A DNA stretch of 64,000 nucleotides from Chloroflexota bacterium (GTDB taxonomy: Bacteria > Chloroflexota > Limnocylindria > P2-11E): the NCBI GenBank assembly GCA_016194865.1, contig JACQAT010000001.1, positions 9,457 to 73,456 of the forward strand. Direction: 5' to 3'. The translations under genes and the position numbers were made by a program. Positions 1 to 64,000 of the stretch are shown here, piece after piece (the stretch's first letter is position 1; the number at the start of each line of letters is the position of its first letter). The notes beneath the pieces were generated by a model that saw only the letters and a list, made by a program, of their open reading frames with translations, did no database searches and was not told where the DNA came from.

Positions 1-75
1 CGCCGGCACGCCGATCGCGCCCAGCACGACGACCGCCGCGATGGCCCCGACGACGACGATGCCTGCTCGGCGCAC
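1..75 (-). CDS. partial CDS: N-terminus of a membrane-anchored protein running off the window edge
   Basis: GTG at 75 opens a frame reading MRRAGIVVVGAIAAVVVLGAIGVPA, a hydrophobic N-terminal helix. Only 25 codons are visible, so no family call is possible. Confidence 0.25.
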   Translation of the reverse strand, partial: MRRAGIVVVGAIAAVVVLGAIGVPA

Positions 76-97
76 GCGAGCCCGATGATATCGACGG

Positions 98-682
98 ATG
101 ACGGGACTGGATCGCCTGCTCCAGCGATGGCGCATCGCGATGGCCGCACCGTGGATCCCCGCTGGTGCGCGCGTGCTCGATGTCGGGTGCGCCGATGGCG
201 CGCTCTTCGCTGTTCTGCGCGACCGGGTGGCCGGTGGCGTCGGCATCGATCCCGGCGCGCCCACCACACGCGCGCGGGAGGGACTGCGCTTCGTGCGCGG
301 TGCGTTCCCCGCCGACGCACCGGACGAGCGCTTCGACGCGATCACCATGCTCGCGGTCGTCGAGCATCTGCCGGCCTCTTCATACGCGTCCGTGGCCGCC
401 ACTGCGGCGAGGCTGCTCGGCGAGGGCGGGCGACTGATCGTGACCGTCCCCGAGCCGGCGGTCGATCGGATCGTGGAGCTCCTGCGGTCCCTACGGCTCG
501 CGCACGGGATGTCGGTCCACGAGCATCACGGGTTCTTGATCGCGCAGACGCGCGCCATCTTCGAGCCGGCCGGTTTCCGGCTCATCACGCATCGTCGCTT
601 TCAGCTGGGCCTGAACAACCTCTTCGTCTTCGAACGACGAGCAGGCTCGTCGCCTGTCACGGCCGCGGTCGCGGGGAGCTGA
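98..682 (+). CDS. class I SAM-dependent methyltransferase
   Basis: ATG ORF of 194 aa. Has the glycine-rich SAM motif VLDVGCADG and the downstream FDAITMLAVVEHL segment typical of Methyltransf_11/23-like enzymes. Confidence 0.8.
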   Translation: MTGLDRLLQRWRIAMAAPWIPAGARVLDVGCADGALFAVLRDRVAGGVGIDPGAPTTRAREGLRFVRGAFPADAPDERFDAITMLAVVEHLPASSYASVAATAARLLGEGGRLIVTVPEPAVDRIVELLRSLRLAHGMSVHEHHGFLIAQTRAIFEPAGFRLITHRRFQLGLNNLFVFERRAGSSPVTAAVAGS

Positions 683-2579
683 CGTCGCCGAAGACCTCGG
701 GATCCCACTCGAGGCCGAGGTCGGTCGGCGAGCCCATGTAGCCGAGCATCGCGGACGCGGCGACGACGGCCGGGCTCGCCAGATATCCCTCGCCGCCGAC
801 GCCCATGCGGTTCGCCCAGTTGCGATTGAACGACGTGATCGCGCGCTGACCCGGCTTCAGCGCGTCGGGCCCCTGGCCGAAGCACGGGCCGCACCACGAC
901 TCGCGGATCTCGCCGCCGGCGTCGCGGAGCACGCTCGCGATCGACTTCCCGTCGAGGCGCGCGTCCGGCTTCTCGATGTCGCGCTTCACCTCGCCGGAGC
1001 CGGGGAAGATGACGAGCTCCGTCGTGGATTCACTTCGCCCGTGCGCGCGCGCGCCGCGCAGCACGAGCGCCGCCTCGAGCAGGTCGTCGTAGCCACCGTT
1101 CGTGCACGACCCGATGAGCGCCTTGTCGAAGGCGATCCGCTCCTTCGCGACCTCTTCGGCCGGGAACGCGTTGCCGGGGCTGAACGGCTTCGCGACGAGC
1201 GGCCGCACCTCCGAGAGGTCGACGACCTCGTCGATCTCGTACCGCGCGTCGGCGCCGGGCGCGATGCGCGGGTAGGGGAGCTCGCCCTTTCCCTTCGCGC
1301 GATACCACGCGTACGTGAGGTCATCGGCGGCGAAGATCCCGTTCATCGCCTCGGCCTCGGCCATCATGTTCGCGATCGTGTTGCGGTAGCTCACCGGCAG
1401 CTGCCCGTCCGCGTCGACGAACTCGACGCTCATGCCCTGCGCCTGCTTCGCGCCCCAGCGGCGCAGCACGGTGAGCACGACGTCCTTGCCGCTCGCCCAC
1501 GGCTGCAGCGTGCCGCGGAACACGACGCGGCGCTGCTTCGGCACGGTGAAGTACACGTACCCGGTCGCCCAGCCGAAGCCGAGAGAGGTCGAGCCGACGC
1601 CGAAGCCCGCCGCGCCATACGCGCCGTACGCGCGGCTGTGCGAGTCGGCCCCCGGGATGAACGCGCCGGGGACGACCAGGCCCTGCTCCGGGAAATAGAA
1701 GTGGAAGATCCCGTCACCCGGTGTCGCGTAGTACGGCTTGCCGATCCCGTGCTTCCCGGCGAAGGCGCGTCCGATCGACGTCTGCTTCTAATCGATCTCC
1801 TTGCCGGTGAAGACGAAGTGGTCGTTGGCGATCGCGATCTGGCGCGGGTCGATGAGATCGCCGCCGGTGATCTTGTCGAAGGTGTGGATGGAGAACGGCG
1901 CCGTGCCGTCGGACGCCGGCAGCAGGTCGGCGTAGACGCGGAGCGTCGCGCCCGGCGCGACCTCGGCATCCCTGTCGACGCGGTGCGACCACACGATCTG
2001 CTCGGTCGTCGTCATCCTGCGCGCGAGCGACGCGTCGGCCCATTCGATGCTCGGCTCGCGGGCGATCGATGCGGCGAGCTCGCGCCGGCCGACCGCGAGG
2101 ATGCCGTCCGATCGCCGGATCGATTCCTCCTGCGGGCTGAGCGGTACAGGGTCGTAGGTCCTCGCGCGCGTCTCGTTGGTCAGACGCCGCGTGACGGGGT
2201 CGAACGCGAACGCGTCGCCCTCTTGCGCGTCGTTCACCGCCTCGGTGCTCTGCACGACGTGGAGCCCGAGGTTCAGCGCGTTGCGCCGGAAGATGTCGCC
2301 CATGTTCGCGCCGCAGACGATCACGAGCTCGAGCCCGGCCTCCTCGGCCACGCCCTTCAGTCCGGCGGGGCTCATCTCGCGCGACGAGCCGATGGCGAAG
2401 CGGTCGCCCGCGACGAGGAACGTCTCGCCCCGGTGCACGCGCTCGCGGAAGTCGGGCATCAGGTAGCGGAACGAGCCCGCCTTCCAGCGCTCGTCGAGCG
2501 TCTCGAGGCTCTCTGACACGCAGTCGCTGGCGGGCGTGATCTGGTCGGTGTCGATCGTGGCCAGCTTCTGGCCCGGCAC
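657..2579 (-). pseudogene. fused LeuD/LeuC-type aconitase-family hydro-lyase interrupted by a single in-frame TAG (1788..1790)
   Basis: ORFs 1788..2579 and 657..1556 share one frame, and the 231 nt between them are open and homologous. The N-terminal swivel domain (GDRFAIGSSRE, GDIFRRNALNLG) is followed by catalytic domains (GADSHS, GSCTNG, CGPCFG). The only lesion seen is the amber codon. Confidence 0.7.
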
Positions 2580-2724
2580 CTTGGGGTCCCAGAAGATCAG
2601 CGATCTGCCTCGGACCGTGCGCGCGCTCGCGCCGGGCGCGCGCTCGGGCGTGGCGTTGATCGGCGCCTCGGCGCCCGGTTTCAGATGCGCGGGTCTGATG
2701 GTCTGGATATGGGAATTGTGCGCG

Positions 2725-3864
2725 CTAGACGACGCTTGTTGCCGCGAGTCCCTCGGTCACCTCGCGTCCGAGCCGGGCGCTGCCGTAGAGCTCGCCGAGC
2801 AGCTGGTGGTACGGCACACCCGAGAAGACGTGGTGGCTCTTGGTCGGCAGGTCGTCGTCCGCCCACTCGGCATGCTGCATCTCGATGTACGGGCGCTCGT
2901 TCCGCGCCGCCATCGAACGCAGCAGCCGGCTGAAGCCGTAGGCCATCGAATGCTGCGCCGCCAGCGTGATGAAGATGAACTTGTGTCCGAGCTGCCCGAG
3001 CTCCGCGAAGGTGAGCGGGTTCGATTCGTTGAACCACTTGAACGAGCTCGAGAAGTTGAACGCGAGCTGCGCGTCGGGGTAGCGCTTGAGCACCTCGTCG
3101 GCGAACTTCTCCACGGGCCCGCGCTCGGCGGTGGGGAACTCGCACCACACCAAATCTGGAATTCCGCTGTCGAGGTAGCGATACGCGCGCTCCAGCGCGA
3201 GGTCGAGCCCGCGCTCGTCCTCCAGCGCGTCGACGGCCGACACGCCGTCGGTCCGCGCGACGATGACGAAGTCCTTGTTCCCGAGGTCGTCGGCCACGGC
3301 GCGCATCATGCGCAGCTTGCCGACCATCTCACCTGCGGGGATCAGCGCCTTGCCGGCGATGTGGCCGCAGCGCTTCGGCGCGACCTGGTCCTCGATGTGC
3401 GCCGCGGCGACGCCCGCGTTGACGTAGAGCTCGGTCGTGCGCTGGACGTTGAAGACGTTGCCATATCCCGTGTCCATGTCGACGAGGACCGGCGGGATCT
3501 CGAGCGTCTTCCCTGGCACGCCGTGCTCGAGATCGCCCACGGCCGCCGTGAGCTGCAGCTTCCGCAGCGCGCTCACGGTGCGGCGGGCGCCGTCGGCGAT
3601 CTCGACGCTGGAGTACAGATCCATGTCGGTGGCGCCGAGATGCCCCATCGCGAACGAGTAGCCGCTGAAGTAGATGGCGTCGACCCCGTGGTACATCGCG
3701 ATCTGCGCGCCGTGGGGGTCGTACACGCCCGGCGCGAACACGTAGGGCTTCTCCTTCAGAAGCCTGCGGAGCCTGATCGAGGGATGCTCCGAGCGGGACC
3801 GCGGGAGCGTGATGCCGTCGGGCAGCAGGGGACTGGGCATGGTCCGCTCGGTCATCTCGGGCAC
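2725..3864 (-). CDS. isocitrate lyase / 2-methylisocitrate lyase-like enzyme (ICL/PEP-mutase superfamily)
   Basis: 379 aa with a GTG start preceded by GAAGGA. Carries the VDMDTGYG metal site and HIEDQVAPKRCGHIAGK, the catalytic Cys loop of lyases. It lacks the PEP-mutase EDKx5NS signature. Confidence 0.8.
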   Translation of the reverse strand: MPEMTERTMPSPLLPDGITLPRSRSEHPSIRLRRLLKEKPYVFAPGVYDPHGAQIAMYHGVDAIYFSGYSFAMGHLGATDMDLYSSVEIADGARRTVSALRKLQLTAAVGDLEHGVPGKTLEIPPVLVDMDTGYGNVFNVQRTTELYVNAGVAAAHIEDQVAPKRCGHIAGKALIPAGEMVGKLRMMRAVADDLGNKDFVIVARTDGVSAVDALEDERGLDLALERAYRYLDSGIPDLVWCEFPTAERGPVEKFADEVLKRYPDAQLAFNFSSSFKWFNESNPLTFAELGQLGHKFIFITLAAQHSMAYGFSRLLRSMAARNERPYIEMQHAEWADDDLPTKSHHVFSGVPYHQLLGELYGSARLGREVTEGLAATSVV

Positions 3865-3879
3865 CGTCCTTCTGGTGTT

Positions 3880-4023
3880 CTAGTTGTCGTGGTCGCGGTC
3901 GCACAGGTCCGGGCAGCCGCAGATCGCGGTGTCCTGGATCGTGCGCACCGGCTGCGCGCGCGTGATGGCGATCTCGACGATCTCATCGACGAGCGCGTGG
4001 TCGAGAAGCTCTTGTGTGTCCAT
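3880..4023 (-). CDS. candidate small acidic Cys-containing protein (46 aa), first gene of the lyase operon
   Basis: ATG..TAG ORF below the track cutoff: MDTQELLDHALVDEIVEIAITRAQPVRTIQDTAICGCPDLCDRDHDN. About 42 of 47 codons end in G/C, as in the real genes here. It ends 15 nt before the lyase start. No SD is present, but TTGACT-17nt-GAAAGT sits so that transcription could begin at the ATG (leaderless). Confidence 0.4.
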   Translation of the reverse strand: MDTQELLDHALVDEIVEIAITRAQPVRTIQDTAICGCPDLCDRDHDN

Positions 4024-4105
4024 GGAGGGACTTTCGGCCGGCGAGCGACCTCAGTCAAATGGATTTAGCGGATATGTTGTATCAGCGCGGTTTATAGTCT
4101 CGGTC

Positions 4106-5104
4106 ATGCAGCTCGCACAGCTCGAGGCCTTGTTGCAAGCGGCGCGGCTCGGCAGCGTCAGCCGCGCGGCGGACGCGCTGTTCGTCAGTCAGCCCGCGTT
4201 GACGGCGCGCCTCAATGCGCTCGAGGAGGAGCTCGGCTCGGTCCTCCTGGTGCGCGGCCGTCGTGGTGCCCGGCTCACGGATGCGGGACGCGCCTTCCTG
4301 CCCTACGCCGCTCGAGCCGTGGAGACGGCGGACGAGGGACGAGCGCTCGTCGCGCGGCTCGAGCGTGGCGAGAGCGGTGAGCTCGCGATCGGCGCGGCGC
4401 CCGCGATCTCCGCCTACGCGCTGCCGCCCGCGCTCCGTGATCTGCAGAAGCGCTTCCCCGATCTCCGCCTGTCGGTGCGCAGCGGGCATTCCGAGGAGGT
4501 GCTCGGGCTGGTGCTCGCCGATGCCGTACAGGTCGGCCTGACGCGCGCCCTCTTGCACCCGGAGATCGAGAGCATCCCGCTCTACCAGGACGAGCTCGTC
4601 CTCGTCTGCGACTCCCGACATCGCTTCGCGAAGGACGCGCGCATCAGGCCGGCCGCCATCTCCGGCGAGCGGCTGATCATGTTCGACCGCACGTCCAGCT
4701 ATCACGAGCTCACCAGCGCGATGCTCCGCGAAGCGGGAGTCGCGCCCGGTCAGCTGATGGAGCTCGACAACGCTGAGGCCGCGAAGAAGATGGTCGAGGA
4801 GGGCCTTGGGATCGCGTTGCTGCCGCGGACCGCCGTGCTGCGCGAGATCGCGGATCGCTCTCTGCGGGTCGTGAGCGTCATAGGGTTCCCGACGGTCAAG
4901 CGCCAGATCGTCGCGCTGCGCCGTCGCGATTCGGGTGAGCCGCTCAAGCCCCTCGCGGCGCTGCTCGATCTGCTGTCAGACGGCGGTCAGCGCCGTGCTC
5001 AGACGAGCGCGACTGTGACGTCACGCGCGGCGCGAACCGCGCGCGCCAGGCGCACGTCGGTCGTAAGCAGCCGGGCGCCGAGGCGCTCCGCGAGGGCGAC
5101 GTAG
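4106..5104 (+). CDS. LysR family transcriptional regulator
   Basis: The HTH is LGSVSRAADALFVSQPALTARLNALEEELG, followed by a LysR substrate-binding domain. It is divergent from the lyase operon. ATG 4106 was chosen because upstream residues are Ser/Arg-rich junk. The last ~45 codons are Arg-rich and overlap vapC antisense. Confidence 0.85.
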   Translation: MQLAQLEALLQAARLGSVSRAADALFVSQPALTARLNALEEELGSVLLVRGRRGARLTDAGRAFLPYAARAVETADEGRALVARLERGESGELAIGAAPAISAYALPPALRDLQKRFPDLRLSVRSGHSEEVLGLVLADAVQVGLTRALLHPEIESIPLYQDELVLVCDSRHRFAKDARIRPAAISGERLIMFDRTSSYHELTSAMLREAGVAPGQLMELDNAEAAKKMVEEGLGIALLPRTAVLREIADRSLRVVSVIGFPTVKRQIVALRRRDSGEPLKPLAALLDLLSDGGQRRAQTSATVTSRAARTARARRTSVVSSRAPRRSARAT

Positions 5105-5388
5105 GTGGCGTCGTACGCGGAGAAGTTGTCGCGCAGCTCGAGGATCCTGCCGAGCAGCGGCAGGTGGGTGTGTCGGGTGAGCGGGAGACCGGTAAGATCG
5201 CGAAGCGCGTGGCCCGCTCGCTGAGACTCGAGCTGGCCGGCGTGCATCAGTCGCCGCAGCGCGGATGCGACCTCGATGTCGCATAACGCGGGCACGTGCA
5301 ACAGGTCGCCACTGAGGATCGCGTCGCGGGCAGCCGTAGTCGGCCCGCGGCGCAACAGATAGTCAACGACCGCCGATGCGTCGAGCAC
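4999..5388 (-). CDS. vapC: PIN-domain ribonuclease toxin VapC
   Basis: 129 aa with an LDASAVVDYL N-terminus and the DATYVALAERLGARLLTTD acidic motifs of PIN domains. It lies immediately downstream of a small RHH/Arc-like antitoxin gene. Confidence 0.85.
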   Translation of the reverse strand: MLDASAVVDYLLRRGPTTAARDAILSGDLLHVPALCDIEVASALRRLMHAGQLESQRAGHALRDLTGLPLTRHTHLPLLGRILELRDNFSAYDATYVALAERLGARLLTTDVRLARAVRAARDVTVALV

Positions 5389-5396
5389 GAGGTCAG

Positions 5397-5657
5397 CTAT
5401 CGGCGGTCCCGCTCGCGCATGACGCGTTCTCGCGCCTCGCGCTCTCGGCGGATGATCTCCGCACTCGAGTACGGGAGCTCGACCGGGGTGCGGCTCTCGA
5501 TCCGTCTGACGATCTCTTCCCGAGATGGTCGGCTGACCTCGGCCTCAAGAAGCTCCTCGACGAACGCGGTCAGGGTCTGGCCCCGCGCTTTCGCGCGGCG
5601 GCGGAGCTCGCGGTGGAGCGCGTCGGGCACATTTCGCACCTGGATCATCTTGCTCAT
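5397..5657 (-). CDS. vapB: VapB-type (FitA/Arc-like ribbon-helix-helix) antitoxin
   Basis: MSKMIQVRNVPDALHRELRRRAKARGQTLTAFVEELL is a typical RHH antitoxin N-terminus. The start is placed at ATG 5657, downstream of the palindromic operator. The longest ORF starts at GTG 5684. Confidence 0.75.
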   Translation of the reverse strand: MSKMIQVRNVPDALHRELRRRAKARGQTLTAFVEELLEAEVSRPSREEIVRRIESRTPVELPYSSAEIIRREREARERVMRERDRR

Positions 5658-5669
5658 CGGACGATGCTT

Positions 5670-5690
5670 GCACATGTGCCGCACATGTGC
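5670..5690. promoter_or_regulatory. tandem perfect palindromes GCACATGTGC-c-GCACATGTGC, putative VapBC operator
   Basis: Two copies of a 10-bp self-complementary sequence lie 1 nt apart, directly 5' of vapB. TA promoters are classically autoregulated through such repeats. Confidence 0.5.
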
Positions 5691-5695
5691 CAGGT

Positions 5696-6928
5696 CTATG
5701 GTTTTGAGAGGGCCGCGAGCTGCTCGTCGCTGAGGAGCCGGTCCGAGGCCTTCGCGGCGTCGAAGATGCGCGCGATCCGCTCGCGCGTCGGCTCGTACCC
5801 GTGCTTCTCGAGCCAGTAGATGGCGTTCGACTCGCCGCTCATCGGTCCGACCTCGATCGTCTGCTCTCGCCCCACGACACTCGCGGGCACGCCGCTGTAC
5901 ACGCGATCCGCGAGGCCCTGGTCACCCTTGCGCAGCGCCTTGATGACCGCGGCCGCGTGCACGCCGGTCCCGGTGCGGAACGCGTCCGCGCCGAGGGCGG
6001 GATAGTTTGGCGGCAGCGCGGCGCCGCAATGCTCCGCGACGAGCGCGGCGTACTCGACGAGCGGCGTGAGGTCCCGGTCGATCAGACCCCACAGCTGGAG
6101 ATTCACGAGCAGCTGATCCATGGACGTGTTCCCGACGCGCTCGCCGATGCCGAGCGCGCAGCCGTGCACCCGGTCCGCGATCGCGGTCGCGGTCAGCGCG
6201 TTGATCGTGCCCAGCCCGCGGTCGTTGTGGCCGTGGTAATCGAGCTTGACGTCGCGACCGCGCACGATCTCGTCGCGCGCGAACGCGAGCACGTTGCGCA
6301 CGCCCTCCGGTGTCGCGTGGCCGACCGTGTCGGAGATGCAGATGCGCGTCGCGCCGGCGCCGATCGCGGTCTCGTTGAGCTTGATGAGCGTCTCCGGGTC
6401 GGCGCGCGTTGTGTCCTCGGTGACGAACATGACCGCGAGACCCGCTCTCACGAGCGTCGCCACCGACTCTTCGACGCTCCGGAGCATCGTGTCGAGCGAC
6501 CAATCCTCCGCGAGACGCCGGATCGGGCTGGAGCCGATGAACGCGCATGCCTCGATCGGCACGCCGGCCTCGACCGAGGCCTCGATCGCGCCCTGTACGT
6601 CCGCCGGATGCGTGCGGATCGCGAGATTCGGCTTGAGCCGTAGCTTCACCGTCTCCTTCGCGAGCGCGACGATCGTCTCGCGCGCCTGCGCCGACGCGCC
6701 GGGCAGGCCGATGTCCGCGCTCTCGATGCCCAGCTGATCCATGAGCTGAAGCAGGCGGATCTTCACCGCGAGTGGCGGGTTGCGGACCGACGGCCCTTGC
6801 AGGCCGTCGCGGAGCGTCTCGTCGTCGAGCTCGACCGCGCGGTAGTTGGCCGTCGACGCGCGGCCGTCGCGGTTCCAGTCGTATATGAGGTCTTCCCGGT
6901 CGCCCCGCTCCTTCGGCATCGGCGTCAT
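5696..6928 (-). CDS. 2-isopropylmalate/homocitrate/citramalate synthase family enzyme (DRE-TIM metallolyase) lacking the LeuA regulatory domain
   Basis: 410 aa. Has LDDETLRDGLQ at the N-terminus, HGHNDRGLG, and the GERVGN motif of the HMGL-like/IPMS family. There is no C-terminal LeuA dimerisation/allosteric domain. Confidence 0.85.
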   Translation of the reverse strand: MTPMPKERGDREDLIYDWNRDGRASTANYRAVELDDETLRDGLQGPSVRNPPLAVKIRLLQLMDQLGIESADIGLPGASAQARETIVALAKETVKLRLKPNLAIRTHPADVQGAIEASVEAGVPIEACAFIGSSPIRRLAEDWSLDTMLRSVEESVATLVRAGLAVMFVTEDTTRADPETLIKLNETAIGAGATRICISDTVGHATPEGVRNVLAFARDEIVRGRDVKLDYHGHNDRGLGTINALTATAIADRVHGCALGIGERVGNTSMDQLLVNLQLWGLIDRDLTPLVEYAALVAEHCGAALPPNYPALGADAFRTGTGVHAAAVIKALRKGDQGLADRVYSGVPASVVGREQTIEVGPMSGESNAIYWLEKHGYEPTRERIARIFDAAKASDRLLSDEQLAALSKP

Positions 6929-6937
6929 GATGCGCCG

Positions 6938-7957
6938 CTACGCCACCGCACGGTCCATCGCACCGGCGACGCGACGCAGACGGCCCATCAGCTCGGCGAA
7001 CGCGCGCGGCTCGAGCGACTGCTGGCCGTCGGAGAGCGCGACACGCGGGTCCCGGTGCACCTCGATGAGCAGACCGTCCGCGCCGGCGGCCGCGCCGGCG
7101 AGCGCGAGCGACGGGACGAGATCGCGCTCGCCCGCGGCGTGACTCGGATCGACGACGAGCGGCAGCCAGGTCAGCTTCTTCAGGACGGGGATCGAGCCGA
7201 GGTCGAGCGTGAAGCGCGTCGACTGCTCGAAGGTGCGGATGCCGCGCTCGCAGAGCGCGACCTCGAGGTTGCCCTGGCTGAGGACGTACTCCGCGGCCTG
7301 CACGAGCTCGTTCACGGTGGAGCCGAGACCGCGCTTGAGCAGCACGGGCTTCTTCGCGATACCCGCGGCACGCAGCAGCGCGAAGTTCGCCATGTTGCGC
7401 GAGCCGATCTGCAGCATGTCGGCGTACTTCGCGACGATCGCGACGTCCTCCGGCGCGACGACCTCGGTGACGACGGCCATGCCGAGCCTGTCCGCGACGC
7501 GACGAAGCATCTGGAGGCCATCCTCGCCGAGCCCCTGGAAGCTGTACGGCGAGGTGCGCGGCTTGAACGCGCCACCGCGCAGCACGCGGCAGCCTGCGGC
7601 GGCGACGCCCTCGGCCGTCTCGCGCAGCTGGTCCTCGCTCTCGACGGCGCACGGTCCGGCCATGATCGTGAGCCCGCCGCCACCGAGCTTCACGCCGTTC
7701 GCGAGCGTGATGACGCCATCCTTCTCGTGAAAGTCGCGGCTCGCGAGCTTGAAGGGATGCAGGATCGGCACGACGCGCTCGACCTCGTCGAGCACCGCGA
7801 ACGTGTCGGTGCCCACTGGCCGCTCGTCGCCGACGACGGCGATGACGGTGCGCTCCACGCCCGCTATCACGTGCGGCGTGAAGCCCAGCTCCTTCACGTG
7901 CGCGGTGACCGCGTCGACCGATGTCTTGCTCGCGTGCGCTTTCATGATGATGACCAC
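6938..7957 (-). CDS. 3-deoxy-7-phosphoheptulonate (DAHP) synthase, type I-beta with N-terminal ferredoxin/ACT-like domain
   Basis: Motifs GPCAVES, KPRTSPYSFQGLG, LKRG and VDPSH. The N-terminal ~65 aa resemble the regulatory domain of the Thermotoga-type enzyme. GTG 7957 is preceded by AGGAAGGGA; ATG 7945 is the alternative. Confidence 0.85.
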   Translation of the reverse strand: MVIIMKAHASKTSVDAVTAHVKELGFTPHVIAGVERTVIAVVGDERPVGTDTFAVLDEVERVVPILHPFKLASRDFHEKDGVITLANGVKLGGGGLTIMAGPCAVESEDQLRETAEGVAAAGCRVLRGGAFKPRTSPYSFQGLGEDGLQMLRRVADRLGMAVVTEVVAPEDVAIVAKYADMLQIGSRNMANFALLRAAGIAKKPVLLKRGLGSTVNELVQAAEYVLSQGNLEVALCERGIRTFEQSTRFTLDLGSIPVLKKLTWLPLVVDPSHAAGERDLVPSLALAGAAAGADGLLIEVHRDPRVALSDGQQSLEPRAFAELMGRLRRVAGAMDRAVA

Positions 7958-7980
7958 TACTTCCCTTCCTGCCGATCGGC

Positions 7981-8011
7981 AACAAAAAAGCGCGGAGCCC
8001 CTGCTCCGCGC
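7981..8011 (-). terminator. rho-independent terminator between the binding-protein gene and the DAHP synthase gene
   Basis: The minus strand reads GCGCGGAGC-AGGG-GCUCCGCGC (9-bp GC stem, 4-nt loop) followed by UUUUUUGUU. Confidence 0.75.
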
Positions 8012-8137
8012 CTCCAGCTGCTTCGTCGGTCTACCGTCTATTGGTCGGGACGGACCTCCGAGGCGGTCATGGCGGCGCAGAGCCTCCCGGCCCGCGCATA
8101 CCCGAACCGCCACGTAAAGGACGTCACGCGCCGCATG

Positions 8138-9292
8138 CTAGCGGAGACGCGGATCGACCGCGAGTGCGAGCGCCGACCCGGTCCACCGGACGTACGCCAG
8201 GTCGTCGAGCTGTGGCCCGGTGTGCTTCGTGGCCGAGAACGAGTACGTCGTCGCGATGAGCGCGACCGAGGTCGCCTCGAGGCGGTCGCGCATCCGCGCG
8301 CGATCGTGCGGGCCGGCGGTCTCGGCGACGAGCTCGAGGAGCGTCAGCGCGTCGTACGCCGCGGCCGCCGCGCTGCTCGGGGGGCCGTGCCGGTCTGTAT
8401 ATGCCTGCAGGAACTGACGGCGCGCCACCACCGTGGGTGTCGGCGGGATCGCGGCCATCACGAGATCGCGTGACGCTGGCCATTGCGCGAGCGTGACGTC
8501 CTTGAAGCTGCCGAGCTCGCTCGGCTCGGTGACGTACGACAGATAGGAGAGCGGGCCGATGTTCCCCCGCGTGATCGCGGCCCCATCGCGCGGCGCGCCG
8601 ACGACATGGACGGAGCTGGTCACGGTCAACAGCCGCGTGATCACATCCGGCGGCGTCCGGTCCGCGCCGTCCAGGTTGGCGGTGGTCAGCAGCTGATCGC
8701 CGCGCCGCCTCGCCTCGGTCATCAGCGCGAGGGCCTCCGAGCGCGCGAGCGCGGTGTCCTGCGCGAAGAGCAGCACGCCGGCACGCCCGACGCCACGCGC
8801 GGTCGCATCGTCCAGGGCGGCCTTCGCGAGCTCCTCGCGTGTCGGCGCAAGGCCGAACAGCCAACGACCGGATTGCGCGCCGTCGAGGGGTAGCGTCGTG
8901 AGCACCGGGAGCGCCGCGACGTCGGTCGCCGCGACGAAGCCCCCGAGCTCGCGTGTGATGGGCACGCCGATGATGACCGCGTCCGCGCGCTCCTCATCGG
9001 TGGCGCGGCGCAGCGCGATCAGCAGCTTCGCGTCGCTGCTCTCCACGTCGACGGTCTTGACGCGTGTGCGGACCGGCGCGGGCCCACGGGTCTGCCGCTG
9101 ATCGAGCCACAGCTGGATCGCGTTGCGCTGCGCGGTGCCGCTCGGCCGCCGATCGCCGGAGAGATCGAGCAGGATGGTGACGTCGAGGACGCCGGCCTCG
9201 GGGGATGGCAGCGGCGTCGCCACGACCGGCGGCGGCTGACCGCACGCAGCCACGATCGAGAGGCACAGCGCGAGCGCGAGAGGGCGGATCAG
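8138..9292 (-). CDS. type-I periplasmic binding protein (LivJ-like) lipoprotein
   Basis: The body is a PBP1 fold with alternating beta-alpha segments (VIIGVPIT, VLLFAQD). The first canonical start (GTG 9253) would begin at AACGQ. Upstream codons encode LIRPLALALCLSIVAAC, a signal peptide plus lipobox, so the start was extended to CTG 9292. Confidence 0.65.
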   Translation of the reverse strand: MIRPLALALCLSIVAACGQPPPVVATPLPSPEAGVLDVTILLDLSGDRRPSGTAQRNAIQLWLDQRQTRGPAPVRTRVKTVDVESSDAKLLIALRRATDEERADAVIIGVPITRELGGFVAATDVAALPVLTTLPLDGAQSGRWLFGLAPTREELAKAALDDATARGVGRAGVLLFAQDTALARSEALALMTEARRRGDQLLTTANLDGADRTPPDVITRLLTVTSSVHVVGAPRDGAAITRGNIGPLSYLSYVTEPSELGSFKDVTLAQWPASRDLVMAAIPPTPTVVARRQFLQAYTDRHGPPSSAAAAAYDALTLLELVAETAGPHDRARMRDRLEATSVALIATTYSFSATKHTGPQLDDLAYVRWTGSALALAVDPRLR

Positions 9293-10332
9293 GCGCGCGT
9301 GCCGCGTGGGAGCGGCCGATCCTCCGCGTACACGTGTCGTGCCGCGTCCTCGGGTCTCGGGTCCGGTTCGGATTCCGCCTGGTCGATGGCCTGCTCGATC
9401 TCAGCGACCACGCTCGCGCGGACCTCGTCGAACCACACAGCGCTCACGCCCTGCTCCGTGAGGTAGGCGCGGCCCTTGTCGATCGGGTCGCGCGCGCGCC
9501 AGTACGCGAGGGTCTCCTTCGAGCGGTACTTGCTGTCGTCGTCGTCGGAGGTGTGGGGCAGGTAGCGGTAGCACTTGAGCTCCACGAGCGACGGCCCCCT
9601 GCCCGCGCGCGCGCGCGCCGCGGCCTCCTTCACCTTCTCGAAGGAGTCGAGGACGTCCATGCCATCGGCGATGAGGCCGGGCATCGCGTACGCGGCCGCG
9701 CGATCGGCCACGTTCTTCACGGCCATCTGCTGCTCGAAGGTCGTGCTGATCGCGAGGAGGTTGTTCTCGATCACGAAGACGACCGGGAGCTTGTGCACCG
9801 ACGCGAAGTTCATGGACTCGTGCCAATCGCCGGGGCTCGTGGCCGCCTCGCCGCCGAACACGAACACGATGTGGTCTTCCTTCTTGATCTTGGCGGCGAG
9901 CGCGAGCCCGACGGCGTGCGGGAACTGCGTCGCGATGTTGACCGATCCGCTGAGGATCCTGTTCTCGACCGAGGAGAACTGATTGAGCAGCTGCCGGCCG
10001 CCTGAGGTCGGGTCGGTCGCCTTCGCGAAGACGCCGCGGAACTCGTCGACCGTCGAGAGGCCGAGCACGATCGCGACGCCGAGATCGCGGTAATACGGGA
10101 CGCACCAGTCCTTGCCGCGCTGGATCGCCCAGCCCGCGCCCACCTCGGCGGCCTCGTGGCCGTCGGAGGCCGCGCTGAACGCCACGCGGCCCATCCGGTT
10201 GAGCTGCATCATTCTTTCGCCCACGAGGCGCATAAGCAGCATCTGGCGATACATGGTCTTCACGTCCTCGAGCGCGAGCCCGAGGCGCTCGTGTCGGGCC
10301 CCCGCCTTCGCCTTTTTCGCGCTCACCGCCAC
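9289..10332 (-). CDS. thiamine-diphosphate-dependent 2-oxoacid dehydrogenase E1 component, alpha subunit (orphan)
   Basis: 347 aa. The TPP-binding region is FGGEAATSPGDWHESMNFASVHKLPVVFVIENN, and the C-terminal YRYLPHTSDDD matches the E1-alpha phospho-loop region. No E1-beta or E2 gene is adjacent. Confidence 0.8.
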   Translation of the reverse strand: MAVSAKKAKAGARHERLGLALEDVKTMYRQMLLMRLVGERMMQLNRMGRVAFSAASDGHEAAEVGAGWAIQRGKDWCVPYYRDLGVAIVLGLSTVDEFRGVFAKATDPTSGGRQLLNQFSSVENRILSGSVNIATQFPHAVGLALAAKIKKEDHIVFVFGGEAATSPGDWHESMNFASVHKLPVVFVIENNLLAISTTFEQQMAVKNVADRAAAYAMPGLIADGMDVLDSFEKVKEAAARARAGRGPSLVELKCYRYLPHTSDDDDSKYRSKETLAYWRARDPIDKGRAYLTEQGVSAVWFDEVRASVVAEIEQAIDQAESEPDPRPEDAARHVYAEDRPLPRGTRA

Positions 10333-10364
10333 GCCGAGAGCCTATACTTGGGCTTGGCCAACGG

Positions 10365-10451
10365 CCTGCTAGGGGTGCGCGAAAGCGCTGAGAGGTGGCA
10401 TCGACCACCAACCCTTGAACCTGATCCGGATCATTCCGGCGGAGGAAAGCA
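10365..10451 (+). promoter_or_regulatory. TPP (THI-box) riboswitch
   Basis: CUAGGGGUGC..GCUGAGA..ACCCUUGAACCUGAUCCGGAUCAUUCCGGCGGAGGAA matches the TPP aptamer core almost base for base. UGCU (10367-70) can pair with AGCA (10448-51), forming P1. The SD GGAGGAAAG and ATG 10452 abut the 3' half. A TATACT -10-like hexamer lies at 10343-10348. Confidence 0.9.
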
Positions 10452-11054
10452 ATGGCGACCGCGCCTCCCTCATCCCTCCCTTTCTTCGGAGCGCGTATCT
10501 CGCTGTACCCGATGACCGATCGCTACGTGCCGGTCATCCTCAGCGCGATCGACGGGCTCAAGGACGCCGGCCTCGAGGTCGAGACCGACGAGATCTCGAC
10601 GTTCCTCGGCGGCGACCGCAACGCGATCTGGTCCGCGCTCGAGCGCGTCTTCGCGAGGGCGGCCAGGACGGGCGAGCACGTCGTGATGGCCGCGCTCATC
10701 TCGCACGGCTGCCCCGGCGAGGCCTATTGCGAGCCCGACCCGCTGACCGGCACCGCGCGCGCCGCGACGACCCACGACGGCAAGGGCGTGCCCGCCTCCG
10801 CGCAGTGGTCCCTCTACCCGCTCGGTGCCGGGACGTATATGGACGTCATCTACAGCGAGATCGCGCGCACGAAGCAGAGCGGCGTCTTCAGCGGCGGCGC
10901 GCATTTCGTGTCAAAGCTCGACGGCGACGTCTGCGGTGTCCTCGACGGGGTCCGCGGCGCCTTCGATGACGCCTGCGGCCAGGTATCCCATGTCGTCGCG
11001 CACGTGACCCTCTCAGCAAATAGCCCGACGAAGAAGAAAGGAACCTCGATATGA
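10452..11054 (+). CDS. ykoF: YkoF-like HMP/thiamine-binding protein (tandem ACT-like domains)
   Basis: RISLYPMTD and a second WSLYPLG repeat, plus the C-terminal LSANSPTKKK, closely mirror Bacillus YkoF as I recall it. It is the first gene after the TPP riboswitch. Confidence 0.85.
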   Translation: MATAPPSSLPFFGARISLYPMTDRYVPVILSAIDGLKDAGLEVETDEISTFLGGDRNAIWSALERVFARAARTGEHVVMAALISHGCPGEAYCEPDPLTGTARAATTHDGKGVPASAQWSLYPLGAGTYMDVIYSEIARTKQSGVFSGGAHFVSKLDGDVCGVLDGVRGAFDDACGQVSHVVAHVTLSANSPTKKKGTSI

Positions 11055-12133
11055 GCCTCGCACGCGGGGTCGCCATCGGCGGCGCCCTCATCGCGCTGAT
11101 CGCGTTCTTCCTTCCCTGGATCGCGTACAGCAACGGCCAGTTCAGCGGCGCCGCGATGGCCGGTGCCGTCACCAGCGCCGGCGGACTTCGTGGCTTCGAC
11201 GTCGCGCTGTACCTCGTTCCTGTGCTCGCGCTGGTGGCCGTCGCGTTCGCCTGGCTGAGCCGCATGAGCGCCGACCCGGAGCGCGAGACGCGCCTGCGTC
11301 TGCTCGGCGCGGCGGCCACGGTCGCCGGCCTCGCGGTCGCGCTGCTCTTCCTCGGGAGCGCGTTGCTCGGCGGCGCGCCGGGGATCCAGTTCCAGCCCGC
11401 GCTGGTGCGGACCGACACGTCCGTCACCGCCGCGGTGCCGAAGGCGCTGAACGCCGGGACGCTCGTGGGCGTCGGCGTCGGCATCTATCTGACGATCCTC
11501 GGCTTCCTCGCGTCGACGCTCGGCGCGCTGCTCCAGCGGCCCGCCACACCTGAGGCCGCGGCGCGCGCGGCGTGGCGCACGCAGGACTACGTCATGGTCG
11601 CGGTCCTCGCGGTCGTCTTCGGCGCCATCTACTGGGCCTGGCTGCAGCCCTACCTGTGGGTCGAGGGCATCGCCGCGCAGCCGGGTCAGGAGCTCTTCTT
11701 CGCGGTCTGGTTCACCAGCGGTCTCCTTGGTGGATACATCATCCGCAGACCCGGCGCGGCATTCTTGACGGAGACGCTCACCGGCGCGGCGGAGGTCCTC
11801 ATCGGCGCCCCGGCCGGCCCGGTCCTGGTGATCACGGCGATGATGGAGGCGCTCGGCGCCGAGCTCGTCTTCGCCTCCACGGGCTACAAGCGCTGGGGCT
11901 GGAAGACGATGCTCATCGCGGGCGCGGCCTCGGCGCTCGTCGCGCTTCCCTGGAACTGGTTCCGCCTCGGCTACTTCGCGCTCAACCCCGGCCTGCTCAT
12001 CGCGCTCCTCGCCATCCGGCTCATCGGTGGCGCGCTCGCGGGAGGCGGCGCCAAGTTCCTCGGTGATCTGATCGCCGCGACGGGCTCGCTCAATTACTTC
12101 GCGCTCGGCCGGGAGCGCGTGCGGGAGATCTAG
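11051..12133 (+). CDS. ykoE: YkoE-like ECF transporter S component with a ~170-aa N-terminal 4-TM extension
   Basis: ATGA overlap with ykoF. The C-terminal ~190 aa (WRTQDYVMVAVLAVVFGAIYWAW...) are S-component-like. The N-terminal half is an additional hydrophobic module. Confidence 0.7.
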   Translation: MSLARGVAIGGALIALIAFFLPWIAYSNGQFSGAAMAGAVTSAGGLRGFDVALYLVPVLALVAVAFAWLSRMSADPERETRLRLLGAAATVAGLAVALLFLGSALLGGAPGIQFQPALVRTDTSVTAAVPKALNAGTLVGVGVGIYLTILGFLASTLGALLQRPATPEAAARAAWRTQDYVMVAVLAVVFGAIYWAWLQPYLWVEGIAAQPGQELFFAVWFTSGLLGGYIIRRPGAAFLTETLTGAAEVLIGAPAGPVLVITAMMEALGAELVFASTGYKRWGWKTMLIAGAASALVALPWNWFRLGYFALNPGLLIALLAIRLIGGALAGGGAKFLGDLIAATGSLNYFALGRERVREI

Positions 12134-13749
12134 CGACACTCTTCGCGCGGGCCGACGCGCTCACCGTCCGGCACGTCGGACGGCGCGCGCCGGCCCTGCG
12201 CGAGCTCACGCTCGAGTGGCGCGAGGGGGAGCGCCTGCTGCTGCTCGGGGCATCGGGCAGCGGCAAGAGCACGCTGGCGCTGTGTTTGGATGGCGTCATC
12301 CCACATGCGCTCGACGCGCACTGGGACGGCGGATCGCTCGTCGTCGCGGGGCGCGAGACGCGCTCCGCGAGCCTCGCCGACCTGACGCGCCAGGTCGCCG
12401 TCCTCTTCCAGGACCCGGAAACGCAGCTCGCGATGCTCGAGGTCGACGACGAGGTTGCCTTCGGCCTCGAGAACCACGGCGTCGATCGCGCCGAAATGCG
12501 CCGCCGCGTCGCCAGCGCGAAGGCGCGCCTCGGCCTCGAGGGCGAGCGCGTCCCGCGACGGCTCGATCAGCTCTCCGGCGGGATGAAGCAGCGCGTGACC
12601 CTCGCCTCGCTCCTCGCGCTCGAACCGCGTGGGCTCGTGCTCGACGAGCCGACGGCGAATCTCGACGGCGACGGCGCGCGCGCCGTGCTGGACGCGATCG
12701 CCGAGCTCGCCCGAGATCGGTCGCGCTCGCTGCTGCTCATCGAGCATCGCCTCGACGACGTGCTGGCGCTCATCGATCGCGTCGCGGTGCTCGGCGACGA
12801 CGGCTCGCTTGCGCTCGGCGGCACAGCGGAGGAGGTCTTCGTCGCCGGCCAGGACCGGCTCGACGAGCTCGGCGTGTGGATCCCGCAGTTGCGCCTGCTC
12901 GCTCGCGCGCTCGGCAGCGATGCGCTCCCGCGAAGCCCCGCGGAAGCGGCGCGGATCGTGGTCGAGCGCTGGCCGGCACATCGCTCCGTCCCTCCGGCCG
13001 ACCCGTCGCCCGGCGCGCCCGCGATCGTCGCGCGCGGCGTCTCGTATCGCTACGGACGCGGCGCTCCCTGGGCGGTCGACGGTGTCGGCCTCGCCGTCGC
13101 GTCCGGCGAGTTCGTCGCGCTGGTGGGAGCGAACGGCTCCGGGAAGAGCACGCTCGGCCTGCTGCTGGCGGGCGCGCTGCGAGCGGCTCGCGGGACCATC
13201 GACTCCACCGCGCGGGTCGGCTATGTCTTCCAGTATCCCGAGCACCAGCTCGTGACCACGACGGTCGCCGGCGAGTTCCGGGTCACCGGCGCCCCGGAGG
13301 AGCGTGTGGCGGCCCTCCTGGCGCGTATCGGTCTGGCCGCGCTCGCCGAGGCGAATCCGTTCACCCTCAGCCACGGGCAGAAGCGGCGCCTCTCCGTCGC
13401 GACGGCCCTCGCGATCGATCCGGACGTGCTCATCCTCGACGAGCCCACCTTCGGCCAGGATCGCCGCCACAGCGAGGAGCTGCTCGCGATGCTCGAGGAG
13501 CTGCACCGCGAGGGCCGTGCGGTGGTCGTGATCACGCATGACCTTCCGCTCGTGGCCGATCACGCGGAGCGCGTCATCGAGCTGCGCGACGGGCGGGTCG
13601 TCTTCGACGGTCCGGCGCAGCGGTACTTCGAGCCGGCCGAGCGGGGCAGGCCACCGGTCGCCGAGGCGTTCCGGATCGCGCGGCTCGAGCGCGCGGACGT
13701 GCCGCCGCTCCTCGGGCTGCGCGCGGTGCAGCGGGCGCTTGGCCGATGA
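12133..13749 (+). CDS. ykoD: YkoD-like duplicated ECF/ABC ATPase (two nucleotide-binding domains)
   Basis: Two Walker A sites (GASGSGKST, GANGSGKST) and two signature/Walker B sets (LSGGMKQRV..LVLDEPT and LSHGQKRRL..LILDEPT). The homologous N-terminus LFARADALTVRH starts near 12139, but no ATG/GTG/TTG exists upstream of TTG 12286, so the start coordinate is unresolved. Confidence 0.75.
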   Translation, partial: ATLFARADALTVRHVGRRAPALRELTLEWREGERLLLLGASGSGKSTLALCLDGVIPHALDAHWDGGSLVVAGRETRSASLADLTRQVAVLFQDPETQLAMLEVDDEVAFGLENHGVDRAEMRRRVASAKARLGLEGERVPRRLDQLSGGMKQRVTLASLLALEPRGLVLDEPTANLDGDGARAVLDAIAELARDRSRSLLLIEHRLDDVLALIDRVAVLGDDGSLALGGTAEEVFVAGQDRLDELGVWIPQLRLLARALGSDALPRSPAEAARIVVERWPAHRSVPPADPSPGAPAIVARGVSYRYGRGAPWAVDGVGLAVASGEFVALVGANGSGKSTLGLLLAGALRAARGTIDSTARVGYVFQYPEHQLVTTTVAGEFRVTGAPEERVAALLARIGLAALAEANPFTLSHGQKRRLSVATALAIDPDVLILDEPTFGQDRRHSEELLAMLEELHREGRAVVVITHDLPLVADHAERVIELRDGRVVFDGPAQRYFEPAERGRPPVAEAFRIARLERADVPPLLGLRAVQRALGR

Positions 13750-14516
13750 GCGTGCCCTATCTCCTCCGTCGCAACCCGACCGCGAAGCTCGCCGTCACGA
13801 TCGCGCTCTCGCTGCTGCTCGTGCTCGTCATCGATCCCTACACGCCGCTGTTGTTCATCGCCTTCGCGCTCCTCGCGGGCGTCGCGCTCGGCGGGATCGG
13901 CGTCCGCACCTATGCGCGCGCGATCGTGCCGCTCGGCATCGTCGCGTTGGGCTTCGTGTGGAGCAACGCGGCCTTCGCGACGCCCGCGCCAGGTGACACG
14001 GTGCCCGCGGCCTGGGGACCGGTGCGCATCAGCGCGTCGGGCCTGCTGTTCGGCATCGGCATCGCCCTACGCGGTCTCGCGATCGGCATCGTGTCCGTCA
14101 CGTTCATCCGGAGCACCGATCCGACCGACCTCGTGGTCTCGCTCGTGCGCGACGCGCGCGTGCCCTATCGGATCGCGTACGCGATGCTCGCGGCGTACCG
14201 CTTCCTGCCCTTCGTGGCGCAGGAGTACGAGCAGATCCGGCTCGCGCAGCGCGTGCGCGGCCTGCCGCGCACGCGGCCGCTCGCCGGGATCATCGCGCTG
14301 TTCTCCACCGCGCTCCGCCGCGCGACGCGGATCGCCGTCGCGATGGACGCGCGTGGCTTCGCGTCTGCGACGCGGCGCACGTTCTACCGCGACGTGCCCA
14401 GCGTGAGCTCAGACGTGCCATTCGCGATCGTGTCGCTCCTCGTGGCGCTCGCGGTCATCGCCCTCAGCGCGGCGGCGGGCTGGCTACGACTCTGGGACGG
14501 TCGCTTCTCGGCCTAG
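13746..14516 (+). CDS. ykoC: ECF transporter transmembrane (T) component, CbiQ/EcfT family
   Basis: ATGA overlap with the ATPase gene. 256 aa, multi-TM. Has the ARG-containing coupling helices (RVPYRIAYAML.., AVAMDARGF) typical of EcfT. Confidence 0.8.
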   Translation: MSVPYLLRRNPTAKLAVTIALSLLLVLVIDPYTPLLFIAFALLAGVALGGIGVRTYARAIVPLGIVALGFVWSNAAFATPAPGDTVPAAWGPVRISASGLLFGIGIALRGLAIGIVSVTFIRSTDPTDLVVSLVRDARVPYRIAYAMLAAYRFLPFVAQEYEQIRLAQRVRGLPRTRPLAGIIALFSTALRRATRIAVAMDARGFASATRRTFYRDVPSVSSDVPFAIVSLLVALAVIALSAAAGWLRLWDGRFSA

Positions 14517-15680
14517 CCGCCCCGGCTCGAACTCCTCATCTGCGATGTCGTCCCGCTCACCGGCGGTCAATGGCCGGAGCGGCGGCGAGAAGAAGCGCTG
14601 CGCGATCGCGGTCGGGATGATCGCGGAGAGGATCACCACCGTCACGAGGACCGAGAACTGAGAACGGTCGATGATCCCCGCGTTCAGGCCATACAGCGAG
14701 GAGATCGTGCCGAACGTCAGCCCGGTGCTCATCAGCAGCGTCGTGTAGGTCGCATGTGGACGGACGTAGCGCAAGGCCACCGGGAGCACGCCGGCGAACT
14801 TCAGGCCGACCTTCACGACGAAGAAGCCAACGAGCAGTGGCACCGATGTGGCGAGCGCGATGAGGCTCACGTTGAGGCCGCCCTTGAAGAAGAAGAACGG
14901 CGTGAGCAAGGAGAAGGCGACGACGCGGAATCGCTTTCGCTCCTCCGGATGCTTCTGGAAGACACGCGCGACGGCCAGACCGAGCAAGAAGGCCGGCAGT
15001 ACCGCGTGGCTGCCCGCGAGCTGCGCGGTCCACATGAGCAGGAAGAGCACGGCGAACGCCCCTTTGATCTCCGGCTCGATGACGCGGTCCCCGTAACGAG
15101 CGAAGAAGGGCCGTTGCAGCACGAGCAGCGCCACGATCGCCACGACCGAGACCGCGATGAACAGGAGCAGATACGGCGTGGGCTGGATGAACAGGATCGA
15201 GAGCGCGAGCGCCGTGCCCAGGTCCGTCACGAACGTCGCGGCCATGATGATCTTGCCGAGCTCCGTGCTCGTGAGCCCCGTTTCGACGAGCACGGCGTAC
15301 ACGACGGCCAGCGACGTGGTCGACAGTGCCACGCCGGCGATCTCCGATTGGCGAAGGTCCCAACCGGCGACGAGATACGCGAAGAGGCCGACGCCGATGA
15401 ACGGAAGCAGGAACGACAGCCCGCCGATCAGGACCGACTCCTTGATCTTGCGCCGCAGCAGCGACGGGTCCACCTCTGCGCCCGCGAGGAACGTGAGGAC
15501 GATCCCCGCGAAGGTGGCAAGGAAATCGATCGCGGGGATGGTCGTGACGCCGAGGAAGTTCCCGGCGACGACCCCGAGGAAGATCTCGATGATCGCGACG
15601 GAGAGGCCGAGCTCGACGCTGAGCATCGACGCCAGCAGCACGAGGAAGCCGAAGATCGTCGCGACAAGGAGCGGATCCAT
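14484..15680 (-). CDS. cation:proton antiporter (CPA1/CPA2, Kef/NhaP-like)
   Basis: About 12 TM segments of the Na_H_Exchanger type (LSVAIIEIFLGVVAGNFLG, ATFVTDLG). The start is placed at ATG 15680, which is preceded by GGTGGAGG. Confidence 0.8.
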   Translation of the reverse strand: MDPLLVATIFGFLVLLASMLSVELGLSVAIIEIFLGVVAGNFLGVTTIPAIDFLATFAGIVLTFLAGAEVDPSLLRRKIKESVLIGGLSFLLPFIGVGLFAYLVAGWDLRQSEIAGVALSTTSLAVVYAVLVETGLTSTELGKIIMAATFVTDLGTALALSILFIQPTPYLLLFIAVSVVAIVALLVLQRPFFARYGDRVIEPEIKGAFAVLFLLMWTAQLAGSHAVLPAFLLGLAVARVFQKHPEERKRFRVVAFSLLTPFFFFKGGLNVSLIALATSVPLLVGFFVVKVGLKFAGVLPVALRYVRPHATYTTLLMSTGLTFGTISSLYGLNAGIIDRSQFSVLVTVVILSAIIPTAIAQRFFSPPLRPLTAGERDDIADEEFEPGRLGREATVPES

Positions 15681-15780
15681 TGCACTGCCTCCACCGAACA
15701 TGATGTTTGGTAGAGGCCATCAGCCCGCCGACGGAGCGGCGCGGCGGTTTGGGCGAGCCTCATCGCCAGTAGGAACGAGT

Positions 15781-16185
15781 TTAGGACCGCAAGAGCACGA
15801 CCGCGAGCGCGAGCAGCCACAGGCCCAGCAGGGTGTGGTCCGCGCCGGCGACCCCGGGCTGGAATGGGGCCAGCGCCGCGAGGGCGAACGCGGCGGCACC
15901 GGCCGCGGCGGTGGCGTAGCCGAACGCGCGCGGCAGCACCCCCGTCTGCGCGCTCATCTTGCCGATGGTCCACCACCACACGCCCATCGCGAAGAGGCTC
16001 GCGGGGGCAGCGTTGGCATTGACGGAGGCGCTGATACCGACGGTCGCCGTGGCAGCACCGGCGATGGTGCCGAGGATCGCGCCGCTCTGACGGACGGCGG
16101 TATTCCGCACGTGGATGATCGCGATCGGCGGAAGCAGGAAGCCGTACCCCACGGCGACCAGCAACAGCGAGAGCGGACCCGTCAC
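15781..16185 (-). CDS. hypothetical small integral membrane protein
   Basis: The tail of the 485-aa track ORF is hydrophobic with about 4 TM segments (GPLSLLLVAVGYGFLL.., GVWWWTIGK..) and lies downstream of hbd. GTG 16185 is the first start codon past the hbd stop. No family was recognised. Confidence 0.4.
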   Translation of the reverse strand: MTGPLSLLLVAVGYGFLLPPIAIIHVRNTAVRQSGAILGTIAGAATATVGISASVNANAAPASLFAMGVWWWTIGKMSAQTGVLPRAFGYATAAAGAAAFALAALAPFQPGVAGADHTLLGLWLLALAVVLLRS

Positions 16186-16250
16186 GACGAGCAGCGCGAG
16201 CTGCGCGATCCCCGCGATGGCCGCCCAGACCGCGGCCTTGCGGGTCGCGG

Positions 16251-17138
16251 CTACTTCGTGGGCGTCGACGGCTTCTTCTGACCCTTCTCGTCGTATTCGT
16301 AGAAGCCGCGGCCGGCCTTCGCGCCGAGCCGGCCCGCGAGCACCATCCGCTTGAGCAGCGCCGGTGGCGCGACGCTCGGGTCGCGGAACTCCTCGAACAG
16401 GATGTTCGCCACGTGCAGGTTGATGTCGAGGCCGGTGTAGTCGATGAGCTCGAACGGGCCCATCGGGTGGCGCAGGCCGAGCTTCACGGCGTTGTCGATG
16501 TCCTCGACGGTCGCGACGCCCTGCTCGAGCGCGCGGATCGCGCCGAGCAGGTAGGGGACGAGGAGCCGGTTCACGATGAAGCCCGGCGTGTCCTTGCACA
16601 CCGCCGGCGTCTTGCCGAGCTTCGTCACGAAGGCGTGCAGCGTCGCCACCGTCGCGTCGCTCGTGGTGATCGCCTGGACCACCTCGACCAGCGGCATCAC
16701 CGGCGCGGGGTTGAAGAAGTGCAGTCCCGCGAAGCGATCCGGCCGCTTCGTGGTCGCGGCCATCTCGACGATCGTGAGGCTCGACGTATTCGAGCAGAAG
16801 ATCGTCTCGGGCCCGCACACGGCGTCGAGCTCGCCGAAGACCTGCTTCTTCGCGCCGATGACCTCGATGACCGCTTCGATGACGAGGTCGCGATCGTTGA
16901 AGTCGGCGAGGCTCGTCGTGCCGCGCATCCGTCCGCGGGCGGCCTTCGCCTGATCCTCGGTGGCGCGGCCGGCCTTCACGACCCGCGCGAGGGAGGAGTC
17001 CACGCGCGCGAAGCCCTTGTCGATGAAGCTCTGGTCGACCTCGCGCACCAGCGTGTCGAAGCCGGCCTGCGCGCAGACCTGCGCGATGCCCGAGCCCATG
17101 AGGCCGAAGCCGACGACGCCGACCTTTGTGATCTCCAT
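16251..17138 (-). CDS. hbd: 3-hydroxybutyryl-CoA / 3-hydroxyacyl-CoA dehydrogenase
   Basis: 295 aa. Has the VGVVGFGLMGSGIAQ Rossmann loop and the 3HCDH N- and C-domain layout (PGFIVNRLL). Confidence 0.9.
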   Translation of the reverse strand: MEITKVGVVGFGLMGSGIAQVCAQAGFDTLVREVDQSFIDKGFARVDSSLARVVKAGRATEDQAKAARGRMRGTTSLADFNDRDLVIEAVIEVIGAKKQVFGELDAVCGPETIFCSNTSSLTIVEMAATTKRPDRFAGLHFFNPAPVMPLVEVVQAITTSDATVATLHAFVTKLGKTPAVCKDTPGFIVNRLLVPYLLGAIRALEQGVATVEDIDNAVKLGLRHPMGPFELIDYTGLDINLHVANILFEEFRDPSVAPPALLKRMVLAGRLGAKAGRGFYEYDEKGQKKPSTPTK

Positions 17139-17195
17139 CGGGCACCTCCACGGGCCCGGGGCGTGATGCCCCGAGCGACCGTGGAAGCGTAGCGA

Positions 17196-17993
17196 CTACG
17201 GGGCGATCTTGAAGGTGACCGTGACCTGGACGCGCCACCCGGTGTTCGGTGGGCAGCAGTCCGGCATCGGCTGCATGGCCGAGACGGATTGGATCTCGCC
17301 CAGCTTCTTGCCGGTCGCGGTGGCCATCGAGGTCGCGGAGGAACGCGCCTGCTCGACCGCGTCGGCCATCGCCTTGTCGAGGTCGGCCTTCGCGGGATTG
17401 AACGAGCTGGGCTGGTAGCCCTTGCCGCCGGCGCTCACGTTCACGCGCGTCGCGCCGTTCTGTGTCGCCGCGTTCATCGCGGGTACCAGGAGCTTGACGC
17501 TCGGGATGTCTGCGGTCATGGATGCGTCGATCGTGTACCGCGTGACCGTCTGCGGAAGGGGCTGACCCTTCTCGACGGGGGAGGGGGATCCCGGCTGCGG
17601 TGCCCCGAACTGCGGGTTCACGTTGAGATACGTGAAGTGCACCCCGCTCAGCGGGACGCCGAGCTTCTCGAGCGCGCCGCGGATCGCGACGAGACGGGCC
17701 TGCATCTCGTCGGAGGCCTTTTGGATGTCGTCAGGGCCGGACACCGATTGCGCGCTGATGTAGAGGGTCTGCTGCGGCGAGATGAAATCGGTCGATGAGG
17801 GCGGAACGACACCTGTCCCGATCGCGGTGATGAACGGCCCCTCGGAGGCGGGGGCGGCCTGCGGCGCGGCCACCGGGCCGGACGCGAATGCCGCCATGGA
17901 GACCGACAGCGAGAGCAGGACAGCCAGGGTCGCGAGCGTTATCACGCGAAGCGGATTGGAGATCGCGAGTGTTGCCACGCGGAGAGGTTTCAC
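17196..17993 (-). CDS. secreted SIMPL-domain (DUF541) protein
   Basis: Signal peptide LATLAVLLSLSVSMAAFA. Domain pattern: ...ITAIGTG..., ...RYTIDASMTA..., ...AVEQARSSATSMATATGKKLGEIQSV. A strong SD (GAAAGGAGG) lies upstream of GTG 17993. Confidence 0.7.
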   Translation of the reverse strand: MKPLRVATLAISNPLRVITLATLAVLLSLSVSMAAFASGPVAAPQAAPASEGPFITAIGTGVVPPSSTDFISPQQTLYISAQSVSGPDDIQKASDEMQARLVAIRGALEKLGVPLSGVHFTYLNVNPQFGAPQPGSPSPVEKGQPLPQTVTRYTIDASMTADIPSVKLLVPAMNAATQNGATRVNVSAGGKGYQPSSFNPAKADLDKAMADAVEQARSSATSMATATGKKLGEIQSVSAMQPMPDCCPPNTGWRVQVTVTFKIAP

Positions 17994-18113
17994 GTTGTGC
18001 CTCCTTTCAAGGCACCGCTCACGCTAGGTTCGGAGAGGGCCGCCGGCGTCACCCCTGGATCACGGGAGTATTACGCCTCACGTAAGAGTTAGCGTTTGGC
18101 GCGCCAGGCCGGA

Positions 18114-18181
18114 AGGTGGTCACAGCACCGCTTCGCGCTGCCGTGACCGTCCTGCTCCTGCGCCTACGGCTACGTAGTAGC
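18114..18181. repeat. 68-nt two-hairpin intergenic repeat, copy A
   Basis: 61 of 68 positions are identical to the reverse complement of 47813..47880 by hand alignment. Hairpin 1 is GGTCACAGCA/TGCCGTGACC (18118-18148). Hairpin 2 is CTACG/CGTAG (18164-18177). Confidence 0.8.
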
Positions 18182-18189
18182 GTGGCCAC

Positions 18190-18696
18190 GTGGCTCCAAA
18201 GGCGTCGTCTTTCGTCGGACCCGGCGCGCTCGATGTCTCATTCGAGGTCAACGGCCACCCTGCCACCGTCCACATCCCGCCGCACCGCACGCTCCTCGAC
18301 ACGCTGCGCGAGACGCTCGGCCTGACGGGCGCGAAGAAGGTCTGCGACGAGGGGACCTGCGGCGCGTGCACCGTGCTCGTCGACGGGAAGGCCGTGTACT
18401 CGTGCATGACGCTCGCGATCGCGTGCGAAGGCCGTTCCGTCGAGACGGTCGAGGGCCTGGCGCGCGACGGCCAGCTCCACCCGGTGCAGCAGGCGTTCAT
18501 CGACCACGACGCGTTCCAGTGCGGGTTCTGCACACCGGGTCAGCTCATGTCGATCGCCGCGCTGCTGCGCTCGAACGGCGCGCCGAGCGAGGAGGACGTG
18601 ACCCGCGCGGTCACGGGCAACCTCTGCCGCTGTGGCGCCTATCCCAACATCGTCGCGGCCGGCGTGGCCGCCGCGCGCAAGGCGGGCAGGGCATGA
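18190..18696 (+). CDS. (2Fe-2S)-binding small subunit of a xanthine dehydrogenase-family molybdoenzyme
   Basis: Cluster motifs CDEGTCGACTV and CGFCTPG...CRCGAY. ATGA overlap with the large subunit gene. Confidence 0.9.
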   Translation: MAPKASSFVGPGALDVSFEVNGHPATVHIPPHRTLLDTLRETLGLTGAKKVCDEGTCGACTVLVDGKAVYSCMTLAIACEGRSVETVEGLARDGQLHPVQQAFIDHDAFQCGFCTPGQLMSIAALLRSNGAPSEEDVTRAVTGNLCRCGAYPNIVAAGVAAARKAGRA

Positions 18697-20981
18697 CGCG
18701 CGTGATCCGCACGCGGGTCGAGTTCGAGGGCAACATCAGCGAGGAGCTCGCGGTCATCCAGGGCAGCGACCTCACGCGCTGGGGCCCTGGCCACGAGCTG
18801 TCCAGCGTCGGCAAGCCGGTCGCGCGCGCCGATGGCGCGGCCCGGGTCACCGGCGGCGCGAAGTACACGCAGGATCTCTTCCTCCCCGGGATGCTGCACG
18901 CGCGCATCCTGCGCAGCCCGTATCCGCGCGCTCGCGTCCGCCGCGTCGACGCCAGCCGCGCGCTGCGGCTGCCCGGCGTCCGTGCCGTGCTCCACCGCTT
19001 CAACGCGCCGAGGGCGGCGTTCCGCGGCGAGGAGACCATCTTCCGCGAAGAGGTGCGCTTCGTCGGCGACGAGGTCGCCGCGGTCGCGGCCGAGACCGCG
19101 GAGATCGCCGCGGAGGCGCTGCGGCTCATCGAGGTCGAGTACGAGGTGCTGCCGTTCGTCGTCGATCTCGAGGAGGCGATCCGCGAGGGCGCGCCGCGTC
19201 TTGAGGAGAAGGGCAACGTCAGCGAGAGCGGCACGCACAAGCGTGGCGACAGCGCGAAGGCGCTCAAGGAGTCGAAGATCGTCGTCGACGCGGCGTACCG
19301 CACGTCGACGCAGCTGCACAACAGCCTCGAGACGCACGGCGCCGTCGCGTCCTGGGACGGCGATCGCCTCACCGTGTGGGAGTCGACGCAGCACGTGTTC
19401 GGTGTCCGGCAGGGTCTGCACCTCGCGCTGCGGATCCCCATGACGAAGATCCGTGTCGTGTGCGACTTCATGGGCGGCGGCTTCGGCTCGAAGGGCGGCG
19501 TCGGCAAGTACACGATCGTCGCCGCGCTGTTCACGCGCCAGCTCGGAGCACCGGTGCGCTGCGTGCTGTCGCGCGAGGAGGAGAACCTCGCCGCCGGCAA
19601 TCGCTCGGCGACGCTCCAGCACCTGCGCCTCGGCTGGAAGGACGGACGGGTGCATGGTGCCGAGCACCACTCGTGGTCGAACTCGGGCCAGGGCCGCTGG
19701 GTCGCCGACCCGACCGGCCCGACCGACACGCTCTACGACTTCACGAACGTGACATCGAAGTCGTACCGCGTCGTCACGAACACCGGCGCGCTCGCCTCGT
19801 TCCGCGCGCCGGGCTACGTCGAGGGCACGTTCGCGCTCGAGTCAGCGCTCGACGAGCTCGCGCAGCGCGTCGCGATCGATCCGCTGACGCTGCGCACGCG
19901 TCATCTCGTGACGGGGAAGGACCCGAAGACCGGGATGAGGTACTCGTTCAAGCGGCTCGCCGAGTGCTACGAGATCGGCGCGCGCGAGATCGGGTGGGAC
20001 AAGCGCAAGGACGGCGGCGTCCGCGGCTCGACGCCGCAGCGGCGGCGCGGCATCGGCATGGCGTCGCAGATCTGGGGCGGCGGCGGCGGTCCACCCGCGT
20101 ACGCGACGGTGCACATCAATCCGGATGGCACCGCGCTGCTGCGCACCGGCACGCAGGACATCGGTACGGGCACGCGGACCGTCATGGCGCAGATCTGCGC
20201 GGAGGAGCTCCGACTCGACGTCGACGCGGTGCGCGTCGAGCTCGGCGACACCGACGGTCCCTACGGGCCGATCTCCGCGGGCTCGCTCACGCTCGCGTCC
20301 GTCGGGCCCGCGGTGCGGCTCGCCGCCGCCGACGCACGCACGCAGCTCGTCGCGCTGGCCGCCGGCATCCTCGAGGTGCCTGCCAAGGAGCTGCGGCTGG
20401 AGCGCGGCCAGGTGATCTCCAGCGGTGCGAAGACGCCGCTCCGCGAGGTCCTCAAGCAGGTGGAGAACTTCACCGTGATCGGGAAGGGGAGCCGCTTCCC
20501 GAACCCGCAGGAGACCGCCCTCAAGACCTTCGGCGCGCACTTCGTCAGCGTCGAGGTCGACCTCCGGACCGGCGAGATCATCCCGCTCCACGTCGTCGCC
20601 GTGCACGACGTCGGCCGCATCGTGAATCCGCGCACCGCCGCCTCGCAGGTCGAGGGCGGCGTGATCCAGGCGCTCGGCTTCGCCCTCACCGAGGAGCGGG
20701 TGCTCGATCTCCCGACCGGACGCGTCCTCACCGCGGACCTGGAGAGCTACAAGGTCCCGACGGTGCGCGACGTCCCCAGGATCACCGTGCGCTTCGTCGA
20801 TCAGCCCGACCGCGTCGCGAACAATCTCGGCGCGAAGGGGCTCGGCGAGCCGCCGATCATCCCCACGGCGGCCGCGCTCGCGAACGCGGTCGCGAACGCG
20901 ACGGGCGTCCGCGTGCGCACCGCGCCGCTCACGCCGGCGCGCGTGCTCGAGGCCATCGCGCTCGCGAGCGCGCAGCGATGA
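18693..20981 (+). CDS. molybdopterin-binding large subunit, xanthine dehydrogenase/aldehyde oxidase family
   Basis: 762 aa from ATG 18693. Motifs VTGGAKYTQD, GGGFGSKG and GLGEPPIIP are characteristic of the family. Confidence 0.9.
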   Translation: MTRVIRTRVEFEGNISEELAVIQGSDLTRWGPGHELSSVGKPVARADGAARVTGGAKYTQDLFLPGMLHARILRSPYPRARVRRVDASRALRLPGVRAVLHRFNAPRAAFRGEETIFREEVRFVGDEVAAVAAETAEIAAEALRLIEVEYEVLPFVVDLEEAIREGAPRLEEKGNVSESGTHKRGDSAKALKESKIVVDAAYRTSTQLHNSLETHGAVASWDGDRLTVWESTQHVFGVRQGLHLALRIPMTKIRVVCDFMGGGFGSKGGVGKYTIVAALFTRQLGAPVRCVLSREEENLAAGNRSATLQHLRLGWKDGRVHGAEHHSWSNSGQGRWVADPTGPTDTLYDFTNVTSKSYRVVTNTGALASFRAPGYVEGTFALESALDELAQRVAIDPLTLRTRHLVTGKDPKTGMRYSFKRLAECYEIGAREIGWDKRKDGGVRGSTPQRRRGIGMASQIWGGGGGPPAYATVHINPDGTALLRTGTQDIGTGTRTVMAQICAEELRLDVDAVRVELGDTDGPYGPISAGSLTLASVGPAVRLAAADARTQLVALAAGILEVPAKELRLERGQVISSGAKTPLREVLKQVENFTVIGKGSRFPNPQETALKTFGAHFVSVEVDLRTGEIIPLHVVAVHDVGRIVNPRTAASQVEGGVIQALGFALTEERVLDLPTGRVLTADLESYKVPTVRDVPRITVRFVDQPDRVANNLGAKGLGEPPIIPTAAALANAVANATGVRVRTAPLTPARVLEAIALASAQR

Positions 20982-21952
20982 AGCCCTTCGGCTACGCGCG
21001 ACCGCGGTCCGTCGCCGAGGCCACGCGGCTCCTTGGCGACGACGCCGTGGCCATCGCGGGCGGCACGGATCAGCTCGGCCTGATGAAGAGCGGGATCGCG
21101 GTGCCCGAGCGCCTCGTCTCGCTGAGCGGGCTCACCGATCTCGACGGCTGGACCCGGGAGCGCGGCAAGGGCCTGCGCATCGGCGCGCTGACGCCGTTGA
21201 CCGATCTCGAGACGTCGGCGGGGTTCGCCCGGATTCTCCCTGTCGTGCCTCAAGCGCTGGCGCTGGCCGCGACCCCGCAGCTCCGCACGATGGGCACGGT
21301 CGGCGGCAACCTGCTGCAGAAGACGCGCTGCTGGTACTACCGCGACGAGGCGTTCCCCTGCTGGCTGAAGGGCGGGACCCGCTGCTTCGCGCTCGAGGGC
21401 GATAACCGTCATCACGCGGTGCTCGGCGCGGAGGAGTGCGTGAGCGCCTCGCCGAGCGATCTCGCGCCGGCGCTCATCGCGTACGACGCGAGCGTCGAGC
21501 TGCGCGGCGCACGCGGCGGGCGCACGATCGCGCTCGCCGACCTCTACCAGGCCCCGCACGGCGCGAAACGCGCCGAGCACACGATCCGGGCGACCGAGGT
21601 GCTCACGGCCGTCCGCATCCCCGAGGCCGCGCTCGCGCGCCGCGCGACGTTCCTGAAGGCGATGGACCGGAAGGCGTGGAGCTTCGCCGTCGTCTCGGTC
21701 TCGGTCGCGGCCCGCGTGCGCGACGGGAAGGCGCGCGACGTCCGCATCGTTCTCGGCGGCGTGGCGCCGATCCCGTGGCGCGCACGGAGCGCCGAGACGA
21801 TCCTCGAAGGGCGCGCCCTCGACGACGCGACGTGCCGCGCGGCCGCGGACGGCGCGTTCGCCGACGCGGAGCCGCTCAAGGACAACGGGCACAAGGTGAC
21901 CATCGGGCGCGAGCTCGTCCGGCGCGCGCTTCGCAGCCTCGCCGATGCGTAG
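20978..21952 (+). CDS. FAD-binding medium subunit (CoxM/PaoB-like) with a 4-Cys insertion
   Basis: ATGA overlap. AGGTDQLGLMK FAD motif. The insertion is TRCWYYRDEAFPCWLKGGTRCFALEG...EECVSASPSD. Confidence 0.85.
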   Translation: MKPFGYARPRSVAEATRLLGDDAVAIAGGTDQLGLMKSGIAVPERLVSLSGLTDLDGWTRERGKGLRIGALTPLTDLETSAGFARILPVVPQALALAATPQLRTMGTVGGNLLQKTRCWYYRDEAFPCWLKGGTRCFALEGDNRHHAVLGAEECVSASPSDLAPALIAYDASVELRGARGGRTIALADLYQAPHGAKRAEHTIRATEVLTAVRIPEAALARRATFLKAMDRKAWSFAVVSVSVAARVRDGKARDVRIVLGGVAPIPWRARSAETILEGRALDDATCRAAADGAFADAEPLKDNGHKVTIGRELVRRALRSLADA

Positions 21953-22769
21953 GCTCGAGCTCGTCCGCGCGCTCCTGCGGAACGAGACGTCGATCCTTCG
22001 CGTCCTCGCCCTCGGCGATGCGAAGGCAGCGCGCGAGTTCGGCGCCGGGTTCGCAACGCGGGGCGGGGTCGCCTGCACGTCGGCCCGGGCGTTCCCGATC
22101 GCGCTCCTGCACCGTGCCATCGGCTTCGGGTCGCTTGTTCGCGCGGACCAGTCCACGCTCGACCAGGTCGTCCGGCACTACAAGACGCTCGGGCTGCCCG
22201 CGCGCGTCGAGCTCGACGAACGGGTGGCGCCCGCGATCGCCGCGCGGCTCCTCGAACGGAATGGCTTCGCGCGCGAGGAGTTCGTGCACCACGTCCACGT
22301 GCTGGAGGCCGCGAGCGCACCGCGGCCGGTCACGATCGGCGGTCTCACCATCGACCGGGTCACGGCGCGGACCGCGAAGTCGTTCGGAGCGGCGACCGCG
22401 CGCGGCTTCGCGGTCGAGGGAACCCCGCTGGGCGAGTTCTTCGACCGCGTGTCGGTCGCCGCCGTCCGGACCGCCACCGATCGCGTCGCCGCCTTCCTGC
22501 CACGGGTGGATGGCGAGATCGCGGGCACCGGCATGGCGTTCCTCTCGCCCGGCGTGTGCGGGCTCTACTCGGGCAGCGTGTTCGAGCCGTTCCGTGGCCG
22601 CGGCATACAGAACGCGCTCATCGCGGAGCGGGTGCGCTTCGGGCTCTCGCGGCGCCGCCGGATCTTCGTCTCACAGACCGAGGGCGACAACCCCTCGTCG
22701 CACAACCTCCGCGAGATGGGCTTCCGCCACCTCTACACCGCGACCTTCTACCTCAAGCCGACCGCATGA
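21945..22769 (+). CDS. GNAT family N-acetyltransferase
   Basis: 274 aa. The C-terminal acetyl-CoA motif region is VFEPFRGRGIQNALI. It overlaps the upstream stop by 8 nt and the downstream start by ATGA. Confidence 0.65.
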   Translation: MRRLELVRALLRNETSILRVLALGDAKAAREFGAGFATRGGVACTSARAFPIALLHRAIGFGSLVRADQSTLDQVVRHYKTLGLPARVELDERVAPAIAARLLERNGFAREEFVHHVHVLEAASAPRPVTIGGLTIDRVTARTAKSFGAATARGFAVEGTPLGEFFDRVSVAAVRTATDRVAAFLPRVDGEIAGTGMAFLSPGVCGLYSGSVFEPFRGRGIQNALIAERVRFGLSRRRRIFVSQTEGDNPSSHNLREMGFRHLYTATFYLKPTA

Positions 22770-23935
22770 TCGAGCTCTCGCAGGACGAGGCGCGGCTGCT
22801 GTTCCTGCGCGCGCAGGGCTTCATCGGCAGGCCCGATCGCAAGGCGGGCGCGGGTGGCGTGCTGCGCGCCGTCGGCGCGGTACAGCTCGACACGATCTCG
22901 GCGCTCGCGCGGACGCACGAGCTCATCCCGTACGCGAGGCTGGGCCCGATCCCGCGCAAGGACGTCGAGGACGCGTACTGGCACCGGCCGGCCCGCGCGT
23001 TCGAATACTGGGCGCACGCGATGTGCATCATCCCGATCGAAGATTGGCCGTGGTACTGGGCGCGCCGTCGCAAACGCGCCGCGTACACGCACCCCCGGCG
23101 GCCGCACGACAAGCAGGCCATCCGCGAGGCGCTCGCTCTGCTCAAGGACGGCCCGATCACGTCGGAGGACATCGGCGGATCGCGCAGCAAGGCGCCGGCG
23201 ATCAAGAACGTCTGGTGGCACTGGTCCCCGCTCAAGATCGCGGTCGAGCACCTGCTCTCCGTCGGCGAGGTCGTCTGCGTCGAGCGCCGTGGCTGGCGCC
23301 GCGTGTACGACCTCGCGGAGCGCGCGATCCCAGCGCGTTTGCTGAAGCGGGTCCCATCGGACGAGGAGTGCCACGACCATCTCGTACGTGAGGCGCTCGT
23401 GCGGCAGGGCGTCGCGACGGCGACGGATCTCCAGACCTATTTCGGCGGGATGTACATGAAGGACGCGCGCGCCGCGGCGATCCGTCTCGGGCTCATGGAG
23501 GCGCGGGTGCACGGCTGGAAGGACCGCGCGTGGGTCGATCGCGACGCGCTGAAGAGCCTCAAGAAGCGAGGCGCGCACCGCACGACGCTGCTGTCACCGT
23601 TCGACTCCCTGGTGTGGGAGCGCGATCGTGACCGGCGGTTCTTCGACTTCGCGTTCCGCCTCGAGGCGTACACGCCCGCGCACCTGCGCGAGCACGGCTA
23701 CTTCGTGATGCCGCTCCTCGCCGGCGGCCGGCTGGTCGGCCGCGTCGATCCGGGCCGCGCGGGGACGACGCTCATCGCGAAGCGCGTCTCGTTCGAGACA
23801 GGGGCGGTCGAGGAGATGGCGGGCGCGCTCGTCGAGACGGCGTCGTGGGTCGGCTGCGACGCGGTGCGCGTGGAGAAGGTCGTGCCCGCGAAGCACGCGG
23901 GCTCACTGCGCGCGGCGATCAAGCGCGTCGGGTAA
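22766..23935 (+). CDS. winged-helix DNA glycosylase of the AlkZ/YcaQ (DUF1006) family
   Basis: 389 aa from ATG 22766. Conserved blocks are VQLDTISALARTHELIPYARLG, FEYWAHAMCIIP and LLSPFDSLVWERDR..FDFAFRLEAYTPAHLREHGYFVMPLL, as in YcaQ-like crosslink-repair glycosylases. Confidence 0.7.
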   Translation: MIELSQDEARLLFLRAQGFIGRPDRKAGAGGVLRAVGAVQLDTISALARTHELIPYARLGPIPRKDVEDAYWHRPARAFEYWAHAMCIIPIEDWPWYWARRRKRAAYTHPRRPHDKQAIREALALLKDGPITSEDIGGSRSKAPAIKNVWWHWSPLKIAVEHLLSVGEVVCVERRGWRRVYDLAERAIPARLLKRVPSDEECHDHLVREALVRQGVATATDLQTYFGGMYMKDARAAAIRLGLMEARVHGWKDRAWVDRDALKSLKKRGAHRTTLLSPFDSLVWERDRDRRFFDFAFRLEAYTPAHLREHGYFVMPLLAGGRLVGRVDPGRAGTTLIAKRVSFETGAVEEMAGALVETASWVGCDAVRVEKVVPAKHAGSLRAAIKRVG

Positions 23936-23944
23936 CGGCCGGAC

Positions 23945-24511
23945 CTACCGACCCAGGTCGATCGTCGTCCGCGATGACTGCCTGAGCACGAGCTTGAGCT
24001 GGGTCGCCGCGGGGTTGATGTCGAACATGATGAGGGTATTGACCGGGACTCCCGGTGCGTACTCGTCGGCCAAGGAAAGCGCGGTCAAGTTCTGGAACGT
24101 CGCGTATGAGGAGCCCGTGGGATCGGCCGCGTACGTGATCCCGCCGCCGTCCGACAGCGCGAAGTCCTGCATGCCGATGCCAACGTTCTGCTTCCCGATG
24201 TTCGTGAGCGTCAGATAGGCGATGAAGAATGAACCCTTGGCATCCGTCGTGTTCCCGAACCGGGTCCAGGTCACGGTCGTTTGCATGTCGGTCTTGGTCA
24301 CGGTGTATTCCCAATTACCGGCCGCGACCTTGTCGCCGACCGTCGGTCGTGTCACCTTCGCCGGCACGGAGGTGGCTGAATTGCCGGCGGCGCTGGTCGG
24401 CGTACGTGTGACCACGGACTTCCAGTCGCTCGACATGGCCATGAGAGCGACGAGAAGCATCAGTCCGCCGCACCCGACGCCGGCCTTCTTGATCACCGCG
24501 GAGCGCTCCAA
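23945..24511 (-). CDS. membrane-anchored DUF4352-like extracellular protein
   Basis: N-terminal TM segment GCGGLMLLVALMAM followed by a beta-rich domain (GNWEYTVTK..., FFIAYLTLTNIGKQ..., FALSDGGGITY). Visibly lower GC than its neighbours. Confidence 0.6.
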   Translation of the reverse strand: MERSAVIKKAGVGCGGLMLLVALMAMSSDWKSVVTRTPTSAAGNSATSVPAKVTRPTVGDKVAAGNWEYTVTKTDMQTTVTWTRFGNTTDAKGSFFIAYLTLTNIGKQNVGIGMQDFALSDGGGITYAADPTGSSYATFQNLTALSLADEYAPGVPVNTLIMFDINPAATQLKLVLRQSSRTTIDLGR

Positions 24512-24550
24512 ACCTGAATTGGGATACCATAGTCAGCGGACGGGCCGAGT

Positions 24551-25165
24551 TCAACGTCGGCCGGATTCCTTCGCCGGCGGCCAGCCGCCCTCGGGGACGT
24601 CGTCGCCGCGCTCGATCGCCAGCAGCCGCCGCTTCGCGTCGAGGCCACCCGCGTAGCCACCCAGGCTGCCGTGCGTCGCGACGACGCGGTGGCAGGGGAC
24701 CACGATGGGGATCGGGTTCGCGCCGAGCGCGGCGCCCGTCGCGCGTGACGCGCGCTCGTTGCCGGCGCGCTTCGCGATCACGGCGTAGGTGGTGAGGTCG
24801 CCGAAGCCGACCTTCGCGGTGGCGCGGAGCACGCGCTGCTGGAACGGCGTGAGCCCGCTCAGATCGACGGGGACGTCGAACGTGCGGCGCTTGCCGCGGA
24901 AGTACTGATCGAGCTCGCGCGCCACGGGCGACGTCCGCTTCGCGTCGGGCACCAGACCGGGCCCATAGGTCCGGAGCAGCCGCCTCAGCTCGCGCGCGTC
25001 CGGCTCGTCGCCGTAGTGGATGGTGGTGATGCCCCGCGGCCCGACGCCGACCCACAGCGCGCCGAGCGGCGAGTCGATGACGCCGTAGCCGACGCGCACG
25101 AGATCCTCAGCGGCCGCGCGCGTGATGAGCGCCGCGCGCGCCTCGTCCACAAGCTGCTCGATCAC
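24551..25165 (-). CDS. ogt: methylated-DNA--protein-cysteine methyltransferase (O6-alkylguanine alkyltransferase)
   Basis: Active site IVVPCHRVV. Also TPFQQRVLRA and NPIPIVVP. GTG 25165 overlaps the sigma factor stop (GTGA). Confidence 0.9.
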   Translation of the reverse strand: MIEQLVDEARAALITRAAAEDLVRVGYGVIDSPLGALWVGVGPRGITTIHYGDEPDARELRRLLRTYGPGLVPDAKRTSPVARELDQYFRGKRRTFDVPVDLSGLTPFQQRVLRATAKVGFGDLTTYAVIAKRAGNERASRATGAALGANPIPIVVPCHRVVATHGSLGGYAGGLDAKRRLLAIERGDDVPEGGWPPAKESGRR

Positions 25166-25629
25166 CGCATCGCCTCCTTGACCTTCTTCGTCGCTTCCGA
25201 CACGCGCGCCCGCGCCGCCACTTCCGTGATCTCGAGCGCCGACGCCACGTCGCCGTACGGCAGCCCCTGCACCCGCCGCAGCACGAACGCGGCGCGCTGG
25301 CCCGCGGGAAGGACGCGGATCGCGCCGACGAGATCCAGGAGCGACACGCCGTCGCCCTGCGGCGCCGCGAGACGCAGGTCCTCGAGGCTCACGATGCGCC
25401 GGCGCTTGCGGCCGTGGTCGATCGCCTTGTTCGTCGCGATGCGATAGAGCCAGGCGCGCTCGTTGTCCCTCCGTGGCGGCGGCCAGGAGCGGAACGCCGC
25501 GAGGAAGGTGTCCTGGAAGACGTCGTCGGCGTCGTGCCGCGTGCCGGTCAGGCGCAGCGCGTAGCGGTACAGCTCGAGCTCGTGCCGCTCCAGGAGCTCG
25601 CCGAACGAGAGCGCGGGCTGCATCGTCAC
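25162..25629 (-). CDS. ECF-type sigma-70 family RNA polymerase sigma factor
   Basis: 155 aa. Region 2 is DADDVFQDTFLAAF..AWLYRIATNKAID. Region 4 is LPAGQRAAFVLRRVQGLPYGDVASAL. Confidence 0.9.
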   Translation of the reverse strand: MTMQPALSFGELLERHELELYRYALRLTGTRHDADDVFQDTFLAAFRSWPPPRRDNERAWLYRIATNKAIDHGRKRRRIVSLEDLRLAAPQGDGVSLLDLVGAIRVLPAGQRAAFVLRRVQGLPYGDVASALEITEVAARARVSEATKKVKEAMR

Positions 25630-25677
25630 CTGACACTAGAACGCTCAAGGCTGGCCCTTTGTGAGACAGTCGCCGCA

Positions 25678-26715
25678 ATGATCCTGCGGTCGCTCCTGCC
25701 GTCACCCGACGACCTCGCATCGGCCACGGGCTGGCGGGTCGAGCCGCGCGGCGTGTGCCAGGGCGATGTCTGCGTCCCGCTGCGCCCCCGTACCGACGGG
25801 CTCGTCGACGTCGCCGCGCTCGCCGCGGCGCTGGGCGCGGCGATCGTGGAGGAGCCGGAGGCGGGCGTGTGGGCGCTCGGTCCCGGATCGGGCGGGCGCG
25901 CGCTGCTCAGCGCGAATGCACCGGAGCTCGCGCTGCCCGACCTGGCCGGCACCGCGTTCCACCTGTCGTCGCTCCTCGGCGCGAAGGTGCTCCTGGTCGC
26001 CTGGGCATCGTGGTGAGGCTGCCGCAATGACCTGCCCGTGTGGCAGGAGCTGCGCGAGGAGCTGAGACCGCGGGGCCTCGAGATCGTGACCGTCGCGCTC
26101 GATAGCGACCGCGAGAGCGCGCGGCCCTGGATCGAGAAGGCGGCGCCGCGGCATCCCTCGCTCATCGACACCGAGCATCGCTGCGACGAGCTCTTCGGGA
26201 TCGTCAACGTGCCGAGCGGCGTGTGGATCGACGAGCGCGGCACCATCGTCCGCCCGCCGGAGACGGCGTACCCGAAACGGCCCGCGTTCCTCGATCGCGT
26301 CGTTCCTCCCGACGCGACGCCACGGCAGCGCGAGCAGATCGAGGCGAACCGCGCGCTGCGCGTCGACGCCGAGGGCTACGTGGCGGCGCTGCGCGACTGG
26401 GCCGCGCGTGGCGCGGAGAGCCGCTTCGCGCTCGACTCCGCCGAGGTCGTGCGGCGCAGCCGCCCGCGGCCCATGAACGAGAGCGAAGCGGCGGCGCACT
26501 TCGCGCTCGGCCGGTACCTCCACGATGCCGGTCCGCGCGACCGCGCTGTCGCGCATTTCCGTGAGGCGCAGCGGCTCCAGCCGGACAACTGGACGTACAG
26601 GCGTCAGGCGTGGGCGCTCGCGGGCGACGATCGCGATCGGCTCTACGGGACGGACTGGCTCAGTGAAGTGAAGAAGATCGGGGCGGAGAACTACTACCCG
26701 GCGCTGGAGCTCTGA
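25678..26715 (+). CDS. ResA/TlpA-like thioredoxin-fold protein with in-frame UGA (candidate selenocysteine) at 26014..26016
   Basis: ORFs 25414..26016 and 26038..26715 share one frame. Read-through gives LLVAWASW-U-GCRNDLPVWQELREEL.. with the UGA at the first redox-Cys position. The downstream part keeps coding-like G/C third positions. A SECIS-like hairpin follows. Confidence 0.6.
26024..26053 (+). promoter_or_regulatory. SECIS-like stem-loop downstream of UGA 26014
   Basis: The upper stem CCUGCC/GGCAGG (26031-36 / 26042-47) carries apical loop CGUGU. The lower GCA/UGC pairs are at 26024-26 / 26051-53. The upper stem begins 15 nt after the UGA. Confidence 0.45.
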
Positions 26716-27803
26716 TGGCCGACGATCCTCAGTTGTTCTGGATCGGGCGCAACCCGTCGGGAGGGACCAGGTTGCCGTACCTCCTGCGGCTGCCGGTCTC
26801 CGGTGAGGGCCGGATCTTCCTCGCCACCCGGGATACGTGGCCGCGCGGAACCGATGTCTTCTGCCTCCAGGTCTCCGAATGGCCCGCCGAGGCCGAGATC
26901 GTGGAGCAGATCCCGGTCGAATCATGCTGGCGCGCGGGCGCCGCGATCCATCTCGTGCTGCGGCGCCCCCGCCAGCGCAGGTCTCTCTTCGTCTGGACCA
27001 GGAAGGGTGACCGCACCCTGGTGTTCTGGCGCTCGAACGCTTCCATGCGCCGGGCGCGACCCGGGATCAGGGTCCCGCTTGCGCGCGCCTTCGATGAGCG
27101 GCTCCTCGTGGCGGTCGACATCGGCGAGCGGTACCCATGGCGCTTCGCATTCCGTGACGTCGGGACCGAGCGCCGGCGCCTGCCGGTCGGCGACTACGCG
27201 CTCATCGAGAACGATCAGGTCGTCGCGGCGGTCGAGCGCAAGACGCCGCACGACCTCGCGACATCGTCGGTCGATGGCCACCTGCGGCTCGCGCTCGCCG
27301 AGCTGTCGGGGCTCCCGCACGCGGCCCTCGTGGTGGAGGGCCGACTCAGCGACGCGATCAAGGCCGCTGGTGAAGGACGCGTACGCCCGGGCTGGCTGCT
27401 CAACGTCGTCGCCGCGCTCCAGATCGAGTTCCCGTCCGTCACCTGGATGTTCGCGGAGACCCGGCAGCTTGCCGAGGATTGGGCGTACCGCTGGCTGGGT
27501 GCCGCGGCGCGCTTCCGGCGGCCCCGCGCGCTCCCACTGCTCGATGAGCGCGCGTTCGGGGAGGCGCCGATCTCGTATGCGGCCGGCACGCGTGTCCTGG
27601 ATGCGACGGCACGGCGGACGTTGCTCTTGCGCGAGGCCGAGTCCGGTACCGAGTGGACGAGTCGCACGGCGGCGGCGCGCTGTGGGGTGACGCAGGTGAC
27701 CGCGGCGTCGGACCTTCGCGCCCTCGTTGCCGCGAACGGACTCGAGCCGCTCGGCCGGGGTCGGGCACGGCGTTACCGCTCGATCTCGCCGCCGCAGGCC
27801 TGA
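26715..27803 (+). CDS. ERCC4 (XPF/Mus81-type) nuclease-domain protein with unknown N-terminal domain and C-terminal HTH-like tail
   Basis: TGATG overlap with the upstream gene. The central VAVDIGERY...GDYALIE...VERKTPHDL matches the GDxn-ERKxxxD ERCC4 signature. Residues 1-115 matched no family I know. The C-terminus (WTSRTAAARCGVTQVTAASDLRAL) looks HTH-like. Confidence 0.7.
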   Translation: MADDPQLFWIGRNPSGGTRLPYLLRLPVSGEGRIFLATRDTWPRGTDVFCLQVSEWPAEAEIVEQIPVESCWRAGAAIHLVLRRPRQRRSLFVWTRKGDRTLVFWRSNASMRRARPGIRVPLARAFDERLLVAVDIGERYPWRFAFRDVGTERRRLPVGDYALIENDQVVAAVERKTPHDLATSSVDGHLRLALAELSGLPHAALVVEGRLSDAIKAAGEGRVRPGWLLNVVAALQIEFPSVTWMFAETRQLAEDWAYRWLGAAARFRRPRALPLLDERAFGEAPISYAAGTRVLDATARRTLLLREAESGTEWTSRTAAARCGVTQVTAASDLRALVAANGLEPLGRGRARRYRSISPPQA

Positions 27804-28180
27804 ACGATCCGCGATGCATGCCCGAGCGCGATCGCGGAGTCTTCGGCGGAGAACGCGTCGCTGGGGATGCCGCCCGGAAGGCCGTTCGGGTAGCGCGTCG
27901 GGATGTAGTACTTGTCAAGTGCCGCTGCGGATCCGAACAGCTCAGCGAGGGTGGGTCTTCCGTCAGCCTGCGCCCGCACAAGCTCGGCGCAGGAGTGGCT
28001 GAGCATCCGCTCTTCACCGCTCAGATATGCGACCGCCTTCAGCGCCTTCTCTGCCGACTGCTGCGAGAGGAAGCAGGCCAGATGGTGGCGGCCGCCGCTC
28101 GCGTTGAACCGCGCATCGTCGAGGTCGCGTTCCGCTTGCGCGAGCCAGCGCTGCGCCTCGCTGGCGGGATCAGGATGCAT
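27773..28180 (-). CDS. HEPN-domain toxin of a HEPN/MNT (type VII-like) toxin-antitoxin pair
   Basis: 135 aa from ATG 28180. Motifs are WLAQAERDLDDAR, SAEKALKA and YYIPTRYPNG, typical of the HEPN domain. It overlaps the upstream nucleotidyltransferase gene by 11 nt. Confidence 0.8.
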   Translation of the reverse strand: MHPDPASEAQRWLAQAERDLDDARFNASGGRHHLACFLSQQSAEKALKAVAYLSGEERMLSHSCAELVRAQADGRPTLAELFGSAAALDKYYIPTRYPNGLPGGIPSDAFSAEDSAIALGHASRIVQACGGEIER

Positions 28181-28502
28181 GGAGAACGCGGCCCTCGCGC
28201 ACGGCCTGTCGCACGAACGTGCGACTTTGTGCGAGCTCATCCAGCTCGGCCGTCGTGTACACAAGGGCATCGACCGCGACCGGTGACTCCATCGCGTCGT
28301 AGACCGCCCCGAGTCTGTCGGCGAAACGGCCGGGCCGATCGAGGACGACGATGAGATCGATGTCGCTCGTCGCCGCGACGCGACCCGTGACCAACGAGCC
28401 GAAAAGAATGACCTTCTTCGCTCCGATGGCCACGAGGCGCTCGACGATGCCGGGCAGGGCTGCCTCGAGCTGCACGCGGCGCGCGATCGCGAGGTCATTC
28501 AT
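28170..28502 (-). CDS. minimal nucleotidyltransferase (MNT) antitoxin
   Basis: 110 aa with the GSLVTGRVAATSDIDLIVV pol-beta-type NTase signature (GS..., DxD). Confidence 0.85.
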   Translation of the reverse strand: MNDLAIARRVQLEAALPGIVERLVAIGAKKVILFGSLVTGRVAATSDIDLIVVLDRPGRFADRLGAVYDAMESPVAVDALVYTTAELDELAQSRTFVRQAVREGRVLHAS

Positions 28503-28542
28503 CGTCCGAGTGTCGCACGCCGGCGCGGACTCGCGTATGCCA

Positions 28543-29661
28543 TCAGTCCGCGCCTCGCGTGACCGCCTTTTCGTAGACGTCGTCCGCCAGACGCAGCGCG
28601 CGGCCGTTCCCGCCGTAGCGCTCCTTCGTGATCTCGGCGAGGATCGCGAGCGCGATCTCCTCGGGCGTGCGTCCGCCGAGGTCCAGACCGATCGGCGCGT
28701 GGACCGCGCGGATCCGCTCGTCCGGTACGCCCTCGTCCCGCAGCATGCGGTCGATGAGGATCGTCTTCCGCTTGCTGCCGAGCAGGCCGACGTAGCGCGC
28801 CTCGGTCTTCACCGCGGCGCGCAGGCACGACGCGTCCAGCTTGTGGCCGCGCGTCGCGATGACGATGAACGTGTTCCAGCCGATCGGGAGCGTCTCGAGC
28901 GCCGTGACCATGTCGAGGTTCAGCGCCTCGATCGGGGCGGGGAAGCGCGCGCGGTCCGCGAACTCGGCGCGGTCGTCGACGACCGAGACGTCGAGTCCGA
29001 GCATGACGCCCATCGTCGCGAGCGCGTGACCGACGTGACCGCCGCCGACGACGAGCAGGCGCGGCTTCGCCAGCACCGGCTCGACGAGCAGATCGTGCGT
29101 GTCGTCGAGCGGGACCGTGCGCGCGGTGCCTTCGCGCAGCGCCTCGGCCGCGAGCACGCGCGTCCGCTGATCGAGCGCCGCGCTCCCCAGCGTGCCGCCA
29201 CTGTGACCGTCGTGCTCGAGGTAGAGACGGCCGGCGGGCGCGAGGTCCTTGCCTCGCTTCTCGAGGAGCGACGCGAGCGCGACGGGCCGTCCGCCTGACG
29301 ACGCCGCGAGGACGTCTCCGAGCAGATCCCGCCCGCCGACCTGGAGCGCGCTCTCGCCCGGCTCGATCGCGATCCACATCGTGCCGCCGCAGACGAGGCC
29401 GGTGTCCCAGGCGAGATCCTCGGTGAGCTCGTACTCGCGTAGGGAGACCTGGCCGTTCGCCATGACGACCTTCGCTTCCGCGAACGCGTCGCCCTCGACG
29501 CAGCCGCCCCCGAGCGTGCCGACGGTGCGGCCGAGATCGTCGACGACGAGCTTCGCGCCGACGACCTGCGGGGTCGAGCCGCTCGTGCGCACCACGGTCG
29601 CCACCGCGAAGCGGCGACCCTCGCGCTCGAGCTCGGCCATGCGCGCGTAGATCTCACGCAT
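28543..29661 (-). CDS. XdhC/CoxI family molybdoenzyme maturation protein
   Basis: The N-terminal XdhC_CoxI block is FAVATVVRTSGSTPQVVGAKLVV...GGGCVE. The C-terminal Rossmann-like block is LLVVGGGHVGHALA. Confidence 0.85.
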   Translation of the reverse strand: MREIYARMAELEREGRRFAVATVVRTSGSTPQVVGAKLVVDDLGRTVGTLGGGCVEGDAFAEAKVVMANGQVSLREYELTEDLAWDTGLVCGGTMWIAIEPGESALQVGGRDLLGDVLAASSGGRPVALASLLEKRGKDLAPAGRLYLEHDGHSGGTLGSAALDQRTRVLAAEALREGTARTVPLDDTHDLLVEPVLAKPRLLVVGGGHVGHALATMGVMLGLDVSVVDDRAEFADRARFPAPIEALNLDMVTALETLPIGWNTFIVIATRGHKLDASCLRAAVKTEARYVGLLGSKRKTILIDRMLRDEGVPDERIRAVHAPIGLDLGGRTPEEIALAILAEITKERYGGNGRALRLADDVYEKAVTRGAD

Positions 29662-30223
29662 CGAGGTCGGCCCTCACGTCGACGTCCCGGACCACTCCGC
29701 GATCGTCCACATCCACATCCACACGCTCATTTTGATGCTTCTTGATCACCACGTGAAGGTTGGCCACGGGATCGGTCGCCGCGATCTCGTCTCTGAGCGT
29801 GGCCGGGAGCACGACCGGGTGCCCGCGCTTGCCGTTGAAGCGGGGCGACACGATCTTCCCGGGCGAGAACACGGCCAGCACCGCCGCTACCGTTTCTGGT
29901 CGCAGGAAGGGCATGTCGCCGGGGAGGACGACGATCGCGTCGCCGTCGACCTGCGCGACGCCGCACTGGATCGAGGAGAACATGCCGCGCGACGGGTCGG
30001 GGTTCTCGATCGCCCGGACGCGCGGGTCGAGGAACGCGTTCACGTCCTTCTCGAGCTCGGTCGCGCCCTTCGGGACGACGACGAGCACCTCGTCGACGCC
30101 GCCGTCGAGCAGCGAGGCGATGGTGCGGTCGAGGAGCGGCTGGCCGTCGATGGGCTCGAGGAGCTTGCGTCCGCCGAACCGCTCGGCGGAGCCGGCGGCC
30201 GGCACCACGCCGACGGAGCGCAT
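29654..30223 (-). CDS. MobA/MocA-like molybdenum cofactor nucleotidyltransferase
   Basis: 189 aa. Has the VVPAAGSAERFGGRKLL NTP-transferase loop and VVLPGDMPF. Its ATG shares one base with the stop of the FAD subunit gene (TGATG). Confidence 0.75.
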   Translation of the reverse strand: MRSVGVVPAAGSAERFGGRKLLEPIDGQPLLDRTIASLLDGGVDEVLVVVPKGATELEKDVNAFLDPRVRAIENPDPSRGMFSSIQCGVAQVDGDAIVVLPGDMPFLRPETVAAVLAVFSPGKIVSPRFNGKRGHPVVLPATLRDEIAATDPVANLHVVIKKHQNERVDVDVDDRGVVRDVDVRADLDA

Positions 30224-31239
30224 CAGGCCGCCAGCGCTCGCAACGCTCTCTCGGCGAAGACGCGCGCGGTGCGCTTGCGCTGGGAGATCGTGCCCGAGGT
30301 GTTGTCCATCGGCCGCGCCGCCTTGTGCACCGCGTCCGCCGCCGCGGCGATCGCGGCCTCGTCGAGCGAGCCGCCGATGAGCGCCTTCGCGGCGTCGGCG
30401 ACGAGCTGCGGCCGCGAGGCGACCGCCGTGAGCGCGACGCGCGCGTCGGTGACCCGCGCGCCGTCGCGCTTGACCGCGACGGCGAGGCCGACGATGGGGA
30501 AGTCGAATGAGCCGCGATCGCGCTGCTTGAGGTACGTGCTCCGCCATCCGGTCGCGTCCGGCAGCGTCACGGAGACGACGATCTCGTCGCGCGCGATCTT
30601 CGTGTGCGCGATGCCGTCCTCCTGATGGAGGTCGGCCAGCGCGACGGTCCGCGTGCCGTCGGCGCTCTGGATCGCCACCGACGCGCCGAGCGCGAGCAGC
30701 GCGGGCACCGTGTCGGCGCTCGCGACGGCGAGGCAGCGCGGGCTCGATGGCGCGACCCGGCACACGACCTCTGGGTGCGTCTTCATGCAGAAGCCCTCGG
30801 CGCCGCGCCAGAAGGCGGACTGGTCGTACCAATTGCAGCGCGTGTCGAGGCAGATGTTGCCGCCGATCGTGCCCATGTTCCGCAGCTGCGGCGTGCTCAC
30901 GAGGACCGCCGCCTCGGCGAGCGCGGTGTAGCGCTCGCGCACCTGCGCGTCGCTCGCGACCGTCGTCAGCGTCGTGCCGGCCTGGATGCGCAGGCCACTC
31001 TTGTCACGCGCGATGCCGGTCGCGTCCGCCACACCGCCGAGCGAGATCAGCACGCGCGGCGTGAACTGCCGGCGCTTCATGTTCGGGAAGAGATCGGTCC
31101 CGCCGGCGACGAGCATCACGGGGAGGCTGGGCGTCCCGCGCGTCAGGTCGCCCCTCGCGGCCCCGTGCGCGCGTAGCAGCGTCGCCGCCTCGGCGTACGT
31201 GCCCGGCCGCTCCATGGTGAAGGCGGGGAGCCTAAGCAT
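30223..31239 (-). CDS. FAD-binding subunit (HcrB/CoxM-like) with Cys-rich insertion
   Basis: VAGGTDLFPNMK FAD motif. The insertion is GNICLDTRCNWYDQSAFWRGAEGFCMKTHPEVVCRVAPSSPRCLAV, with Cys spacing 16/9/9. Confidence 0.85.
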   Translation of the reverse strand: MLRLPAFTMERPGTYAEAATLLRAHGAARGDLTRGTPSLPVMLVAGGTDLFPNMKRRQFTPRVLISLGGVADATGIARDKSGLRIQAGTTLTTVASDAQVRERYTALAEAAVLVSTPQLRNMGTIGGNICLDTRCNWYDQSAFWRGAEGFCMKTHPEVVCRVAPSSPRCLAVASADTVPALLALGASVAIQSADGTRTVALADLHQEDGIAHTKIARDEIVVSVTLPDATGWRSTYLKQRDRGSFDFPIVGLAVAVKRDGARVTDARVALTAVASRPQLVADAAKALIGGSLDEAAIAAAADAVHKAARPMDNTSGTISQRKRTARVFAERALRALAA

Positions 31240-33637
31240 TCGCCTTCTTCTTTTCTCTCGCCTCGGTCGTGAACGAGAGGCGGCGGAGCGCGGCATTCGC
31301 TGCCTCCTGGCCGTCGCCCATGCCCTCCGGTCCGATGCGGTCCTTCGGCATGCCCCGATTGTCGCGCTTGCCGAGCGCGGCGAGCACCTTGTCGGCGGTG
31401 ATCGGCGTCTCGTCGAAGCGCACGCCGATCGCGTCGTAGACCGCGTTCGCGATCGCGGGGATCACCGAGTTGAGCGGCCCCTCGCCCGCCTCCTTGGCGC
31501 CGAACGGTCCTTCCTTGTCGATCGTCTCGACGATGATCGCCTCGAGCTCCGGCGTGTCGAGCGAGGTCGGGATCTTGTAGTCGAGGAGCGACGGCTTCTT
31601 GTGTAGCCCCCCGCGGAAGACCTGCTCCTCGCCCATGATCTCGCCGTAGCCCATGTAGGCCGAGCCCTCGATCTGCCCTTCCACATTCGCCGGGCTGAGC
31701 GCGCGGCCGCAATCGTGCGCGGTCGTGATCCTGTCCACGGTCACGACGCCGGTCTCGAGGTCGACGCTGACCTCCGCCACCGACGCCTGGAACGAGTACG
31801 CGGGTGAGGGGCCGACGCCGGCGCCCTTGTAGCCGCCGCCGATCCCCTGCGGCGGCCTGTACGAGCCCGCCGCCGAGAGCGTGCCGTGCTTCGCCTCGGC
31901 GAGCACGACGGCGTCGTCGAACGTCACGAACTGCTCCGGGTCGCGAAGGTCGGTGATCCGGCGGTCCGCGGGAACGAGGCACTCCCTCGGTATCGCGAGC
32001 CTTTCCGAAGCGGCGTCGAGCAGCCACTCGCGCAGCTTCCACGCCGCGTCCTTGACCGCGTTGCCCGCCATGAACGTCACGCGGCTCGAGTACGAGCCGA
32101 GGTCCACGGGCGCGAGCGAGGTGTCGCCGGAGACGACATGGACGTCCTCGGGTCGCACGCCGAGGCACTCCGCGGCGACCGACGCGAGCATGTTGTCGGA
32201 GCCCTGGCCGATCTCGGCGGTGCCGCAGTACACGGTCACGCCGCCGCCGCGATCGAGCTTGACGGTCGCGCCCGAGTGCGGCATCTCGTTCCAGTAGATC
32301 GGCAGGCCGGCGCCGGAGATGTAGGCGCTGCCCGCGATCCCGACGCCCTTGCCGCGAGGCAGCTGCCCGTGCCGCTCGCTGTATTTCGTCTTCGCGCCGA
32401 GCTCGTCGAGGCACTGGCCGAGGCCCATCGACGTGATGCGCAGCTCGTTGACGGTGCGCGAGTTCGCGGGCTGCAGGATGCGCTTGCGGTACTCGAGCGC
32501 ATCGAAGCCGAGGTCGACCGCGATCTTGTCGAGCTGGCACTCGAGCGCGTAGCGGGGCTGTGTCGTCCCGTGCCCGCGCTTCGGGCCGCACGGCGGCTTG
32601 TTCGTGTAGACGCGGACGCCGTCGAACTTGTACGCGGGGATGCGGTAGGTCACCGTCATGAGCGCGCCGGTGTAGTAGGTCGTCGCGATGCCGTACGACG
32701 AATACGCCCCGCCGTCGAGCCAGCTCTGGAAATGCACCGCCGTGATCTCCCCGTCCTGCTTCACGCCGGTCTTGATACGCATCTTCACCGGATGCCGGCC
32801 GCGGTGCGCGTAGAAGACCTCCTCGCGGTCGAGGGTGATCTTCACCGGCCGCTTCGTGCGCATCGACAGCAGGCACGCCGCGAACTCATGCGCGAACGGA
32901 TCGCTCTTCCCACCGAAGCCGCCGCCGCTCGGCGTCGCGACCACGCGGATCTTCGCGCGGGGGAGCCCGAGCGCCTTCTCGAGCTCACGGTGGAGGTAGT
33001 GGGGGACCTGCGTGCAGGTCCAGATCGTCAGCTTGCCGTCGCCCTCGAATGACGCCACCGCGGAATGGCTCTCGATGGGCGCGTGCGTGTTGCCCTCGAA
33101 GAAGAACCAGTCGTCGCGCATGTGGTCCGCGCTCGCGAATCCGGCGTCGAGGTCGCCGAACGAGAGGTGGACCTCCTTGAAGATGTTCGCGCGGCGGCTC
33201 TTCTCATGGATCTTCGGCAGGTCCTCGCGCAGCGCGTCCTCGATGGTGAGGATCGGCGGCAGCGGGTCGTATTCGACATCGATCAGCGACATCGCCTCGA
33301 ACGCGGTGTCCTCATCGATCGCCGCGATCGCCGCGACCGGCTCGCCGACGTAGCGGACGCGGTCGATCGCGAGCGCGGTCTCGTCCTGGACCGACGGCAT
33401 GATCCCGATCGTCTCCGGCATGTCCGGGCCGGTGACGATCGCGACGACGCCGGGGTGGGCGAGCGCGCGCGAGACGTCGAGCTTCGTGATGCGCGCGTGC
33501 GCCTGCGTCGAGCGGAGCAGGCGCCCGTAGAGCATGCGCGGGAGGAAGAGGTCGTCGGCGTACTTCGCGGAGCCGGTGAGGTGCGCCCAGGAGTTGACCT
33601 TCGGGAGGCGCTTCCCGAGGACCGACAGCTCAGCCAC
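31232..33637 (-). CDS. molybdopterin-binding large subunit, xanthine dehydrogenase / 4-hydroxybenzoyl-CoA reductase-alpha-like
   Basis: About 801 aa from GTG 33637, which overlaps the small-subunit stop by 8 nt. Motifs are LTGSAKYADD, GGGFGGKSD and the GAKEAGEGPL region. Confidence 0.85.
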   Translation of the reverse strand: MAELSVLGKRLPKVNSWAHLTGSAKYADDLFLPRMLYGRLLRSTQAHARITKLDVSRALAHPGVVAIVTGPDMPETIGIMPSVQDETALAIDRVRYVGEPVAAIAAIDEDTAFEAMSLIDVEYDPLPPILTIEDALREDLPKIHEKSRRANIFKEVHLSFGDLDAGFASADHMRDDWFFFEGNTHAPIESHSAVASFEGDGKLTIWTCTQVPHYLHRELEKALGLPRAKIRVVATPSGGGFGGKSDPFAHEFAACLLSMRTKRPVKITLDREEVFYAHRGRHPVKMRIKTGVKQDGEITAVHFQSWLDGGAYSSYGIATTYYTGALMTVTYRIPAYKFDGVRVYTNKPPCGPKRGHGTTQPRYALECQLDKIAVDLGFDALEYRKRILQPANSRTVNELRITSMGLGQCLDELGAKTKYSERHGQLPRGKGVGIAGSAYISGAGLPIYWNEMPHSGATVKLDRGGGVTVYCGTAEIGQGSDNMLASVAAECLGVRPEDVHVVSGDTSLAPVDLGSYSSRVTFMAGNAVKDAAWKLREWLLDAASERLAIPRECLVPADRRITDLRDPEQFVTFDDAVVLAEAKHGTLSAAGSYRPPQGIGGGYKGAGVGPSPAYSFQASVAEVSVDLETGVVTVDRITTAHDCGRALSPANVEGQIEGSAYMGYGEIMGEEQVFRGGLHKKPSLLDYKIPTSLDTPELEAIIVETIDKEGPFGAKEAGEGPLNSVIPAIANAVYDAIGVRFDETPITADKVLAALGKRDNRGMPKDRIGPEGMGDGQEAANAALRRLSFTTEAREKKKANA

Positions 33638-34133
33638 CGCGCGCCATCCTCGCCGCGCTGTCGATGGCCTCGTAGATCGCCGTGTAGCCGGTGCAGCGGC
33701 AGAGGTTGCCCGAGATCGCCTGCGCCATGTCGTCGCGTGTCGGCGACGGGTTGCCGTCGAGCAGTGCCTTCGCCGACATGAGCATGCCGGGCGTGCAGTA
33801 GCCGCACTGCGCGGCGCCCTCTTCCGCGAACGCGGTCTGCAGCGGGTGGAGCTTTCGCGCCTCGCGCCCGGGGGCCCCTGCCCCCGCATCAGCCAGGCCC
33901 TCGACGGTCGTCACGATCGCGTCGCCGACCTGCATCGGGAGCGTGAGGCAGGAGAGCACCGCGACGCCGTCGACGAGCACCGTGCACGCGCCGCACTCGC
34001 CGAGCTCGCAGCCGTGCTTCGTGCCGGTGAGCTGGAGCTCCTCGCGCAGGACCTCGAGCAGCGTGTGGTGCGGCTCGGCCGCGACCGTGCGTGACTCGCC
34101 GTTCACGTTGAGCGTCAGCAGCTGCTTCGTCAT
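33630..34133 (-). CDS. (2Fe-2S)-binding small subunit
   Basis: Motifs CELGECGACTV and CGYCTPG...CRCTGY. ATGA overlap with the upstream IclR gene. Confidence 0.9.
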   Translation of the reverse strand: MTKQLLTLNVNGESRTVAAEPHHTLLEVLREELQLTGTKHGCELGECGACTVLVDGVAVLSCLTLPMQVGDAIVTTVEGLADAGAGAPGREARKLHPLQTAFAEEGAAQCGYCTPGMLMSAKALLDGNPSPTRDDMAQAISGNLCRCTGYTAIYEAIDSAARMARGG

Positions 34134-34765
34134 GCCGCCCCCATCGACGCTCGCGTATCCAGCCGCGCCGAGAGCGCGCTCGCGGCGCGCGCGCAGCTCG
34201 TCCCCATGCGCTTGAGCGTCTTCAGATCGACCCGCTCCTTGAACCCGACGACCATGATGACCCCGATGCGGCGGCCACGCTTGTCGATGACGGGCCCCGC
34301 TGCCGCGCGCACGCCCGCGAGGTAGCTGCCATCGTCGTACCCGATCGGCAGCTCGCCGATGATCACCTTGCCGTGCGCGCCCGCGTCCAGGGGGATGCGA
34401 TAGCCCACGCGCGCGGTCACGTGCAGGTCGTGCGCGGGCTCGACGCGCGCGACGACCTCGAGCCGGCCGCCCGCGACCATGCCGAACAGCGCGGTCTCGC
34501 CGAAGGTCCTCTCGAGCTCGCGCAGATACGGCGCGGCGAGCGACGCGATATCGGACGCATCGCCGCGCTGGAACTGACCGTTGGCGTCGCGGTTCACGAG
34601 GCCGTGCTGCGCGAGCGTCAGCAGGATGTCGCGCACGGTCCCCTTCGACGCGGTGATGCGGCGCGCGAGCTCGGAGATCCCGAGCGCATCGCCGCTCGAG
34701 AGCTCGGCCAGGAGGCGAGCCGCTTTGTCGACCGCGGGCACGACCCGATACGTACTGTCAGCCAT
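34130..34765 (-). CDS. IclR family transcriptional regulator
   Basis: 211 aa. The N-terminal wHTH is ISELARRITASKGTVRDILLTL, followed by an IclR effector domain. It is the first gene of the molybdoenzyme operon. Confidence 0.8.
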   Translation of the reverse strand: MADSTYRVVPAVDKAARLLAELSSGDALGISELARRITASKGTVRDILLTLAQHGLVNRDANGQFQRGDASDIASLAAPYLRELERTFGETALFGMVAGGRLEVVARVEPAHDLHVTARVGYRIPLDAGAHGKVIIGELPIGYDDGSYLAGVRAAAGPVIDKRGRRIGVIMVVGFKERVDLKTLKRMGTSCARAASALSARLDTRASMGAA

Positions 34766-34814
34766 ACGCTGTACCGGGGATGATACGACGCCTCACCCTA
34801 AACTCGCCGTCGTG

Positions 34815-35662
34815 AGCCCGGTGCCGGCGGACGAGGCCTGGAGCGATGTGCATCTCCGGCGGCTCGCAGTCCTCGGCCGAGCGGCTGCACAACATGATCG
34901 ATCTGCGGGCGACCGTCCTGCTCTCCACGCCGACGTACGCGCTGCGGCTCGTCGAGGTCGCGCGTGACGAGGGCATCGATCTCTCCGCCCTGCGGCTGCG
35001 TGGTCTCGATCCACGCCGGCGAGCCGGGTGCTTCGATCCCCGCGACCCGCGAGCGGATCGAGCAGGGGCTCGGCTGCGTCGCCTTCGATCACCCGGGCGC
35101 GAGCGAGGTCGGCGCGTTCGGCTTCTCGTGCTCCGCGCGCGACGGCGTGCACCTGATCGAGAACGAGTACCTCGTCGAGATCGTCGATCCCGTGACCGGC
35201 GCGTCGAGCGACGAGGGTGAGGGCGAGCTCGTCCTGACCAACCTCGGCCGCTGGGGGCAGCCCCTATTCGTTACCGAACGGGAGATCGCGTACGCGCGGT
35301 GCGCGGGCGCTGCTCGTGCGGTCGGACGCTCGTGAAGCTCCCCGGCGGCATCCTCGGCCGCGTCGACGACATGATCATGGTGCGTGGGGTCAATGTGGTT
35401 CCCAAGCGCGCTCGAGGCGATCGTGCGCCAGTTCGCTGAGATCGACGAGTTCCGGATCGAGCTGTACCAGGAGCGCGGCATGGACGCGCTGCGCATCGTC
35501 CTCGAGCCGCGGCCGGGCGTCGGTGACGGCATCGCCGACCGCGTTCGCGACACGATCCACCGCGACGTGGGCGTTCGCTGCGCGACAAAGCTTGTCGCGC
35601 CGGGCTCGCTGCCCCGCTTCGACATGAAGGCACGACGCCTGGTGCGTGCGGTGCGCGCGTGA
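34815..35662 (+). pseudogene. 5'-truncated, multiply frameshifted phenylacetate-CoA ligase (PaaK)-like adenylate-forming enzyme remnant
   Basis: PaaK-like blocks occur in three frames: SGGSQSSAERLHNMIDLRATVLLSTPTYAL; VVSIHAGEPG..SEVG..ENEYLVEIVDPVTG..GELVLTNL; PIRYRTGDRVRAV..CSCGRTLVKLPGGILGRVDDMIMVRGVNV; FPSALEAIVRQF. Frameshifts lie near 35000, 35260 and 35397. The P-loop half of the enzyme is absent. Confidence 0.75.
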
Positions 35663-36816
35663 GAGGCCTGCGCACCGCGCTCTGCGCGGCCGTTGTCGCG
35701 TGCTCCTGCGCCGCTCCCGCGCGGCCGCCCACGGCAGCCCCCTCGGCGACCCCCTCGGTCGTCGTGAGCTCGTCCGCGCGGCCTGTCGTGAGCGGCATCG
35801 ACGTGACCCCGGCGACGAGCGCCGGGCCTGCCGCGCTCGTCTGGCGGCACGCGCCCGACGGGGCGGGGGCGCCACCCGACGAGATCTGGATGGTGCCGCT
35901 GGCGGGTGGCGACGCGAAGCGCGTCGTCCGCTTCCCGCAGGGCTTCGCCTCGCGCAACGGCAATTGCGGCGAGCCGGCATTCGCGCCGGGCGGCACGCGG
36001 GTCGCCGTCGTCGCCGCGCTCGACCTGCCGGCGCGCGGCGCGATCGGCTGCCGCATCGTCGTCATCGATCTTCGCAGCGGCAATTCGGCCGCGCTCGCTC
36101 CGGATGCGACGCCATGGGACGACCTGCCGGCGTGGAGCCCCGACGGCACCCGGGTCGCGTTCCTCCGCAGCGGTGCCGACCGGGTGCAATCGTCGGAGCG
36201 TCAGGAGGTCTGGATCGCGAACGCGGATGGCAGCGGCGCGCGCCAGCTGTTCATCGCGAGACGCGGCGTCGGCTACCCGCTCGTCTGGGCCCCCGACGGG
36301 AAGACCATCCTCACGGGCGGGTTGCGCCTGCTCGCCACGCTCGACGTCGCAACGACGACCTGGACCGACACGCCGCTCCATGTGGACGACCTCGCCGTTC
36401 GCGCCGAACACCCACAGGTCGCCGCGGTCGTGGCCGGGACGCCGCGGATCGAGGCGTTCGACGTGCCGGTCCGCGAGCGATCGCTCGTCGTCAACGCGAC
36501 GGGCGTGTCACTGCAGCTGCCGCGCTGGCGGCCGGGCCGCGACGAGCTGCTCTACCTGCGTCAGGACCGCACGACGACGATGATCGGCGTGGCGGCGGTC
36601 GGGGGCGCTGAGCGCGTGCTCGCCACGACGCAGGGCGCGACGTGCGCGGAGTGGACGCCTGACGGCGCCTCGATCGTATTCTGCGCGGTGGGCGCGCGGC
36701 CCTGGGTCAGCCGATCCCTTCGCATCGTCGGCGCGGATGGCCAGGGCGAGCGCGAGCTGTGGAAGCTGGACCCCGCGACCGACGTGACGATCGCGACCGT
36801 GTTCCTGCCGAAATAG
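35659..36816 (+). CDS. TolB-like beta-propeller (PD40 repeat) lipoprotein
   Basis: Signal/lipobox-like LCAAVVACSC. Repeated W-x-PDG blades: AWSPDGTRVAF, VWAPDGKTIL, EWTPDGASIVF. Confidence 0.7.
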   Translation: MRGLRTALCAAVVACSCAAPARPPTAAPSATPSVVVSSSARPVVSGIDVTPATSAGPAALVWRHAPDGAGAPPDEIWMVPLAGGDAKRVVRFPQGFASRNGNCGEPAFAPGGTRVAVVAALDLPARGAIGCRIVVIDLRSGNSAALAPDATPWDDLPAWSPDGTRVAFLRSGADRVQSSERQEVWIANADGSGARQLFIARRGVGYPLVWAPDGKTILTGGLRLLATLDVATTTWTDTPLHVDDLAVRAEHPQVAAVVAGTPRIEAFDVPVRERSLVVNATGVSLQLPRWRPGRDELLYLRQDRTTTMIGVAAVGGAERVLATTQGATCAEWTPDGASIVFCAVGARPWVSRSLRIVGADGQGERELWKLDPATDVTIATVFLPK

Positions 36817-36850
36817 AAAGGAGGCGGCTTTCGCCACCTCCTTCTTTCGA
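36817..36850. terminator. bidirectional hairpin terminator between convergent genes
   Basis: AAGGAGGCGGC-UUUC-GCCACCUCCUU forms 10 of 11 pairs and is followed by CUUCUUUC. An A-run on the other side gives a U-tract for the opposite strand. Confidence 0.55.
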
Positions 36851-36870
36851 AGCTCTGTGTGAGAGCGGGT

Positions 36871-37266
36871 CTAGTGCGCGCAGGCCTTCGCGGTACCGGA
36901 CTCGCCGGCCGTCTTGAAGCTCTGGCCGCAGCCGCAGCTGGACACCGCGTTCGGGTTGCGCAGCGCGAAGCCGCCACCCATGAGCGCGTCGACGAAGTCG
37001 ATCTCGGCGCCCTTCAGGTACATGGCGCTCATGGGATCCACGACGACGCGAACGCCGTCCTGCTCCATGACCGCGTCGCCTTCCTCGGCGCCCTCGGCGA
37101 AGGTCATGCCGTACGAGAAGCCGGAGCATCCGCCCGGCGTGACGTACACGCGAAGCGCGAGGTCGTCACGACCCTGCTTCGCGATGATCTCTTTCAGCTT
37201 GTCTGCGGCTCCCGCCGTCATGGTGACGAGCGCCTGGCCGGTCTCCGTGGTGGTCTCGATCGCCAA
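36871..37266 (-). CDS. erpA: HesB/IscA/ErpA-family iron-sulfur cluster insertion protein
   Basis: The family's three Cys are at GGCSGFSYG and the C-terminal SSCGCGQSF. It carries an extra 14-aa tail, KTAGESGTAKACAH. Confidence 0.85.
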   Translation of the reverse strand: MAIETTTETGQALVTMTAGAADKLKEIIAKQGRDDLALRVYVTPGGCSGFSYGMTFAEGAEEGDAVMEQDGVRVVVDPMSAMYLKGAEIDFVDALMGGGFALRNPNAVSSCGCGQSFKTAGESGTAKACAH

Positions 37267-37361
37267 GTGGACACCTCCTGGGTGGATGGCATCAGTTTAA
37301 CCGTCACTGCGCCCGTTTTCCTAGATCGGGCAGCGTTCCGCTCCGTACACTCGAAAAGGCC

Positions 37362-37721
37362 GTGTCCGAGCCCGTTTTGCACCATGCCCAGGTCTTCTAC
37401 CCGCGTGGCCGCGAGGCCGACGCGCGGGCCTTCTACGTCGATCAGCTGGGCCTTCGCGAGATCGACCGGCTGGTGACCGAGAGCGTGGGCCTGTGGTTCG
37501 GGGCGGGCGAGGGCCAGGTCCACCTCTCCACGGAGGACGATCCGCACCTCCACCCGCGGCGCCACTTCGCCCTTCGCGTCGACAGCCTCGACCGTGCGGT
37601 CGCCAGGCTGCGCGCCGCGGGTGCGCGGTTCGAGGAGGCGACGCCGATCCCGGGCTGGCGGCGCATCTACGTCTTCGACCCGTTCGGCAACAAGATCGAG
37701 CTCGACGAGATCCCCTCATGA
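37362..37721 (+). CDS. VOC (glyoxalase/bleomycin-resistance/dioxygenase) family protein
   Basis: 119 aa with the single VOC module pattern HHAQVFY...HFALRV...YVFDPFGNKIEL. Confidence 0.75.
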   Translation: MSEPVLHHAQVFYPRGREADARAFYVDQLGLREIDRLVTESVGLWFGAGEGQVHLSTEDDPHLHPRRHFALRVDSLDRAVARLRAAGARFEEATPIPGWRRIYVFDPFGNKIELDEIPS

Positions 37722-39523
37722 CCACGACCCCCGCCGCGCCGTTCCGCTTCTCGCCGCGCCCGAACCGAGCCGGCGAGATCGCCTGGCGGCCCTGGGGCGA
37801 CGAGGCCTTCGCCGGCGCGCGCGGTGCCAGCAAGCCGGTGCTGCTCGGTATCAGCGCGGTGTGGTGTCACTGGTGCCACGTGATGGACGAGACCTCGTAC
37901 AGCGACCCCGAGGTGATCCGGCTCATCAACGAGCGCTACGTCGCGATCCGCGTCGACAACGACGAGCGGCCCGACGTGAATCGCCGTTACAACATGGGCG
38001 GCTGGCCGAGCACCGTCTTCCTCACGCCGGACGGGGAGATCATCCACGGCGGAACCTACCTGCCGCCCGAGGCGATGCGCTCGTACCTCGAGCAGGTCGC
38101 GGATCTGTGGCGCGACAAGAAGGACGAGCTCGAGCGTCGTGTCGCCGAGGCGCGCGCGCACGATCAGCGGCTGCGCCTCGTCAACGGAGCGCATGCGCAG
38201 CAGGCCGGCGCGCTGAGCTGGTCGATCGTCGACGGCGTGAGCGCGCTCGTGCGCGGGCAGTACGACCCCGCGTACGGCGGCTTCGGACGGGAGCCGAAGT
38301 TCCCTCAACCGAAGCTGCTTCGCTTCCTTCTCGACGCGCATCGCCGGACCGGCGACGCGGATATCGCGGGGATGCTGCACACAACGCTCCGGGCCATGGC
38401 CTCGGGTGGCATGTACGACGCGGTCGAGGGTGGCTTCTTCCGCTACGCGACCACGCGGCACTGGGCGGTGCCGCATTTCGAGAAGATGCTCGAGGACAAC
38501 GCGGAGCTGCTCGCCGTGTACGCGGAGGCGCACCGCACGTTCCCGGACGCGGGCTACGACCGGATCGTCCGTGACGTGATCCGCTGGATGGACACGGTGC
38601 TGTGGTCCGGCCATGACGAGGCCTTCGCGGGATCGCAGGATGCGGACGAGCACTATTACACGCTCGACGCGGCCGGCCGCGCGGCGCTCGAGATCCCCTT
38701 CGTCGATCGGACGCTGTACACGTCGTGGAACGCGCTGGCCGCGTCCGCGCGCTTCGGTAGCGCGAGCGCGCTCGGCGACGCGGCGATCGGCGCGCGCGGC
38801 GCGACGATCCTGCGCACGCTGCTCGGGCGCATGACCGTGGACGGCGCACTGCGGCACTTCGATCGCGGCGACGGACCGCAGGTGCCCGATCTGTTGACGG
38901 ATCTTGCGGCGACGCTCGCCGCGACGCTCGACGCGTACGAGAGCGGTCTGCACCCCGATGCGCTCGCGAGCGCCACGCAGCTCGCGGCGCGCATGGTCGA
39001 AGCGCTCGGTGATCCCGCTGGCGGCTTCTGGGACGCCCCGGAGCGCGACGAGCCCGGTCGCGTCTCGCTGCGCGAGAAGCCGATCGAGGAGGGTGCCGTG
39101 GCGAGCGACGCGCTCCTGCGGTTGAGCGCGCTGACCGGCGACGCGTCGTGGCGCGCGCACGCCGTGAAGGCGCTCGAGGGCTTCGTCGGCGAGCACAGGC
39201 AGTGGGGTCAGTTCGCGGCCGCCTACGGCGCCGCCGTCGCGCGAGCGCTGAGCGAGCCGCTGACGATCGTGGTCGTCGGACCGGGCGGCGACGCCGCGGC
39301 CGAAGGCCTGTGGGCGCGTGCCCTCGCATGCGACGACCCGGCGAAGTCGCTCCATCGGCTCGTTCCCGGCCGCGATGCCGATCGGCTCGCGCTCTTGGGA
39401 TATCCCGCGGACCGCGTGGCCGCGTACGTCTGCGTCGGCACGGTGTGCTCTGCGCCGCTTGCCGAACAGGCCACGCTCGACGCCGAGCTGGAGCGGACGA
39501 GGGAGCGCTTCGCGCGAGACTGA
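37718..39523 (+). CDS. thioredoxin-domain protein of the YyaL/DUF255 family
   Basis: ATGA overlap. The N-terminal thioredoxin-like domain is KPVLLGISAVWCHWCHVMDETSY. It is followed by a long alpha/alpha-toroid-like region (FGREPKFPQP, GGFFRYATTRHW.VPHFEKML). Confidence 0.8.
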   Translation: MTTTPAAPFRFSPRPNRAGEIAWRPWGDEAFAGARGASKPVLLGISAVWCHWCHVMDETSYSDPEVIRLINERYVAIRVDNDERPDVNRRYNMGGWPSTVFLTPDGEIIHGGTYLPPEAMRSYLEQVADLWRDKKDELERRVAEARAHDQRLRLVNGAHAQQAGALSWSIVDGVSALVRGQYDPAYGGFGREPKFPQPKLLRFLLDAHRRTGDADIAGMLHTTLRAMASGGMYDAVEGGFFRYATTRHWAVPHFEKMLEDNAELLAVYAEAHRTFPDAGYDRIVRDVIRWMDTVLWSGHDEAFAGSQDADEHYYTLDAAGRAALEIPFVDRTLYTSWNALAASARFGSASALGDAAIGARGATILRTLLGRMTVDGALRHFDRGDGPQVPDLLTDLAATLAATLDAYESGLHPDALASATQLAARMVEALGDPAGGFWDAPERDEPGRVSLREKPIEEGAVASDALLRLSALTGDASWRAHAVKALEGFVGEHRQWGQFAAAYGAAVARALSEPLTIVVVGPGGDAAAEGLWARALACDDPAKSLHRLVPGRDADRLALLGYPADRVAAYVCVGTVCSAPLAEQATLDAELERTRERFARD

Positions 39524-39567
39524 CAACGCGTCCGACGGCACGCGACGCCACGCCCTATCGTCCGTCG

Positions 39568-40824
39568 ATGCCAAGCGCGCTGCTCGACCGGCTCCGAGCT
39601 CGCGAGTACGTGCTTCCCGACTACAACGGCCGTGGCCTGCTGGCCGTGCCCGCCACTGTGCTCAGTCACTTCGGCGCGCACGACGCGAGCGACCCCGCGC
39701 CCCTCGCGGACCTGCGGCCCGAGCTGCTCGCCGGCGTGAAGGTCGTCGTCGTGCTGCTCGCCGACGGCCTCGGGGAAGGGCAGCTCGATCGTCTTCGCGC
39801 GGAGGGCCACGTCCCCTTCCTCGCGTCCGTCATGGACCGCGCCGATCGGGGTCAGTCCGCGCAGCTGCTGCGCGTCACCACGATCTTTCCATCCACCACG
39901 GCCGCGGCCATCACGACGCTGAACACCGCGCGCACGCCGCAGGAGCACGGCAACATCGCCTACTTCCTCTGGCTGGAGGAGTTCGCGCAGGTCACCCAGA
40001 TGCTGCGCTGGGGCCCGGGCATCTCTCGCCGCGGCTCGTACTTCGACGACGCGACCGTCGATCCGGTCGCCTACCGGCGCGTGCGCTCGATCCATGGCCG
40101 GCTGCGCGAGCGCGGCGTGCCCACATTCGTGGTCGAGCCGGAGCTCTTCCGCAAGGAGGCGATGACGAAGATGCACGCGGCCGAGGCGACCTACGTCGGC
40201 TACATCCTGCCGACGACGCTCGAGGTCCGCGTGCGCGATCTTCTTCGCGCGCGTCCCTGGGGCGACGGCCCGGCGTATGTCTACGCGTACTGGTCGGGCA
40301 TCGACACCGCCGCGCATCAGTACGGGCCGAACAGCCCGGAGCACGACGCCGAGGCCAGCGCGCTCGACAACGCGCTCGGACGCGCGCTCGCGGGTCGCGC
40401 GCCGGGCGACGTGCTCGTGCTGCTGACCGCGGATCACGGGCACGCGGCCATCGATCCGGACCGGCTCATCGATCTCGAAGCGGACCTCGAGCTGCGCGCG
40501 CTGCTGCGGAACCCGATCGCTGGCGAGCCGCGCGTCGCGTTCCTGCACACCGACGAGCCGGACCTCGTGAAGGCGCATCTCAGCCGGACCTACGGCGACG
40601 CGTTCTTTCTCTTCGATCGCGACGAGGCCATCGCCAGCGGGCTGTTCGGTCGCGGCGAGCCCGACGCCGTGCGGCGCCGCGTCGGTGAGGTCTGCGCGAT
40701 GCTCGGCGACGATCGCGCGGCATCGATCGTCCGCATCGACGGCGCCGTCGTTCACCATTACGGCGCGCACGGCGGTCTGACGGCCGCGGAGATGAACATC
40801 CCCATCCTGGCCTGGCGGGCATAA
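39568..40824 (+). CDS. alkaline-phosphatase-superfamily protein (nucleotide pyrophosphatase/phosphodiesterase-like)
   Basis: 418 aa from ATG 39568. The nucleophile region is TIFPSTTAAAITTLNTARTPQEHG. Metal sites are LLADGLG and LLTADHGH. Confidence 0.7.
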   Translation: MPSALLDRLRAREYVLPDYNGRGLLAVPATVLSHFGAHDASDPAPLADLRPELLAGVKVVVVLLADGLGEGQLDRLRAEGHVPFLASVMDRADRGQSAQLLRVTTIFPSTTAAAITTLNTARTPQEHGNIAYFLWLEEFAQVTQMLRWGPGISRRGSYFDDATVDPVAYRRVRSIHGRLRERGVPTFVVEPELFRKEAMTKMHAAEATYVGYILPTTLEVRVRDLLRARPWGDGPAYVYAYWSGIDTAAHQYGPNSPEHDAEASALDNALGRALAGRAPGDVLVLLTADHGHAAIDPDRLIDLEADLELRALLRNPIAGEPRVAFLHTDEPDLVKAHLSRTYGDAFFLFDRDEAIASGLFGRGEPDAVRRRVGEVCAMLGDDRAASIVRIDGAVVHHYGAHGGLTAAEMNIPILAWRA

Positions 40825-40831
40825 TCCGATC

Positions 40832-41278
40832 GTGTCCGATCAGTCCTACCTTCCGAACGTCAGTGGCGGGATGCTCGTTGCGGCGTCCTTCGCGGACGAC
40901 GACGCGGCCCGCAGCGCGGTCGATCTGCTCGCGAGCTCCGGCGTCCGCTGGCAGGACATCACCGTGATCGCCCGCGATCACACACGCGCGATGCACGTCG
41001 CGGGCGAGCGCGCGTGGACTCCCTGGAAGCGCAAGGTCGGCGGCCTGGCCGCACTGCTCGCCCGCGTCATGCCGGGGGGCGGTCTGCCGAAGCAGATCCG
41101 CGGTCGCTACGGCCCGGACATTACGGCGGGTCATATCGTCGTCGCCGTCGCCGCGGGTGGGCAGCCGCCCGACACGCTCGAGGCGCTGCTGCGTCAATCG
41201 CACGGCGAAAAGATCGCCGCGTGGTGGAGCGGCCCGCTCGCGATATTCCCGCCACCGGAGCTCGCCGGACCCTTTTAG
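40832..41278 (+). CDS. hypothetical protein
   Basis: 148-aa GTG ORF with coding-like composition. Two short similar segments (VAASFADDDAARSAVDLL / VVAVAAGGQPPDTLEALL) hint at a YflT-like stress-protein fold, but no firm family was recognised. Confidence 0.5.
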   Translation: MSDQSYLPNVSGGMLVAASFADDDAARSAVDLLASSGVRWQDITVIARDHTRAMHVAGERAWTPWKRKVGGLAALLARVMPGGGLPKQIRGRYGPDITAGHIVVAVAAGGQPPDTLEALLRQSHGEKIAAWWSGPLAIFPPPELAGPF

Positions 41279-41322
41279 CCCCTATTCGCTGTGCTGGCTT
41301 CGCCTGCTCCGCGAATGGGGGC
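41278..41322 (+). terminator. long stem-loop at the end of the plus-strand operon (possible terminator)
   Basis: GCCCCUAUUCGC pairs with GCGAAUGGGGGC (12 bp including one G-U) around a 21-nt loop. It starts at the last base of the stop codon. There is no clear U-tract. Confidence 0.3.
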
Positions 41323-41426
41323 CGGGACGACGCGGTCGGGCTGAGCCCTTCCTCGCTGTCGCCATAGGCATGGGGCTGCTTCGTCAACCAGCGTTCGCTG
41401 CTGGAGCTCGCGGCCGGTCTCTTCGC

Positions 41427-42218
41427 CTAGCGGCCCTTTCTGATCAACGCCGCTGCAGTCGCGATGGTGAACGCCAGCGATGCCGGCGCCACCAGCGCGA
41501 CGAGCGGCGTGATCGCGCCCTGCTGGATCTCGATGCAGCTCGCGACGAAGGCGAGCCCGTTGAAGACCAGGGCCATGATCGTCGGGAGCCGCATCACCTC
41601 CCAGCGCGGCGCGCGCAGCTCGAAGATGCCCATCACGGCGTAGCCAAGCGTCGCGCTGCCCGCCTGCCGCCAGAGGAACGCATCGGTACCCGTGTACCCC
41701 AGCGGGCGCGCGCTGAGCTCCGGGACGTACGGGACCACGCCGAACACGAACGCGGCGAGCGCCGCGACCGTGGTCGTCAGCACGACCCACCTCGCGACGT
41801 CACCACCCTCCGGCGCCCCGGGGTAGTGGGCAAGCAGTCCCGCGCTGATCCGGACGATGAGCATCGACGTGATGAGGATGGCGAACATCGCCACCGAGGT
41901 GCGCGCCGTCGCGAGCTCGATGAAGCACGCGAATACGGACCCGAGGTTGAAGACGAAGACCGCGATGACGACGTTCCGCAGCGGCAGCCAGTCTCCGTTG
42001 CGCATGCCCAGCAGCAGCGCGACCGCGTAGCCGAACGTGGCGGCGCCCGCGAGCCGGTACACGTAGGCGTCCTCGCCCGCATACCCGGTGACGCCCGCGA
42101 AGAATGCCGGTGTCGCGAAGGGCAGGATGCCGAAGACGAGCCCGCCGATGAGCGGGAGCGCGAGCAACGCCCGGTCGAGGTCCGCTAGGCGCGGAGCGCT
42201 CGGCCTGTCCAGATCCAC
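41427..42218 (-). CDS. hypothetical integral membrane protein with internal two-fold repeat
   Basis: 263 aa, about 8 TM segments. The halves align: GYAGEDAYVYRLAGAATFGYAVALLLG / GYTGTDAFLWRQAGSATLGYAVMGIFE, and VIAVFVFNLGSVFACFIEL / IMALVFNGLAFVASCIEI. Confidence 0.6.
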   Translation of the reverse strand: MDLDRPSAPRLADLDRALLALPLIGGLVFGILPFATPAFFAGVTGYAGEDAYVYRLAGAATFGYAVALLLGMRNGDWLPLRNVVIAVFVFNLGSVFACFIELATARTSVAMFAILITSMLIVRISAGLLAHYPGAPEGGDVARWVVLTTTVAALAAFVFGVVPYVPELSARPLGYTGTDAFLWRQAGSATLGYAVMGIFELRAPRWEVMRLPTIMALVFNGLAFVASCIEIQQGAITPLVALVAPASLAFTIATAAALIRKGR

Positions 42219-42227
42219 GCGCGAAGT

Positions 42228-42785
42228 CTAGACACGGTCCACGACGTCCAGGATCGCTCGCGCTGGAAGGGACAGCACGACATACGAGGGAAGGCCGAGC
42301 CGCTTCCAGAGCGTGAGTGGATCCGCCGGAGAGCAGAACAGCGAGATCACCGTCCCGTGCGCGACCACGATCGCGTCGGATGCGGTCTCTTCCCTGAGCG
42401 CTCGATCGATCGCCGTAGCGAACCGCCGTGCGGCCTGCTCCGCGGTCTCGTTGCCGAAGACGAGCTCGCGTGGCCGCGCGAAGAGCATGGCCACGCTGCG
42501 GTCGAAATCCTCCGCACCCAGGAACGGGCCGTCATTTCGATCGTGCTCGTGCAGCCCGCGGACCGGCTCGACCGGTAGGCCGAGCTCGCGACCGACGATA
42601 TCGGCGGTCTCGTGTGCCTTCGGCTCGATGCTGGTCACGATGCGCCGCGCTGTGAACGTCCGAAGGCGCGATGCGAGCCGGACCGCGCGTGCGTGTCCTT
42701 CGTCATCCAGGCGCCACCCGGCCGCGGGAACATCCGGCTCGATGTGCGGGTGGGAATGCTTCACCAGGACGAGCCGCCCGATCAT
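42228..42785 (-). CDS. histidine phosphatase (phosphoglycerate mutase-like) family protein, variant KHS motif
   Basis: 185 aa from ATG 42785 (ATGA overlap). LVLVKHSHP stands in place of the canonical RHG. A downstream AHGTVI histidine is present. Confidence 0.6.
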   Translation of the reverse strand: MIGRLVLVKHSHPHIEPDVPAAGWRLDDEGHARAVRLASRLRTFTARRIVTSIEPKAHETADIVGRELGLPVEPVRGLHEHDRNDGPFLGAEDFDRSVAMLFARPRELVFGNETAEQAARRFATAIDRALREETASDAIVVAHGTVISLFCSPADPLTLWKRLGLPSYVVLSLPARAILDVVDRV

Positions 42786-43639
42786 GCCTCGCGCCGGCGG
42801 AAGCTGAGCATCGCGAGCGCGAGCACGCCGAGGATCCAGAACACGCACCACACCAGATACGCGAGCGGCGGCGGAGCAGGGGAATAGAACGGGTTGGCCG
42901 CCGCCGCGGGGCCGGCGGCGTTCGCGCCGGCGAGCACGATCGCGGGCTCGAGGTGGTAGACGGCGCCGCGCCACAGGCCGTCGGTCGGCAGGATCAGCTT
43001 CGACACGGTGCCGACGCGCTCGATCGTCTCGTTGCCGAAGGTCGCGCCGAGGCCGCCGACGACCCCGAGGAGCCAGGCCATGCCATAGAGGACGAGCGCG
43101 ATGACGCCGCCGACCATCCCCGACAGCCGCGTGCTCAGCAGCAGCGCGAACGTCAGCAGGACGATCCCCCTGCCGACGAGGAAGAGCGCGAATTCGACCG
43201 GGCGCGGCGGCAGATAGCCGACCGCGATCTGGATCGCGACGAGCTCGACCGCGATCGACGCGATGGCGTAGGCAATGACCAGCCCCGCGAGACCGAGCCA
43301 CTTCCCGAGCACGTACTCGCGACGCGCGATCGGTCGCGCGAGCATCGAGAGCGCGACGCCCGACTCGAGGTCTCCCGAGAGCGCGGGTGAGGCGATGAAC
43401 ACGCTCGAGAGCGCGATGATGTTCCCGAACATGAACATCACCAGGATCAGCAGCTGCGACGCGATGAGCTTGACCTGGTCCTCGCCGATCGGGACGCCAC
43501 GTTGGGTCAGTGTCGGGATGCGGCTGAACCCCCAGCCGGTGAGCGCGACCGCCAGCACGGTGAGCGCCAGGAGCGCGAGGATCAGCTTGCGACGGACGAC
43601 CTCGCGGATGACGAGCTTCGCGATGGTGAACGTCGCCAT
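42782..43639 (-). CDS. ABC-2 type transporter permease
   Basis: 285 aa, 6 TM, N-terminal MATFTIAKLVIREVVRRK typical of ABC-2 exporter permeases. It shares one base with the upstream ATPase gene stop (TGATG). Confidence 0.7.
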   Translation of the reverse strand: MATFTIAKLVIREVVRRKLILALLALTVLAVALTGWGFSRIPTLTQRGVPIGEDQVKLIASQLLILVMFMFGNIIALSSVFIASPALSGDLESGVALSMLARPIARREYVLGKWLGLAGLVIAYAIASIAVELVAIQIAVGYLPPRPVEFALFLVGRGIVLLTFALLLSTRLSGMVGGVIALVLYGMAWLLGVVGGLGATFGNETIERVGTVSKLILPTDGLWRGAVYHLEPAIVLAGANAAGPAAAANPFYSPAPPPLAYLVWCVFWILGVLALAMLSFRRREA

Positions 43640-44556
43640 CAGTGACCCTGGTCCTTGCCGAGCAGGCTGAGGAAGCGATCCTCGAGCGACTCGTGCGCCG
43701 GCTCGACCGCATACACGCGCGCGCCGAGGCGGACGACCTCCGCGATGAGGTCCGGGATGCGATCGCCGCGGATGCCTCGGATGACCGTCCAGTCGCCGTC
43801 GCGGTCCACCTGCGCGCCGAAGCTCGCGAGCGCGCCGTCCGGGAGGCCCGTGACACGAACGCGCACGCTGTCGCCGGCCAGCAGCTCATCGAACGTGCCG
43901 GAGGCGATGACGCGGCCCTCGTCGACGATCGCGACGCGGTCGCAGACCTGCTCGACCTCGCTCAGGAGATGCGAGTTGAGGAACACCGTGACGCCGTCAC
44001 CCTTGAGCTCGCGGATGATCTCGCGGACGTCGTGGCGGCCCACGGGATCGAGGGCGCTGGTGGGCTCGTCCAGCAGCACGAGGTCGGGATGGCCGAGGAG
44101 CGCGCAGCCGAGGCCGAGCCGCTGCTGCATGCCCTTCGAGTATGTGGACACGCGATCGCGCTCGCGGCCCGCGAGCCCGACGACCGCCAGGGCGCGGTCG
44201 ATCTCGGCGGCCCAGCGCGGGCGCTCGAGGCGCATGAGCTCGCAGTGGAGCGCGAGCACCTCGCGCGACGTCAGCCAGCCCTGGTACCGGAACAGCTCGG
44301 GCAGATACCCGACGCGCCGCCGCGCCTCACGATGGCGTCTGGCGTCCGAGAGCGGCGCGCCGAGGACCCACGCCTCGCCGCTCGTCGCGCGGCTCAGGCC
44401 CAACAGCAGCTTGACCGCGGTCGTCTTGCCCGCGCCGTTCGGCCCGAGGAACCCGAAGACCGCGCCACGCGGTACGTCCAGGGTCAGTCCCTTGAGCGCG
44501 CCGATCTTCCCGTAGCGCTTGGTGAGGTCCGCGGTGCGCAGCGCCGCTTCGGTCAA
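43639..44556 (-). CDS. ABC transporter ATP-binding protein
   Basis: Walker A GPNGAGKTT, signature YSKGMQQRLGL, Walker B LVLLDEPTSALD. Confidence 0.9.
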   Translation of the reverse strand: MTEAALRTADLTKRYGKIGALKGLTLDVPRGAVFGFLGPNGAGKTTAVKLLLGLSRATSGEAWVLGAPLSDARRHREARRRVGYLPELFRYQGWLTSREVLALHCELMRLERPRWAAEIDRALAVVGLAGRERDRVSTYSKGMQQRLGLGCALLGHPDLVLLDEPTSALDPVGRHDVREIIRELKGDGVTVFLNSHLLSEVEQVCDRVAIVDEGRVIASGTFDELLAGDSVRVRVTGLPDGALASFGAQVDRDGDWTVIRGIRGDRIPDLIAEVVRLGARVYAVEPAHESLEDRFLSLLGKDQGH

Positions 44557-45512
44557 CGAAGCGAGTTTGCCACTCCGAGGACCTGGCTCTCGGTCAGCGT
44601 CCCGCCGACGAAGTTCACGAAGCCGCCCTGCACCCAGATCACGCCGCTGCCGAGACCGGTCGAGTCGCCGATCGCGACGCCCTGCGTGCCGTGGACCGTG
44701 ATGGCCCTGCTGGTACCGACGTCGAAGGGCACGACGATCGGGAGCGTCGTCGCGGGGTCGCCGATCGCCCGGATCTGCGAGGCGAGCTGTGGGCTGATCC
44801 CCGGCTGCGCGAGGAGGTACGCGCGCAGCTCGTCGAGCGACGCGCCGTTCGAGGTCATCGCCGGCGCCTTGGCCCGCGCGATGACGAGCTTCGGCAGCTT
44901 CGCGGTGTCGGCGACCTTCGGGTCCGCTTTGTCCAGACTGCCGCCGTAGGTGGTGACGACCGCGGGCCCGGACGTGCCGGTCAGCACCGTGTGATCGATC
45001 GTCGCCGGCATGGGCGGGAGCGTCCGGCCCTTCGCCGCGGCCGAGGCGCGTGCCGTCGCGGCGTCGAAGGTGAACGTGCCGCTGATCGCCGTGATCGCCG
45101 TGTACTCAGGAGCGCCGCTGACGCCCGCAGGCAGCGTCGCCGCGAGCGGCGTCACACCTGTCGCCGCAGCCGCGGCGGCCGCGGTCGCGACGCGCGTCGT
45201 GGTCGGCTGGGCGGTGATCGAGATGGCGCCGAACTCACGCAGATCGGGCAGGCCGGCGAGGTCCGAGCGGCCGATGACGACGGGGGCGACCTGCTTCGCC
45301 TCGAAGATCTTCGAGATCGAGTCGGCGACGCCGCTCGCCGAGAACGCGATGAACAGCACCGCGATCGCCGCGGCCGCGGCGAGCATGCGTGGCCATACCG
45401 GTCGCCGCACCGCCTGGACCGGCAGCGCGCTGTGGAATCGCCGCAGCGCCGCCTGTGTATCAACCGGCCCGTCGCGCACCGCGAGCAGCTCGGTCACCCT
45501 TGGATCATCCAT
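44553..45512 (-). CDS. single-pass membrane protein, putative anti-sigma factor with extracytoplasmic domain
   Basis: 319 aa from ATG 45512, overlapping the sigma stop by 8 nt. A short cytoplasmic N-terminus is followed by the TM segment MLAAAAAIAVLFIAF and then an Ala/Thr-rich secreted domain. Confidence 0.55.
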   Translation of the reverse strand: MDDPRVTELLAVRDGPVDTQAALRRFHSALPVQAVRRPVWPRMLAAAAAIAVLFIAFSASGVADSISKIFEAKQVAPVVIGRSDLAGLPDLREFGAISITAQPTTTRVATAAAAAAATGVTPLAATLPAGVSGAPEYTAITAISGTFTFDAATARASAAAKGRTLPPMPATIDHTVLTGTSGPAVVTTYGGSLDKADPKVADTAKLPKLVIARAKAPAMTSNGASLDELRAYLLAQPGISPQLASQIRAIGDPATTLPIVVPFDVGTSRAITVHGTQGVAIGDSTGLGSGVIWVQGGFVNFVGGTLTESQVLGVANSLR

Positions 45513-46047
45513 CGAGCCCCACCTCTTTCTTGAATGCCGCCTCCGCGCGTCGGAGCAGCGTGCCGACCTGGTCGGCCTTGATGCCGAGCGCCGTCGCGCA
45601 CTCGGCGTACGAAAGTCCGCTGTAGCGAAGGACGAGCAGCGTCGCGCCCTTCGCGGGCATCCGCGCCAGCGCTTCGCGGACCTCAGCGCGTCGCTCGCTC
45701 GCGAGCGCCTCGCCCTCCGGGTCCGCGACGCTATCGAGGCTCGCGCCACGCTCCTCGCGCGATGCCCGGCGCTTCCGGCTGCGCAGCGCGTTGAGCGCCG
45801 TGTGCGCCGCGGCGCTGTGCAGCCAGCCGGCCGCGAGCTCCGCCGTGGCCGGGTGCGAGCGATGGAACGACAGGAAGACCTCCTGCGCGACGTCCTCGGC
45901 GGCAGCGCGGTCGTCGAGGACGCGGTGCGCGACGCGCACGACACGGGCGTATTCGCGCTCGAACAGGCGGTCGAACGCCTCCCCGTCATCAACGCGGAGC
46001 GCGCGGCCGATCCTCATGGCGCTCGCATCCATCCATCCATTGAGCAC
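45505..46047 (-). CDS. ECF-type sigma-70 family sigma factor
   Basis: Region 2 is FDRLFEREYARVVRVAHRVL..AEDVAQEVFL. Region 4 is MPAKGATLLVLRYSGLSYAECATALG. The start could be an internal ATG (46017). Confidence 0.85.
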   Translation of the reverse strand: MLNGWMDASAMRIGRALRVDDGEAFDRLFEREYARVVRVAHRVLDDRAAAEDVAQEVFLSFHRSHPATAELAAGWLHSAAAHTALNALRSRKRRASREERGASLDSVADPEGEALASERRAEVREALARMPAKGATLLVLRYSGLSYAECATALGIKADQVGTLLRRAEAAFKKEVGLDG

Positions 46048-46088
46048 CGCCGAGGCCCCGAATGTGACATCCCGCCCATACTGCGGTC

Positions 46089-47813
46089 GTGGCCAGGGAC
46101 CCCGTGGCGCTCCTCAGTGCGACGGCCGGTGCCCTGCTGGCCGCCTCGTTCGACGAGCGCGCGGTGCTGGCCCAATCGGTGGAGCTCCTGCAGCGCCAGT
46201 ACGGCTACGGCACGCACCACCTCTTGCTCTACGACCCGGCGCGGAAAGAGCTCGCGGTCGCGACCGCGAGCGGGATCGGAAGTGACCGCGCCGAGGTGCG
46301 CGGCCATCGCGGCCCGCTCGATCGCGGACCGGCCGGCCTCAGCGCCACGACGCGGCGCGTCGTGAACGTGGCCGATGTGACCCGCGAGCCGCGCTACATC
46401 GGCACGATCGCCGAAGCGCGTTCTGAGATCTGCGTCCCGATCGTCGCGGGAAGCGAGCTCATCGGCGTGCTGTCGGTCCTGAGCCCGGAGATCGGCGCGT
46501 TCGCGCAGGACGACGAGCGGCTGCTGACCGCGTTCGCGCAGCTGGTCGCGCTCGCCATCCTGCACGCACGCGAATACGACGTTCGCGCACGCAAGGCCCA
46601 GGCGAGGGAGCGCGAGTCGGAGCGGCTCCTTCGCCTCCACGAGGCCGCGAAGGTCATCGCCGCGCAGACGGAGCCGACCGCCATCTACCACGCGATCGTG
46701 ACCGGCGCCGTCGGCCTCCTCGGGCACGGCGGCGCCGTGCTGTACCTCTGGGACGCGGCGTCCGGCCAGCTGCGTGCGGCACGCGAGCACGGCGTGCCAC
46801 CGGCGACGACGGGCGAGCCGCGCCACCCCGGCCAGGGCATCGTGGGCGCCGCCTACAAGGAGGGGCGGCCCATCGTCGTGAACGACTATCAGCGATGGAC
46901 CGGCGCGACGCGTGAGTCGATGGGGACGGGGCTGCGCTCCGCGCTCGCGCTCCCGCTCGCGCGCAGCGGCCAGACGCCATTCGCGGTGCTCGTGGCCCGC
47001 TCATACGACGCGAACGCCCGATACGGCGAGGACGACGCGCGGCTGCTCTCGCTGTTCGCGGACCAGGCGGTGGCGGTGCTCACCGCCGCCGAGGGCTTCG
47101 CGCAGCAGCGCCGTTCGCTCGGCGAGCTCGAGCGCCTCGATCGCGCCAAGACCGACTTCGTCGCGATCGTCGGCCACGAGTTCCGCACGCCGTTGACCGG
47201 CATCCAAGGGTTCAGCGAGATGCTCCGTGACGAGGAGCTGTCGCGCGCGGAGGTCCGCGAGTACGCGAACGACATCAACAAGGACGCACGCCGGCTCTCT
47301 CGGATGATCGCGGAGATGATCGAGCTCGATCGGATGGAGTCCGGTCAGCTCGTCCTCGCGTTCGACGCCGTGGACCTGGACCAGGTCGTGCGGGACGAGA
47401 CCGAGGTCATGCTCAAGCACGAGCCGACCCTCAAGGTCATCCCGGCACTCGGAGCGCCGCCGCGCGTTCGGGCCGATCCGGACAAGCTCGCCGAGATCGT
47501 GCGCCTCCTCCTCGACAACGCGATGGCGTACACGGAGGCGGGGCGGGCGATCGACGTCGCCACGCGGGCGGAGGACGGAATGGCGCACCTCATGATCCGC
47601 GATCACGGCGCCGGGCTGCCGCCGGACGTGCTCGAGCGGATCTTCGATCGCTACGCGCGGATCGATCCCACGGCCACGCGGCACATCAAGGGCTCAGGCT
47701 TCGGACTGCCGATCGTCCGGCAGCTGGTCCGGCTCCACGGCGGCAGGGCCTGGGCCGAGAGCCGCCTCGGCCAGGGCTCCATCTTCCACGTGACCTTGCC
47801 CGCGCATCGGTAG
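46089..47813 (+). CDS. cytoplasmic GAF-GAF sensor histidine kinase
   Basis: Two GAF-like modules (EICVPIVAGSELIGVLSV; ALALPLARSGQTPFAVLV). HisKA H-box VGHEFRTPL. HATPase G-boxes DHGAGL and GSGFGLPIV. No TM segment. Confidence 0.85.
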   Translation: MARDPVALLSATAGALLAASFDERAVLAQSVELLQRQYGYGTHHLLLYDPARKELAVATASGIGSDRAEVRGHRGPLDRGPAGLSATTRRVVNVADVTREPRYIGTIAEARSEICVPIVAGSELIGVLSVLSPEIGAFAQDDERLLTAFAQLVALAILHAREYDVRARKAQARERESERLLRLHEAAKVIAAQTEPTAIYHAIVTGAVGLLGHGGAVLYLWDAASGQLRAAREHGVPPATTGEPRHPGQGIVGAAYKEGRPIVVNDYQRWTGATRESMGTGLRSALALPLARSGQTPFAVLVARSYDANARYGEDDARLLSLFADQAVAVLTAAEGFAQQRRSLGELERLDRAKTDFVAIVGHEFRTPLTGIQGFSEMLRDEELSRAEVREYANDINKDARRLSRMIAEMIELDRMESGQLVLAFDAVDLDQVVRDETEVMLKHEPTLKVIPALGAPPRVRADPDKLAEIVRLLLDNAMAYTEAGRAIDVATRAEDGMAHLMIRDHGAGLPPDVLERIFDRYARIDPTATRHIKGSGFGLPIVRQLVRLHGGRAWAESRLGQGSIFHVTLPAHR

Positions 47814-47880
47814 CTACTACGAAGCCGCAGGCGAAGTAGCAGGACGGTCACGGCAACGCGGAGCGGTGCCGTGACCACCT
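47813..47880. repeat. 68-nt two-hairpin intergenic repeat, copy B (inverted relative to copy A); likely bidirectional terminator here
   Basis: It exactly fills the gap between the convergent kinase stop (47811-13) and regulator stop (47879-81). It contains the perfect 10-bp stem GGTCACGGCA/TGCCGTGACC. Confidence 0.8.
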
Positions 47881-48571
47881 ACGCGGGGGGCGTGACCTTC
47901 GTGGCGCGGTAGCGGTGCTCGGGGCGCCCCGGCAGACCGTAGCGCATCGCGAGGTCGACGCGACCGAGGCTGCACAGGTGCTCGAGGTAGCGGCGCGCCG
48001 TCACGCGGCTCAACCCGGCCCGCTGCGCGACCTCGCTCGCGGTGAGCTCGACCTCGCCTTCTTCGAGTATCCGTTCCACCAGCTCCAGCGTCGGCGCGGA
48101 GAGGCCCTTCGGGAGGACGGCGTTCGCCGCGGCCGGTCGCAGCACGCCGAAGAGCCGGTCGACGTCGCCCTGGTCGGCCTCCGAGATCTTCGCCAAGCCG
48201 GTCCGGAGGGACGCGTAGCTCTCGAGCTTCGACTTGAACGCGTCGAAGGCGAACGGCTTGATGAGGTAGTGGACGACGCCGCCCTGCATCGCGCCGCGCA
48301 GCGTGTCCACATCGCGCGCCGCTGTGATCACGATGACATCGGGGGGCTCGGGGCCGATCGCGCGGATCGCCGCGAGCACCTCGAGACCCGACAGATCGGG
48401 CAGGTACACATCGAGGAGCACGAGATCGGGCCGCGCGCCGCGGACCTGCGCGAGCGCATCGGCGCCCGTGTGCGCGGTGCCGACGACGCTGAACCCCGGG
48501 ATGCGCTCGGTGAAGGCGCGATGGACCGACGCGATCTGGAAGTCGTCGTCGACGACGAGCGTGCGGATCAT
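47879..48571 (-). CDS. CitB/DcuR-family response regulator
   Basis: The receiver has VVDDD and LLDVYLPD (phospho-Asp). The C-terminal HTH is TASEVAQRAGLSRVTARRYLEHL. It overlaps the upstream kinase gene by 4 nt. Confidence 0.85.
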   Translation of the reverse strand: MIRTLVVDDDFQIASVHRAFTERIPGFSVVGTAHTGADALAQVRGARPDLVLLDVYLPDLSGLEVLAAIRAIGPEPPDVIVITAARDVDTLRGAMQGGVVHYLIKPFAFDAFKSKLESYASLRTGLAKISEADQGDVDRLFGVLRPAAANAVLPKGLSAPTLELVERILEEGEVELTASEVAQRAGLSRVTARRYLEHLCSLGRVDLAMRYGLPGRPEHRYRATKVTPPA

Positions 48572-50187
48572 CGAGGGAGCGTGGCGGTCACGGCCGCCGG
48601 AAGGCGGACCTCGAAGAGCGCCCCGCCGTCGTTGCGGACCATGATCGTGCCACCGCGGCGGTCGACGGCCTGCTTCACGAGCGCGAGCCCGAGACCACGG
48701 CGCTGGCTGCCGCGACCCTCCTTCGTGGTGAAGCCCTCCGTGAAGATGTCGCGCTCGAGGCCGGCGAGGATCCCCGGGCCGGAGTCGTGGACGCTCGCGA
48801 CGATGCCGCTCTCATCCGCGCGGATCGAGACCTCGACCCAGCGATCGCGCATGGTCGTGCTCACTGCCTCGAACGCGTTCTCCACGAGGTTGCCGACGAT
48901 CGTGATGAGATCGCGCGAGCCCTCGATCGGTCCGGCGAGCCGCGTATTGGCGCCGATGCGCAGGTCGATCCCGCGCTCGGCCGCGACCGCGGCCTTGCTG
49001 AGCAGCAGCGCTCCGAGCAACGGGTCACCGACCTTCTTGAGCAGCGACTCCGTGAGCTCCTGCGAGATCGCCGACGTCTGCGTGCTGAGGAGCAGCGCTT
49101 CGTCGTGCCGGCCGAGCTCGATCAGGCCGGCGATCGTGTGCAGGCGGTTCGAGAACTCATGCGCCTGCGCGCGCAGCGCGTCGGTGAGGCCGCGCGCGTC
49201 GTCGAGCTGGCGGACGAGCGACTCGAGCTCCGTACGGTCGCGCAGCGTCGCGACCGCACCGATCGTCTCGCCGCGGACGACCACCGGCTTTCGGCTCGCC
49301 ACGAGCACGCGATCGCCCGCGAGCACCACGTGATCCGCGGCGCCGTCGGCGCTCGAGAGCACTTCGCGCAGGCGGCCCGCCGGCACGACCTCGACGAGCG
49401 GTTGCCCGACCACGTCGTCGCGCAGACCGAGGAGGCGCTTCGCCTCGTCGTTCACCAGCGTGATGCGTCCCTCCTTGTCGGTGGCGACCATTCCCTCGCG
49501 GATCCCGTGCAGGCTCGCTTCTCGCTGCTCGAGCAGCGTCGCGATCTCGCGTGGCTCGAGCCCGAACGTCTGCTGCTTCAAGCGGCGCGCGAGCAGAAGC
49601 GATCCGGCGACCCCGAGCGCCACCGCGAGCAGCAGTGCGGAACCGATCTGCGGGAGGTCGTCCAGCAGCGCCGCGCTGATCTGATCCTCGAGGTAGCCGA
49701 CCGAAACGATGCCGATGATGGTGCCGTCGCTGCGCCTGATCGGTGTCTTGCCGCGCGCTGACACGCCGAGCGTTCCCTGCTCGATGACGATGATGTCGTG
49801 ACCATCGAACACCGGTCGTGGATCCTCGTCGACCGGCTTGCCGATGAGCTCGGGGTTCGGATGCGACATCCGGATGCCGGCGCCATCGGTGACGACGATG
49901 AACGTCGCGCCCGACGCGATACGGATGCGCTCCGCCAGCGGCTGGAGCGTCATGCTCGGTTCACTGCCGGCCAGCGCCTGCGCGACCGCCGGCAGCGCGG
50001 CGACCGATTTGGCGACCGCGAGCGCGCGCTGCTGGTACTGCTCGTCGAGCTCGGTACGGACCAGCCATACCGACGCGATCGCGCCGATCGTGAGCGCGGC
50101 CAGCACGGTCCCCACCTGGAAGGCCAGGACCTGCGTGGCGAGCGAGAGGCGCCGGCGAGCGAGCACCGGGATCGATGCTAGGACCAC
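48568..50187 (-). CDS. CitA/DcuS-type sensor histidine kinase
   Basis: Two TM segments flank a periplasmic PAS/Cache-like domain, followed by a cytoplasmic PAS. The SpoOB-like H-box is AQAHEFSNRLHTIAGL. HATPase motif GLGLALV. The start is set at GTG 50187 behind AGGAAAGG; the longest ORF starts at TTG 50253. Confidence 0.8.
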   Translation of the reverse strand: MVLASIPVLARRRLSLATQVLAFQVGTVLAALTIGAIASVWLVRTELDEQYQQRALAVAKSVAALPAVAQALAGSEPSMTLQPLAERIRIASGATFIVVTDGAGIRMSHPNPELIGKPVDEDPRPVFDGHDIIVIEQGTLGVSARGKTPIRRSDGTIIGIVSVGYLEDQISAALLDDLPQIGSALLLAVALGVAGSLLLARRLKQQTFGLEPREIATLLEQREASLHGIREGMVATDKEGRITLVNDEAKRLLGLRDDVVGQPLVEVVPAGRLREVLSSADGAADHVVLAGDRVLVASRKPVVVRGETIGAVATLRDRTELESLVRQLDDARGLTDALRAQAHEFSNRLHTIAGLIELGRHDEALLLSTQTSAISQELTESLLKKVGDPLLGALLLSKAAVAAERGIDLRIGANTRLAGPIEGSRDLITIVGNLVENAFEAVSTTMRDRWVEVSIRADESGIVASVHDSGPGILAGLERDIFTEGFTTKEGRGSQRRGLGLALVKQAVDRRGGTIMVRNDGGALFEVRLPAAVTATLPR

Positions 50188-50305
50188 CCCTTTCCTGGCC
50201 CGCCCCGGGCCGGAGCGCGACCGCAACGACCACAACGTCCGTATCGCGCGCAATGGCGTTTGCGCCTATTCGTGCGGCGTCCCGTGCCTGTACGGTGCCG
50301 TCTCG

Positions 50306-51118
50306 GTGTCGGACCAGGTCGCCATACAGCTCCAAAAGGCGACGAAGCGATTCACGTCGCCCAACGGCAAGTCGTTCACCGCCCTGCGCGATCTCGACCT
50401 CACGGTCGCGGCGGGGGAGTTCACCGCCGTCGTCGGTCCGACCGGCTGCGGCAAGTCCACGACCCTGGCCCTCATCTCCGGCCTCGAGGCGCCGAGCGCC
50501 GGCACCGTCCGCGTGTTCGGCGAGCCTGTGAGCGCGGTGGGCCGGAGCGTCGGGTACGTGTTCCAGCGTGACGCTGTCTTCCCATGGAAGAGCGTCCTCG
50601 ACAACGTGGCGATGGGCCCCCGGATGCGCGGCGTCGACACCGGGCAGGCGAACGCGGAGGCGCGCCAGTGGATCGCGCGCGTGGGTCTTGATGGCTTCGA
50701 GCGCTATTACCCGCACCAGCTCTCCGGCGGGATGCGTAAGCGTGTCGCCCTCGCCCAAACGCTCATCAACCACCCGAAGATCCTGCTCATGGACGAGCCG
50801 TTCAGCGCGCTCGATGTCCAGACACGCGCGCTGATGGAGAACGAGCTGCTCGACCTGTGGGCATCGACCGGGTCCTCCGTCGTGTTCGTGACGCATGACC
50901 TGGAAGAGGCGATCGGGATGGCCGACCGCGTCGTCGTCATCACCGCCGGACCGGGGACCGTCAAGGGAACGTACCGCGTCGACCTTCCGCGTCCGCGGAA
51001 CATCGCCGAGATCCGCTTCCAGCCCCGCTTCATCGAGCTGTACGGGGAGATCTGGAACGATCTGCGGGACGAGGTGCTCGTGAGCTATGAGCGTACAAAG
51101 AACCGCGTCGCGTCTTAA
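50306..51118 (+). CDS. ABC transporter ATP-binding protein, NitT/TauT (nitrate/sulfonate/bicarbonate) family
   Basis: Walker A GPTGCGKST, signature LSGGMRKRVALA, Walker B LLMDEPFSALD. GTG 50306 is the first start in the homologous frame. Confidence 0.85.
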   Translation: MSDQVAIQLQKATKRFTSPNGKSFTALRDLDLTVAAGEFTAVVGPTGCGKSTTLALISGLEAPSAGTVRVFGEPVSAVGRSVGYVFQRDAVFPWKSVLDNVAMGPRMRGVDTGQANAEARQWIARVGLDGFERYYPHQLSGGMRKRVALAQTLINHPKILLMDEPFSALDVQTRALMENELLDLWASTGSSVVFVTHDLEEAIGMADRVVVITAGPGTVKGTYRVDLPRPRNIAEIRFQPRFIELYGEIWNDLRDEVLVSYERTKNRVAS

Positions 51119-51998
51119 TCCCATCGCCCAGGTGGACGCGGCCGCCGAAGACTTCGACGCCGCACGTGCGCGTGCGCGTCAGCGTCGCCGCGTGCTGGTG
51201 CAGGTCCTGCGCGTCGTGTTGGCCATCGTGATCCTCGGGACCTGGGAGATCACGACACGCGTCGGTTGCTACGGTCCTGACAGCGGCACCTGCGTCGTGG
51301 ACCCGTTCTTCTTCGGTCAGCCATCCGGGATCTGGACGCAGCTCGTCAAGTGGGTGCAGGTCGGCACCGCGCAGGGTCCGCTGTGGGAGCAGATCGCGGT
51401 CACGCTCGAGGAGACGGTCCTCGGCTTCGCCATCGGCGTCGTGCTCGGCATCATCTTCGGCGTCGCGCTCGGCCGGAACCGCCTCCTGTCCGACGTGCTC
51501 GGGCCGTACATCAAGGCGATGAACGCGATGCCGCGCGTCGTCCTCGGCTCGATCTTCACCATCGCGCTCGGGCTGGAGATGCCGTCGAAGGTCGCGCTCG
51601 CCGTCGTCCTCGTGTTCTTCGTCGTCTTCTTCAACGCCTTCCAGGGCGTGCGCGAGGTCGACCGTGACCTGCTGGCGAACGCCCGCATCCTCGGGGCCAG
51701 CCAGCGGCAGCTCTCACGTCACGTCATCCTGCCGTCCGCGCTCTCGTGGATCCTCGCGAGCCTGCACACGAGCTTCGGTTTCGCCCTCGTGGGCGCGATC
51801 GTCGGCGAGTACCTCGGCGCTCGCAAGGGCATCGGCCTGATGATCGCGACCGCTCAGGGCACCTTCAACGCGAACGGCGTCTTCGCCGCGATGTTCATCC
51901 TGGCCGTCGTCGCGATCGTCGCCGAAGCGCTCGTGACGAAGCTCGAGGACCGGCTCATCAAGTGGCGTCCGAACGCGATCACCGAAGTGTCCATCTAG
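51087..51998 (+). CDS. ABC transporter permease, NitT/TauT family
   Basis: 303 aa, 6 TM, with the BPD_transp_1 EAA-like loop ANARILGASQRQLSRHVILPSAL. Confidence 0.85.
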   Translation: MSVQRTASRLNPIAQVDAAAEDFDAARARARQRRRVLVQVLRVVLAIVILGTWEITTRVGCYGPDSGTCVVDPFFFGQPSGIWTQLVKWVQVGTAQGPLWEQIAVTLEETVLGFAIGVVLGIIFGVALGRNRLLSDVLGPYIKAMNAMPRVVLGSIFTIALGLEMPSKVALAVVLVFFVVFFNAFQGVREVDRDLLANARILGASQRQLSRHVILPSALSWILASLHTSFGFALVGAIVGEYLGARKGIGLMIATAQGTFNANGVFAAMFILAVVAIVAEALVTKLEDRLIKWRPNAITEVSI

Positions 51999-52019
51999 CG
52001 CGCAGAGAAGGAGGAGGAC

Positions 52020-53105
52020 ATGCGTTTCCGTTTCCCAGCACTCGCGCTCGTCACCAGCCTGATCGCCGCAGGCTGCGGTGGCTCGGCTACTCCGGGTCCC
52101 GTGGCCGCAACGGCGGCAGGCACCGCGGCGGCCACGGCGGCCCCCGCGACGGCGGCCCCCGCGACGGCGGCCCCCGCGAAGGTCTCGATCATGGTGGGTG
52201 GGCTCAACAAGCAGATCTACCTGCCGAACAAGCTCACCGAGGCGCTCGGCCACTTCAAGGACCAGAACCTCCAAGTGGATCTCATCGACGAGCCGTCCGG
52301 TAAGGACACGACCGTCGAGGTCGTCGCCGGCAACGTCGACTTCGGTTCCGGCTCATACGACCACACCATCGATATCGCGGCGGCCGGCAAGTCGATCACG
52401 ATGGTCACCCTGCTCCTGCAGGAGCCGGGTGAGTTCGTCATGGTGTCGAAGCAGAAGGCCAGCACCGTGAAGTCCCCGAAGGACTGGAAGGGCCTCAACG
52501 TCGGAGTCACCTCGATCGGCTCCGGCACCCACACGCTCATGCGCGCCATGGTGATCAAGGCCGGCCTGAACGTCGCCGACGTGAACTTCGTCGCGGCAGG
52601 CGCGGGAGACACGTTCATCGCGGCGATGAAGCAGGGCAAGATCGACGTCGGCATCACGACGCAGCCGACGGTGCTCCGCATGCAGAAGACCGGTGACGGT
52701 CAGCTGCTCGTCGACCTGTCCAAGATCGAGACCACGCGAGCGGCGCTCGGCGGCGACTATCCGTTCATCTCGGTCTTCGCCCGCGCTGACTACATCGCGA
52801 AGAACAAGGACGTCACCCAGCGCGTGGTCAACGCGTACGTGAAGACGCTCAAATGGATCGCGACGCACACCCCGCTCGAGATCGCCGAGAAGCTGCCGGC
52901 CGACTACTACGGCGGCGACAAGGACGGGTACGTCCAGGCGCTCAAGGACAGCATGGGGATGTTCAGCCCCGACGGAAAGATGACCAAGGGCGCCCCGGAG
53001 TTCGAGCTGAGCCTCCTCAGCAAGTTCAACGAGAACGTCCAGAAGAACCCGAAGATCGACCTTTCGACGACCTACACGGATGAGTTCGTCAGCGCAGCGA
53101 AGTAG
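52020..53105 (+). CDS. NMT1/SsuA-like substrate-binding lipoprotein
   Basis: Lipobox LIAAGC followed by an Ala/Thr/Pro linker. The type-2 PBP body has GSGSYDHTID and VGVTSIGSGTH. Confidence 0.8.
   Translation: MRFRFPALALVTSLIAAGCGGSATPGPVAATAAGTAAATAAPATAAPATAAPAKVSIMVGGLNKQIYLPNKLTEALGHFKDQNLQVDLIDEPSGKDTTVEVVAGNVDFGSGSYDHTIDIAAAGKSITMVTLLLQEPGEFVMVSKQKASTVKSPKDWKGLNVGVTSIGSGTHTLMRAMVIKAGLNVADVNFVAAGAGDTFIAAMKQGKIDVGITTQPTVLRMQKTGDGQLLVDLSKIETTRAALGGDYPFISVFARADYIAKNKDVTQRVVNAYVKTLKWIATHTPLEIAEKLPADYYGGDKDGYVQALKDSMGMFSPDGKMTKGAPEFELSLLSKFNENVQKNPKIDLSTTYTDEFVSAAK
52134..52178 (+). repeat. perfect 15-bp tandem repeat x3 (ACGGCGGCCCCCGCG) inside the lipoprotein linker
   Basis: Three identical head-to-tail copies encode (TAAPA)x3 just after the lipobox. 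Confidence 0.9.
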
Positions 53106-54357
53106 CCGATCGTCGAGGAGCACCGGCCCGCTCGGGCCGGTGCTCCTGGCGCTCGTCGTCGCGCTGACAGGGTGCACGGCGAGTGTGGCGCCCGCGCCCG
53201 TCGCACTGGGACCACTGAAGATCGGCGTCCTCATACCGTTCACCGAGTCAGCGATCGACTCCGACATCGGCGCCTCCCAGCGGCGGGCCGCCGACCTCTA
53301 CCTCAAGCTCAAAGGTGGCGCGCTTGCCGGCCGCGAGGTGCAGCTCGTCTACAACGACGAGTCGGCGCTCGACCCGTCCGTCAACACGGTGCGCATCAAG
53401 CAGTTCCTCGAACAGGATCACGTCCAGATGCTTCTCGGCGGGGCCGGTATCCCCGCCGCGTACCTGCTTCGCGATGCGGCCGAGGCCGCGAAGATCGTGT
53501 ACATCGACACCAACGCCAGCGCGAATGCGCTGACTCGCGCGAACGCGGGCTGCAGGCCGAGCTGCAAGAGCACGTTCGTCTTCCGCAGCGCTCCGTCCTC
53601 GTGGCAGATGAGCGAGCCGCTGGGCGAGTGGGTCTCGAAGCGGGGTCAGCGGGACTACTTCGTCGTGAGCGCCGACGACGCGTTCGGCGCCGAATCGGCG
53701 GCGGCGTTCGGCGAGGGCCTCGCGAAGAACGGAGGCACGGTCACCGGCCGGACCACCGTGCCCGCGAAGAGCGGCGCCGATTGGAAGAAGGTCGTCGCAT
53801 CGATCAAGGCGCAGCCGACGAAGAACGTCTTCGCCGCGTTCGTCACGGACGACGCCGAAGGGCTCGTGGGCGCGTGGGGCGCGGCGGGGATGGCCGTCGC
53901 CGGGTACAAGCTCGCGGGCCCCGGCCACCTCGCCGACTTCCAGGTGCTGAAGACGACGAAGCGGGCGGCGACCGGCGTCACCACCACGTTCCCGTGGTCG
54001 AACGAGCTCGACAACGCGGAGAACAAGCGGTTCGTCGACGAGTTCAAGAAGGCGTACACGGACGATGAGACCGGCCAGCCGCTCGCGCCGGACGGCTACG
54101 CGGTAGAGATGTGGGACACGATGCAGGCGCTTGAAGCCGCCCTCAAGACCACGAAGGGCGACACCGCGAATACAGACGCGTTCATCGCCGCGCTCGAGGC
54201 GGTGTCGTTCAACGGGCCGGGCGGCGCCTTCGCGTTCGACAAGTCCACCCACAGCGCCACACAGGACCTGTACGTGCGCGAGGCGAGGGCATCGGGCGGC
54301 CTGCTCGTGAACGCGACCGTCGACAGGCTCGGGAGCGTCAAGGACTCAGGGCAATAG
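53080..54357 (+). CDS. type-I periplasmic binding protein (LivJ-like) lipoprotein
   Basis: Arg-rich n-region and lipobox VALTGC. The PBP1 body has KIGVLIPFT, VQMLLGGAG and DYFVVSADDAFG. Confidence 0.8.
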   Translation: MSSSAQRSSRSSRSTGPLGPVLLALVVALTGCTASVAPAPVALGPLKIGVLIPFTESAIDSDIGASQRRAADLYLKLKGGALAGREVQLVYNDESALDPSVNTVRIKQFLEQDHVQMLLGGAGIPAAYLLRDAAEAAKIVYIDTNASANALTRANAGCRPSCKSTFVFRSAPSSWQMSEPLGEWVSKRGQRDYFVVSADDAFGAESAAAFGEGLAKNGGTVTGRTTVPAKSGADWKKVVASIKAQPTKNVFAAFVTDDAEGLVGAWGAAGMAVAGYKLAGPGHLADFQVLKTTKRAATGVTTTFPWSNELDNAENKRFVDEFKKAYTDDETGQPLAPDGYAVEMWDTMQALEAALKTTKGDTANTDAFIAALEAVSFNGPGGAFAFDKSTHSATQDLYVREARASGGLLVNATVDRLGSVKDSGQ

Positions 54358-55272
54358 CGCGCGGTCCAGTGCGCTGAACAGCAGGTCCTGCTCCTCAGGT
54401 GGCCGTACCGCGATCCGCACGTGATCCGGGAGGCCGAAGCTCGCGCACGCTCGCACGGCGATCCGCTGCGTCGCGAGCCGGCGTGCAAGCTCGTCCGCGG
54501 CCAGTGGGGTGCGCGCCAGCACGAAGTTGACGACCGACTCACGCGGCTCGAGGCCGCGTTCGCGTAACCCCTTCGCGAGCCGCATCCGCCACTCCGTGAC
54601 GTGCTTCGCGTCGCTCTCCGAGATGGAGAAGGTCGCGGCCGACGCCGCCGCGATCGCGTGCGCGCCGACCGACCATGGCAGCTGCCGCTCGCGCAGCGCG
54701 GCGATCCGCTCGGGCGACGCGATGAGATAGCCGAGCCGGACGCCCGGTAGCGCGAGCACCTTCGTGAGCGAGCGCACGAGCACCGCATGCTCGCTGAGCT
54801 CCAGCGCCGCCGCCGTGGGACGTCCGAACGGGACGAACGACTGATCGACAAGGCAGAGCCGCTCGCGCACCGCGGCGCGTAGCTCCTCCGCGCTGAGCTG
54901 CGTCCCGGTCGGGTTGTTCGGATCGCAGATGAAGCCGACGGTGCCCGCGTTGCCCACGGTCGCGCCGGCGAGCGCGATCTCGCGCACGTACTCGCCGTAG
55001 GTCGGGTCGGCGATCGTCGCGACGTCACCCTGCCGCACGAACGCCCGGCGGAACAGACGGATGCCCTCGCTCGCGCCGCTGGTGAGCAGCACGCGATCGG
55101 CGGGAACGCCCGCGTCCGTGGCGAGGTGCGCCTCGGCGGCCGCCGCGTCGAGATCCGCGTACGCGCCGTACGTCGCCTTCGCGATCGCCTCGCGCACCGC
55201 GACGGGCGTGCCGCAGGGGTTCAGGCTCGCGCTGAACTCGAGCCAGCCACGGGGCGCGCCGCCGTGCGACAC
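54346..55272 (-). CDS. PLP-dependent class I/II aminotransferase-fold enzyme, threonine-phosphate decarboxylase (CobD)-like
   Basis: HGG...LEFSASLNP N-terminus, CDPNNPTG, and the PLP-lysine motif SLTKVLALPGVRLGY. Short, at 308 aa. Confidence 0.6.
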   Translation of the reverse strand: MSHGGAPRGWLEFSASLNPCGTPVAVREAIAKATYGAYADLDAAAAEAHLATDAGVPADRVLLTSGASEGIRLFRRAFVRQGDVATIADPTYGEYVREIALAGATVGNAGTVGFICDPNNPTGTQLSAEELRAAVRERLCLVDQSFVPFGRPTAAALELSEHAVLVRSLTKVLALPGVRLGYLIASPERIAALRERQLPWSVGAHAIAAASAATFSISESDAKHVTEWRMRLAKGLRERGLEPRESVVNFVLARTPLAADELARRLATQRIAVRACASFGLPDHVRIAVRPPEEQDLLFSALDRALLP

Positions 55273-55295
55273 GGTCCGGATCCCGTCGCGGGCGT

Positions 55296-56543
55296 CTACG
55301 ACGATGGTTCGGGAGCAGGTACGCGCCGGTCGCCGAAGGCGAGGCGCGCGTCCACGAACCGCTGCACGCGCCGCCTGATCGGCTGGAACAGGAAGACATT
55401 CACCAGCGCGGCGAGCGCGACCGCGAGCTCCGACGGCCCGCCGACGAGCGTTCTCAGCAGCTGCTGCAGCAGGAAGATGGTCCCGAGGAAGACCAGGGCG
55501 ATGGCCGCCGTGAGCGGCCCGTAGATCATGGTGCGATCGAGGACGATCGTCATATCGAACAGGCGGTAGCGGAGCATCGCGAGCGCGATGGCGACCGGGA
55601 GCACGACGAAGAGCGGCGGCGTGAGGCGCAGCAGCAGCGAGTACAGCAGGCGCGAAGACTCGGCGGTGAACACCTCGCCGCGAAGCGCGAACGAGATGAG
55701 GTCAAGGGCCATCACGATGATGCCGACGCTGAACGCGATGCTCAGGGCCCAGACGACGAGGCGGGTCTGGGCCCGCTCAGTCGGGGTCGACCTTCGGTAG
55801 CGATAGAGCTGGCTGGACAGGCCGACGACCGGAATGACCAGCCCGAACGTGATCGTGAAGTACACGACCTCCGAGGAAACGAGCGCCGAATAGTTGGCGA
55901 TCGGCGCGACGCCGAAGAGCTGGTGGAACAGGAACGGGATCAACGCCTCTCCGAACCCGCGCGCCCCCGGGGGCCCACCGACGATGAGCGACGCGAGCGT
56001 GAAGAAGACCTCTTCGGCCGTGAGACCCCACAGGACGATGACCAGCCACTTCGTCCACCGAGGCACGAAGCGTCCGTTGGGGAACAGGACCAGCGCCGTG
56101 AGGTAGGCCGCGCCCGAGATCGCGTGGAAGACGAAATGGGCCGTCTGCATCCAGAACGTGTCGGGTATGGCGCCCGCGGCGGCGTTCCCCGACGCGATCG
56201 CGACGATGGCGTGCGATTGGAAGTTGAAGCCCATCGCGACGCCGACCATGCCGAGACCGAACAGGTAGGCCACGCGATCGTGCGGGCGCTTCCACACGAG
56301 GAACGCGCCGACGCCGATGTTGATCGCGCTCAGGATGTAGTCGACCGCGATCTCCGGTGGCGTCTCGGCGAAGCGCGCCGCGTTCGCCATGTTCCGCCAG
56401 ACCGGCGCGAGGAGGCCACCGGACGCGGCCCAGCTCTGCAGCGTCGCGCGCACGCTCGGGTCGACCGCGGCGGCCGCGAGCAGGCCGAGCGCCAGGAGGA
56501 ACACGGCGACGGCCGTGTACACGGCGAACGCCGCGAGGAACAC
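55296..56543 (-). CDS. hypothetical polytopic membrane protein
   Basis: 415 aa with about 10-12 TM segments. No catalytic motif was recognised. It resembles the membrane sensor modules found at the N-termini of some kinases. Confidence 0.55.
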   Translation of the reverse strand: MFLAAFAVYTAVAVFLLALGLLAAAAVDPSVRATLQSWAASGGLLAPVWRNMANAARFAETPPEIAVDYILSAINIGVGAFLVWKRPHDRVAYLFGLGMVGVAMGFNFQSHAIVAIASGNAAAGAIPDTFWMQTAHFVFHAISGAAYLTALVLFPNGRFVPRWTKWLVIVLWGLTAEEVFFTLASLIVGGPPGARGFGEALIPFLFHQLFGVAPIANYSALVSSEVVYFTITFGLVIPVVGLSSQLYRYRRSTPTERAQTRLVVWALSIAFSVGIIVMALDLISFALRGEVFTAESSRLLYSLLLRLTPPLFVVLPVAIALAMLRYRLFDMTIVLDRTMIYGPLTAAIALVFLGTIFLLQQLLRTLVGGPSELAVALAALVNVFLFQPIRRRVQRFVDARLAFGDRRVPAPEPSS

Positions 56544-56626
56544 GCGCTGAACGATCCGGCTACGCGTGCGCGCAGTCTATCGAAGCGTTCCATGCGTCCG
56601 ATCAGGTTCGAGTAGATTCGGTGCCG

Positions 56627-57802
56627 ATGACCGATCCGAAACGGAGCGACCCGACCCTGCCGCTCCTGCTGTACGGCGACTCGTACCGCTTCCCCGACGT
56701 CTACCACCTGACGCGGTTCCTGGCGCCCGACGCCTTCATCACGCTCGAGCACGGCGACGAGCGCGTCATGGTCGTGAACTCGCTCGAGTTCGGGCGGGCG
56801 CAGAAGGAGTCGCGCGCGACGAGCGTGCGGAACGTGGACGAGTTCGGCCAGCGCGAGCTGACCGCCGCCGGCACGCCGTACGACGACGCCGCGGCGATCG
56901 TCATCTCGCGCGTGCTTCGTGAGCGGAAGATCGAGAAGGTCGCGGTCCCGCGCTACTTCCCGCTCGCCGTCGCCGATCGGCTGCGTGCCGAGGGGATCGC
57001 GCTCGAGGTCGCGCGCCAGCTCGACGCGCGCCGCCGTACGAAGCGCGACGACGAGATCGTCGCGCTCACGGCGACGCAGCGTGCGACGGAAGAGGCCTGG
57101 GCGCTCGGCGTAGCGGCAATATCGCGCGCGACGGTCGGCAAGGACAGGGTGCTCCAGCTCGACGGGAAGACGTTCACGGCCGAGATGCTCCGCGCGATCG
57201 TGGACGGCGCCCTGCTGGACCGCGGCTGCAGCGCTGACGGGACGATCTGCGCGCCCGGGACGCAGGCGGCCGACCCGCACATGGGCGGGAGCGGTCCGCT
57301 GCACGCGGGTGAGGCGATCGTCATGGACATCTTCCCGCAGCACAAGACGAGTCGCTACTTCGCCGACATGACGCGGACCATCTCGAAAGGCGCGCCCTCG
57401 GACGCGATCGTGAAGATGTACGAGGTGGTGAAGCGCGCTCAGGATGCGGGCATCGCGGCGCTGCGGCCGGGGATCACGGGCAAGGAGGTGCACGAGCTCG
57501 TCGAGGACGTCATCTATGACGCGGGCTACGAGACGCTGCGCCCGGAGCACAAGCGGCGAACGGACGACCCGATCACGCGCGGCATGATCCACGGCACCGG
57601 TCACGGGGTCGGCCTCGAGATCCACGAGGCGCCGAGCGTCGGCCGCGCCGGGCGCGATCCGCTCGCCGCCGGGGATGTGGTGACCGTCGAGCCCGGGATC
57701 TACGACCCTGATGTCGGCGGCGTGCGCCTCGAGGACATGCTCGTCATCACCGAGAGCGGGTACCGGAACCTCACGCGCGCTCCACGCGAGCTCGTCGTCT
57801 AA
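56627..57802 (+). CDS. M24 family metallopeptidase (Xaa-Pro aminopeptidase/creatinase fold)
   Basis: Metal ligands in VMDIFP..YFADMTRT, HGTGHGVGLEIHE and VTVEPGIY..GGVRLEDM. Confidence 0.85.
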   Translation: MTDPKRSDPTLPLLLYGDSYRFPDVYHLTRFLAPDAFITLEHGDERVMVVNSLEFGRAQKESRATSVRNVDEFGQRELTAAGTPYDDAAAIVISRVLRERKIEKVAVPRYFPLAVADRLRAEGIALEVARQLDARRRTKRDDEIVALTATQRATEEAWALGVAAISRATVGKDRVLQLDGKTFTAEMLRAIVDGALLDRGCSADGTICAPGTQAADPHMGGSGPLHAGEAIVMDIFPQHKTSRYFADMTRTISKGAPSDAIVKMYEVVKRAQDAGIAALRPGITGKEVHELVEDVIYDAGYETLRPEHKRRTDDPITRGMIHGTGHGVGLEIHEAPSVGRAGRDPLAAGDVVTVEPGIYDPDVGGVRLEDMLVITESGYRNLTRAPRELVV

Positions 57803-58675
57803 CTGAACCCTCTCGTCGCGGGCATCGGCTCCGCGCTCTCCTGGGGCATCGCGGACTACAGCGGCGCGCTCGCGACGCGGCGGGTGGGCGCGCTGTGGAC
57901 CTCGCTCGGCATGCAGACGGTCGGCACGGTGCTCTACGCGGCCGCGTTGCTCGCGCTCGGCCGCTGGCCGGCGATCGCGACCAGCGTGCTCCCCTGGGGC
58001 ATCGGGCTCGGCCTGCTCGGCAACCTGTCGCTGTACTTCCTGTACCGCAGCCTCGCGATCGGACCGATCGCGGTCGTGAGCCCGGTGGTCGCGTCGTACA
58101 CGGCGGTGACCGTCATCCTGGTGGTCGTCTTTCTCGGCGAGCAGCTGAGCGCGCTCCAGACGCTGGCGATCGTCGTGACCTTCGCCGGCGTGCTGCTCGC
58201 GTCGACCGACATCCGCCAGGTCGTCGCGACGCTGGGGCGTCCGCTCCCCGGCGTGCGCATCGCGCTGATCGCGACGATCGGCTTCGGCTGCTGGGGCGCG
58301 CTGATGGCGGGGGCCACGCGCACCGAGGAGCCGCTCGCGCTCGTGCTCGTCGGTCGGGCCTCGGCCATGGTCGCGCTGCTCGTGATCGTCGCCGCGCTCC
58401 GGAGGCGACCGCCGTCCGACAGGAGCGCACGCGCGATCGGACTGCTCGTCGCGGTCGGGGTCTTCGACACGATCGCGAACGTGCTGTTCGTCGTCGGCGT
58501 ACAGGGCGGCTTCGCGGCGATCGTGGCCACCGCGAGCGGGATCTATCCGGTGCTGCCCGCGGTCCTCGCGATCGTGGTGCTCGGCGAGCGTCTCGCGCTC
58601 AACCAGTACGCGGGCATCGCGGTGATCCTCGGCGGTCTCGCGTTGCTCGGGCTCAGCGCCTCGCCTGGCTCCTGA
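57803..58675 (+). CDS. EamA/DMT family transporter
   Basis: Two EamA repeats. The first canonical start (GTG 57884) would delete TM1. Codons from CTG 57803 encode LNPLVAGIGSALSWGIADYSGALATRR, the expected first helix. Confidence 0.7.
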   Translation: MNPLVAGIGSALSWGIADYSGALATRRVGALWTSLGMQTVGTVLYAAALLALGRWPAIATSVLPWGIGLGLLGNLSLYFLYRSLAIGPIAVVSPVVASYTAVTVILVVVFLGEQLSALQTLAIVVTFAGVLLASTDIRQVVATLGRPLPGVRIALIATIGFGCWGALMAGATRTEEPLALVLVGRASAMVALLVIVAALRRRPPSDRSARAIGLLVAVGVFDTIANVLFVVGVQGGFAAIVATASGIYPVLPAVLAIVVLGERLALNQYAGIAVILGGLALLGLSASPGS

Positions 58676-59978
58676 GGAACGCGACCGCCGCGTCGAGCTG
58701 CGTGTCGCCGCTCTGCGCCGAATCGAGCGGGACGACCTTGTCCGGCACCACACCGCGTCCGTCGCCGTTGAGCTCCGCGCCGGTCTTCGCGTCCTGCATG
58801 CGCGCGAGCGTGATCAGCAGCAGCCCGCCATCGGGGAGCTCCCGCGGCTGACCGATGCCCACGCAGCCCGCGGTCTTATTGCCGATGATCGTGCCGACAC
58901 CGTTCGCCTGAACGCCCGCGGCGATGATCTCGGAGCCCGACGCCGAGCGCTCGTTGACGAGCACGACGAGCGGCTTCTGCGTTCCCCAGTACCAGCGGTC
59001 GTTCGTCTTCACCGCCTGGCGGCTGCCGTCGCGGCCGATCTGGTAGACGAGCACGCCGCTCTTCACGAAGATGCTGCCGATATCGACCGCCGCCGACAGG
59101 TCGCCGCCCGGATCGTTGCGCAGGTCGAGGATCGCGGTGGTCGCGCCGGCGGTCAGGAGCTTCGTGAGCTCGTCCGACGTCTGGCGCGTCACGTCCCCGT
59201 TGAGCTGCGCGACGCTGACGTACGCGATCGAGCCGTTCTCGTAGGTCCGTGACTGCACGCGCGGAGGCACGATCTTGCCGCGCACGATGTTGAACGCGAT
59301 GTCGTTGCCGCCGCGCAGGAGAACGAGATGCACGGTCGTGCCCTCCGGTCCCTTGATGCGGTTCGCGACCTCTTCGGGCGTGAAGCCGGCGACGTCGGTG
59401 TCCTCGACGGTCTTGATGCGGTCGCCCGCGCGCACACCCGCCTTCTCGGCCGGGCTGCTCGGGAAGACGTAGGAGATCTCGGGCAGCTCGGTCGGCTTGC
59501 CGGGTGAGATCTGCGCGCCGATGCCCTCGTACTGGGTCGGACCCTGGTTGAAGCCCTTCGCGCGTTCGGGGTCGAGGTAATAGGTGTGGCACTCGTTCAT
59601 CGACTTCGCCATGCCATCGGTCGCCGCGCGCTCCATGAGCGTCGCGTCGAGCTTGCCGTTCTTGGCGATCGCGCCATCGAGCGTCGCGCCGAACTTCGAG
59701 AAGTCCGACTCGATGGCGCCCGTGAACTCGGGCCGCGTGACCGGCGCGTCGTTCGCCTTCTTGAGGAACGCGTCGACGCTGTCGAGCGCGCCGATCAGGA
59801 GCTGCTTGGAGCCCGGCTTGTCCACGTGGCGCTCGAGCAGCTGGTGGTAGGCGAACTCGGCCGTCTTGTAGCTCGAATGGGTGGTCGGAAGGAGCTCGCG
59901 GCCGACATCGGGGGGCAGGATCGAACAGGCGCCGAGGACGGCGGCAGCGAGGAGGGGGAGGAGGCGGAAGCGGCGCAT
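58653..59978 (-). CDS. S41 family C-terminal processing peptidase lipoprotein (PDZ domain)
   Basis: Signal/lipobox LLAAAVLGAC. PDZ motif GVRAGDRIKTVED. S41 core has LDLRNDPGG and VNERSASGSEI. Confidence 0.85.
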   Translation of the reverse strand: MRRFRLLPLLAAAVLGACSILPPDVGRELLPTTHSSYKTAEFAYHQLLERHVDKPGSKQLLIGALDSVDAFLKKANDAPVTRPEFTGAIESDFSKFGATLDGAIAKNGKLDATLMERAATDGMAKSMNECHTYYLDPERAKGFNQGPTQYEGIGAQISPGKPTELPEISYVFPSSPAEKAGVRAGDRIKTVEDTDVAGFTPEEVANRIKGPEGTTVHLVLLRGGNDIAFNIVRGKIVPPRVQSRTYENGSIAYVSVAQLNGDVTRQTSDELTKLLTAGATTAILDLRNDPGGDLSAAVDIGSIFVKSGVLVYQIGRDGSRQAVKTNDRWYWGTQKPLVVLVNERSASGSEIIAAGVQANGVGTIIGNKTAGCVGIGQPRELPDGGLLLITLARMQDAKTGAELNGDGRGVVPDKVVPLDSAQSGDTQLDAAVAFLRSQARR

Positions 59979-60021
59979 TGCGATGACCACTGTACGAGCG
60001 CGGGCCGGGTTTCGGTCTCGG

Positions 60022-60621
60022 CTAGACATGCTCCTTGAGCAGCGTGCGCAGGCGACCGAGCGCTCGGAACTGCAGCGCGCGGATGGCGCCTTCGTTCTTC
60101 CCCAGCACCTTCGCGACATCACGACTGGACATGTTCTCGACGAAGCGCAGCACGAGGACCTCCTGCTGCTCGCCGGTCAGGTGCTTCACCGCGCCACGCA
60201 GCGCGTCCACCTCTTCGCCGTGCACCGCGCGATCGTGTGCGGTCGGACCGTCCTGGGCGAGGCTGAACGCGTTCTCGATGTCGATCGTTGGACGTTCGCG
60301 GCGGCGGCGGTCGGTGACCGCGTTGCGCGCGATGGTGTACAGCCAGGCGAGGAACGATTTGCCCTGCCAGGTGTAGCGGTGGATGTTCGCGAAGGCGCGG
60401 GTGAACACCTCGCTGCAGAGGTCCTCCGCGTCCGCGGGCTCGCGCACGCGGTAGATGAGATAGCGGTAGACGTTGTCGACGTAGAGGTCGTAGAGCTCGG
60501 CGAAGGCGCCGCGGTCACCGGTGCGGGCGCGCTCGATGACGTCGGGGATCGGTCCGATCGCCGCCGTCTCGGGGAGCACCCGAGGGGTGGCCCGTGGGAG
60601 TGCTGTCACCTGGACCGTCAT
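60022..60621 (-). CDS. ECF-type sigma-70 family sigma factor
   Basis: Region 2 is AFAELYDLYVDNVYRYLIYRV..AEDLCSEVF..WLYTIARN. Region 4 is LTGEQQEVLVLRFVENMSSRDVAKVLG. ATG 60621 was chosen as the start. Confidence 0.85.
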   Translation of the reverse strand: MTVQVTALPRATPRVLPETAAIGPIPDVIERARTGDRGAFAELYDLYVDNVYRYLIYRVREPADAEDLCSEVFTRAFANIHRYTWQGKSFLAWLYTIARNAVTDRRRRERPTIDIENAFSLAQDGPTAHDRAVHGEEVDALRGAVKHLTGEQQEVLVLRFVENMSSRDVAKVLGKNEGAIRALQFRALGRLRTLLKEHV

Positions 60622-60850
60622 CGCCACTTCCTCACACCGTCTTCGCTGACGCGAACGATGACCCGTAACGCGGGCCACCACAAGCACCCATGAGTACCAA
60701 ACCGGTCATACGACGGGGTGACCGAGCGCACACCGTACGGAGGTCGCGCGGGGCAGCCCTCGCGGGCGCGCGGAGAGGCGGTCGAGCGAGCCATTCGTTG
60801 TGCCTGAACGCGGTCGGGGGCTGGATCACTCAGGTCCCGGAAAAAAGTCG

Positions 60851-61984
60851 CTATTTCCCCTTCGCGATCTGGTCCAGGAGGAGCTTCGACGCGACGCTCA
60901 CCGCGGCGGCGTCATCGGCGGTCACGTCGGGCGGGATGCCCGTGTTGTTGTAGCGCGTACCGGTCTGCGCGCCGACGAACTCCTGCACCACGACGAGCAG
61001 CAGCGAGCCGTCGGACATGTTCGTCTCGCTCGTCGCCCCAAGGCAGCCCGTGCTCTTCTGACCCACCACGGTCGCCCTCTTGTTCTCTTTCAGACCGAGC
61101 GTGAAGACCTCGGGCGAGCTTCCGCCAGCGCCGTTGAGGAGGACCGCGAGCGGGAGCTGGTAGCTCTGCGGCAGGCGGAGATCGGTCTTCGCGGTCACCG
61201 TCCCGCCGGCTCCGTTCTTCAGCTCGATCTTCATGATCGGCTCGCCGTTCAGGAACCAGCTCGTCATCGTCTGTGGCGGATCGCCGCCGTTGTTGCCGCG
61301 CAGATCGAAGAGCCACGCCTTCGCGCCCACCGCGAGCATCGCGTCGAGCGACTTCTTTACCTGCGCCGTCACGTCGTAGGTGCCGGACTTCAGGAACTCG
61401 CGGAACGTGACGTAACCGATGCCCTCCGTCGTCACCTTCGCGGCGAGGCCGACCTCATCGGTGCCCGGTGCGATCGACGTGCCGCCGGCCGGTGGCTGCC
61501 CGCGCGTGCCGCTGACGGACTCGGGGCGCGAGCGGTACAGCTTGCCGTCCTTGCCGCGGTACACGGTGTGGCAGTCGGGGGAAGCGGTGATCATGGAGGC
61601 GATCGCCGCGTCGGCGATCCGGTCGGCCGTGAGCTGCGGGTTCTTCACGGCGAGCGCTTGCGCGGCCTTCTCGAATTTCTTGAACTCCGCGATCACCGGC
61701 TCCTGCACGTCGTCGAAGTCCGGTGTCGGCACGTCGTCCTTGCCGTTCGTCGCCTTGACCTCGGCGCGGATCCCGTCCAGCGCCGCGGTGAGCGCCTTCT
61801 TGCTGGAGACGCGGTGCACGTCGAGGTCGACGAACGCGCTGTACGCGATGTCGAGCTTGCCGCGCTTGATGTCCACCGACGGCGCGGCCGTGGGGCTCGC
61901 GGTGGTGCCCGGCGCCGTGGTGCACGCGGTCGCGAGAACGATGAGGGCGAGGCCGAACGAGCGCAGGCGCATCCGGGCGAGCAT
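60851..61984 (-). CDS. S41 family peptidase-like lipoprotein (paralog)
   Basis: Signal/lipobox LIVLATAC. S41 core has FDLRGNNGG and LLNGAGGSSPEVF. No clear PDZ motif was seen. Confidence 0.7.
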   Translation of the reverse strand: MLARMRLRSFGLALIVLATACTTAPGTTASPTAAPSVDIKRGKLDIAYSAFVDLDVHRVSSKKALTAALDGIRAEVKATNGKDDVPTPDFDDVQEPVIAEFKKFEKAAQALAVKNPQLTADRIADAAIASMITASPDCHTVYRGKDGKLYRSRPESVSGTRGQPPAGGTSIAPGTDEVGLAAKVTTEGIGYVTFREFLKSGTYDVTAQVKKSLDAMLAVGAKAWLFDLRGNNGGDPPQTMTSWFLNGEPIMKIELKNGAGGTVTAKTDLRLPQSYQLPLAVLLNGAGGSSPEVFTLGLKENKRATVVGQKSTGCLGATSETNMSDGSLLLVVVQEFVGAQTGTRYNNTGIPPDVTADDAAAVSVASKLLLDQIAKGK

Positions 61985-61992
61985 AGGCCGCG

Positions 61993-63198
61993 TCAGTCGG
62001 CTGCTGCCGCGCCCTGCAGCTTGTGCTGCGCCTCCCACTCGCCCGGCGACGCGCAGAAGCCCTCGTAGTCGATGTACTCGGTGATGGTCGGGTGCTCGCC
62101 GCACACGGGGCACTTCGGATCCCTGCGCAGCTTGACCTCACGGAACGTCGCGTCGAGCGCGTCGAACAGCAGATAGCGGCCGACGAGCGGCTCGCCGATG
62201 CCGAGGAGCAGCTTCAATGCCTCGTTCGCCTGGATCGTGCCGATGACGCCGGGCAGCACGCCGAGGACACCCGCCTCCGCGCACGATGGCGCGAGCTCCG
62301 GCGGCGGCGGCTGATGGAACAGGCACCGGTAGCACGGCCCCTCGTGCGGCTTGAACACCGTGACCTGCCCCTCGAAGCGGTAGATGGATCCGTGCACCAC
62401 GGGCTTGTTCCACTTCACCGACGCGTCGTTCAGCAGGTAGCGCGTCGGGAAGTTGTCGGCGCCGTCGATGACGACGTCGTAGTCGGCGATGATCCGGTCG
62501 ATGTTCTCCGAGGTGAGCCGCTCGCGATAGCCGACGACCTTCACGTCCGGGTTGAGCGCCTCGAGCGTCTGCTTCGCGGAGTCCACCTTCGGCTCACCGA
62601 GGCGCTCGGTCGAGTGCAGGATCTGGCGCTGCAGGTTCGTCGCGTCGACGACGTCGGAGTCGACGATGCCCAGCGTGCCGACGCCCGCGGCCGCGAGGTA
62701 GTACGCCGCGGGTGAGCCGAGCCCTCCCGCGCCGATGAGCAGCACCTTGCTCCGAAGGAGCGTCTGCTGGCCCTTCTCACCGACCTGGGGGATCAGTAGG
62801 TGGCGGCTGTAGCGCTGCGCCTGCTCGCTGCTGAGGGTCTCGGGCTTCTCCCACTTGAACCCCGAGTCCTTCCAGCGGTTGAAGCCGCCGGCCAGCGAGA
62901 TCACGTTGCGGTAGCCAAGCTTCGCGAGCGTGTCCGCGGCCATGACCGACCGCACGCCGCCCGCGCAATAGAGGATGGTCGTCTTGTTCTTGTCGGGGAG
63001 GCGCTCCTCGGCCCACTGCTCGAGGTAGCTCTTCGGCACGTGGACGGCGCCGGGGATGAACCCCTCGTCCCACTCGTTCTTTTCCCGCACGTCACCGAGC
63101 TGGATGTCGGGCCCAAGGAGCTCGGAGACGCGCTGTGGCGGCTCCTCGTGGACCTTGGCCTTCAGCTGGGCGAAATAGTCGCGATACGTGCTCCCCAT
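61993..63198 (-). CDS. moeB: MoeB/ThiF-type adenylyltransferase with N-terminal rhodanese domain
   Basis: Rhodanese loop ILYCAGGVRS. ThiF nucleotide loop LLIGAGGLGSPAAYYLAAAGVG. Zn site CYRC...CPVC. Confidence 0.85.
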   Translation of the reverse strand: MGSTYRDYFAQLKAKVHEEPPQRVSELLGPDIQLGDVREKNEWDEGFIPGAVHVPKSYLEQWAEERLPDKNKTTILYCAGGVRSVMAADTLAKLGYRNVISLAGGFNRWKDSGFKWEKPETLSSEQAQRYSRHLLIPQVGEKGQQTLLRSKVLLIGAGGLGSPAAYYLAAAGVGTLGIVDSDVVDATNLQRQILHSTERLGEPKVDSAKQTLEALNPDVKVVGYRERLTSENIDRIIADYDVVIDGADNFPTRYLLNDASVKWNKPVVHGSIYRFEGQVTVFKPHEGPCYRCLFHQPPPPELAPSCAEAGVLGVLPGVIGTIQANEALKLLLGIGEPLVGRYLLFDALDATFREVKLRRDPKCPVCGEHPTITEYIDYEGFCASPGEWEAQHKLQGAAAAD

Positions 63199-63289
63199 GG
63201 GCAGAGTCTAAACCTACCGGCTCAGTCGGAAATTCCCTCCGCGGCGACACCGGAGAGTCGGAGATCTCCATGGCGGCGACACTTGAGGG

Positions 63290-63715
63290 GTGCAGGACGT
63301 CGGCTTCGCGTTCATCCAGCTCGGCTACCACCTTGGGCTGGCCGTGATCATCGGCGGCGGCCTGGCGCTCGGCCCGAGCGCAAGCCCGGCGATCCTGCGC
63401 CGCTACGACGGTCTCGCGACGATCGCCGTGGTCGTCGTCTGGATCACGACGTACTTCCGCGCGAGCGGCTTCGAGACGCCGGATGTGACCCACTACATCC
63501 GCTGGGCAGCGCTCGCGCTGATGGGGGTGCTCACGCTGTACGCGACCGCGTGGTCCGGGCCGGTCGCGCGAGCGCTTCAGCAGCAGACGCGCGCGTTCGA
63601 CGAGCTCGCGCCACGGCATCCCGTCAGGCTCGAGGTCCACGCGCTCCACGCACGCGCGCGCCGCGCGCTGGACTGCGCCGTGATCCTCGGCATCGTCGCG
63701 CTCTTCCTGTCCTGA
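63290..63715 (+). CDS. hypothetical 4-TM membrane protein (DUF4149-like)
   Basis: 141-aa ORF with four hydrophobic helices. The family assignment is tentative. Confidence 0.45.
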   Translation: MQDVGFAFIQLGYHLGLAVIIGGGLALGPSASPAILRRYDGLATIAVVVVWITTYFRASGFETPDVTHYIRWAALALMGVLTLYATAWSGPVARALQQQTRAFDELAPRHPVRLEVHALHARARRALDCAVILGIVALFLS

Positions 63716-63719
63716 GCTG

Positions 63720-64000
63720 ATGGATCTCGACGAGGCGCTCGAGAAGCACCGCGCGGAGATCACGAAGAAGCACCGCGTGCGCAACGCCGACGCGCTGGTC
63801 AAGCTCGTCGACGACGTCGGCTTCTGCTTCGCGTTCACCCTGCGCACCGGTGACGCTCCGCTCCCGGCGTGCTTCGATCACCTCTCGACCACCGACCAAG
63901 GACGCAAGTGGGGCTGGATGTGGGAGTGGAAGGACGAGCTGTCCGAAGCGAAGCGCGTGTACTACGGCACGTTCCTCGTGCGGAAGCCGACATTCGTCTC
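63720..64000 (+). CDS. partial CDS (5' end), hypothetical protein
   Basis: ATG 63720 opens a frame (MDLDEALEKHRAEITKKHRVRNADALVKLVDDVGFCFAF...) that stays open to the window end, with G/C-rich third positions. Confidence 0.5.
   Translation, partial: MDLDEALEKHRAEITKKHRVRNADALVKLVDDVGFCFAFTLRTGDAPLPACFDHLSTTDQGRKWGWMWEWKDELSEAKRVYYGTFLVRKPTFV

Follow-up and report, generated by a model that had tools for sequence, protein, structure and literature searches.

A predicted selenoprotein gene of the ResA-like WAxxUGC family, with an in-frame UGA at the redox-active cysteine position and a SECIS-type hairpin

Positions 25678–26715 of the window, i.e., the whole 64-kb stretch of DNA analysed here, very probably contain one gene in which an in-frame UGA is read as selenocysteine (Sec) by way of an RNA hairpin just downstream, and which encodes a selenoprotein of 345 residues, likely a cytoplasmic one. 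Judging from sequence comparisons, the TGA is almost certainly a genuine Sec codon in a thioredoxin-fold redox protein. The family is curated as a selenoprotein family by NCBI and is listed in the literature; the finding is thus correct, but it is not new. All features described below lie on the forward strand.

The reading frame and its family

The frame runs from the ATG at 25678 to the stop at 26713–26715, and the TGA at 26014–26016 is its sole interruption. The frame comprises 346 codons, one of which is an internal stop (...LLVAWASW*GCRNDLPVWQELREEL...), and with the UGA read as Sec the complete gene encodes 345 amino acids plus the stop. The start codon agrees with the N-terminal consensus of the homologs (MIL...TGW), and tblastn alignments to relatives cross the TGA and cover residues 1–345.

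The first-pass annotation had described one ORF at 25414–26016 that ends at this TGA and a second one at 26038–26715 in the same frame. We recover both. It had also stated that the coding signal persists past the TGA and that TGA is an ordinary stop elsewhere, so that the recoding is local, and both statements hold. GC3 is 0.92 before the TGA and 0.91 over the 232 codons after it, and the protein encoded by these codons is 55–64% identical to its closest relatives. No other in-frame TGA in the window has a coding-like GC3 (>0.85) on both sides. TGA terminates 24 of the 51 genes in the window (called heuristically), which shows that the standard genetic code is in use.

The read-through product, with the UGA entered as Cys for the profile search, matches the NCBIfam equivalog model NF041054.1 with 509.3 bits (E 5.9e-153), far above the curated cutoff of 300, and residues 1–344 align to positions 1–353 of the 354 in the profile. 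The gene is therefore a member of this family. The product name given in the first-pass annotation is right: NF041054.1 is the "ResA-like WAxxUGC motif-containing protein" (WAxxUGC_long). The motif W-A-S-W-[UGA]-G-C at residues 109–115 fits the W-A-x-x-U-G-C of NF041054, and the same motif is found in the relatives. The nearest relatives of the gene come from Thermomicrobiales and Chloroflexia MAGs, which makes a high-G+C Chloroflexota the probable source.

Standard gene callers break the gene at the UGA, and protein databases hold many C-terminal fragments of 225–232 residues. The 19 closest database relatives are all C-terminal halves of this kind, 69–100% identical to the query, and the half encoded in the window itself is among them. 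The first residues are M/V-WQELR in eighteen; the remaining one begins four residues upstream, at MDLPVWQELR. We attribute these halves to gene callers stopping at the TGA. Taken at face value, such products starting at or just upstream of M/V-WQELR, together with the GTG present at 26038, would suggest two genes: a 112-residue N-terminal protein that ends at the TGA and a 225-residue protein that begins at the GTG. However, the split would sever the thioredoxin fold inside its active-site motif, separating W-A-S-W from G-C, and 101 homologs are single proteins of 344–379 residues. Further, the 21 nt from the TGA to the GTG are conserved in frame and encode an invariant G-C-R-x-D-L-P. We give the two-gene arrangement practically no chance; the correct product is a single 345-residue selenoprotein, for whose family the NCBI pipeline has a model.

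An ERCC4 ORF lies downstream of the gene. No conserved neighbour gene was found, either by tblastn of the neighbours in the window or by all-against-all clustering of flanking ORFs, where the largest genuine cluster covers 11 of about 80 loci. Bigger clusters did appear, and these were rejected as off-frame or antisense shadows of the selenoprotein gene or as low-complexity off-frame ORFs.

The UGA codon and cysteine homologs

The UGA at 26014–26016, predicted to encode U113, stands where a thioredoxin-fold active site has its first, nucleophilic Cys. The second redox residue of U-G-C is Cys115 (TGC, 26020–26022), which is invariant in the protein alignment. An alignment with Cys-containing homologs, proposed earlier as a check, places Cys in the UGA column in 98 of 101 full-length sequences, in the form W-x-x-W-C-G-C. 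The same position emerges from structures: as the first-pass annotation had suggested, the UGA falls on the first active-site Cys after the conserved Trp, since PDB chains of DsbE, ResA and TlpA have the first Cys of their WCxPC in its column. These alignments also bear out that U-G-C is one residue shorter than CxxC. Compared with the PDB chains there is a one-residue deletion, WCGPC to WUGC, with the HMMER gap opposite the Pro, and Cys115 corresponds to the second Cys of CxxC. The shortened three-residue motif is present in all 101 Cys-form relatives, as C-G-C in 98.

At the nucleotide level, TGA is found at exactly this codon in 77 of 80 related genome loci, each from a different GTDB species. 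These include Chloroflexota, Actinomycetota, Dormiibacterota and MAGs labelled Binataceae or 'Deltaproteobacteria', and the TGA is also present on a metagenome contig, L001. In every related copy the frame stays open for another 210–293 codons after the TGA. The Sec forms recovered here come from MAGs; those homologs that belong to named isolates (Frankia sp. QA3, Frankia tisae and Patulibacter minatonensis) have Cys.

The TGA could in principle be a true stop, either in a pseudogene with a nonsense mutation or through a sequencing or assembly error for TGC or TGT. A single-base change is enough to turn either codon into TGA, and most full-length database homologs do have Cys here. Such an accident is not expected to recur in 77 genomes that come from different species and separate assemblies, plus a metagenome contig, to be followed by 232 codons with high GC3 and conserved protein sequence, or to come with the conserved RNA hairpin that is specific to the Sec forms. 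By these comparative data the explanation is effectively refuted, and we regard it as highly improbable.

Reading the codon as Sec also agrees with what is known of the family. NCBI and two selenoproteome surveys class it as a selenoprotein family. The literature describes a family that, like the NF041054 relatives, includes both Sec and Cys forms (46 and 855 GOS sequences, respectively); MDE0950781.1 is an example given there. This family of the 2008 and 2026 literature may be the same as NF041054; the two have the motif and the fold family in common and bear similar names, which suggests the identity without proving it. A full-text literature search for 'WAxxUGC' returned no papers, and the family goes under other names. 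Selenoproteins have been reported from Chloroflexi, Actinobacteria and Deltaproteobacteria, among other phyla (PMC1794560).

The hairpin downstream of the UGA

A hairpin of the bacterial SECIS type, CCUGCC-CGUGU-GGCAGG, is predicted at 26031–26047 from a conserved helix and the bSECIS consensus. Its 6-bp stem pairs 26031–26036 with 26042–26047 and encloses an apical loop of 5 nt, CGUGU (26037–26041). It starts 14 nt past the UGA, the spacing from the UGA to the loop is 20 nt, and its energy is -9.3 to -10.4 kcal/mol. The bSECIS consensus (PMC13188914) asks for a loop of 3–9 nt, a stem of 4–16 bp, a G at loop position 1 or 2, a UGA-to-loop distance of 16–37 nt and an MFE of at most -7.5 kcal/mol. 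The hairpin agrees with the consensus on every point, with the G at loop position 2. No matching SECIS family was found in Rfam, with gathering thresholds over the whole window and with E up to 10 over 25950–26150; only chance hits appeared.

Folded as a single sequence, the 62-nt region is unremarkable (z = 0.31 against shuffles), so the weight of the hairpin comes from the comparison with relatives. RNAalifold on 77 Sec-form genes returns exactly the 6-bp helix with the 5-nt loop, and 98.9% of cells are paired, while sliding the stem partners out of register lowers this to 26–69%. The closing pair covaries (CG 64, UA 6, GC 1). The other five stem pairs hardly vary, so that direct support from covariation comes from one pair only.

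The stem-loop had been noted before with additional flanking GCA/UGC pairs, and here the earlier description stands in part. The core is conserved and agrees with the bSECIS consensus. The outer helix (26024–26026 with 26051–26053) is present in the window sequence but not conserved among the relatives, with 63.5% of cells paired and one pair forming in only 9 of 76 sequences, and we reject it. A lower helix of 4 bp, seen in the MFE fold of the single sequence, was rejected as well, as it is not conserved.

The Sec-form genes also reveal a constraint on the codons of the hairpin. Normalised codon entropy was calculated over 74 Sec-form genes for the 130 codon columns that are conserved and degenerate. 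Against a median of 0.74 for the gene as a whole, the three lowest values all belong to codons in the hairpin arms: Gln CAG (0.00), Leu CTG (0.04) and Pro CCC (0.14). The peptide encoded by the hairpin is LP[V/G]WQ in 75 of 77 Sec forms. The same site varies in the 101 Cys forms, where LSGWR (26), LPLWQ (21), LAGWR (10) and LPVWQ (8) are found. These patterns indicate that the hairpin is under RNA-level selection specific to the Sec forms. A counterpoint is that the L-P-x-W-Q motif is partly palindromic at the codon level, and two Cys forms (L059 and L064) can also form a hairpin at this site. The comparison with relatives provides a clean example of RNA-level selection within a coding sequence, in which the SECIS arms freeze both the codons and the peptide LP(V/G)WQ.

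Along the established bacterial pathway, a ribosome arriving at the UGA at 26014–26016 would meet the hairpin at 26031–26047 acting as a SECIS element. The hairpin would recruit SelB-GTP with Sec-tRNA(Sec), and selenocysteine would be inserted instead of termination. The gene thereby implies, without proving it, that the source organism decodes Sec.

The UGA might instead be read through without Sec, if a near-cognate or suppressor tRNA inserted Trp, Cys or Gly and the hairpin slowed the ribosome or blocked the release factor. Other recoding events are known in which a downstream hairpin has a stimulatory effect. Some further observations fit this explanation. A crude regex search in six frames of the 64-kb window and all 81 loci found none of the signatures of SelD (GxGCxxK), SelA (SGDKLLGGPQ) or SelB (GHVDHGKT). 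The 64-kb window has no tRNA-Sec, nor any tRNA gene at all, and the flanks of 60 related loci have no tRNA-Sec either. The literature searched yielded no experimental selenium incorporation for this family. However, the UGA falls exactly on the column of the redox-active Cys, the characteristic sign of a Cys/Sec pair. Two features typical of SelB-dependent SECIS elements are the loop, where the conserved G at position 2 precedes U or G, and the spacing of 20 nt. The carrier lineages belong to phyla with selenoproteins (PMC1794560), and the classification by NCBI and the two surveys also speaks for Sec. We consider read-through without Sec very unlikely and retain insertion of Sec as the explanation.

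Domain architecture and relation to known systems

The protein consists of three domains. The N-terminal domain (about residues 1–75, 25678–25902) has no family assignment and contains a nearly invariant C27-x4-C32. The two cysteines (codons 25756–25758 and 25771–25773) are at least 90% conserved, and G-x-C-x4-C occurs in 79 of the 81 gene copies of the Sec form. The domain has no Pfam match, and a PDB sequence search with the domain alone gave nothing significant. In an AF2 model of a Cys homolog (59% identical to the window protein, pLDDT 90.7) it is a confident small alpha/beta fold.

The thioredoxin-fold domain of the TlpA/ResA/DsbE type (about residues 76–195, 25903–26262) carries W-A-S-W-U-G-C and is supported by Pfam, PDB and Foldseek. 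Pfam AhpC-TSA and Redoxin match residues 80–191, phmmer matches DsbE, ResA and TlpA chains in the PDB with E-values of 1e-9 to 1e-12, and Foldseek aligns the model of the Cys homolog to ResA (1st9) with a target TM of 0.76 and an rmsd of 2.2 A. The C-terminal domain (about residues 196–345, 26263–26712) is helical in the same model. It contains one TPR-like repeat (residues 271–304, 26488–26589), with a weak Pfam TPR_2 match and PDB TPR matches at about E 1e-5, and the motif P-x-N-W-T-Y-x-R-Q-A-W, whose invariant columns are P302, N304, W305, Y307, R309, A311 and W312.

The N-terminus is not hydrophobic, as the Kyte-Doolittle mean reaches at most 0.55 in the first 30 windows of 19 residues. 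An internal segment, residues 39–57, reaches 1.72, but this segment contains Asp residues and belongs to the N-terminal domain, which is folded with confidence in the model. The protein is probably cytoplasmic.

Regarding the chemistry, Sec113 would stand in for the attacking Cys of CxxC, with Cys115 as the resolving residue. A selenolate and a selenenylsulfide of the U-x-C type, one residue tighter than a classical CxxC, would form the redox couple. It can be speculated, with some doubt, that the protein is a dedicated cytoplasmic selenoenzyme with its own specific substrate and not a generic disulfide reductase, and that the N-terminal Cys pair serves as an internal redox relay. This rather unlikely reading draws on the N-terminal CxxxxC domain, the strained U-x-C selenenylsulfide centre and the TPR-like domain with its invariant PxNWTYxRQAW. 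If it were true, the near-invariant SECIS would stem either from the Sec form having been transferred horizontally more than once or from a contact between SelB and the RNA that is unusually strict.

Compared with the other members of NF041054, the window protein has the same pfam00578/TlpA-type thioredoxin fold and differs in nothing essential. No GTDB species representative among those found is more than 64% identical to it.

The hairpin shares several features with bacterial SECIS elements, of which E. coli fdhF is the archetype: it lies in the coding sequence just 3' of the UGA, and it has a stable upper stem, a small apical loop in which G precedes U or G, and a spacing of 20 nt. Bacterial SECIS elements are generally conserved in structure, not in sequence. 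The hairpin described here, in contrast, is almost invariant in sequence, CUGCC-CG(U/G)GU-GGCAG, over several phyla, and is in this respect unusually strict. The taxa that this near-invariant sequence spans are Chloroflexota, Actinomycetota, Dormiibacterota and Binataceae.

ResA of Bacillus subtilis, TlpA of Bradyrhizobium and DsbE/CcmG are extracytoplasmic thiol-disulfide oxidoreductases in the maturation of cytochrome c and copper centres. The window protein shares with them the thioredoxin fold and the W-A-x-W-C lead-in to the active site. However, it has U-G-C and not C-x-x-C, with Sec for the first Cys, and its scores stay well below the HMM cutoffs of these families (ResA 55.1 of 170 bits, TlpA 37.9 of 230, DsbE 28.6 of 123). 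It also shows no hydrophobic N-terminus that would point to a signal peptide or membrane anchor, and compared with ResA and TlpA it adds the 75-residue N-terminal CxxxxC domain and the 150-residue helical, TPR-like C-terminal domain. An assignment to the peroxiredoxins (AhpC/TSA) was rejected, as P-x-x-x-T/S-x-x-C is absent and L-L-V-A-W-A-S-W-U-G-C does not have the Pro...Thr lead-in; the Pfam AhpC-TSA match is due to the fold, which is common to TlpA-like proteins.

Among known selenoproteins, the 'Prx-like thiol:disulfide oxidoreductase' and the 'thiol:disulfide interchange protein' of Zhang et al. 2006 (PMC1794560) are similar in having a thioredoxin fold, an N-terminal redox Sec and many Cys homologs. 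Their motif is UxxC or UxxU, while it is U-G-C here, and the multi-domain 'long' architecture is not described for them.

Reading frame and protein family

The TGA at 26014-26016 is very likely a selenocysteine (Sec) codon within a single selenoprotein gene of 345 aa. It closes ORF 25414..26016, and ORF 26038..26715 resumes in the identical frame, as the first-pass annotation had described; both the ORF listing and the translation bear this out. The reading frame starts at ATG 25678, closes with the stop at 26713-26715 (+) and has 346 codons, with one internal stop that follows GAKVLLVAWASW and precedes GCRNDLPVWQELREEL in the translation. ATG 25678 is the true start: the homolog consensus begins M-I-L...T-G-W, where conservation is 90% or more for I2 and T17 and complete for G18 and W19.

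In a six-frame scan of the window, this is the only TGA flanked on both sides by coding-like composition (GC3 0.92 upstream, 0.91 downstream). The remaining four same-frame junctions are TAA or TAG stops separating adjacent genes. As TGA terminates 24 of the 51 heuristically called genes in the window, the recoding is local and does not reflect a variant code, in agreement with the first reading.

For profile searches, the UGA codon was entered as Cys. The product then matches NCBIfam NF041054.1 (E 5.9e-153) over residues 1-344 and profile positions 1-353 of 354, scoring 509.3 bits where the curated cutoff is 300. This model is the equivalog "WAxxUGC_long", named "ResA-like WAxxUGC motif-containing protein", so the product name given in the first-pass annotation is verified. 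Other profile matches are far weaker; Pfam places AhpC-TSA and Redoxin at residues 80-191 and a weak TPR_2 at 271-304, and the product scores far under the cutoffs of the ResA, TlpA and DsbE family models. The top PDB-sequence matches are DsbE-, ResA- and TlpA-like chains (E 7e-12 to 1e-7). In these alignments the UGA column falls on the first Cys of W-C-G-P-C, the active-site position proposed earlier, and the Pro faces a one-residue gap. This leaves U-G-C as the center, a residue short of CxxC, as had also been noticed.

The in-frame TGA in related genes

Among the best 120 protein-database matches, 101 are full-length (344-379 aa) and 19 are fragments. W-x-x-W-C-G-C, with Cys at the UGA column, is found in 98 of the 101 full-length homologs, which is the alignment that the first-pass annotation had called for. 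The letter U is absent from all 101, even from those that NCBI calls "WAxxUGC motif-containing". The 19 fragments are the closest relatives (69-100% identical, 225-232 aa) and include P0001, the C-terminal half of the window's own protein. They start with M/V-WQELR in 18 cases and four residues upstream, with MDLPVWQELR, in one. Fragments of this kind are the hallmark of gene callers that halt at a TGA and restart downstream.

Scanning one genome per GTDB species gave 80 loci with matches covering residues 1-345, the best of them at 64%. The codon of U113 is TGA in 77 of them (Sec forms) and TGC in three (Cys forms). The motif is W-x-x-W-TGA-G-C in 75 of the Sec forms and W-A-S-Y-TGA-G-C in two. 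TGA carriers occur in Chloroflexota (Thermomicrobiales, Chloroflexia, Dehalococcoidia, Ktedonobacteria), in Actinomycetota (Rubrobacter, Solirubrobacterales, Acidimicrobiia), in Dormiibacterota and in Binataceae or 'Deltaproteobacteria' MAGs. Beyond the TGA, every Sec-form copy stays open for 210-293 codons. These observations rule out a pseudogene, an assembly error and two separate genes, the last being the arrangement that the database fragments would depict.

Some genomes contain clustered paralogs of this family. An Ilumatobacteraceae MAG (L051) carries three Sec-form copies, at 6337 and 7427 (+) and 4395 (-), and an Acidimicrobiales MAG (L060) two, at 6337 and 7412 (+), with the motif W-A-S/P-Y-U-G-C in both MAGs. 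Frankia tisae (L075) has two Cys-form copies, at 6352 and 8789 (+), 2.4 kb apart.

A conserved hairpin downstream of the TGA

The 60 nt from the TGA align without gaps in the 77 Sec-form genes. The single helix predicted by RNAalifold pairs columns 18-23 with 29-34 (26031-26036 with 26042-26047) and carries the apical loop CGUGU (26037-26041). In this register 98.9% of the cells are paired; shifting the 3' partners by 1-3 columns lowers this to 26-69%. Of the stem-loop proposed in the first-pass annotation, the core CCUGCC-CGUGU-GGCAGG is conserved and the outer GCA/UGC pairs are not: in the outer helix 63.5% of cells are paired, and one particular pair occurs in 9 of 76 sequences.

The core fits the bSECIS consensus given in the Fig. 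2 legend of PMC13188914. The apical loop is 5 nt (consensus 3-9), the upper stem 6 bp (4-16), the UGA-to-loop distance 20 nt (16-37) and the MFE -9.3 kcal/mol alone or -10.4 in context (-7.5 or lower). Of the first two loop positions, where a G is required, the second has it, and U or G comes next. No Rfam model matches the region, and its single-sequence fold is no better than that of shuffles (z = 0.31).

The closing pair covaries (C-G 64, U-A 6, G-C 1, U-G 2); the remaining five hardly vary at all and therefore give no covariation evidence. Selection at the codon level is the stronger argument for a SECIS element. The arm codons are frozen in Sec forms (Leu CTG 75/77, Pro CCC 74/77, Gln CAG 76/77), while synonyms are freely used for Leu and Pro near the arms. 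Among 130 conserved degenerate codon columns, gene-wide in 74 Sec-form genes, these three have the lowest normalised entropies (0.00, 0.04 and 0.14; median 0.74). The underlying peptide is LP(V/G)WQ in 75 of 77 Sec forms and varies in the 101 Cys forms (LSGWR 26, LPLWQ 21, LAGWR 10, LPVWQ 8, others). Together, the frozen codons and the variable Cys-form peptide show a constraint that acts on the RNA, specific to the UGA genes.

Two Cys-form loci can also form the hairpin. L059 (1200-1260) retains CUGCC-GCUGU-GGCAG, and L064 from Albidiferax (6352-6411) can still fold UUGCC-ACUAU-GGCAA, in which the outermost of these five pairs is U-A, against C-G in the Sec-form CUGCC...GGCAG, a change on both sides. 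Such hairpins could be left over from a recent conversion of Sec to Cys, or could result from the L-P-x-W-Q codons as a side effect.

The 64-kb window contains no tRNA genes and hence no tRNA-Sec, and none was found in the flanks of 60 related loci. A motif search found no SelA, SelB or SelD signatures in the window or any related locus. Because the genes of the Sec machinery can lie apart from those they serve, failing to see them in 64 kb carries little weight.

Neighborhood, architecture and known systems

On one side, the gene is flanked by a divergent ECF-type sigma-70 factor (25162-25629, -), the two start codons being 48 nt apart, and then by an O6-methylguanine-DNA methyltransferase gene (24551-25150, -). 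On the other, its stop TGA shares one base with the ATG of an ERCC4-domain ORF (362 aa, PF02732, E 1.4e-10, region 26713-27803, +). The overlap suggests co-transcription, in this genome only, since this pairing is seen beside no relative; neither the flanking genes nor any others are conserved neighbors. Within 10 kb are a molybdopterin-binding xanthine/aldehyde oxidase-family large subunit (18147-20981, +) and an XdhC-type maturation factor (28543-29673, -), and no link of these to the selenoprotein gene was found.

Two riboswitches also lie in the window. A TPP riboswitch (RF00059, 62.6 bits, 10361-10464, +) precedes a ykoFEDC-like operon (region 10361-14516), which probably encodes a transporter of thiamine or a precursor under riboswitch control. 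Its genes are those for YkoF (10425-11054, +), an ABC_cobalt-type permease (11024-12133, +), a double ABC ATPase (12067-13749, +) and a CbiQ-type component (13542-14516, +). The other is a fluoride riboswitch (RF01734, 42.2 bits, 15704-15776, -; region 14484-15776). The gene that it directly precedes (PF00999, 14484-15719) belongs to the Na+/H+ exchanger family and is no crcB/eriC-type fluoride exporter.

The AlphaFold2 model of P0002, the closest full-length Cys homolog (59% identical), is confident (pLDDT 90.7, pTM 0.90) and has three parts. In the N-terminal alpha/beta domain, for which Pfam and PDB sequence searches gave no relative, a C-x4-C pair (C27 and C32 in window protein numbering) is nearly invariant. 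The middle domain is a thioredoxin fold that superposes on ResA (target TM 0.76, rmsd 2.2 A), and the C-terminal helical domain contains one TPR-like repeat and an invariant P-x-N-W-T-Y-x-R-Q-A-W motif. Thioredoxin-fold chemistry would make Sec113 the nucleophile that attacks and Cys115 its resolving partner, giving a U-x-C selenenylsulfide. Hydropathy reveals no hydrophobic segment at the N-terminus, so the protein is probably cytoplasmic, unlike ResA and TlpA.

The gene belongs to an already known family: it adds a fairly divergent copy to NF041054, which NCBI already curates. Selenoproteome surveys list a family that shares the UGC motif and the type of fold, "Prx-like (UGC-containing)" (pfam00578, motif UGC); in the GOS metagenomes it numbers 46 Sec and 855 Cys sequences, and it is commoner in non-marine samples (PMC2398784). 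By motif, fold family and name it is probably the same family as NF041054. The remaining interest lies in the biochemistry of the U-G-C center and the accessory domains and, to some degree, in a SECIS sequence that stays nearly invariant across several phyla. The predicted way of working is that of TlpA/ResA-type oxidoreductases; however, the protein is not a member of those families, as it lacks the CxxC motif and scores under their cutoffs. The spacing of its U-G-C motif also sets it apart from the UxxC "Prx-like thiol:disulfide oxidoreductase" selenoproteins.
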